A stretch of 64,000 nucleotides of DNA, taken from positions 1 to 64,000 of the forward strand of contig CAXHJY010000750.1 of the NCBI GenBank assembly GCA_964016885.1, given 5' to 3'. Origin of the DNA: Eledone cirrhosa. Its lineage: Eukaryota. The notes under the pieces are model-generated. The model did not search any database. It had not been told where the DNA came from and was given only the letters and a program-made list of their open reading frames with translations. The position numbers and the translations under genes were made by a program. This document shows positions 1 through 64,000 of this stretch, in pieces (within the stretch, counting starts at the first letter, position 1; each line of letters begins with the position of its first letter).

Positions 1-9837
<9,837 letters not shown>

Positions 9838-10262
9838 AAACGAAATTTAATTCGTTTCGTTATTTGTTTTTATCGTCTCCGCTGAACCGGTACGTACTTA
9901 CGCTCTATGCAAATTAGTCTGCCCACTACTAATTTTCATAGAAAAAGCATATAACGATATGTGCTTTTACGATTCTCTAGAAAGGCCGGAAGATAGGTAA
10001 ATATTGCTGATGAGATGTACCAACATCGAAACTAGTCCAATATTCCTTGTCTGGCTTTCTGGAGAATAGAGGAAAGGTGTTTCCTCGAAAACCAGTATGA
10101 CTCTAAAAACCGGTTTGTCTGTGTGTTTACATACAGAATAGCTGGACACTCACAGTAAAGTGTCCAGTGAAAAACTCGGTACATCTACATATGTACACGT
10201 GGTGTGTATTCATATGCATACTAGTATTTCAGTATACATATGTGGATGTACATTTTTAACTT
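9838..10262 (+). mobile_element. Solo diverged retrozyme-like monomer (~425 bp), inverted relative to the adjacent array
   Basis: Largely collinear blocks shared with the reverse complement of the 420-bp unit (TTTATCGT, TATGCAAATT, TTGCTGATGA, GAAACTAGT, TTCC..TTGTC, GCTGGACACT, GTATACATAT); contains an HHR. Confidence 0.8.
10000..10044 (+). ncRNA. Type I hammerhead ribozyme, minimal stem III, canonical core
   Basis: AATATTG-CTGATGA-GATGT(ACCA)ACATC-GAAA-C(TA)GTC^-CAATATT: perfect 7-bp stem I, 5-bp stem II, palindromic ACTAGT stem III, GUC cleavage triplet ending at 10037. Confidence 0.92.
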
Positions 10263-10494
10263 AATTGTTTATATATATATGTATATATGTATATATATGT
10301 ATGTATATATGTATATATATATATGTATATATGTATATATATATATGTATATATGTATATATATATGTATATATGTATATATATATGTATATATGTATAT
10401 ATATATATATGTATATATATGTATATATGTATATATATATATATGTATTATATATATATATGTATATATGTATATATGTATATATGTATATATG

Positions 10495-10525
<31 letters not shown>

Positions 10526-10606
10526 GTATATATGTATATATATATGTATATATATATGTATATATATAGTATATTATATATATATGTATATATATATGTA
10601 TATATA

Positions 10607-10680
<74 letters not shown>
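10263..10680. repeat. (TA)n/(TATG)n microsatellite
   Basis: Direct inspection. Confidence 0.95.
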
Positions 10681-13330
10681 AACAGGAAAAATGAAACGAA
10701 ATTTCATTTCCCACTCTTAGTACGGCTGTTACTTAAATATAAGTATGTACACGTACATACATATATATATACAGACGTACAGTAGTATATATATATATAC
10801 ATACATGCACACATATATATATGTACGTATGGATTCACGGAACATTTATTATAATGCTCGGAGTGTTTGTAAACAAACATCCCGTATTAAGCCGTAGTGT
10901 CCAGCAACCATCGTTGCTCGTTTGTTCAACACTGACAAAGGAACGCTGTACTAGTTTCAAGCTTATTAGCTATCATCAGCAACGTATACCTTCCTGCCAG
11001 ATTGTTGAACGTATATACTTACCTTATGCATATTAACGGCTGAGTAGCCCAATTTGCATATCGAGTGGTTAATCGGCCGGGTGCACCGAATACGATAAAC
11101 AGGAAAAATGAAACGAAATTTCATTCCCACTCTTAGTACGGCTGTTACTTAAATATAAGTATGTACACGCACATACATATATGTATACAGACGTACAGTA
11201 GTATGTATATATATATACATACATGCACACATATATATATGTACGTATGGATTCACCGAACATTTATTATAATGCTCGGAGTGTTTGTAAACAAACATCC
11301 CGTATTAAGCCGTAGTGTCCAGCAACATCGTTGCTCGTTTGTTCAACACTGACAAAGGAACGCTGTACTAGGTCAAGCTTATTAGCTATCATCAGCAACG
11401 TATACCTTCCTGCCAGATTGTTGAACGTATATACTTACCTTATGCATATTAACGGCTGAGTAGCCCAATTTGCATATCGAGTGGGTTAATCGGCCGGGTG
11501 CACCGAATACGATAAACAGGAAAAATGAAACGAAATTTCATTTCCCACTCTTAGTACGGCTGTTACTTAAATATAAGTATGTACACGTACATACATATAT
11601 GTATACAGACGTACAGTAGTATGTATATATATATACATACATGCACACATATATATATGTACGTATGGATTCACCGAACATTTATTATAATGCTCGGAGT
11701 GTTTGTAAACAAACATCCCGTATTAAGCCGTAGTGTCCAGCAACCATCGTTGCTCGTTTGTTCAACACTGACAAAGGAACGCTGTATTAGTTTCAAGCTT
11801 ATTAGCTATCATCAGCAACGTATACCTTCCTGCCAGATTGTTGAACGTATATACTTACCTTATGCATATTAACGGCTGAGTAGCCCAATTTGCATATCGA
11901 GTGGGTTAATCGGCCGGGTGCACCGAATACGATAAACAGGAAAAATGAAACGAAATTTCATTTCCCACTCTTAGTACGGCTGTTACTTAAATATAAGTAT
12001 GTACACGCACATACATATATGTATACAGACGTACAGTAGTATGTATATATATATACATACATGCACACATATATATATGTACGTATGGATTCACCGAACA
12101 TTTATTATAATGCTCGGAGTGTTTGTAAACAAAGCATCCCGTATTAAGCCGTAGTGTCCAGCAACCATCGTTGCTCGTTTGTTCAACACTGACAAAGGAA
12201 CGCTGTACTAGGTCAAGCTTATTAGCTATCATCAGCAACGTATACCTTCCTGCCAGATTGTTGAACGTATATACTTACCTTATGCATATTAACGGCTGAG
12301 TAGCCCAATTTGCATATCGAGTGGGTTAATCGGCCGGGTGCACCGAATACGATAAACAGGAAAAATGAAACGAAATTTCATTTCCCACTCTTAGTACGGC
12401 TGTTACTTAAATATAAGTATGTACACGTACATACATATATGTATACAGACGTACAGTAGTATGTATATATATATACATACATGCACACATATATATATGT
12501 ACGTATGGATTCACCGAACATTTATTATAATGCTCGGAGTGTTTGTAAACAAACATCCCGTATTAAGCCGTAGTGTCCAGCAACCATCGTTGCTCGTTTG
12601 TTCAACACTGACAAAGGAACGCTGTATTAGTTTCAAGCTTATTAGCTATCATCAGCAACGTATACCTTCCTGCCAGATTGTTGAACGTATATACTTACCT
12701 TATGCATATTAACGGCTGAGTAGCCCAATTTGCATATCGAGTGGGTTAATCGGCCGGGTGCACCGAATACGATAAACAGGAAAAATGAAACGAAATTTCA
12801 TTTCCCACTCTTAGTACGGCTGTTACTTAAATATAAGTATGTACACGTACATACATATATGTATACAGACATACAGTAGCATGTATATATAAATACATGC
12901 ACACATATATATATGTACGTATGGATTCACCGAACATTTATTATAATGCTCGGAGTGTTTGTAAACAAACATCCCGTATTAAGCCGTAGTGTCCAGCAAC
13001 CATCGTTGCTCGTTTGTTCAACACTGACAAAGGAACACTGTACTAGTTTCAAGCTTATTAGCTATCATCAGCAACGTATACCTTCCTGCCAGATTGTTGA
13101 ACGTGTATACTTACCTTATGCATATTAACGGCTGAGTAGCCCAATTTGCATATCGAGTGGGTTAATCGGCCGGGTGCACCGAATACGATAAACAGGAAAA
13201 ATGAAACGAAATTTCATTTCCCACTCTTAGTACGGCTGTTACTTAAATATAAGTATGTACACGTACATACATATATGTATACAGACGTACAGTAGTATGT
13301 ATATATATATATACATACATGCACACATAT
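10681..13330 (-). repeat. Tandem array of ~416-420-bp units (6 full + 1 partial), one HHR per full unit: putative non-LTR retrozyme
   Basis: AACAGGAAAAATGAAACG recurs at 10681, 11098, 11515, 11935, 12355, 12775 and 13191; units are nearly identical. Confidence 0.93.
10943..10985 (-). ncRNA. Type I hammerhead motif, array unit 1 (homologs at 11360-11401, 11779-11821, 12200-12241, 12619-12661, 13035-13077)
   Basis: Minus strand ACGTTG-CTGATGA-T-AGCT(AATA)AGCT-T-GAAA-C(TA)GTA^-CAGCGT; the base of stem II is a U.U mismatch. Confidence 0.85.
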
Positions 13331-13723
13331 AATTCAAATGGATGAGACATAATATATTTTAAAAATATCATCTTTCTTTCTTTCTCTCCTCTACACTGGA
13401 CGTGATTTATCTGTCGGCTATTTTAACTGTATCCATTCCCTCCTTAACCTCCCACTTGTACGATGATCATCTGTCCCCAAGCTGCCTACTATTTTTTCAC
13501 TTCCTCAATACATTTCTCTCTCCCATATCTCCTTCTCTCTCTATCTCGCTCTGTTGTTTTTCTTTACATACATCTCTTCATCTTCTTCTTTTATCTTCGT
13601 TTTTCTTCGTCTTTCTTTCTCTATAACTGTCCTCAACAGTTTCACTACCAAATCAACTTTTTAAATGGAAGTTGCATTATTCTAAGGTATGTCAAAATTA
13701 TTTATAAAACAGCTTATATATTG

Positions 13724-13789
13724 TATTTTGTCTGAGGAAGGCATACCATATTCTTAATATGATATCCCAGAAATATATATAACGAAATA
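13724..13789 (+). ncRNA. Minimal type I hammerhead motif (PLE pseudo-LTR type) after a pyrimidine-rich tract
   Basis: TATTTTGT-CTGAGGA-AGGCATACCATATT(CTT)AATATGATATCCCA-GAAA-TATATA-TA^-ACGAAATA; inverted homolog at 40506-40571. Confidence 0.75.
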
Positions 13790-13830
13790 ATTATGGTTTT
13801 ATAAATATAGTTTCCATTTGTTTAATATCG

Positions 13831-13875
<45 letters not shown>

Positions 13876-13896
13876 GTATGTATATATATATGTATG

Positions 13897-13928
<32 letters not shown>

Positions 13929-13937
13929 TGTATATAT

Positions 13938-14266
13938 GAAATATAAGAATCAAAGAACTGTTCAAAACATTATCGTGCTTACAGCTGTTTCCTCCAAACC
14001 GAGGTTTGGATTCTTCGGAGCAATTTATTAATGAATGGACAGTTATATGACCTCCTTTTCAGCCAAGAGTCATACCGATACATATGCAAATATTGTGGGT
14101 CAACATTCATTACAGCATTTAGAGTGGCAGTACACACTTCGAGATTACATTCATAATAAAAGGTACAATCAAGAATCAAAAATACAGGTTAAAATACAAC
14201 ATGAAGATAAGCGGTTATATAGTGCAAATGTTATATGTGTGGCAAGCACGTGCGTCCTGTTTATAT
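13938..14266 (-). mobile_element. ~330-bp HHR-bearing interspersed repeat (probable PLE pseudo-LTR); inverted homolog at 21333-21660
   Basis: Reverse-complement similarity between the two loci; HHR-like motif at 13976-14022 (minus): TGCT-CCGAAGA-A-TCCAAACC(TC)GGTTTGGA-G-GAAA-CAGCTG-TA^-AGCA. Confidence 0.75.
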
Positions 14267-14409
14267 AGTGTGGCAGAGAGATATGTGTGGTAGGAGCACT
14301 TAGGTAGGTAAAGAAGAGTGTTAGGTTGGTTGATCTGGTGGGAAATTCTTTATATGATTGTTATAGTCTGTGTGTGGAGAAAAGATATAAGCATTAATAC
14401 AATTAATAC

Positions 14410-16379
<1,970 letters not shown>

Positions 16380-17352
16380 CTTCAAAATAATTGCGTCAAA
16401 GCACAAAAACTTATCTTACAGCAGGATCTGGATGCCATATACAGATGGGCGGAAGAAAACAACATGCAGTTTAATACTGGCAAATTCCAAGCCCTACAAT
16501 ACAAACCTGCAAACACAAACACAAATATAGCGGAACACAGCTACACAGGACCAGGAGGGACCGATATCCCCGTGTCAAAATCGATACGAGACCTGGGCAT
16601 AGACATGAGCGATGATGCATCTTTTTCTTCTCACATCATGAAGGTGGCGACAACATGTAGACGATTCGCTGGCTGGATCTTGAGGACTTTCCTTACAAGA
16701 GATCGAGACACCATGTTGACACTGTGGAGGACTTTTGTCCTAAGCCGCCTGGACTACTGCTCCCAGCTGTGGTCACCCCATAGTGTCAAACTAACCACGG
16801 AGCTTGAGGCAATCCAGCGAAGCTACACCAAGAGGATTGCCAAGATGAGGGAGACAAGCTACTGGGAGAGGCTAAAGGAACTGAACCTCTACTCCTTGGA
16901 GCGAAGACGGGAGAGATACGCAGTGATCTACATGTGGAAAATCCTGGAGGGACTAGCACCAAACTTTGGCATTGGGAGCTGGACCAACCGTCGAACAGGA
17001 CGTCACTGTGTGGTGCCAAAGGTCCCGTCTTCCACATCTAGAATAAGGAGCAGGTATTGCAATAGCCTGGGATTCAAGGGCCCGCAACTCTTCAACAGGC
17101 TGCCGAGGCATCTGCGAGACTTGCATGACGTGGAGGTGGATGTCTTTAAGAAATATCTCGACACTTTGTTATCCAGGATCCCGGATGAGCCCACAGCAAG
17201 ACACGAGGGAAACCTAAGGGCAGCAGCAACAAACTCCCTCCTACACCAGTGGCCAACCTATACAGGCTGGAGATAAAATGTGTAGCAACAAGGGCGGTGC
17301 ACCAGCATGGCCTCAGCCAGATGGCTGAAACAGGTAAAAGAGTAAAAGAGTA
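16380..17352 (+). mobile_element. 5'-truncated CR1/L2-group LINE (C-terminal RT part of ORF2, open to 17276) with (TAAAAGAG)n tail
   Basis: [38 protein letters not shown] and [19 protein letters not shown] are typical CR1-group C-terminal RT motifs; short tandem-repeat 3' tail. Confidence 0.92.
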
Positions 17353-18696
<1,344 letters not shown>

Positions 18697-18815
18697 CCTC
18701 TATCCCTTTTCTCTCTCTCTATCTTCCTCTCTTTTGCCCCTCTCTCTCTCTCTCTCTCTGTTCCTCTATCTTACACTACTACCCCTTATTTCATTTCCTA
18801 AGGTCATTCCAACTT

Positions 18816-18918
18816 TGTATTTTGAAAATTCGGATGCCACAGTATCTCTCTTGATTGCCTATTATAACATAGTGTAGCAATAATGGACTGAAATTCTGAT
18901 GAAACAATTGTTAATACG
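18816..18918 (+). ncRNA. Hammerhead motif with U3-A8 variant core and long stem II
   Basis: TGTATT-TTGAAAA-TTCGGA...TCTGAT-GAAA-CAATTG-TT^-AATACG; palindromic ACAATTGT stem III; preceded by a CT-rich tract at 18697-18815. Confidence 0.65.
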
Positions 18919-18972
18919 TGGATTAAATTCTTTTGTAACTGTTTACCTTCGTCCTATTTCTCTTCTTTGGTA

Positions 18973-19846
<874 letters not shown>

Positions 19847-19887
19847 TAATATATTAGAACAAAAGATGGTTAAAGGAGTTCCATGTA

Positions 19888-19954
19888 TTTTATTATGCGC
19901 ATTTCAAAAACAAACATCATCATGCAATAATATTTGTGTTTTCATTAGATAAAA
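19888..19954 (-). ncRNA. Degenerate hammerhead motif (G5A core change)
   Basis: Minus strand TTTTAT-CTAATGA-AAACACAAATATT...GATGTTTGTTTTT-GAAA-TGCGCA-TA^-ATAAAA; palindromic ATGCGCAT stem III; the purine-rich plus-strand tract at 20060-20900 lies upstream on this strand. Confidence 0.6.
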
Positions 19955-20267
19955 CTGGAGGACATGATATGAAGGCTAAAAAACACTTGTGGATAGTGCA
20001 ATTTTTAAATCAACATATGAGAAGTAGTTTTAGATTGATGTGTGATATTGGGAAAAATATTTTATTTAGAGGGGGGAGGTGGAAAGGATGAAAAAAAAAG
20101 AGGAGGAGATGAGAGTGAAGGTGGAGAGCGAGGAATATAATGAGGAAGGATGAGATAGGAGGAGAGATGGGTGATAGCGTGAGAGAGATAGTTTTTATAA
20201 CTGAGAAAGATATATTGTTTTACATAGAGAGGTTGAAAACCGTTGGAAGATAATGTATAAATTAAAA

Positions 20268-20840
20268 GAATTTGAAAATTAACGAAGGGAAAAATATGTG
20301 CGAAGAAGGAGAGGGAGATAATATGTATTGAGAATAATGAGTTTGATGATAGAGAGAAGAGAATAATGAATTGCGGATGAATATTCTAACGTCAAAAAAA
20401 ATGTATATGTTTACGAAGGATTTTTATAAGGTGATATAGAGTAAGAATGTGTTGTATTATGTAATAATTGATTCTATGTTAGGCAAGAGTGAGAAAAGGT
20501 ACAGATTAGGGGTTAGATATTAGAGGAGAGGAAAAGGAAGTGATAAATATGGGTGGTGTAGAAAGAGTCTACAAGTATTATGGAAATTTGAAAATTAACG
20601 AAGAGAAAAAATGTAAAGTTAAGGTTTGTATATTGAAGGATTTGAGAAAAATAATGTGAAGTTAAGGTTTGTATATTGAAGGAATTGATAATATGTGCGA
20701 AGAAAAAGAAAAAGTTAATATGTATTGAGAATGAGTTAGATGATAGGGAGAAAAAAATAATGAATTAAGGATGAATAATCTGGTGTCAAAACAAATGTAT
20801 ATGTTTACGAAGGAATTTACAAGGTGATATAGAGTAAGGG
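20268..20840. repeat. Purine-rich region with an internal ~170-250-bp diverged duplication
   Basis: TTTGAAAATTAACGAAG, AATATGTGCGAAGAA and ATGTATATGTTTACGAAGGA each occur twice, about 0.3-0.4 kb apart. Confidence 0.7.
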
Positions 20841-20960
20841 TAATGAGTAAACAAGTATTATAGAGTGTATAATACCCTTTGAAATAAGGTAGGAAGATGG
20901 GTATATTTTAAAAGAGGTGTATGTATATGTGCCTTTGAGAAAAAGATATGTATATATGTA

Positions 20961-21019
<59 letters not shown>

Positions 21020-21332
21020 GTATATATATGTATATATATATATATGTATATATATCTATATATATATGTATATATATCTATATATATATGTATATATATA
21101 TGTATATATATGTATATATATGTATATATATATGTATATATATGTATATATATATGTATATATATATGTATATATATATGTATATATATACGTATATATA
21201 TATGTATATATATATGTATATATATATGTATATATATATATATGTATATATATATGTATAATATATCTATATATATATGTATATATATATATGTATATAT
21301 ATGTATATATATATGTATATATATATGTATAT

Positions 21333-21660
21333 ATATAAACAAGATGCACGTGCTTGCCGCACATATAACCTTTGCACTATATAACCGCTTATTTTCATTT
21401 TCATGTATTTTAACCTGTATTTTTTATTGTATCTTTTAATATGAATGTAATCTCTAAATGTGTACTGCCACTCTAAATGCTGTAATGAATGTTGACCCAC
21501 AATATTTACATATGTATATGTATGTCTCTTGGGTGAAAAGGGGGTCATATAGGTGTTCATTCAATAATAAATTGCTCCGAAGAATCCAAACCTTGGTTTG
21601 GAGGAAACAGTTGTAAGGATAAAAATGTTTTGAACAGTTCTTAGATTCTTATAATTCATA
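21333..21660 (+). mobile_element. Second, inverted copy of the 330-bp HHR-bearing repeat
   Basis: Reverse complement of 13938-14266; HHR-like motif at 21573-21619 with the same CCGAAGA core. Confidence 0.75.
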
Positions 21661-21840
21661 TAACTGCTCTGTAAATCATCTGATGTTTTTACATTGAGCT
21701 ACTTAACTTACTGGTAATAAGGTAGTAATATATTACTGCCTACCACTATTTAGGGTTTGTATAAAAATATATATAACTGCAAAAGGTTTTTGTATTTACA
21801 TAACCATAAATAGTATAATTAATACTATAATTAATTAATG

Positions 21841-24106
<2,266 letters not shown>

Positions 24107-24327
24107 TTTCGTTTCTGAATTTGTTTAGCAAGATTCTTTATCTGAAATCGTGTGTTGAAATCGATATTGTTATACTTTGGGAGGGTCATGTTGCCAATAA
24201 GAAACACGCACCAGTTGCTTTCACTTCAATTTATTATATATTTATAAATTTATAAATTTACAAATTTACAAACTTATAAATTTCTGGTTGGTTGGTTGGT
24301 TCCACAACCAGATACTTGTTTATATAT

Positions 24328-24372
24328 AGTCATAGTCCTTTCGTCACACACTCTGTGACCTCTTCAGTGACT
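24328..24372 (-). ncRNA. Minimal hammerhead motif
   Basis: Minus strand AGTCA-CTGAAGA-G-GTCACA(GAGTG)TGTGAC-GAAA-GGAC-TA^-TGACT. Confidence 0.7.
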
Positions 24373-24497
24373 GGGGATTCCTTTCCTTTGTTTCTGTGCC
24401 TTTCCTTTCTTCTATCCTACGCCAGTTTGTTTCTGTGTGTGTGTTGTGTATAACAATATATATATATACATATATATATATACATATATATATATAC

Positions 24498-24530
<33 letters not shown>

Positions 24531-24684
24531 CATATAGATTTTGAGTTTATGTTGGTTGTATACCAACACCTCAGTATGCAGGCTGGAGCACTCGACGAAG
24601 TGCGCAGGTTGGTTTGGTTACTCCGGAGTAGTGTAAAATAAAGTTAAATAAAAGTCAAATGATTAAAATTTAGCTTCGTTTATT

Positions 24685-24739
24685 ACTGCTATATATATTT
24701 CAGTGACAGCCATCTTTGGCTGTGACCTCTTCAGGCAGT
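24685..24739 (-). ncRNA. Minimal hammerhead motif
   Basis: Minus strand ACTGC-CTGAAGA-GGTCACAGCCA(AAGA)TGGCTGTCACT-GAAA-TATATA-TA^-GCAGT. Confidence 0.8.
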
Positions 24740-25923
24740 TTGAATTAGTATGGTATAGACAAGTACATATGTTGTTTAGGTGTATGATATTGTCAATACT
24801 CTGATATGCCCAGTTCCTTGTTGGGTTGTTAATTCACTGGGGAACTGGAGTCATATGAATTCAAACAAACGAATTTTAGTGTCACAGGTCCCCTTCTCCT
24901 CTCATTGGTCAGTTATTAGTGTTGTCATTGTTGGAGTTAGCTTAAAAATTGATAAAATGGTAGAAGGGACAAGGTGTTGAAGGAACAAAATATCAAAAAA
25001 TGTGTCAAACTTCCCATTGTTCAGTTCTGAGAGCATTCCTCAGTCAGAAGTCTATAGAATTCTTTCTGGGGTGAGGCTCCCTGTAGTGTTTATGCCTGCT
25101 ATTGTTCAGTACATTTGACCTCGACCATTATTTTGGTACTGTTGTTGTTGTAGTGGTCAGCTTATATCTTGCTGCTGCTAACAGTTTAGAAGTATTCAGT
25201 TTGTGTTTTCTCTTCATCCCATCCGCCACCATCGTAGTGGTGGTGGCGGGGGGGGGGGGGTTATTTCATGTATATGAAGAAATATAAGGCAATAAATGAA
25301 GAAAACAGAAGATAAATAAATAATATAATAAAATAAAATAATTAATATAATTTGTGTAATTTGAAAATAAATAAATAAATAGAGAATAAAGAATAAAGAG
25401 TAAATGAGAGATTGGTGAAAAAGTAATGATAATGTATATGGAGAAGTGAGAAATAATGTAGGATAAAGTGTGTGTGTGTGTGTGCTATAACCAATCTCAA
25501 GGTCAGAATATGTTGGATAGATTGGTATGATACAAGATGTTAAGATGAGATATTCAATGTGTTTGTGTTATAATCTATCTCAACTTAAAATAAATATAAA
25601 TATAAGGTTATACAGTGAAGAGGGCAGAAAACAAATAACAAATTAATAAAGAGAAATCAAGATTTAAGATTGGAACTTTAAAGTCAGAAATCTGGTAAAT
25701 TAAAAGTGTTTGTGTTATAGATGTTGGCCAGATTATTATGGCTGTGTCCGATTCTGTCTCTAGGCTATCATGGTGTCTGCTCCGCCTGGGTTGTTCCCTA
25801 TGGCTTGAGGGGAGTTCACAACCTAGGGTGTTGTAATTGTCCATATAGCTTGAGGGAGGTCTGGCCGAGAGGTGTTTTCATGCTCTGTAGAAGTCCCTAT
25901 AGCTGTAGAAGTCCCTATATATA

Positions 25924-26076
<153 letters not shown>

Positions 26077-26202
26077 GTATATATATATATTTATATATAT
26101 ATATGTATACATATATATATGTATATATATATAGGTATATATATATAGGTATATATATATATGTATATATATATATAGGTATATATATATATGTATATAT
26201 AT

Positions 26203-27296
26203 ACCAGATAGAATAATGCGTACAGCAAAAAAAGTAATATTGTTGGAATATAAACCTTTAAAAATACAGGACAAGAAACTAAAATAAAACTTTAAAAGAA
26301 TAGGACAAGAAACTAAGATAAAACTTTAAAAGAATAGGATAAGAAACTAAGATAAAACTTTAAAGAATTGGACAAGAAATAAAAAAATTTACAATAATAT
26401 TAGTGGCATAATTTTTATTGGTAAAAAATCGAGTTCCACATTCATAGACTCTGGGTTCCACATTCAGAGGTAGTCGTCAGACCGGGGGGATCATTTGATT
26501 CTGGTTTGAACACCAATTGGGCCATAACCATACCCCTATTTCATCATTCGGCGACACGCCTCATGTGTCATGCATAATGTGAATGGACCCATGGGCCCAT
26601 GAGCACAGATCTTGAGCAGCAGCAGACGGTCTTGTCGTCCCGCTCATACTTGATCTTGACCAACCCGTCCATCTTCTCCTTGCATCTTGTCCTTGAGTTC
26701 AAGTCCGGCAGTCCAGATGAATGCGTGCCACAGCTTTCTGGTACAGGAAGGGGGAGCAGGAGGACTGGAGGGATGACGGGACAGAGGGAGGGAGGACCGG
26801 TGGTTGAGGGAGGTGCCGTAGTCGGTGGTCAGAGTCGACATCTTGTCCCGGTCGTCTTCTCCATCTCCGTTTGGTGTTGCGGGACCAGAAGTGCATTCTT
26901 GAAGGAGACCTGCAGCTGCATCGGCCAATTCTTCTTGCAATGGTCATTCTGACAGAGCAGAACTGCTCAGCCAACCAACCCCAACCAGAACCAACCGCTC
27001 AGGGGCAACGCACAATGAGAGCATGACAATTATTATGCACTAATCAAGAAGATACTGGGGCATAGCACAGGAAACGAATAAAAAAATGTTGCCACTAATA
27101 TTATTGTAAAATTTTTTATTTCTTGTCCAATTCTTTAAAATTTTATCTTAGTTTCTTGTCCTATTCTTTTAAAGTTTTATCTTAGTTTCTTGTCCTATTC
27201 TTTTAAAGTTTTATTTTAGTTTCTTGTCCTGTATTTTTAAAGGTTTATATTCCAACAATATTACTTTTTTTTGCTGTATGAATTTTTCTATCTGGT
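26203..27296. repeat. ~205-bp inverted repeats (26203-26408 / 27090-27296) containing ~3.3 copies of a 34-bp unit and flanking a GC-richer core
   Basis: Near-perfect reverse complement; unit GGACAAGAAACTAAGATAAAACTTTAAAAGAATA at 26269, 26303, 26337 and 26370. Confidence 0.9.
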
Positions 27297-27569
27297 CTAC
27301 TATTTTTTAAGGCAATGCAAGCAACAACTATCTAATAATTAAATGATCACAGTGAATTACTGACAAGTGATTGACATTTTAAAGTTCTTTTGAGTATAAT
27401 TGCAATCTAGTTGAGGCAACTGGCTTAATGACAAAGCTAGTAAATCATGAATGCATTTGAGATGATTAGTGCATAATAGTGAATTGGTGAAACGTGTGCA
27501 TTTCAATGGTGTTACAACAATAGATGTAAGTTATATAGTAGTAATACTTTATCATTTTAACTTTTTAGA

Positions 27570-27929
27570 ATGGACAAAAACCCATGCAAAGAAATGACTT
27601 TGACTGCAGTGATTCTCTCCAATTTACTTACAAAGCAAAACGTGGTCAAATACCTTATCATCTCTGATAAAATGCCCATTGAATCACTGAAAATCGGATG
27701 CATGGAATTCCTCATAAAATGCACCTATGAATCGGAAGCCATCACATATATCAATGGATATAGGGAGTTGTTCACACTGGAAGACCATCACTTCATTTGT
27801 GACTTCATCAGTTATCTCCACGATTATCTCAGACACCCAATGCCATTGATGAGAGGTGTTCCAATGTGTGAGCATGTAACTAATCCTATAGAAGTTGTTA
27901 TCGACCACCTGGCTTTTAGTGACATTTGA
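27570..27929 (+). CDS. Hypothetical 119-aa protein, possibly a terminal exon
   Basis: Non-repetitive ORF with normal amino-acid composition, preceded by acceptor-like TTTTAACTTTTTAG and followed by AATAAA at 28015; no family recognised. Confidence 0.4.
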   Translation: MDKNPCKEMTLTAVILSNLLTKQNVVKYLIISDKMPIESLKIGCMEFLIKCTYESEAITYINGYRELFTLEDHHFICDFISYLHDYLRHPMPLMRGVPMCEHVTNPIEVVIDHLAFSDI

Positions 27930-28109
27930 CTGATTTGACTGATAATGATGTATTTTTAAAAAGTATGTGTACATTCTTGTTACTATTTTAAGGCAATGCA
28001 AGCAACAACTATTTAATAAAATTTAAATTTAAAAATGGCCATTGTGCATTACTAGTATGATGACATTTTATTAAGTCACACAATTAGTCAGTCAGCCATA
28101 GAACAAGGA

Positions 28110-28905
28110 TCAGGTGGCAAAAACATTGGCAAAAATTTGTGTCAATTTAAGATTTCCAACATTGTTCAAATGAATCATATCTGGTTTGAAGTCAGATTTG
28201 TCAAATTTTGACCAATTTTCAATGTTGTGAAGATTGGGCAAGTTCAATTTTTGAATAATTTCTTTCATGCAGTAATTAAACTTTTCCAAACGAGAATTTC
28301 TCTTGTCAAAGTCATTTTTATTTTCAATTACACTTTGTGGACGTGGAATGACACCACTGTAGAAAATGGGTGTACAGTGGTGCTTTTCCGCTATTTTCTG
28401 TAGCCTTGCAAAGAGACTCTTCTCCTGTTTTTCCGGTTTTGTGCCTCGAATGGGCACTTTGTCCTTAATTTACAAATAAATGATTAATAAAAAATACTTG
28501 GGCAAAAATTATTGTATTACTTTGCACAGCTTTGTAGTGCCAACGGTGCGACGAGGATTCAGATCATTAGAGCCGACATGAGCCACCAATACTTTCACAA
28601 AAGGACAACAGATAACAATGTTGGCGATTAACATTACCTGGCCCTGACGGGCCACAGGTATACAAAATATCTAAGTATTTTTGTTGGTATGATAAGTAAA
28701 TACATTTGAATTAATATTTTTATACCTTCTGGTCATTCGATTTCGCCACATTTCTAATTATGGATTTGTAAAAACTGGCATGAATGTGAATTTGATCAGT
28801 CCAATTGCCCGATTTTAGTGAAAAGTTTTGATTCGAAATGGAAATACTCCATTTCCGTGCCATGGAAAAAATGAATAAGCCGATCAAAAAGCCGCGAAAC
28901 ATCAT
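28110..28905 (-). CDS. SGNH/GDSL hydrolase-like protein, 3 exons (28905-28726, 28670-28521, 28463-28110), 227 aa
   Basis: Two phase-0 GT-AG introns (55 and 57 nt) join an uninterrupted frame with SGNH-like blocks in order: YKSIIRNV (GDS-like), IFCIPVAR, AHVGSND, YSGVIPR, PDMIHLNNVG (DxxH); AATAAA about 40 nt after the stop. Confidence 0.8.
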
Positions 28906-28952
28906 TTTTAATTAAGCTAAATTAGTGGATGCAAATCTCAGAAAATATTGTA

Positions 28953-29025
28953 CACTATTCGCACCTATCGCACTATTCGCACCTATCGGTACAAAAATAT
29001 AGCGCACTATTCGCACCTATCGGTA
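28953..29025. repeat. Three copies of the 18-mer CACTATTCGCACCTATCG
   Basis: Copies at about 28953, 28971 and 29005. Confidence 0.85.
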
Positions 29026-29809
29026 CAAAAAATCGCACGACTGTTAATAATACTAGAAGTGCAAACTATCTGTTGAATACCTGGTATATGAAGAGCAACC
29101 GATACGATCGGTCGGCGATCGGTCTTGAAGAAGAATGAAGAATGAAGTGAAATTTTGGTCTGGTTGTTGTCATCGGTGTTTCGCAGAGATGCCGGCACGA
29201 ACAAAGGTGTCAGTGACACAAAGTTGTCCGCTTGAACAAAGGTGTCGGTCCGACAAAGGTGTCAGTCAGACAGACAGTCAGACAGTGTCACAGTCGGTGC
29301 GACAAAGCGATCGATGCGATTAAAAAAAATTTAACTCACATGTTTACCTATATTTTCGCAAACTATTGATAGATTGGTACAAAAAATAGCTTTGATAATA
29401 AACATAAATTTTTAACGAAATATTTAAAAAGCATTTTAGCAGTGAAAAGTGAAGTAATGTTTCACACTGACGCAAGTAGGGCCGTTCAGAAATGACGTAG
29501 TCAATTAGGAGGAGGGGATTCGGCGATTTGACTACATTTGACTAACGTAATCACAATCACAAGAGTTCCGCCGAAAAAAATTCGTCATTTCTGGATTACC
29601 TCCCCTAGCGTCACGCTTACTACTCACTCACTTGAACACAAGATTTATCTGCAAACTTTGATTATAAACTTTTCCCGCTGGACCAAATTTCTAGATTTTT
29701 AAGCCAAAAGATGCGTAATGATATACTGTTCATGCTCATATAAGTTTTATCTCAGTTAAATAAAGTAGAGCCGCGCTGTACTGTCGTAAACACGACCACA
29801 ACAATATTA

Positions 29810-29833
29810 CTAAACGGACTACCGTCCGTTTAG
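29810..29833. other. Perfect 10-bp hairpin at the cassette boundary (possible rolling-circle element terminus)
   Basis: CTAAACGGAC-TACC-GTCCGTTTAG immediately before a (TA)n tract. Confidence 0.55.
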
Positions 29834-29834
29834 G

Positions 29835-29985
29835 ATATATGCTGTATATATATATATGTTGTATATATATATATGTATATATATGTTGTATATATATATA
29901 TGTTGTATATGTATATATATATTGTATATATATATATGTTGTATATATATATATGTATATATATATATATGTATATATATATATG

Positions 29986-30078
<93 letters not shown>

Positions 30079-30089
30079 GTATATATATG

Positions 30090-30120
<31 letters not shown>

Positions 30121-30121
30121 G

Positions 30122-30168
<47 letters not shown>

Positions 30169-30307
30169 GTATATATATATGTATATATATATATGTATAT
30201 ATATATATGTATATATATATGTATATATATATATATGTATATATATATGTATATATATATATATATGTATATATATATGTATATATACATATATGTATAT
30301 ATATAGG

Positions 30308-30356
<49 letters not shown>

Positions 30357-30472
30357 GTATATATATATGTATATATATATATATGTATATATATAGGTAT
30401 ATATATATATGTATATATATATATATGTTGTATATATATATGTATATATATATATAGGTATATATATATATG

Positions 30473-30504
<32 letters not shown>

Positions 30505-30537
30505 CAACATATATATATATATATGTATATATATATG

Positions 30538-30584
<47 letters not shown>

Positions 30585-30649
30585 GTATATATATATGTAT
30601 ATATATATATATGTATATATTTGTATATATATATATATGTATATATTTG

Positions 30650-30723
<74 letters not shown>

Positions 30724-30751
30724 CATATATATATATATACATATATATATA
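29835..30751. repeat. (TA)n microsatellite
   Basis: Direct inspection. Confidence 0.97.
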
Positions 30752-31200
30752 TGGTGGCTGCCAACTCGTTTTCGAGTACGGCCACTACTTTATATCCATG
30801 TAGGAGAACCCCTACCGATGCGCTGAACGAGTGTGACTTTTCAGTCCGGCCAGCGACTTGAAAACCCCGGTACAAACACTACACATGTGACAATTATTGA
30901 CACATAGTGCTGGGCCCATGGTGCCATGTGACGACAAGTGCAGAGAGATCTCCAGATATAAAGCAATGCCTGTGCCGTGAAGCTTTTATAGTGAGCAAAG
31001 GCACTGCACAAAGCCAGTCCCACTCTCTTAACCAAGATGATATTTACCAAAAAGAAGAACAAGTCAACATCATTGGATATCATCAGGGTTGCAGGTGTGA
31101 TATCAGAGTTTTCCTTCTCCTAGAATTCTGCCTTGACAAAGGCTAAGGGGTCATCTCTCCCGGTGATTTTGGATGGCCATTGACTTTTAAGAGCTCCTTT
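30752..31200 (-). mobile_element. RTE-like LINE 3' fragment with C2H2 zinc-finger remnant
   Basis: Minus strand reads [22 protein letters not shown]; the 3' end (TACTCGAAA..GAGTTG.CAGCCA) is shared with 34367-34470. Confidence 0.65.
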
Positions 31201-32597
<1,397 letters not shown>

Positions 32598-33235
32598 AAA
32601 AATAATCATGCATCTAGCATTTTTTGTATATCATTACACTTTTTTTTCTAATCTCTGGAGGTTCCCATGAAAAAAAAAAAAACACACGCACACACTCACA
32701 AATGAAAAAAAAAAACGGGAAAAAAAGACAGTACCACCGTACATTTATTGAAAATTATTTTAGGAGTAATGCACAATTGTTTGTGCTTCATAAAGGTGCT
32801 ACAAGCATTAACAGATTTCGAATCTCTAATGTACACCTACATCGACGGAATTGCACTAGCGTGAGTGTGTGTGTATATGGAGGAGAGATACTCTTCTCTG
32901 CTTACTCTCTTAATAGATCTGTCTACGTGTCTGAGATTAAGATCGTTTTAGTTCAACAACACATCCATCAGATAAGGTCACCAAAACAAGATTAGCATTT
33001 TTTTAAATCAACCAGTTATATGTAGACACATGAACGATGTTCTTTCGTTCCTTCCTTCGTTCTATATATCTATCTATCTATCAAATTTATGTATGTATGT
33101 ATATATACACACACGTGTGTGTGTATACATACATACATATAAAAGATAAGTAGACGATAGTTCTTGTATCGACATAACTGATTGCTATATGTGTGTGTGC
33201 ATGCGTGTGTGTATGTATGTATATATATATATATA

Positions 33236-33268
<33 letters not shown>

Positions 33269-33420
33269 GCATTATATCTATATATATATGCGTCTGTGTG
33301 TATGTATGTATATATACGTATATATATATAAATATATATACGTATACACACACACATATATATAGATGTGTATAGATATAATGCATATATATATATATAC
33401 ACACACATATATACACACAC

Positions 33421-33469
<49 letters not shown>

Positions 33470-33472
33470 CAT

Positions 33473-33662
33473 GTGTGAGTTCGATTCTCTGACCGAGAGA
33501 TCCGTTGTGTCCTTGAGTAAAACGCTTGATTTTCGCGTTGCCCCAGTTCACTCAGCTGTAGAAATGAGTTGGAATGTCATTGGTACCAAGCTGTATCGGC
33601 CATTGCCTTTCCCTTGGACAACATCGTTGGCGTGGAGAGGGGAGACTAGTATGCATATGCAT
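33473..33662 (+). mobile_element. tRNA-derived SINE fragment (family also at 38655-38945 minus and 34940-35030 minus)
   Basis: B-box GAGTTCGATTC, TTGTGTCCTTGAGTAAAAC core, and ACTCAGCTGTAGAAATGAG shared across the three loci. Confidence 0.75.
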
Positions 33663-33679
33663 GGACAACATAAAAAAAA

Positions 33680-34470
33680 CCTTGACCAGGCTTCTGTGGT
33701 GTTCTACCAACCTGTACCATGCAAAGCTTATTCTACACCAAACATATATCTATGACCAGAAACTGTGAATGTGACCAATACTCTGGATAAAGAAATCTCC
33801 CTCTGAATCAAAGAGGCAAATGATGCATTTGAAAAACTGGATGGACGTCTATGGTCTCAGCATGGTATTTCCATTGAGACAGTTAAAAGTGTATAATGCT
33901 GGTCTTTTGTCCTCTTTGTTGTATGCATCTGAGATTTGGGTCACTTACCGAAGACATCTCAAAAGTTTGGAACACTTTCACCAACAGTGCCTTCGACGTA
34001 TTCAGGGCATTCACTGGAAAAGGTACGTGAGCTGACACTGAAGTACTTGAACGCAGTTTATCTATTAGTATAGAGTCTCTCATATTTGAATCTCATCTGT
34101 TTAAGTATCTTGGCATGCAGATTGATTTAACCTGTGAAGAATGTGGCCGGTTATGTCTAATTAAGAGTGGGGGGGGGGGGGCTTGAAAGTCACCGGGAAA
34201 GCCACGTTCACGGGGACACTGTCAATTGTGCATTGTATGGCATTTCTGTTTGCAGTGAGTGTGGAAAAGAGTGTGTCTCAGTTGGACTGAAACGTCATTT
34301 CAAAGTGCACCAAAACAGGACCGTAACACCTACTGTGAAAGCCCCCCCCCCATTGTTGCAGCATCTGTGCAAGTGTATGCAAGTCCCTAGCAGGACTAAA
34401 AAGCCACGTCCGTGCTGCTCATGCTTAGGTGTGAAGCAATAGTATTACTCGAAATAGAGTTGCAGCCATC
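33680..34470 (+). pseudogene. Decayed RTE/BovB-like LINE 3' portion (RT C-terminus plus C2H2 fingers)
   Basis: LKVYNAGLLSSLLYASEIWVTYRRHLKSLEHFHQQCLRRI; CSECGKEC..GLKRHFKVH; frameshifts and stops. Confidence 0.85.
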
Positions 34471-34521
34471 GTATATAAATGTATATATATTTGTATGTAC
34501 GTATATGTATATGTACGTATA

Positions 34522-34558
<37 letters not shown>

Positions 34559-34739
34559 AAAGTTATGTAATAAACAACATAAGATAATTATTTCATTTAC
34601 CAGACATAACATCTGCCTTCAAGAAACCACTGGTAAATGAAATAATTATCTTATGTTGTTTATTACATAACTAATGAGCTCTGTAGCCTACATAGAGCAC
34701 TCTTTTTTCCGACGGAAATACTCCATCTATACATATATA

Positions 34740-34900
34740 TCATCATCATCATCATCATCATCATTTTACGTCCGCCCTTCCCTGCTTGCAAGGGTAGGAC
34801 GGAACTGATTCTGGCTTGATTTCCACAGCTGGATGCCCTTCCTAACACCAACCTGATTTAGAGTGAGTGCTGGGTGCTTTTTTCCGTGGCGCCTACACGT
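34740..34900 (-). mobile_element. SINE/LINE 3' end with (ATG)n tail
   Basis: (CAT)n followed by ACGTCCGC...GCTGGATGCCCTTCCTAACACCAACC, an RTE-type tail recalled from invertebrate SINEs. Confidence 0.55.
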
Positions 34901-35395
34901 CCACTTTACAATGGAATAATATGGACCCCAGTCCCTATCATCTCATTTCTACAGCTGAGTAAACTGGAGCAATGTGAAATAAAGTGTCTTGCTCAAGGAA
35001 ACAACACATCACCCAGTCTGAGAATTGAACTATATATATATATATATATATTAATTCAAAATATTAACAACAATAGAACTTCTTGTGATCAAGTATATTT
35101 TATTATACATATTTCAGAGGTACTGAGCTAACTTCAACAGAACGTCCACATCAGATAAAAAAAAAAAAATATATATATATGAATGTATGTATGTATATAT
35201 GTATGTATATATATATGTATGTGCCAGAGAGTGCAAGTCTTTGTCTGGTTTGAAAAGCCACATTCGTAATAGAATATGTATGTATATATTCTATTATATA
35301 TCTATCCATACACACACACATATATATATATATGTATATATATATGTGTATATATATATATATATATATGTGTGTGTTTGTGTACATATATATGC

Positions 35396-35426
<31 letters not shown>

Positions 35427-35429
35427 GGA

Positions 35430-38300
35430 AAAAGTATGACCCCGACGGCAGAGCTCAAGCCGTTTCGACGGCTATTTCTGGACTAAATTATAATTTTTAG
35501 CCTGGTGAATAAATAGCCGAACTTTTCAAGGGGGTACTTCCAGATATGGGAAGATTGTAGTTGTCAAGAGGGTTGGTTAAAATTTGTTATAAACACAAAT
35601 AAATCTATCATGGCATTTGGTGGGAAGTAGGGATAGCTGAACTTGCCTGTAGAACAATAGGGGAGTGAGTGGAGCGGTCAAGCTTGAAAGTGATAACTAT
35701 ACATCAAATTCTAAGGATAGTGTATGAAGTGGGGGAGGGAGGTTATAGAATAGGTAAATCGAAAGAGAGTAGGAGACAATAAAAGATACTAGAAAGAAAT
35801 AAAAAAAAAATATATATAAAATTAGATAGCGAGAAAAGAATAAAGAAATCACAATGCTATCTTAGAATTACAGGTTAATAAGTTGAGAATAGAAAAAACT
35901 TATAGAAATTACAAAACAGATACAAACTTAAAGGGGTTTTTAACAATTCTGCTATAAGTAGTTAGTAAAACGTATTCGGCCAATTCTATCTTAAAATAAC
36001 AGGGGTGGGGGAACTGATGCTACAAGGCCCGATGGGCTGCATCGGGGTAGGCGAAAGGGGAAAGCAGACGAGGAAGAAAATAGGGGGTGGAAGGAAGTGA
36101 TAGGATGAGACAGGGGGAAGAAGGAGACAAAGAGGAAAAGAAAAGAGATACATTTACCTATGTAAGCTGGGGCTTCCCCTAACTTATTCGGCAAGTGTGT
36201 GTGTGTGTGTGGGGGGGGGGGGGGGAGTATCAGCCCTTGTCTACCCACCCGGGTCGTTATAGGGTTTGAGGGCGAGGTAAGTCCTACGCAATCTGTGTTT
36301 GCATGCGGTTACCAATTCATCTTTCTTTTTTAGGAGTTGGTCCTTCGAAAACAGTATAAGTTACACGGACGGCGTCCTCCCGTGTAAGAGTTTGCTCTGG
36401 ACAGTAAGCTCCAAGTGAGATTGTAGGTTATATTGTTATCTTGGTGGTCCCAGATGTGGCCCGAATGTGTAGTGGCATGTCGCCGAACCGGGTTTCGGAA
36501 AGTGTGTCGGTGTTGGTAGTGCCGGGTCTTGAAGTCACACGTGGTTAACCCTATATAAGCTTTGTTGGAGGTGTCCGTCCTCACGTTGCACTGGTAGATC
36601 ACGTTACATTCTCGGCATTTGTTGTTGAGGGGGAACGTGGATCTATCAGGGCAGTTACACCTCCTGGTCGGCTCTCCATTGATGTCTAGGTTATTTCTTC
36701 CATAGGGGTTGAGATTTTTGTTGTTTGAGGAGACGATGTTTTGTGCGAAGTTAGGTGTGGTGCTGTAGGAGAGTTTGATGGTGTTGTGATAGCGGTGTTG
36801 TAGTGGGAAGTGTTTTTCGAGGAGTCTACAGAAGATTTTCCCGATAGGTGTTGCCACCTCGGCATTGTGGGGAGGATTGAACCACGTTACGTTGCGTGAG
36901 CGGCGGTGTCGCCTGCTGGTTCCGCTAAGGGAAGCTGAATAAAAGGATATTTCCTCCCGGAAGCCACTCCGCTTGAGGGCCTCGTTGTAATGAGGCACGT
37001 CTTCGTCGAATATCTGTTCATTAGCGGACAAACGAGATATGCGGAGGGAGATGTTTTTAACCAGGTTATTGGAGATGTTTCTAGGATGGTTAGAGCGGCT
37101 ATGATGTAGTGCAGGTTGTCGTTTGGTTTCCTGTATGGGTAGTACAGATCATTTTCGAGGTTAAGGGTAACGTCCAGGAAATTGACTCGGGTTAGGGACG
37201 TTTGTAGGGTGATTTTAAATCCCCAGTCCCGGAAGAAGTTGATTAGTTGTTTACGGACCCGGTCTGTACTACTGGGGTTGTACCCTTTGAGGGTGAGGAG
37301 CCCATCATCCCGGTACAATCTACCGCCGAATGCAGGAAACATTTCGGTGAGTTTAAATAGTAGGAATAATCCTATAAGATCTGTGACCTCGGCCGAATCC
37401 GTCGCGCCGATACTGACGTCGAAGGGGGAGTCTGGAGCTCTCTTTATCCACTTGGAGTTGTCGAAAAGTAGGACTGTCTTCCTGGCGTGGAGGATGATAT
37501 TTCTTTACTGGTCAGTGATGGGTGTGAGTGTTTCGGCAAAGTCCAAGGCGGCCGTAAGGAGCGGTAAGGTAATAGATGCATAGTAACTCTCTATGTCAAA
37601 CTGGATGAATTTTGTGTCTCGTTTGTCCTCCATATTCCTGAACCATGAGATTACTTCCTGGGTGCTGACCCATAAGCTAAGTCTCACGTTTTGCTTAACT
37701 TTTGGTATAACTCGGTCTAGGATCTTTTTACTGATTCTCCCTATGTCCGACTTCGTTGGGTTTATATGCCTAATGGATGGTTTGCGGTCGAAGTCGGATT
37801 TGTGGTCCCTCAGTGTGAAGTAGGTAGTCTGTGAGTCTAGGGGTTCCGTGCGGTCGGCGACCCCGAGTCTGGAGGTAATTTGTTGTCCATCTCGATTAAT
37901 GTCCTCGATAATTGAATGGTTAGCCTTTTTATAGGTGGAGTTTAGGCTGCTCCTGATCATTGTGTGGTATCTGTCAGGGTTAACGAAGTAGAGGTTTCCA
38001 GTTTTGTCCGAGTGCACCATGATGTCGTTGGTGTTTTCATACTCTGTTATTTTGCTACGGAGTTGTAGGAATCTGTTGTGTCTGGGTTTGAATTTAATGC
38101 TCTTGACCAGGTGGAAAAAGTCGTCTCGAAGGGTGAGAGCATAGGGTTCGGAGGGGGAGATTTATAGGTATTGAATCCGAATCTCTCCTTGGTGTCGAAG
38201 TCCTGATTGTCGCGGTATCTATCGTAGAAAAAAGTTCTCCATCTTAGTCTTTTCGCAAAAAACGTCGATTTTTTTGCGTGAGCATCCGAAGGTAAAGTTT
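35430..38300 (-). mobile_element. Penelope-like retroelement, frameshifted RT + GIY-YIG endonuclease (about 38280-36330), 3' UTR/pseudo-LTR with hammerhead
   Basis: FIQFDIESYY, LYRDDGL, VNFLDVTLNL, VTWFNPP and NVIYQC...AYIGLT..FKTR across ORF fragments 37505-38020, 36887-37342 and 36330-37031. Confidence 0.95.
35439..35535 (-). ncRNA. Penelope-associated type I hammerhead with U3-A8 core and full stem III
   Basis: Minus strand CCCC-TTGAAAA-GTTCGGCTATTT...AAATAGCCGTC-GAA-ACGGC(TTGAGCTCT)GCCGT-C^-GGGG. Confidence 0.8.
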
Positions 38301-38305
38301 TCTCG

Positions 38306-38560
38306 GTGGAACTGGGATGTTACCACAACATAATGAACAAAAATACCATCAATCTCTCCTACAGCACTACACCTAACTTCGCACAAAACATCGTCTCCTC
38401 AAACAACAAAAAACTCAACCCCTATGGAAGAAATAACCTAGACATCAGTGGAGAGCCAACTAGGTGGTGTAACTGCCCTGATAGATCCACGTGCCCCCTC
38501 AACAACAAATGCTGAGAACGTAACGTGATCTACCAGTGCAACGTGAGGACGGACACCTCC
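38306..38560 (+). mobile_element. Inverted duplicate fragment of the Penelope linker/endonuclease region
   Basis: LSYSTTPNFAQNIVSSNNK.LNPYGRNNLDI matches about 36570-36790 in the opposite orientation. Confidence 0.92.
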
Positions 38561-38618
38561 AGACTGCGCATCAACATGAGATATTTTTCTCCACAAAGTT
38601 CGATCACTAACAGCAGAG

Positions 38619-38654
<36 letters not shown>

Positions 38655-38659
<5 letters not shown>

Positions 38660-38945
38660 AAGACCCCCTTCGGTCTCGAATGACCATGGGATTTGTACCT
38701 ACAAAGTTTCCCTCTGAGGCACAAGTCCAAGGAAGGTTGTTTGTGGAAGGCCAACAGTCGCCAATGCATACCAGCCTCCCCTCTCCACACCACAGATGAT
38801 GTCCAAGGAAAAGTCAATGGCCGATACAACTTGGCACCAGTGCCGTCGCAACTCATTTCTACAGCTGAGTAAACCGGAGGAACGTGAAATAAAGTGTCTT
38901 ACTGAAGGACACAATGCATCACTCGGTCCAAGAATCGAACAAACA
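38655..38945 (-). mobile_element. tRNA-derived SINE
   Basis: Reverse-complement homolog of 33473-33662, with a tail ending at (TA)n. Confidence 0.75.
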
Positions 38946-38967
38946 ACCATACGATGAGATTTGGGAA

Positions 38968-40021
38968 GGAACTCCTTCAAAGATACTCCCTGCATGATAA
39001 TCAAATACTCACACCCGGGAAATTGCCCAGTGAATCCATGGTTGAAAAACCACATACTCATCAGCAAAGATTTATGCATAGATATGTTGCCTGGAAGCGC
39101 CAGAGAGAGAGTAGTATATATAAGCGAAGCAGTCTATCTTGAACCAACAACCGCTATCTTAGTTCTCACTTTGAAAGATATGCTTTTCCAATCCAAAAAC
39201 AGCAAATCAACACAAAATACCTGATTCACAAAAGATATAAGGATGCAGGCAAAACACCTAGATATGACAACAAATGCAGAATCTGCAGAATTAACATCGA
39301 TGATGTCACTCATGTCATAAGCAGCTGTCCAAAGATGTCATCACGGTACTATCTACCTATGAGACATGATGTAGTTGCCAAAACACTGTACAATGCAATC
39401 CGTAGAAAGGATAACCTCGACAATTAACATATTAAAAGTTACAGCAATATGGAAGACATATACATACATAATATGAAAGAGTACTGGTGGAATGTTCCAG
39501 TCAAAACCTCAATAAAATGCAGGCATAACAGGCCAGGTATTAGCTAAAAGGAGAATATCTATGCAAAACTAATGAGAAATCTGCAGATACTCCACTCTGA
39601 CTATTCCTTCAGATTTATACCTGTGATTATTGTGGTATTGGGATATGTTAGTAACTGCCTCAGTAAAAATCTTGAGAAGCTGGGCTTCACAGAAACAGAA
39701 AGAACACGACTAGTTAGAAAATTACAAGTACAATCCATTAATGGAACAGTAAAAAATATGTAAAACATTCTAAAAATTCTGCATGTAATAACTGCATATA
39801 CACATATACAAAGCATATGCACATGCACACATATAACTCAAAACATACACACCCACACATACAATAACATACATTCCTACACACATACGCACACATGCTG
39901 ACATGCATACATATCTACCTAGTTGTTGTGTAAATTCCAATGAGAGAGTCTTGTATCTATGTTAGAAACCGACTCTCTCTCTCTATTCGTAAAAATTCAT
40001 AAAATTATAAAACCAGAAGAA
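38968..40021 (+). mobile_element. R4/Dong-like RLE non-LTR retrotransposon 3' fragment
   Basis: Homologous to 47517-48385; encodes CRICRINIDDVTHVISSC (CCHC) and MRHDVVAK; 3' UTR shared with 45765-46250. Confidence 0.85.
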
Positions 40022-40180
40022 CACACACACACACGCACACACACATACACACACATACACATACACACATACACACACACGCACGCGCGCACACACATAC
40101 ACACACATATATATATACATATATATATAAAGAAACATCGTATATATATATGTGTATGTATATATATATATATGTGTATA

Positions 40181-40247
<67 letters not shown>

Positions 40248-40321
40248 GAAGGAATGAAACAAAATAAAACAAACACAGCAATGCAAAATTAGTCTTATTA
40301 GGATCACACACACACTCATAC

Positions 40322-40415
<94 letters not shown>

Positions 40416-40505
40416 AATTAAGGATATATATATACATATATATAAATATACACACATATATATACAATATTAAATAAATGGAAACTATATTTATAAAACC
40501 ATATT

Positions 40506-40571
40506 TATTTCATTATATATATTTCGGGGATATCATATTAACAATATGCTATGCCTTCCTCAGACAAAATA
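40506..40571 (-). ncRNA. Minimal hammerhead motif, homolog of 13724-13789
   Basis: Minus strand TATTTTGT-CTGAGGA-AGGCATAGCATATT(GTT)AATATGATATCCCC-GAAA-TATATA-TA^-ATGAAATA; flanking homology about 13690-13830 vs 40465-40612. Confidence 0.75.
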
Positions 40572-40727
40572 CAATATAAACAGTTTTATAGACAAATAGA
40601 TTCGACATACCGTAATAACACCGACTTGCATTTGGAGAGGTTAAACATATATATATATATATAGTTGAAGGAATGAAGCAAAATAAAATAAAATACAGCG
40701 ATGCAAAATTATAAAGTCTTATTAGGA

Positions 40728-40795
<68 letters not shown>

Positions 40796-40952
40796 TGTGT
40801 GTGTGCAATTAAGGATGGTTTTCCGAAGGGGATCAGAAAGAAGCAATTGTTAAATATCGTATTCAATACATTAGTAGAGAAACATTCTTGATGATCTCAT
40901 GCGAATGAAACAGTTCTAGCTATGTAGAAGTCGTTTCTATAATATATATAAT

Positions 40953-41142
40953 AATTGTTTCTACTTTTGGCACAAGGCCAGTAATTATCCCAGTGTATTA
41001 CTGGTACTTTATATAATCGACCCCGTAAGGATGAAAGGCAAAGTTAACCTCGGTGGGATTTGAACTCCGATCATAAAGGGCCGTAACTCTTTGCTGCAAA
41101 GCATGGCGTCAGACCTTCTACCGATACTGCCAATCCACACCT
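40953..41142 (-). mobile_element. tRNA-derived SINE, family with CTTTGCCTTTCATCC...CGATAAAATAAAGTACCAGT core
   Basis: Related copies at about 50285-50465 (+), 51584-51750 (+), 56218-56385 (-) and 59722-59865 (-); B-box-like GAGTTCAAATCC. Confidence 0.75.
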
Positions 41143-41438
41143 TATAATATATATAATAATAGAGATAACTATAGTAGTATATCTTGTATTGAAAACCGGT
41201 ATATTAGCTCTCACTATTAAGGATAAGCTTTTGCAATCCAGAAATAGAAAATATCAGCGAAATACCCGATGCGCATAATGGAAGGAGATTTAAGTAAAAC
41301 ACGTAGATGCGACAAGAAATGCAAATTCTATGGAATAAACATCGAGGATGTCGGCTTATACATGCATTCATATACATATATATATGCAAACATGGTATAT
41401 ATATATATGTGTGTATCTATCTATCTATCTATCTATAT

Positions 41439-41469
<31 letters not shown>

Positions 41470-41616
41470 TAGTTGTTATATAGTAAGGTGTATTATTGGT
41501 TGTGTCAAACGGTCCAATAAAATTTTTGTTACCAATATTAAGTTCTCCACGCTTTTGTATATCTCCAATTCCATTTATGGGAACAGCTAGATGATGTAAA
41601 ACGGAGTATTTGTATC

Positions 41617-42562
41617 AAAATAAAGATCCGAAGGCATGGTATAAATTTCCAATCATTATAATCACGACACATGTTTCAATAAGAGATAGATCGATCGTGT
41701 AGCCATGATCGATTATCACTGATCTCGTCAGGTGAAAATGAATTGTCTTCAAATCCTTGATATTTGACGATGTAAATTGTCTTCAAATCCTTGATATTTA
41801 ACTATGTAAATTGGAAAAATTGGGTCAACCGCAATTCTTTTGGACAATACGGATGTATATACCATAACATACACTATTTGGAGATACGGATGTTACAATT
41901 CAATCTATACACGTATAGCAGAACATTGAACTGAACTTACTTGCGTGTGTATAGGGTTGCGGTTGACCCAATTTTTCCAATTTACATCGTCAAATTGAGA
42001 TTTGACCAATATAACATTTGCTGTTTTGTAAACTAACTTTCGGTGAATACTATGTTAGTATATTTGTATTTTTCTTTTTTCTTTAACCTCGTGTCGGGGT
42101 GTGTGAGTGTGTGTGTACTCACTCACACTAACTGTGACCGTCTATAGTTCTACAGATTTGATGCTGTGTTGGTATGTGTATATATATACTTTTTCTTTGA
42201 CCTCGCGTTATGTGTGTATGAGTGTGTGTGTACCCACTCACATTAACTGTGACCGACTGTAATTCTACAGATTTGATTGATGTCCAGCGTCTTTTACAGC
42301 TTTTGGGAGACTTGATAGTTTTATGACCCTAACTGAGGACGTTAGCAGTCGCCGTGTTTTGACTGCTTGATCTTCATATGAGGGACTAAACTCTGTGAGT
42401 GAACACCGTTAATTTCCCCCTCATATCAAGGATTTGAAGACAATTCATTTTCACCTGACGATATCAGTGATAATCGATCATGGTTACACGATCGATCTAT
42501 CTCTTATTGAAACATGTGTCGTGATTAAAATGATTGGAAATTTATACCATGCCTTCGGATCT

Positions 42563-42569
<7 letters not shown>
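41617..42569. mobile_element. Element bounded by ~147-bp inverted repeats, each containing a hammerhead (41662-41735 minus; 42451-42524 plus)
   Basis: TCAC-CTGACGA-(G/T)ATCAGTGATAATCGATC...GATCGATCTATCTCTTATT-GAA-ACA(TG)TGT-C^-GTGA; nested inverted repeat about 41804-41833 vs 41957-41987; ~120-bp tandem duplication at 42070-42280. Confidence 0.85.
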
Positions 42570-42605
<36 letters not shown>

Positions 42606-43415
42606 TATAAGCAGAACAAGCAAAATTCAACCAATTTTTTAAAAAAATTAAAAAATATAATTTAAATATTTACCTATTCATACACACACACACACGCACA
42701 TATTATGTGTGTGTGTGTGTGTGTGTATGTGTAAAGTAAAAGTGGAAACAGCACGGAAGTATATTTAAAGCATCTTTTTTTCTTTTTTTCTTTAACTCGA
42801 CACTCGACAGAGCAAGAATTTTTTTTTTAAAGGAAGTTTCACGAAATATTTCCGATTTCGATAAGTAAATTCATCTCATCAAATATTAAATTAATAAAAG
42901 TCAAAGATTAAAAGTTGAAAAATTGAAAGTTGAAAGAAGTCGCTCCATTTCTGTGCAATGAGAATATCTGGGTTTAGCTAGAAGAATTATTCTTTATATA
43001 TACTGGTCTCTGTATTGGTGGGGTAGTGGGATTTCAACAGTTGGTCAAAATTAAATTGAATTTTTTTTACGAGAAAGTTTGTGTGTGTGTGTGTGTGTGT
43101 GTGTCTATTGTATCAAGTGAGTGAATAGTGTGGTATATAGTGGTCAGAAGTTCGAGTTTTTTTGTGGGTTGAAAGGAAGACAAGAAATCAGAATTTGTCA
43201 AAGATCTATTTTTGGAGTAATGGTTGTTTTTGAAAAAGACTATACAATGTTTCTTTTGTTTCATGGTATGTGTGTATGTGTGCGTGTGTGAGCGTATATA
43301 TATATATATGCATATATATAAAGAGGCCGTTAGCCCCCCCCCCCCCCGGTCTTCGCATAGCTACGGCTTCCTAAATCGTATTTCTTTCGAAATACGAAAT
43401 TTCTATACACACACG

Positions 43416-43449
<34 letters not shown>

Positions 43450-43469
43450 AATATATATATAAATATATA

Positions 43470-44218
43470 TCTACTATATAAATTAGAAATCGTCGGTCGT
43501 TGTATATTTAAGTAAGTAAGTGTAGTCAGATAAACGTCGAAACGGCTTGGTAGAATGCAGCGAAAATTTACACAGTTATGCAGAATGATCCGAGGAGACG
43601 TTGGGTCGACTTTTAGGGTACACGCTTCCATGGTTACGGAGAAAATCATGAAACAGGAATTTCCCATTCAAATTGAACTGAGAGTAATCTGTGCACGCAG
43701 AAGTAAATATTTCGAGAAACGTTCCAACCGAAGGAAAACAGGAAGACGATATTTTGGTTCGTAAAGACGTTCCCTGGCAATGAACGAAAAAAAAAGCGAT
43801 GATAATACGTCGTTATGTGGAACGAAAAGAAGAATTTCATGCAAAGACAAGACCAAGTTTATGGTATAAATGGAGTGGTTAGACTAATATTCTATTTAAC
43901 ATAACAGAATGATTTCCAGCCCCGGAGTTTAAGAATAATGTAAATAAAATTGAAAACGAAAATGACAGAGGTTATTAAAATAGTAAAAGTAAATAGTGAA
44001 GATTTAGGCCAGATTTGGGCTACGTTTTTCCTACAGATGAATGTGAACTCTCAGAATTGGCACATATTGAGTAGGGGACCCCTGGGGGCCGGAACCCTCT
44101 TTTGGAAAAAGCCGATGATTTTGTAAAAGTATAGTTTTCGAAGTAGCACTGAAGTATTGACATAAATGGTATACACAACTGCTATTTAATACCCGAGAAA
44201 CACCGGGTACCTCTGCTA

Positions 44219-44219
<1 letters not shown>
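43470..44219 (+). mobile_element. Non-autonomous Helitron (750 bp)
   Basis: A|TCTACTATATAA 5' end; 3' hairpin TACCCG(AGAAACAC)CGGGTA followed by CTAG|T; no target duplication. Confidence 0.85.
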
Positions 44220-44284
<65 letters not shown>

Positions 44285-45764
44285 ACTATAATAATCGAAT
44301 AAAATGGGTAAAATATCCCTGGAGACGGAAAAAAGGTGAACAGATACGTATGCAAGGAGAGACGCATCTCTCGTCTGCCGAGTAACCGCATTTCTCCATT
44401 GCACATTTCTGTCCACTTTCCCCCGTCTCCATGAATATATGTGTGCATGTATATTAAGGTGTTCCATTTTGCAAACCATTCGCCAATCCTCTCATGTCGA
44501 TTACACCCGTATTTGGATTGATGAATTAACGAAATATACCGAATTATAGGTCAATCGAATAATATTTAGAGGTGGCATACTTTCACATGTTGTATTTATG
44601 ACGATGTTTCGGACCTGCCCTGCGGTATATTGTTCTTTCTATTTACTTTACTGAATCCAACGAGGAAGCCACACGGCAGAACGAAATGAAATGAAAATAC
44701 GCAGGAGGAAAATATTCTAAATACATAATAATATTGGAGTTAAATACAGAAATACTTTTAATGAACGAAATGTCCCCCCCCCCCCCCCGGGGTCTTGTTG
44801 AAATGATAATAAGCAGTCAAACGAATCGAAAATAAGCAGAAAGAACAACTTAATCTTACACCACGATGATTTTGGAGTTAAAGAGAGAAACACTTTTTAT
44901 GAATGAAATTTATAACCAGAAACGAATTTTTCTAGCTCTCTCGGCTCACATGGTATAAGCTTAAGTTGTTCTTTGAACAGAATTATATTGATTGCCTTAT
45001 ATGGCATTAGCCATTCAACAAGCCTGGTGGTAAGCTCCTGGGACCGAGAAGGAGAACTGAGGAGATGGCCAACCACCAAGATAGAGAAAGGAGAGCTTTA
45101 TGAACTCGGCATAGTCTTCTCGGGGATGATCTTCAGAGTAGTACAGTCAGTAGATATTCAAGCATTTCCTCACTCTTTTGCTTGTAAAAATCTTCCATGG
45201 GCTCATCATCGCCCAGTATAGTTTGATAATGAGACTTATCGATGGGATACCGGGACCAGATTATGGGAAAAAATCTCGAAGACATTTTTCCAAATCAGTT
45301 CAAGAATTTAATGGCGGCAACACAAGTGATTTTTTCAGAGCTGCTTAAAAATTTCGTATTAGCATGCTGGTGTTACTGGCGGTGCTGTTGAAGGACATAC
45401 AAATTATTCTATCCTCAACTTTGAGTCATTGAATTTCCCTCATAACAACTTCAACGACTTATCGTCCGCTTTCATCTTTTGCAATTGGAACACATAAGAG
45501 CTCCTCCTTTCTTTTTCCTGTAATTAAAACTGTAAAACTGTTATCCAATGTTCCTGCGTGGGTATTTGGGAAGCTGATTCTCCATCCTAGTGGAAGACTA
45601 GTCAGAACCTATCTTCAGGTGGGAAAGCAGATAACTCTCATGGCGCCTGGTTCTTGCTCGATAAACAGTTGAGACACACCATGACCAAGACTCTTCGCAA
45701 TTGCAATGTGAGAAGTACTTACTTGTCGTACTGATAGTTTCTCCCATTCCCACGTTGCAATAAT

Positions 45765-46250
45765 ATAAAAAATTAGCGAAAAGGAGAATATCTATGCAGA
45801 ACTAATGAGAAATCTGCAGATACTCCACCCTGACTATACCATCGGGCTTATACATGTGATTATTGAGGCACTGGGATATGTTAGTAACTGCCTCAGTACA
45901 AATCTTGAGAAGCTGTGTTTCACAGAAACAGAAAGAACACAACTAGTTAGGAAATTACAAGTACAATCCATTAATAGAACAGTAAAAATATGTAAAACAT
46001 TCCAAAACTTATGCATCTAATAACTGCATATACACATGTACAGATACAAAGCATATACACATGTAACTAAAAATATACACATTGACACATACAATAACAT
46101 CCATACCTGCACACACACGCAGACATGCATACATATCTACCTAGTTGATGTTGTGTAAAGCCCAATGAGAGAGAGTCTTGTATCTATGTTAGAAACCGAC
46201 TCTCTCTCTGTATTGGTAAACATTTATAAAATTATAACACCAGAAGAACA
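45765..46250 (+). mobile_element. R4/Dong-like LINE 3' fragment
   Basis: MRNLQILHPDY...LVRKLQVQSI matches 39572-39763; shared 3' UTR. Confidence 0.85.
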
Positions 46251-47516
46251 TATATACATATATCAATACTTGATGGTTTTTGACTCAGAGCAGAATATGA
46301 GTGACCATTGTAGATCTTGTAACCTTTCGTGATCTTGAATGAGTTTCATATTGTACGAAATATGTATTCATGAAATACATTCACCCGTCCACCTTTCTAT
46401 ACATTTATCCACCTAACTATACGAAACTTTACGTCTATTTATCCTGGTCTAATGACAAATATTGCAAGTACGTAGACATTGGGAACAATGCCGTTCATAG
46501 TGGCATTATAAATACTAATGAAATAATGGAAGATTTTGTATTCAGTCAGTACATTAAGAAGTAAAAGCGTTGAGTCAGGTGCATAACACCTATACTCACA
46601 AATCTAGACATAGTAAGAGTAAGGGAAATAAATAATTTGAATGCAAAAGTGCTCTGTGAAGCTTACGTGCACCAGGACCGACACATCTGAACAGAAACTT
46701 GGATAAATACAAATAACAATAAAAAAGAAAACAATCGGTATATCTACATAAGTTCTATGTACAGCACCATACCTAAATGTTATTAGATAACAGTCACATA
46801 GACAAAGCGAAAGACCTCTTTTGAAGCATTATAGTCATATAAATGCCTATTTAGAAAGATATACTTTCACTATTTAGATTACAGCCATCAAATACCTGAT
46901 AAAATTTCTTTTTTTTTAATGGCAAAGAGTACCAAACCAGTAAAGAAGTTATCATCGAAATAACCAGTAACAGTTTCAAAATGTTTTCAATCTATCCACG
47001 TTTTATGACGTAAGACGAAGGAGAAAGAATAAAATAAAGCACTGTGCTATCTGAAGGTAATAACAATAATAGGATTCTAAGACAGTAAAAAGTAGAAAAA
47101 ATAAAATAATAGAGAAGCCTTCTGACAAAAACACCAAGGTATAGTAAGCACAACAAACTCAATATTATTCCATTTGGTTAAGAACAAAAGTGATACATTA
47201 TTGGGATGTTTTGCTGCTCAGCATATATAAACGAAGTGTATGAAGTGAAAAATATTCGTTTCGCCAGAAGAAAGTCAACATCACATTAGCGTATGGTCAG
47301 TATATCAGTGAATAATAAGTTCCCACGTACTTTCATCAAGTACATAATAAAAAGTGACCGAGCACCCTCCAAATTTGAGGACATTGAACGTTCTGATTAG
47401 AGTTGTATACCCAACCAGTTTATAATAATTTTAAATTGTCCTTAACTTGTTGCATAAAAATCGGAAATTCAGCATAAAAATGGTTCTGTCTCTACTGATT
47501 TCAAAAGAAATGTTGA

Positions 47517-48385
47517 CATATTTTTACTGTTCCATTAATGGATTGTACTTGTAATTTTCTAACTAAGCGTGTTCTTTCTGTTTCTGCGAAGCCTAGCTTT
47601 TCAAAATTTTTACTGAGGCAGTTACTAACATATCCCAGTGCGCAATAATCGCAGGTATAAATCTGAATGTATAGTCAGGGTGGAGTAACTGTAGATTTCT
47701 CATTAGTTCTGCATCGATATTCTCCTTTTCGCTAATCTTTAATATTATATTAGCATCTGTTGGGCAGCTAACCTCCACTACTGTGCATGCCTTCTTTTGC
47801 TTGTCCCATATCATTATACCTGGTCTGTTATGGCTGCATTTTATTGGGGCTTTTACTGGAACATTCCACCAGTACTCTTTCATATTATGTATGTATATGT
47901 CTTCCATATTGCTGTAACTTTTAATATGTTAATTGTCGGGGATATCCTTTCTACGGATTGCATTGTACAGTGTTTTGGCCACTACATCATGTCTCATAGG
48001 CAAATAGTACCGTGATGACATCTTTGGACAGCTGCTTATGATATGAGTGACATCATCGATGTTAATTCCGCAGATTCTGCATTTGTTGTTAAATCTAGGT
48101 GTTTTGCCTGCATCCCTATTGTGAATCAGGTATTTTTTGTCCTGTTCTTGGATTGCAAAAGCATATCCTTCAAAATGGGAGCCAATATAGCGGTTGTTGG
48201 TCCAAGATAGATTACTTTGCTTATCTATATTACTCTCACTCTGGCGTTTCCAGGTAACATATCTATGCATAATGTTTTGCTGATAAGCATGCAGTTTTTC
48301 ATCCATGGATTCACTGCGGTATTGATGGGCAATTTCCCGGGGTGTGAGTTTTTGATTATCAAACAGGGAGTATCTTTCAAGGGGT
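47517..48385 (-). mobile_element. R4/Dong-like LINE fragment (CCHC + restriction-like endonuclease)
   Basis: AIQEQ, CRICGINIDDVTHIISSC, RHDVVAK, HNRPGIMIWDK..VVEVSCP. Confidence 0.88.
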
Positions 48386-51289
48386 TTTAACCTTTATCTC
48401 ACAATTTAAAAAATAAATTTAGGGCACCTTTATAGTATATGCTACAGGCTCCACATTAAGCTAATCCAGCACAATTTAGTTAAGTGCACCACTTAACTAT
48501 CAAAACTACTATTACAATAGACCGACACCCTATTCTGTGAGCTTAGAGCTTCATAGTATAGAGCTTAACAGTATGGAGCTTAACAGTAACGCTTCATAGT
48601 ATGGAGCTGTATAGTGCTGTGAAAATAAGCTTAAGTGTCCTTTCGGCATATATTACAACAACGATCTTTACTACTGATAGAGTTTACTACTGATAGAACT
48701 TCGGATTATGTTAGTTTACATTATCATATACTTTTCTTTGAAAACGTACAAATTAGTTGTTTTGCTTTAAGATATATGTTTTCAGATTTAGCAGTAATAC
48801 ATATGATTAAAAATATGAATCGATAATTTGATTATACTGTGTATTGTTGAAAAACCTCAGTGAAATTTTTGAAGGGTTTCTACTCATGTAATGGATTTAT
48901 TTACCATGCTCTCTTTAAGCGAATCTATTCCACTAAATTACTACTAATATATTTGAATAAGTCCTACACCAGCTTTACTCCAAATGGTTACATCAGAACT
49001 ATTGTTTTGAATTCTTTTTTAGGGATCACGGGTGAACGACATAGAAGATCAGGTAAATTTTAGATGATCGAAGTAGTGCTAAAGGTTATTAGGTTAATGG
49101 GAACATCGGTTTTGTACTTGCTTCATTGTTACATTATAAATTTAACCAGTCTTTTATATAAAACTATATTTGTGTATCAGAATTTAGATACTTAAACTAT
49201 TACAAATAGAAAATTACATCTCTATAAATCAATGTTCATGTAGTTTTAATATAATTTATAACTAACTATAATTAGTTATCCGCATACCGTTTAGATGTAT
49301 ACATTTTAAGACTTGTTTAACGCTTACATAGATGAAATAGAAAAAACTTACAAACACATCATTCCCACAATCAATCAGTCATTCAATTCATGAGTCAATC
49401 AATTTGTCTATTCTCACATAGAACAAGTCAAGGCAATATAATACTGAACCATTATGTTAACATGTACTGGCCAGCTGATTTCAACTACTGTACACAACAT
49501 ATTAGTTTTGTCTAACGTTCTGATAAGAAATACCAATAAGCTCAATTTTGCATTTCATTCCTTTCGAATCAAGAAAATTATGTATAAATTATATAATGAC
49601 GTAAATTCTATTAGTGACTCCCAACTCTTACAGATTTGTGTCACAACAAAATATTATTAATCTGAATGGAGATACCAATGTCACTTTCTGGATCGTTCTG
49701 GAACCAATAGAGTTGATGTTCAAAAATGAAGAATCATACATTGTTAAAAATCTTCAAGTCCATTCATGCCTTAAAATCACGTAAAAAATAATTGTAAACC
49801 AGCTGTGTTAATCAGTTTATCGTGGATAATTTTCAATCTAATAAGATAATTGTTGATGAAGAAGTGAGCAGAATACAAATGAGTTTGGGGTTGTATTGAT
49901 CACATCTGAATAAAGAAAGCTATATACTGCGACAACTAGCAAGCTGTTGAATTAATAGGGTGCATATGTACCAGCCAAACGACCACTTATAAATATTTCG
50001 TTACCACACACTTTCGCTGTGTTTATGGCAAACTGTAAATAAATAATATGAATTGTACAATCCACTCTTATCTATAACTGGTTGTATTGTTCAATTGATG
50101 AGTTTTTTTCTTGGCCGACAGAGTTGACTTCAAATCTTCCCATGAGTATAGGGTGGATATATATATTTATACACACAAGGAATAAAATGGTGATCCAGCG
50201 AACTAGTATAATTCTTAGTCTGTGATTTTATAAAATATTATGTGTAGAAACTTAACCAACATAACAGTGATATATTTGAATTACGGTAGTAAGTTGCATC
50301 TCCATTTACGTTCTGAGTTCAAATCTCGCTGAGGTCAACTTTGTATTTCATCCATCCGGTGTCCATAAACTAAGTACCAAGTACCAATCAACTATTTAGG
50401 GTTGATCTAATCGACTATACTCTCACACAAAATGTATAGTTTTGTGCCTATGCTAGAAATCAATATTAATTCAGATAAATTACCATTAAAAATGTGGAGC
50501 ATTAAATAGGTTGTAATAATATTGTCTTTGTTATATCAGATCCTCCCTTTTTGAGATTAAATACAAATCTAATAAACAACTTCATTCCGGTTTCCGATAT
50601 AGGTACCAAACTTCAGACATGAAAGGGGGTAATGGAAGATTCTATTATAATTATGCCAATTCTTGGTGCTTATCTTAAATCATTTTAATTTTTCAAGTAA
50701 TTCAAATTCAATGGTAAATTTTATTTCAGTTTTTTATTTTGTTTGTTAAAACTTCCCTGTCAAGTTCTCCTTTGCAATCGATTGAACGATCATGATACTA
50801 AGTTTCGGATTTAAACTGACACTGGTCACGAAGAAATAGATGGCTAAGTTAAAATTTTAAAAAATTGATTATGAAAGCTAATAATAAAGCCAGGTGCGGT
50901 AGCGAGAATGGTTTTTGTTTTCTTGCAATAACGATATTGACACGAAATAAATAAATAAAAGAGAAAAAAAAAATACTAAATAAAACAATGATTAAATCAT
51001 AATTAATTCGAAAAGCATAACAAATATCTCAATGTCAACGCAAACTAACTGTGAGAAGCAAACATCAGAACTGTGACTATTTGTGTGAGGAAAGAAATGG
51101 TAAAGCCATGAAAGTAAACTCGCAGTGATTGTAAATACTTCAGAAAGGAAAATGTGAAACTTCAATGTTAGCTTTTGACTAGAGATTTCCTTTACATATA
51201 GTAATACATTTTCTGTGAATGAGAAACATATGCTTCAAAAATGTTCAGGGGATAATGAAAAAATGGTTAATGGGTATGTGTAAGTTACA

Positions 51290-51520
51290 TGGTCGGATGG
51301 TAAATGAATTTGCATAGCAATAATTAGGTTGCGAGTTCGATCCCACTACGTGGCATTCTTAGTCAAATGTCATTTATTATAGTTTCGGGTCGACCATGAG
51401 ATAGAATGTATCTGTCCTTTAAAGGACTAGCCATGTGACGTTGAATATCACTGAGAACTACGCTAAGGAAACATGTGTCTGTGGAATGCTCAGCTATTTT
51501 TTCATTAATTTCATGGGCAG
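51290..51520 (+). mobile_element. tRNA-derived SINE relic (related copy about 55450-55930 minus, interrupted)
   Basis: A-box-like GGATGGTAA and B-box GAGTTCGATCCC; the minus-strand copy has GGTGGTTAAG and GGTTCGATCTC. Confidence 0.55.
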
Positions 51521-51583
51521 ATTGTTTAGAAACCCATTTCATTTTTGATGTTGAATTGCTATAATTGTTATTGCTGTAAAGTT

Positions 51584-51750
51584 AGGGCAGTGGATTGGCA
51601 GAGATGTTTGAGCGTCGGATAAAAGTTTTGTTACGGGTCTTTAAGTTCTGGGTTCTAATCTCGCCGAAGTCAACTTTGCCTTTCATCCTTTCGGGAGTCG
51701 ATAAAATAAAGTACCAGTCAAGTACTGAGGTTGATTTAATCGATTTTCTC
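51584..51750 (+). mobile_element. tRNA-derived SINE
   Basis: TGGCAGAG A-box-like and GGGTTCTAATC B-box-like motifs; family core shared with 40953-41142. Confidence 0.75.
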
Positions 51751-51840
51751 TTTCAATGAGCCAGAATTAGAATTAATTACAGCTGTTAAGTACCTTCTTT
51801 AGTGTGTTACATACCGCAAGCAAAACAGTCTAGAGTTATA

Positions 51841-52902
51841 CAAGGTTTGTCCCCAAAGGAAGGGTACTGATTTTGCTATGTACGACATAGTAACACAGAA
51901 CCTCTTTGATTCATGTATATAGACGTGTTGGTTATGACATTGGCTGTATGTACATACTGTTTCAACATGATCGACTGAGTCAGTCGTGAACTATTGATGT
52001 TTATGTACATACGTGTTTATAACCTCTGTTATGTTTGCGATGCAGGAAAATATCGAACAACGGTACGCGATTAAATATTTTGTGTGAAACTCAACAAATC
52101 ACCCACCAAAACATTTAATTCTTTAACACAAGCTTATGGAGATGCCACTCTGTCGAGAAGTAAGGTTTTTAAGTGGCACAAAGTTTTCAAAGAGGACCGA
52201 GAAAATGTTGATGACGAACCTCGTTCTGAAAGGCCAATCTCGTCAACAAATACACAAAATGTGGAAGTGGATAGAGTAAGAACTTTATCATGGGTGGTTC
52301 GAGTACGATCCAGAGACAAAACGGCAAAGTGAGGAATGGCATGCGAAAAATTCTCCTCGTCCGAAGAAAGCACGCATGAGCAGATCCAGGGTGAAAACCA
52401 TGATTTTTTTGGACAGCTGTGGTATTGTTCACAAAGAGTTTTTACCTCCAGGTCAGACAGTTAAGGGTAACTCCTCCAAAGATGTCTTGGAACGACTTCG
52501 AAAACGGGTCGAGCGAGCCTGAAAGGACATTGCGGGAGATTGGGTACTGTACCACGATAAGGCGCCTGCTTACACATCACTTTCAATTATAGAATTTCTT
52601 TTCCACATCCTCCCTACAGCCAAGATCTAACTCCATGGGATTTCTACTTCTTCCTTAAGTTGAAATCGAAGTAGAAGGGTTAGTATTTTGTGACGTGGAA
52701 AATATACAAAAATTGTAACCGACGACTGGAGGACATTCACAGAAAATTACTTCCGGTACTCCTACGCTCAATGAAAAAAAGGTTGGAACCATTGTGTCAC
52801 TTTCCAATGGTCGTATTTTGAAGGAGATAACTTATAATTTCATATACGTCTAATATACATTTAAATAAAACACCAGTACTCTTACTTTTGAGACAAACCT
52901 CG
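51841..52902 (+). mobile_element. Decayed mariner (Tc1/mariner) transposon with internal deletion
   Basis: TIRs CAAGGTTTGTCCCCAAAGGAAGGGTACTG / CAGTACTCTTACTTTTGAGACAAACCTCG with TA on the left; remnants EQRYAIK, AYGDATLSRSKVFKWHKVFKE..DDEPRS, HDKAP, PHPPYSQDL. Confidence 0.93.
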
Positions 52903-53524
52903 CGTAGTATCTATGCTGCTTAAATTACAGATTAATATTATGCACAAAATTGCACCAATAATACTGTAAAAGATTTTACAAAAAAATAAAAGCTTGCCAT
53001 TGTAAATGATTTGATCTTCTTAGAATCCACTATACGATAAGTAAACATAGTCGGATGATTATCAAACATTATCGATATTTTGCACGTTCTATTATCAATA
53101 GAATATTTTTATTTCAAATTATCAATCGAATGTTCGAAATATTAAAACATATATGACAGATTCATTGTGGGAAATTCATTTATATTCTGTGCTGTCTTTT
53201 GATCACTTTTTGGTTTTAATCAAAATATTATCATAGTTATGGAATGTTAGATTGGATATATTAATTGTATAACTGAACTGAACTCCGGATAAATAACTGA
53301 ACAGAACTGAATTAGGATAAATAAAATTTATGCTAGTAATAGACTGGGATCAGGTATCAGTGAAGTATTGGGGCTGATTTAATCAACTTTGTCCTTCTCC
53401 CAAATTTGGTGGTCTTGTACCTAAATTAGAAATCAACATACTGAGATCAAATCATGTTTTCCTTATAAAATTGAAAAGAAACCAATACAATTAGTATCAA
53501 TATGGTAGTTGAATATATATATAC

Positions 53525-53620
<96 letters not shown>

Positions 53621-54140
53621 TGGAAGGTTAGTAAAATCGAAGCTTTGGCTGTGGCTAAGCAAAGTCAACCTACAATAGGAATGAGTTAGCAAAGCACTCA
53701 ATAAGGGTAGGTCCTTAGAGTAATAACATACGTATAAATACCTTGACAAATTGAACATTGCGGTAGGCAAAACCCAACCACACAATACCAAAGTAACGAA
53801 AGAACTAACAAGTTAAATATATATATATATATATTAATAATTATTTGCTTAATTAATTTTTTCATAGAGCCACACCGTCGAAGCTAGCCACACTCATATA
53901 TGGATCTGTGACTATGTTTAAATATATACATATATATTCTTATGAATTTATTTTATACTCCCTTTCAGTTGAGTAAACCTTAGGCGGAAACTAACTGCTC
54001 CTTCTAGCAGTGAGCCTACCTGCCATCCGGCCTACTCTTCACACCCTTCTACTTTGACCGCTAGCCACGTGATGCTTTTCACCCCATTTTAATTCATTTC
54101 TGGCGGCGATCACTGTAGAAATGTTAGTCCTACCGAGGGA

Positions 54141-54226
54141 GTCTCTTGAGAAGCTCGAAGCCTCATGGATAATACCAGGATTGGACATATCCACAAAGTA
54201 CAAGCGAAACTATCGATAGTCGGGAC
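54141..54226 (+). ncRNA. Hammerhead motif with U3-A8 core and 12-nt palindromic stem III
   Basis: GTCTC-TTGAGAA-GCT..TGGATA..TATCCA..AGC-GAA-ACTAT(CG)ATAGT-C^-GGGAC. Confidence 0.72.
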
Positions 54227-54259
54227 TAGAAGAACTTTGGTAAAGTTTATATACATTTT

Positions 54260-54510
54260 TTCTTCAAACTTGCAATTTAGACTTAGCTCCGTTTAATTGA
54301 TTATTTGTCTAGTTAGTTTCTACGGGCTAAGAGAAAGACTAGGTAAATTTTATCTGACTGTTCCTCACAGAGGATAGTCGGTGACATTTATCTGTTATTT
54401 CTTCAAAGTTAAATTCTAAACTTAACTCCGTTTAAATGATTATTTATCTAGTTGATTTCTACGGACTAAGGAGAAGAACAATTGGATATATTTTGTCTGA
54501 CTGGTCTTCA
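54260..54510. repeat. Diverged ~140-bp tandem duplication
   Basis: TTCTTCAAA...CTCCGTTTAA.TGATTATTT.TCTAGTT..TTTCTACGG.CTAAG occurs twice. Confidence 0.8.
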
Positions 54511-54522
54511 AACTTATAATTT

Positions 54523-54588
<66 letters not shown>

Positions 54589-56979
54589 GTTACCTGAGTG
54601 TGATTACGTATTACGAAAGAATGAACCCTCGATGTGTAAATACGCGCGTACACACATACAGACAGACACGCACACACAGATACACACACACATATATATA
54701 AAGCATATAACCTAAAATAATGTTCTAAGGGCCTTATTTTGTATGAGTTTGGAGGGCGTGAAGTGGTAGTGTGTAAGAGAATGAGAAGGGAAAATTCTAA
54801 CCAGCAATTGAAACTACTCTGCAAATTCAACACTATGGGAACTTTTGTCTTAATCTACAGCGCTCACCACCGTGAGAATTGTAATATATTGGTTCTGCTC
54901 CATTCAAGGCAATGTTTGATGTCTACGTTTGAAGTTTTACTTCATTGTTATAACAATAGTTTAAATGGAATGGTCTTAGGAACAATGGCACGTGTGTTAA
55001 TTGTACTACTATTCGTGCTTTTAGACTTGACTAGTCCTGCAGTTCAAATGGACGGTTTGAAAATAAAAAGAACGAAAGAAAAAGTAAAGAAAAAGAAATC
55101 TGCTGTATTTGCCTATCACTAATTCTTCATAGGAATAATATACTCGATCGTTTAGAGAACTATAATATGTAACTGTAATTATAGGCGAATGATAGAGACT
55201 GTACTGTTAGTTTAACATTAAAAACCTTTCATCCACAATTATCTCGTCTATTTACTTGTCACAGTGGACCCAGTACTATAATATTCAATGTGTTCTTCTT
55301 TTTTAAGGCGATAGGGTGTGATTTGAAGGAGATTAATATACTGTTTCTAGCTGGGTGAACAACCACGTAGAGGCTTCTCCGTCAGATCACCTAGAAATGA
55401 TGAAATGAATTCTCCATCGGTTTCGATGAGGTGCATTCAGTTGTTTGATTATTTGCACTTCCAACTCGTGAATTAACGATTAAATTGTTGCATATTCCCC
55501 TGATGTATCGAGCCTTAACATAATTCTCAAGTCGAATCAGCATGACACAATTTGTGACAAGGCTGGTCATTTGAATTACAGGTACAGTCCATCCCTCTAC
55601 TTAATTTCACTGATAAAGCTTAGGTTGACTCGAGCCTATGGCAGATATGTAAACTCTTCCCATCCGACGGAGAGATCTCCTACACTTTGGGGTGGGTGAG
55701 AGTTGTCTTCGTTTGTGAAAATGGTTATAGCTTTCATTATGTAAAATCTCCCATTTTGCCTCATTTCTCCCAGTTTTAGGGCACCTTTTTTCCTGGTACT
55801 CCCCGTTTGTGATTTTAGTGGTTGGTAGGTCTGCTATGGTAAAAACACTTGCCCAAGATATCACACAGTGAGATCGAACCCAGGATCTCATGATTGTGAA
55901 GCAAGCATCTTAACCACCCAGCCATGCTTGCGTTCTATCAATAGCAATCACTAAACTATGTAAATTTGGTTAATCTGTAATTCCTAAGCGTAGAAAATAA
56001 TACATGAAGTAGTATCGATAATTTCATAAATACAACTATAATGTATAATAAATTTAAAAAAAAAGATATAGAGCTCTTAACTCCTGATAGAGTCGTAGGG
56101 GTGCTGTCCTGAAACACGGCGTGTTTTGGGCGTTTTAAACATGGCAGAGCCCATCTTTCTTTATGTCGGAAAGCATCCAATTTCTTCTAAAGAAAGAAAG
56201 AAAGAGAGAGAAAATGAAAATCGACCCAGTACTAGACTCGACTGGTATTTTATTTGTTGACATCGAAAGGATGAAAGGCAAAAATCCACCTCGGCGGGAT
56301 TTAAACACAGGGTGCAGTGAACGAGAACAAATAGCGATGTAGTTTTGATCCGACATCTTAACGTCTCCGCCAATTGGCTGCCTTACGATACTTTTAGATA
56401 CAGAAATGTTCTTGATTTTTATCATTATCACTTTGAGTATTAGGCTGACATATACGTCAATTCCAATTATCGAATTTGAAGGCACAACTAGTTGTATAAA
56501 TACAAATATAAAAACAGAACTGAAGTTGTTTTTTTACCAAGTGATGTCAAACCTACTCCTGAACTTTAGATTTTGATACTTTCATTACCATATTTCTAAT
56601 GAAAGGCACTGCCTATGATTTTAAAATCACTTTGAAAATAATCAAGGATTTTTTTCATTATTAAGGTCGCATTTGTAACACAACCTAACTTCCCATCTAG
56701 AGAAAGAACAAGATACTGTAATAACTTGGGGTTCAAGGGCTCACAGTTTTGCAATATTTTGCCATAAGTCTCAGAGATCTACGTGTAGTGGATGTAGATA
56801 TTTTCAAGAAACATCTCGGCATTCTGCTGTTTAATATCACAGATTAACCTATATCACGGCAAAAAACACAAATGGTGGCAGCGGTGTCAAACTTCCTCAT
56901 TCATCAGTGGCCAACCAAGGAAGGATGGCTATAGAAAGTATAGCAGTAATGGCGGTGCCAGAGTAATCTTATACGAACA

Positions 56980-57312
56980 TAGCAAAAGCTACGTCCCAAA
57001 GACTAACCTATTTCAGGCTGGAACAACTGCTGTCTATCTACAAAGTTCAGCTGAGGTTCACAATCTAGAACGGCTTTATATGAATCTATCAAAGACTACG
57101 TCCAATAGAAGGCCAACAGATTGCTTGACAGTGACTACTCTCCAACATATTCTAGCCAGTAACAATCAGACATGCTGCTTACTCCTCACTCTATACCTTC
57201 TATCGTTACTACAATGACATCAACGCCGCAGAGCATATTCGACATACTTGCTTCTTTAGATCTTATCCCCCACTCTCTATATTTACACAGGTAAAAGAAT
57301 AAAAGAGTAAAT
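56980..57312 (+). mobile_element. Highly decayed CR1-group LINE 3' remnant
   Basis: YFRLEQLLSIYKVQLR resembles a CR1-group RT C-terminal motif; ends in AGGTAAAAGAATAAAAGAGTA, like the tail at 17332. Confidence 0.45.
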
Positions 57313-57865
57313 CCAGTAAATAAGGTTTTGGTCATGAGTTTTACCGTGCAGGTTTACCTGTCTGTATGATGTTGGTCGGCACTAGTCTAGACATGTTATA
57401 TAATTTAAAGTTTGAATACTAGTAGATAGATATTAATATTAACTCCCAAATGGACACATTCCTTATACTCACAAGGTGACATTACTACTCACTCATCGTT
57501 TGACGCAAGTCTTAATTTAAAAAAAAGTTGACATTTACTTCAAGTTACCGCATGAAACTGGCTTTAACTTACAAGTTGACATTTGCCTCACAGTTGATGG
57601 TTTATGGCTGCATCTGTCTTTGGAGAAGAATCTTAACCTCACTTCAAATATTGAAACCACTTCAACCGAAATACCATTGTTCGTTAAAAGTTCACCATTT
57701 TGTATAAGCGGTGCTCCTTATTCGTGCAAGGCTCTTTATTATTATTTATTTTTTTTTTTTACTAAAAGATTTATAATTTTGATAATGGTTATTTTAACTA
57801 AAATCTAAATCTGCATAACCAGTAAAAAGGTACTTCTGTTTGGGATTTAGTAGAGAAAAAAAAAG

Positions 57866-58100
<235 letters not shown>

Positions 58101-58963
58101 TGGAGGTAGAGGGAAATGGGAATTTAGAACGTTTATGTCTTTCTCAAGAGCATTCGGAAAGTAAATGAAATAAATATTTTCAACCAGGGATTGAAACCGT
58201 CCAGCAGAATCAGTAACTACTTAATCTTCAATACTAATTTTTAGTGTTGGTAGATTGGCAGAATATGTGCTTTTGTGGCTATGCTAGAAATCAATACTGG
58301 ATTTGTTTTGGGCTTGGCATACACGCTCTATATTTTTTAAGGTAGGAAGGAAGGGTTCTCATGATGGAATGTCAGGGATATGACTGGGTGGTAGAGTTAA
58401 TATTGGTTAGTAGACAAAATGCGTTTAATAACACCTGATCCTTGGGTGGTTTTAACGGAATTATCTCTGTTGCAAGAATTTAGGTCATTACGTTGGTTTG
58501 TGGCTAACTACCCCACCTCATACACCATTCACGGTGGCCCTGAAACGAATCATGGATACTGCTCTGCCTTGACTAAACAGTAAAATAACAACGATACAAC
58601 AAAACAACAAAAAATCTCAAAACAAAATCCTAGCCAGGTGTCTATGATAGAAATTACTATATTATCAATACAGATTTGTTTTAACAAACCCTTCTGTTAT
58701 ACATATTTTATTGGGTAGTCAGAGGAGAAAGGGTAGTGCAGTTCTGGGTAGGAATCAATGGACAAATTGTTTATTGTGAACTACTGTTTGTAGTTGGTTC
58801 GGAAGAGCAGGGGTAGTTATTTTAGTAAGACTATACGAATCAGAGAGAACAAAGAACACGTATGTGAGCTTGTGGTTGTAGGATGATGGCGGGTAACTTT
58901 TTAATGTTGTGTAGGATACTTGTGACAGCAGTTGTAGCATTATTTTCCCAGATATGTGAAAAG

Positions 58964-59059
<96 letters not shown>

Positions 59060-59419
59060 ACTAATATGTATGTGTATATGATCAGAGAGTCAGATAAAAG
59101 TAGAAGGTTGGGTATAATACAAAATAATATATATTTAATGACGATGTGGTTATTTCATTGTATGTTTGGTTCATTTTTAAAGTTATCAAATGTACTTCTG
59201 GAATATGTTCTTTGTAAATGTTAAACAAGCGATTAGAGCGGACGTATTTACAGTTCCCGAACAAAATGTGGAATCATTGTGATGCAGTTTGACAAAGTTA
59301 TATATGTGAGGTTACGATGAGAGATCATTAAAGATTGTGAAGGTCAGTATTTGTAAAGACTTTTAGGGATTTAAACGTGTTTTGATCATAGCTAATTTCG
59401 ACCACAGAACAGAGGACCA

Positions 59420-59421
<2 letters not shown>

Positions 59422-59513
<92 letters not shown>

Positions 59514-59593
59514 CGAGAGAAGGGGGGAAAGACAGGAGGTGATAGAGAGAAAGAGAGAGAGAGCGAGAGAAGGGGGGAAAGACGGGAGGTGAT

Positions 59594-59633
<40 letters not shown>

Positions 59634-59721
59634 GGGGAAGACGGGAGGTGATAGAGAGAAAGAGAGAGCGAGAGAAGGGGGAAAGAGAGAGAAGGGCAGT
59701 GAGAGAGAGAGACAGAGAGAG
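59422..59721. repeat. (TA)n-(GA)n compound microsatellite plus ~50-bp GA-rich minisatellite
   Basis: GGAGGTGATAGAGAGAAAGAGAG x3. Confidence 0.9.
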
Positions 59722-60160
59722 TGAATTATTTACCCTATTACAGCACTGGTACTTTATTTATCAACTCTAAAATGATGAAAGACAGCTTTGACCTCGATGG
59801 GATTCGAAATATATACAGCTGGAACAATTATCACAACACTTTAACGACATCTAATTCACCGCCTTAGAGAAAAGATAAATGTAACGAAATAATAGTCCAA
59901 CGCTCTACCATCTTAATTTCACGGTCGCCATTTTAATATAAATATAGTGTAAATATATTGCACTTTAATTACATCATATTCATTAAATCTATTTGTTACC
60001 TTCAATATTTTATGTATAGACATCATTGTTTTAAATGTTTTGCATCAAGCACAATTAACTAACCACATCGTCATTAGATATACATTGTTTACATTGTGCA
60101 TTGTACTCAACCTTCTACCGGTATCTCACTCCCTGGCTATATATATATATACAGAAACAC

Positions 60161-60197
<37 letters not shown>

Positions 60198-60749
60198 CAA
60201 TAATATATGCATATATTTAACTGAAAATTGTTATAAGTTAAGGCAAACAATTCAAGTGAGCCGAAGCCGTGAATTTAGATAGATAACTTAAAGGATGCTG
60301 TACTAATGATATTTAAAATATTCTCAATTAATTGTGAGTGTTTACATACATAGTGGTTGTCTGTTTCTTGCAGAGCTTGGCCTCTTTTTGTACCTATAAT
60401 TGCTCTTTCCTAGCGTAATGACCTTTGAGTCCTGAAAGACGTTTGAAGAGCTGACTGCTAATACTGCTGCAATGTCTCATTTCAACAGTGTCCGTTTGTT
60501 TATTACGAATGTTCAAGAGTCATTCCAATCCTCCACGTGGCTTGCAGGTTTTTTGACAAACATGACATTGAAACTGGTCATCCGGAATGAAATTTCAATA
60601 ATTCATGTGTGCCTTGCTCGCATGGACGCGCTGGTGAGATCTCAGACCAGCGTGAGATATGATTTCTTTGGTGTATAAGGAATATTCAAAGAAAGAATGA
60701 TAATCACTCTCAATGTTATTCCGATTAATCCCATTTCTACGAACTTGTA

Positions 60750-60940
60750 CTAGTGGAAATCAGATGCCAATACAATGTTAGAGATTAGGGAAAAGGAGAA
60801 TATTTATGCTGAACTAATGAGAAATATGCAGATATTCCACCCTAACTATACCTTTAGATTTATACCTGTGATTATTGGAGAACTCTGGGATATATTACTA
60901 ACTGCCTCAGTAAAACCATGAGAAGATGGGCTTCACAGAA
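60750..60940 (+). mobile_element. Short R4/Dong-like LINE fragment
   Basis: AAAGGAGAATATTTATGCTGAACTAATGAGAAAT matches the copies near 39547 and 45780. Confidence 0.8.
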
Positions 60941-61877
60941 CCTACATACATACATATATTCTTACTGGTGACGTGTTTCTCACCACTTTTTTTGGGAAAA
61001 CTAAAGGGTATGGTATTAATTCATAGGAAAAGATAAATACCAACCTAACAACATTTTTCTGGGGACTGAGATGATCCCAATTTTGAGCAATTTAAGACAA
61101 TGTCCATATAATATAACATCCACTATCAATATACACCTTTACACGATTTTCCATATATATTCCATATCATCCTCCACGACGTACAATTCCCCACATTCTC
61201 CCGAATTTATACTCAAACACATTACTATGACACAAAAAACTTTAAAACATTTGAAATACACACCAACGGCAACTGTATTCTGTACCGGACTCTACTGTAT
61301 GGTTTCTATCACAAGAAGACACAACTGCTTTCGACTATGAAGAAATTCACAATATCAAGCGGCACAATTATATCGAGACTTTCAGTATGTGTTTCCATAA
61401 CTGTCTGTTCGCTTGGAAATAATTAGATAATTGCCTCCTTGCTGAAAATGATTCAAATTCCTTCATTTATCTCTTCCACTCAGCATTCTCTTACGGCCAA
61501 ATGATACATTCAAGGTTTTAGTTCTGTTGACTTCCTTACATAGTCAAATTATTCAGCTACTCTCTCAATACTTGTTTGATATGATGCTTTCACTTTGATG
61601 TATAGACTACCGGCTGCACTTGATTCACGTTATGTAAACCTTTAAAATACGTTTTTGTTTTATCGGATTCGTACTGTCGGCGTTAGTAATAAAACATCAT
61701 TTTAAACATGTCTATTTATCATTACTGTATTTATAAACATCGTACTAATAAATATATGTACCAAATTATTCATTTATTTATTCATTTATGGATCTTTATC
61801 TTCTTATAATTATTTACACATACACACACAAGCACACTCACAGGTGCACACTACTTCAAAACATGAAGCACTTAGAG

Positions 61878-62229
61878 CAGAGATTCTCAAACTTTTTGGG
61901 CCACCCACCCCTCACGGCCACGTAATACCCTCAGCACCCACCAACCCTATTTCCAGAGAGACCTGCCTACACGCAAATTGTCAATAATATATAATAAATA
62001 AAATCGTTAATTTATATATAATAAATAATAATATAAACTATATATAAATAAATGTTGTCTATCTTTAAATTTTACTACATTTATATATAATATGTATCAT
62101 TTGATATTTAATATACTATTATATCATCTCTACCTCCCCTCCCACTGCCCCCTTAGGCTCCAGCGTCCCCTCGGACCTTCTCAATCCCCCCCGGGGGGGG
62201 GGGGGTAGCACCCACTTTGAGAACCTTTG
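61878..62229. mobile_element. hAT (Charlie-type) MITE, 352 bp
   Basis: TIRs CAGAGATTCTCAAA / TTTGAGAACCTTTG; 8-bp TSD ACTTAGAG / ATTTAGAG. Confidence 0.85.
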
Positions 62230-63677
62230 ATTTAGAGAATAGTGTAAGATGCGAGGATGGATGTGTACGGTGCTTCCAATAGAGGCAGGTCATCATGGGT
62301 TTGTAGCTAGATCCACAATATCTTACATGGTTAACATTGGACTTAGGAAGGGCCAGAGAGTAGTCAGTCATGATCTGGAGTGGGAAGTAAAAAACATTTC
62401 ATTGTGGATATAGCAGTGGCATATAAAAGATAGCCCTAAGTTGAGATTGAAGAATAAATCCTCACCAAATAGTAAAACAAAGTGCTAGGATAATGGAGGG
62501 AAAATGTGTGCTATAGTATGATCTATATCAATTGGAATGGTCTCTGGTAGTATCAATGCTGCTCGGCACCGATAGAGGGAATAATTCTACCAGAAGATAA
62601 CGAAATCGCTGTTATCTCCAGTTGACAACTTATGAAAGGAATGTTCCGCAGTGCAAGCTCTATATAAAATATAAAATATATCATGGACATCTATCTAAAA
62701 CGTTATTTGTTTATTTATCGCAGTATTTATTGCATAGTTTCTGGTAATGATAATAATGTGCATTATTAAATAGATACACAAGTGACAGTAATTAAGTTTA
62801 TATTGTATATACCTAAAGGAAATATTATTTTGGTGACAAAGTTGACAGCAATTTTGATGTATACTTACATGCAAAAATAGTAGCAAAAAATATTTTTCTT
62901 TTAGTATATTTTATTGTCGGTGCCAACTGAAATGTCTCTTATCAGATGCTGTCGCTTAGTTTAGAATTTGTCCAAAATTATCTTTAGCTGTTTCTATTTA
63001 TTCCAAAATGATTTCGTTGTGCTTTTTATCGGTTAACAACGATCTCAGATCATATCTTTTACCAAGCAAGTACAATTCAAGCATATTTTTATTGGTTTGT
63101 CAAAATTACTGCGTATTAAAAAAACTTATTGAGTACCTTAACTTTTAAGTGTTTTATCGGCGAAATATTTGAGTTGTTATTTACCTCAGGTCAGCTGTAG
63201 GTGAGCAGGCATTACTGATCAAATGAGTCAAATCATACCAATTCCGCCTTTCATTTGGGCCTTGCACCAGAAGTGCTACATTATCCAATGCATCCCTTTT
63301 TTTTCAAGAGTATAATCCGTAATTTGGCAGCTATTTTTAGAGCGTCAGGATAAGTATTTTCTCGATAGTACTCAATCAGCAGGTTTTAATCCATGACTAA
63401 ATGCAACTACATGTATATAATGGAATACATCACATGCTGAGTGATTTAATGTATGATTAAGCTCCATTGCTTTTTGTCAAAGCAACGCCACATACTTACA
63501 GTATTTATATGGATTATATGCATCAATGGGTGTGCACGTGATTTCAATATATTTTGCTTGAGGAGAAACTAAATAAACTCGATATTGTAATAGTTTTGTT
63601 GTTGATCACGTGTTGTTTGCAAGCTCGCCAATATTATGTTTCTTTGTAATTAGTAAGCTAATTATGGCCCACCCTGG

Positions 63678-63751
<74 letters not shown>

Positions 63752-63879
63752 TTTACATATATATATATATATACATATGTATATATATATATATATACAT
63801 ATGTATATATATATATACATATGTATATATATATATATACACATATGTATATATATATATATACACATATATATACATA

Positions 63880-63911
<32 letters not shown>

Positions 63912-64000
63912 CATATATATATATATATACATATGTATATATATATATACACATATATATACATATATATATATATATACATATGTATATATATATATAG
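63678..64000. repeat. (CA)n/(TA)n microsatellite
   Basis: Direct inspection. Confidence 0.95.

Follow-up and report, generated by a model that had tools for sequence, protein, structure and literature searches.

A truncated retrozyme copy in a TA microsatellite of Eledone cirrhosa, probably inserted by the enzyme of a Penelope-like element

We have analysed a window of 64,000 nucleotides from Eledone cirrhosa, i.e., the whole stretch at positions 1 to 64,000 of contig CAXHJY010000750.1 (assembly GCA_964016885.1). In it lies a 433-nt non-coding copy which very probably represents a non-LTR retrozyme that the reverse transcriptase/endonuclease of a Penelope-like element (PLE) pasted into a TA microsatellite. 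The copy works like a PLE passenger and is not an autonomous PLE. Its family (B) and a sister family (A), with ~39,000 intact cores between them, both retain a two-site insertion footprint of PLE type, placed at homologous positions; the genome also harbours a young PLE which targets TA, is apparently intact and has ends of similar geometry. Published work proposes PLEs as the mobiliser of animal retrozymes and, in the available portions of the two papers, leaves the mechanism open (PMC7229834, 10.64898/2026.07.22.740005). Since RNA templates, start sites and a candidate enzyme are now defined, the mobilisation mechanism and the use of circles as template become testable in vitro. The insertion record is the useful part of this analysis, while the stem covariation alone is ordinary. 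The features of the window that matter here are listed below, S1 and S2 being the two sites at which insertions end.

3..9837, no strand: (TA)n-rich tract of 9.8 kb, abutting the truncated 5' end of the window copy
9838..10270, forward strand: 5'-truncated copy of the family-B retrozyme unit (the window copy), 433 nt of the 466-bp unit, with its 3' end at S1
9995..10047, forward strand: type I hammerhead motif, recognised from the sequence, a sub-threshold match to Rfam HH9 and a motif scan
10271..10677, no strand: (TA)n-rich tract, the shared target, abutting the 3' ends of the window copy and of the array
10678..13331, reverse strand: family-A array, 6.3 units of ~420 bp, with its 3' end (10678) at S2

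The window copy spans positions 31 to about 463 of the family-B unit, with ~33 nt missing, and differs from a natural unit of this family by 2 substitutions and 2 one-base indels. At least 39 other full-length matches at 99% identity are found in the genome (40 were scored among 887 candidates), and many of them are spaced at 466 bp. The preliminary description had presented the sequence as a single diverged copy with its right end at 10262; neither statement survives, and the true right end is at 10270. Parts of the family-B sequence are also present in 4 public runs (3 studies, 3 coded organisms; the runs compared are contigs of unrecorded type), which indicates that the family-B copy is no assembly artefact. 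All 4 runs show two letter changes in stem II, namely 10015 A>T and 10026 T>A. Of the 6 runs listed, none is on record as RNA, which speaks neither for nor against expression.

According to exact patterns, B-type cores number 4,175 + 5,312, i.e., ~9,500 (reversed-pattern controls 0 and 0), and A-type cores 28,165 + 1,670, i.e., ~29,800 (controls 0 and 5), which gives ~39,300 intact cores for the two families in the 3.0-Gb assembly. For the pattern with 5,312 matches, 99 of the 100 matches listed are B-type. The units of B are 466–469 bp long and those of A 420–484 bp, with one of 538 bp. As had been supposed, there are at least two subfamilies, since A and B form separate unit clusters whose main representatives are 62–64% identical. 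Units of 420–484 bp repeat head to tail with no unique interior, each with one type I hammerhead, and are dispersed in many copies; six-frame translations of the loci listed contain no RT-like frame inside the units. In addition, the predicted RNA circles are 63–73% paired, with z between -6.5 and -12 against two-letter block shuffles for all 9 of 9 units. Judged by the features that sequence can test, the family-B unit is a young, high-copy, protein-free repeat of the non-LTR retrozyme type; the tandem arrangement holds for the family, and the window copy itself is a truncated monomer. A 591-nt "unit" was rejected, as it consists of an A and a B lying side by side. Searches with patterns of more distant cores gave mostly mutated A or B copies and a few unrelated or chance motifs; among those of these loci that were scanned for frames, none in the output listed adjoins a same-strand PLE frame. 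Dispersed hammerhead-like motifs at four loci (L098, L102, L112 and L115, around 1500) share the GAAACTAGT end but have TGAAG/CTTCA as stem I, and they may belong to an older family.

The hammerhead of the window copy has a CUGANGA...GAAA...UH core and three stems with stem I open, i.e., it is of type I. Stem I is formed by ATATTG (10001–10006) and CAATAT (10038–10043), with a bulged extension of AGG (9995–9997) and CCT (10045–10047); the CUGAUGA core lies at 10007–10013, stem II (GATGT/ACATC, 5 bp) at 10014–10027 with GAAA after it, and GUC at 10035–10037, where cleavage is predicted after C10037. The changes in stems I and II, the AGG/CCT extension and the GUC were all found as they had been described before. 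The core, on the other hand, had been called invariant, and the six array ribozymes in the window contradict this: 2 read GAAACTAGT, 2 GAAACTAAT and 2 GACCTAGT, so that 2 of 6 cores are intact and 4 are mutated. The core motif is a property of the family, not of the window array. At the gathering threshold Rfam gives no family in the window; the HH9 match at 9989–10060 scores 35.2 bits (E 1.2e-6) against a gathering score of 52. Many microRNA matches in the E-value mode of Rfam were discarded, as they fall on the TA-like arm described below and on the tracts.

Helix III consists of one A-U pair capped by a CUAG tetraloop, and the palindrome ACUAGU (10031–10036) is kept in families A and B. A comparable helix III design in salamanders cleaves poorly as monomer and well as dimer, according to the available parts of two reports (PMC7229834, PMC6155905), the first of which also states that a weak helix III needs dimers and that the circles are ligated by RtcB. 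By analogy, poor monomer and good dimer cleavage would likewise be expected for the present families. The whole window copy folds far better than its shuffles (z -9.4); in the minimum-free-energy fold of the ribozyme, the core CUG pairs with the UAG loop and replaces the active fold. No loop-loop consensus was found in the literature searched, and tertiary contacts are therefore not claimed.

As stated earlier, most of the window copy (9838–10270, forward strand) can be aligned with the reverse complement of the array unit; the score is 175, and the best of 300 dinucleotide shuffles reaches 50. The two flanks of the ribozyme each beat all 500 shuffles: 9838–9985 scores 72 (shuffle maximum 44) and 10051–10262 scores 95 (maximum 57). 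Within the latter, 10051–10170 is weak, its score of 31 being reached by 7 of 500 shuffles, and 10171–10262 is the TA-like arm. Both the window copy (10180–10250) and the array units carry, just upstream of S1, a long self-complementary TA/TG-like arm which resembles the target microsatellite.

Covariation was examined in an alignment of 11 hand-picked rows, i.e., the window copy and 10 of 39 clusters, aligned by sequence alone and excluding single-copy mutated cores and unrelated cores. In these rows, 96% of the ribozyme stem cells are paired (0 of 500 shuffles reach this, and slid controls give 32–49%); a second helix III pair, counted here, would close a loop of just 2 nt. In each of stems I and II, three pairs have changed on both sides, and 4 of these 6 pairs change solely between A and B. 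Two of the five covariation measures stay within the shuffles, namely the pairs changed on both sides (138/500) and the further pair types (256/500). As paired-cell counts overstate the number of events, we have also used a two-sequence test which avoids this. Among 92 confident pairs of B1, 44 differ in A1 and 25 of these stay paired (15.4±2.9 expected, p≤0.0014), and for the double changes from B1 to A1 the figure is 12 of 18 (4.5±1.8 expected, p≤0.0002). When the ribozyme stems and the TA-like arm are taken out, the result is borderline, with p of 0.05–0.15 in three of four A/B comparisons and 0.02–0.05 in the fourth; from B1 to A1 the values are 0.05 and 0.11. Within family A, 4 of 5 double changes stay paired (p 0.0014), and between B1 and B2 the same test shows no compensatory change. 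Since most compensatory changes lie on the single A-versus-B branch, the independent events should be few.

Overall, the compensatory change of the hammerhead stems described earlier is real, but by itself it is expected and ordinary. It had been taken to point to selection on a functional RNA. This stands insofar as the structure is kept despite sequence change; it does not extend to selection on the window copy or for the host, since 4 of 6 adjacent array cores are already mutated. The pattern is best read as selection that acted on the replicating element between lineages.

The insertions in the genome show a fixed arrangement of ends. The S1/S2 windows were set after the data were seen, and the loci had been picked because their core is intact or because they are close to the queries. 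On this basis, one of the two sites holds 47 of the 49 distinct 3' ends of B (23 at S1, 24 at S2, sites ~70 nt apart) and 64 of the 80 of A (32 + 32, aligned sites ~60 nt apart); TA repeats follow in 42 of the 47 and 57 of the 64 cases. The 5' ends of B, 54 in number, are dispersed over unit positions 8–446 and do not pile up at the cut site. Every strand switch within an insertion joins 5' ends (21/21 for B, 26/26 for A). For two-armed insertions with both ends at S1 or S2, one of each is used in 12 of 13 cases (B) and 13 of 14 (A), and for this total of 25/27 the binomial chance is ~3e-6; in a further 2 B and 10 A insertions an end lies outside S1 and S2, and another 6 (B) and 2 (A) extend past the edge of the locus. 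PLE insertions are built of partial tandems with an inverted copy truncated at its 5' end, and just one of their ends has a tail; in vitro a PLE starts reverse transcription at two internal sites on AT-rich targets, as far as the available text of the two sources goes (PMC8557442, PMC11167929). The footprint of A and B matches this arrangement: in the two families, too, the tail is confined to one end, a 5'-truncated copy is inverted and the target is a microsatellite, as expected of elements mobilised by a PLE.

In the insertion at C1:30.83 Mb, 7 + 13 units make up the two arms; the 15 units examined, from both arms, are of a single haplotype (for the junction unit, as far as it aligns) and carry three letters absent from every other insertion sampled, which favours repeated copying of one small template. 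In the 31-unit array at C1:5.74 Mb, variants recur along the array, and in the window array, in RNA order, unit 2 equals unit 4 and unit 3 nearly equals unit 5. These recurring variants show that arrays also grow later by local duplication, as has happened in the window.

The ribozyme-sense strand is forward for the window copy and reverse for the family-A array, with the 3' ends opposed across ~407 bp of TA. The two are tail-to-tail, not head-to-head as the preliminary description had it. Insertion into the same (TA)n tract is correct, but a joint head-to-head event is wrong, since the orientation is opposite to that of 47/47 within-insertion switches. Given the different families and the forward-then-reverse order, the reverse of every such switch, the window copy and the array are two independent insertions sharing one (TA)n target.

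Regarding the partner, we have sampled two abundant PLE-like families of the same genome, P1 and P2. P1, with at least 150 scored matches at 94–100% identity, has a 995-aa open frame with a weak RVT_1 match below the cut-off and look-alike RT/GIY-YIG clusters in Atlas; it is apparently an intact, young, TA-targeting PLE. Its 3' repeat carries a hammerhead. At 25 loci inspected by eye, 8 ends are at a first site, 16 at or near a second and 1 is unassigned, the sites being ~57 nt apart and mostly in TA; for loci with an inverted upstream copy, opposite sites are used in 2/3 and the same site in 1/3. Between the 3' repeat of P1 and the units of A or B there is no detectable homology (nine of ten comparisons are within the shuffle range and the tenth is of low complexity), so P1 is a candidate mobiliser by behaviour only. 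For P2, no repeat end was located in the first ~600 nt past the reading frame. An antisense match of 17/20 between the end of the P1 tail (last 20 nt, L249 about 4455–4475) and the S2 region of B (window 9851–9872, just before S2) was not counted, as 24 of 1000 shuffles (B) and 290 of 1000 (A) give the like.

Judging from known retrozymes, tandem arrays would be transcribed, two ribozymes would pair via the ACUAGU palindrome and cut, and unit-length RNA would be ligated into circles. From the footprint, a PLE protein would cut (TA)n and start cDNA at two fixed RNA sites 60–70 nt apart, with one RNA site per DNA end, which would give 5'-truncated copies, arrays and two-armed inverted insertions. 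Copying from S1 meets the ribozyme cut site after ~230 nt, and the window copy runs another 200 nt. Such read-through implies that the template was circular or uncleaved RNA, not a linear cleaved monomer. The window copy is itself probably a dead end, as one ribozyme and an incomplete unit should not be able to release unit-length RNA.

Families A and B have in common the ribozyme fold, with its compensatory changes, and both end sites. Our tentative reading is that in both lineages a TA-targeting PLE enzyme copies RNA circles by rolling-circle reverse transcription, simultaneously at the two ends of the cut DNA and with two fixed starts. If so, arrays of at least 20 units would be laid down in one event, and the putative start sites would have held their positions as the two sequences diverged down to 62% identity. 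PLE recognition would then rest on RNA structure and not on homology to the terminal repeat of the partner, and a comparison of A with B, as a natural experiment, would reveal which features the PLE protein recognises.

It is possible, if somewhat doubtful, that the same element and PLE use a long uncleaved linear array transcript as template, with circles a by-product or absent and the ribozyme unneeded for insertion. The read-through of the cut site fits uncleaved RNA just as well, and RNA that is not processed serves as the main substrate of the anole PLE in the available text of its report (PMC11167929). Many B cores end in GUU (6,166 matches), and the foot of stem II, G-C in B, is a mismatch in 6 of 7 A rows, with a mismatch or wobble in all 11 A rows or A-type listings (7 of them A rows). 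However, the single haplotype over 15 units at C1:30.83 Mb is simplest if one small template was copied repeatedly, and the conservation of the ribozyme through compensatory changes implies a role for cleavage in some step.

It is very unlikely that the units are satellite DNA spread by unequal exchange, rolling-circle DNA or Helitron-like copying, with the ribozyme as passenger. The local duplication in the window array and in the 31-unit array and the mutated cores of the former (4/6) suit such a process, but it covers later array growth only. Already disfavoured by the polarity of the ends, it leaves unexplained the fixed 3' ends with dispersed 5' ends, the 47/47 inversions joining 5' ends, the one end site per arm and the compensatory changes between A and B.

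Movement of a SINE-like non-autonomous element by a LINE (RTE or CR1/L2, for example) through twin priming at microsatellites is most improbable. LINE-1 twin priming also gives 5' truncation and 5' inversion, and LINE fragments are common in the flanks. However, the unit encodes no poly(A) or simple tail, and P1 of the same genome shows like ends. Moreover, the ends lie at two internal positions of the tandem unit, one per arm, which is the tail pattern of PLEs in the accessible parts of the reports (PMC11167929, PMC8557442). Hardly conceivable is a host-selected functional RNA at the locus or a single event that brought both subfamilies. The intact ribozyme and the fold z of -9.4 would suit such a reading, but with many other copies at 99% identity the intactness reflects youth, and the copy sits on a small contig within kilobases of TA. 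Its orientation to the array is opposite to the within-insertion switches, and family A is present within ~1.5 kb at 2 of 37 B loci and P1 at 3 of 37, as expected from a common target.

In the available text of Cervera & de la Pena 2020 (PMC7229834), animal non-LTR retrozymes are likewise non-coding and arranged in tandem, each unit having one type I hammerhead, and they share a GC content below 50%, a highly self-paired predicted circle, several families per genome and coexisting PLEs. The helix III here, one pair with a palindromic tetraloop, resembles that of axolotl HHR_Amex1, and the U-U at the stem II base of family A resembles HHR_Amex2. The present units are 420–484 bp long, in comparison with 150–450 bp in that paper, and microsatellite targeting and inversions, present here, are absent from its description as available ("microsatellite" and "inverted" occur 0 times). 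Cleavage and circular RNA are demonstrated there, whereas the present families are known from sequence. Li, Clavereau & Pollet 2026 (10.64898/2026.07.22.740005), in the sections available, likewise describe monomers, dimers and multimers per family and propose a PLE partner; their evidence is co-occurrence and pLTR homology, while ours is the insertion footprint. Many Xenopus retrozymes match PLE pLTRs in their data, and 8 of 9 predicted retrozyme dimers failed to cleave in vitro. Such pLTR homology is absent here against P1, the one ribozyme-bearing PLE family compared.

As for PLEs themselves (Neptune/Poseidon), the accessible portions of PMC8557442 and PMC11167929 likewise describe partial tandems, an inverted copy with a truncated 5' end, a tail restricted to one end, targets of (TA)n or AT-rich DNA and a hammerhead in the terminal repeat; the PLE tails are 30–40 bp long, compared with 60–70 nt here, and unlike PLEs the present unit has no RT/GIY-YIG reading frame. 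For the anole PLE, the ribozyme is dispensable for insertion according to the available part of its report (PMC11167929). A squid genome paper, in the part available, merely counts 235 hammerheads (PMC6962438). In the open literature, i.e., outside subscription journals and Repbase/Dfam, we have found no description of these families or of a two-site retrozyme footprint.

Several other elements were seen in the window. At 24105–24447 (reverse strand) lies a fragment of the P1 3' repeat, 90% identical, which ends in a TA tract at the second end site of P1 and has its own type I hammerhead (core 24361–24367). Another hammerhead-like motif at 24690–24750 (reverse strand), with CTGAAGA at 24728–24734, a hairpin and GAAA, sits in a different TA-flanked element (~24540–25915). 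A broken PLE-like frame in three pieces at 36330–38161 (reverse strand), with an RDD motif and a GIY-YIG-like end recognised by eye, is related to the abundant 784-aa family P2 (L250/L251); Pfam gave no match for the three broken PLE-like frames in the window. Within a TA tract, a LINE-like 3' fragment was recognised by eye at 16362–17374. Finally, 26250–26384 and 27119–27248, ~750 bp apart, form long inverted repeats of 34-bp units and resemble the ends of a DNA transposon or MITE.
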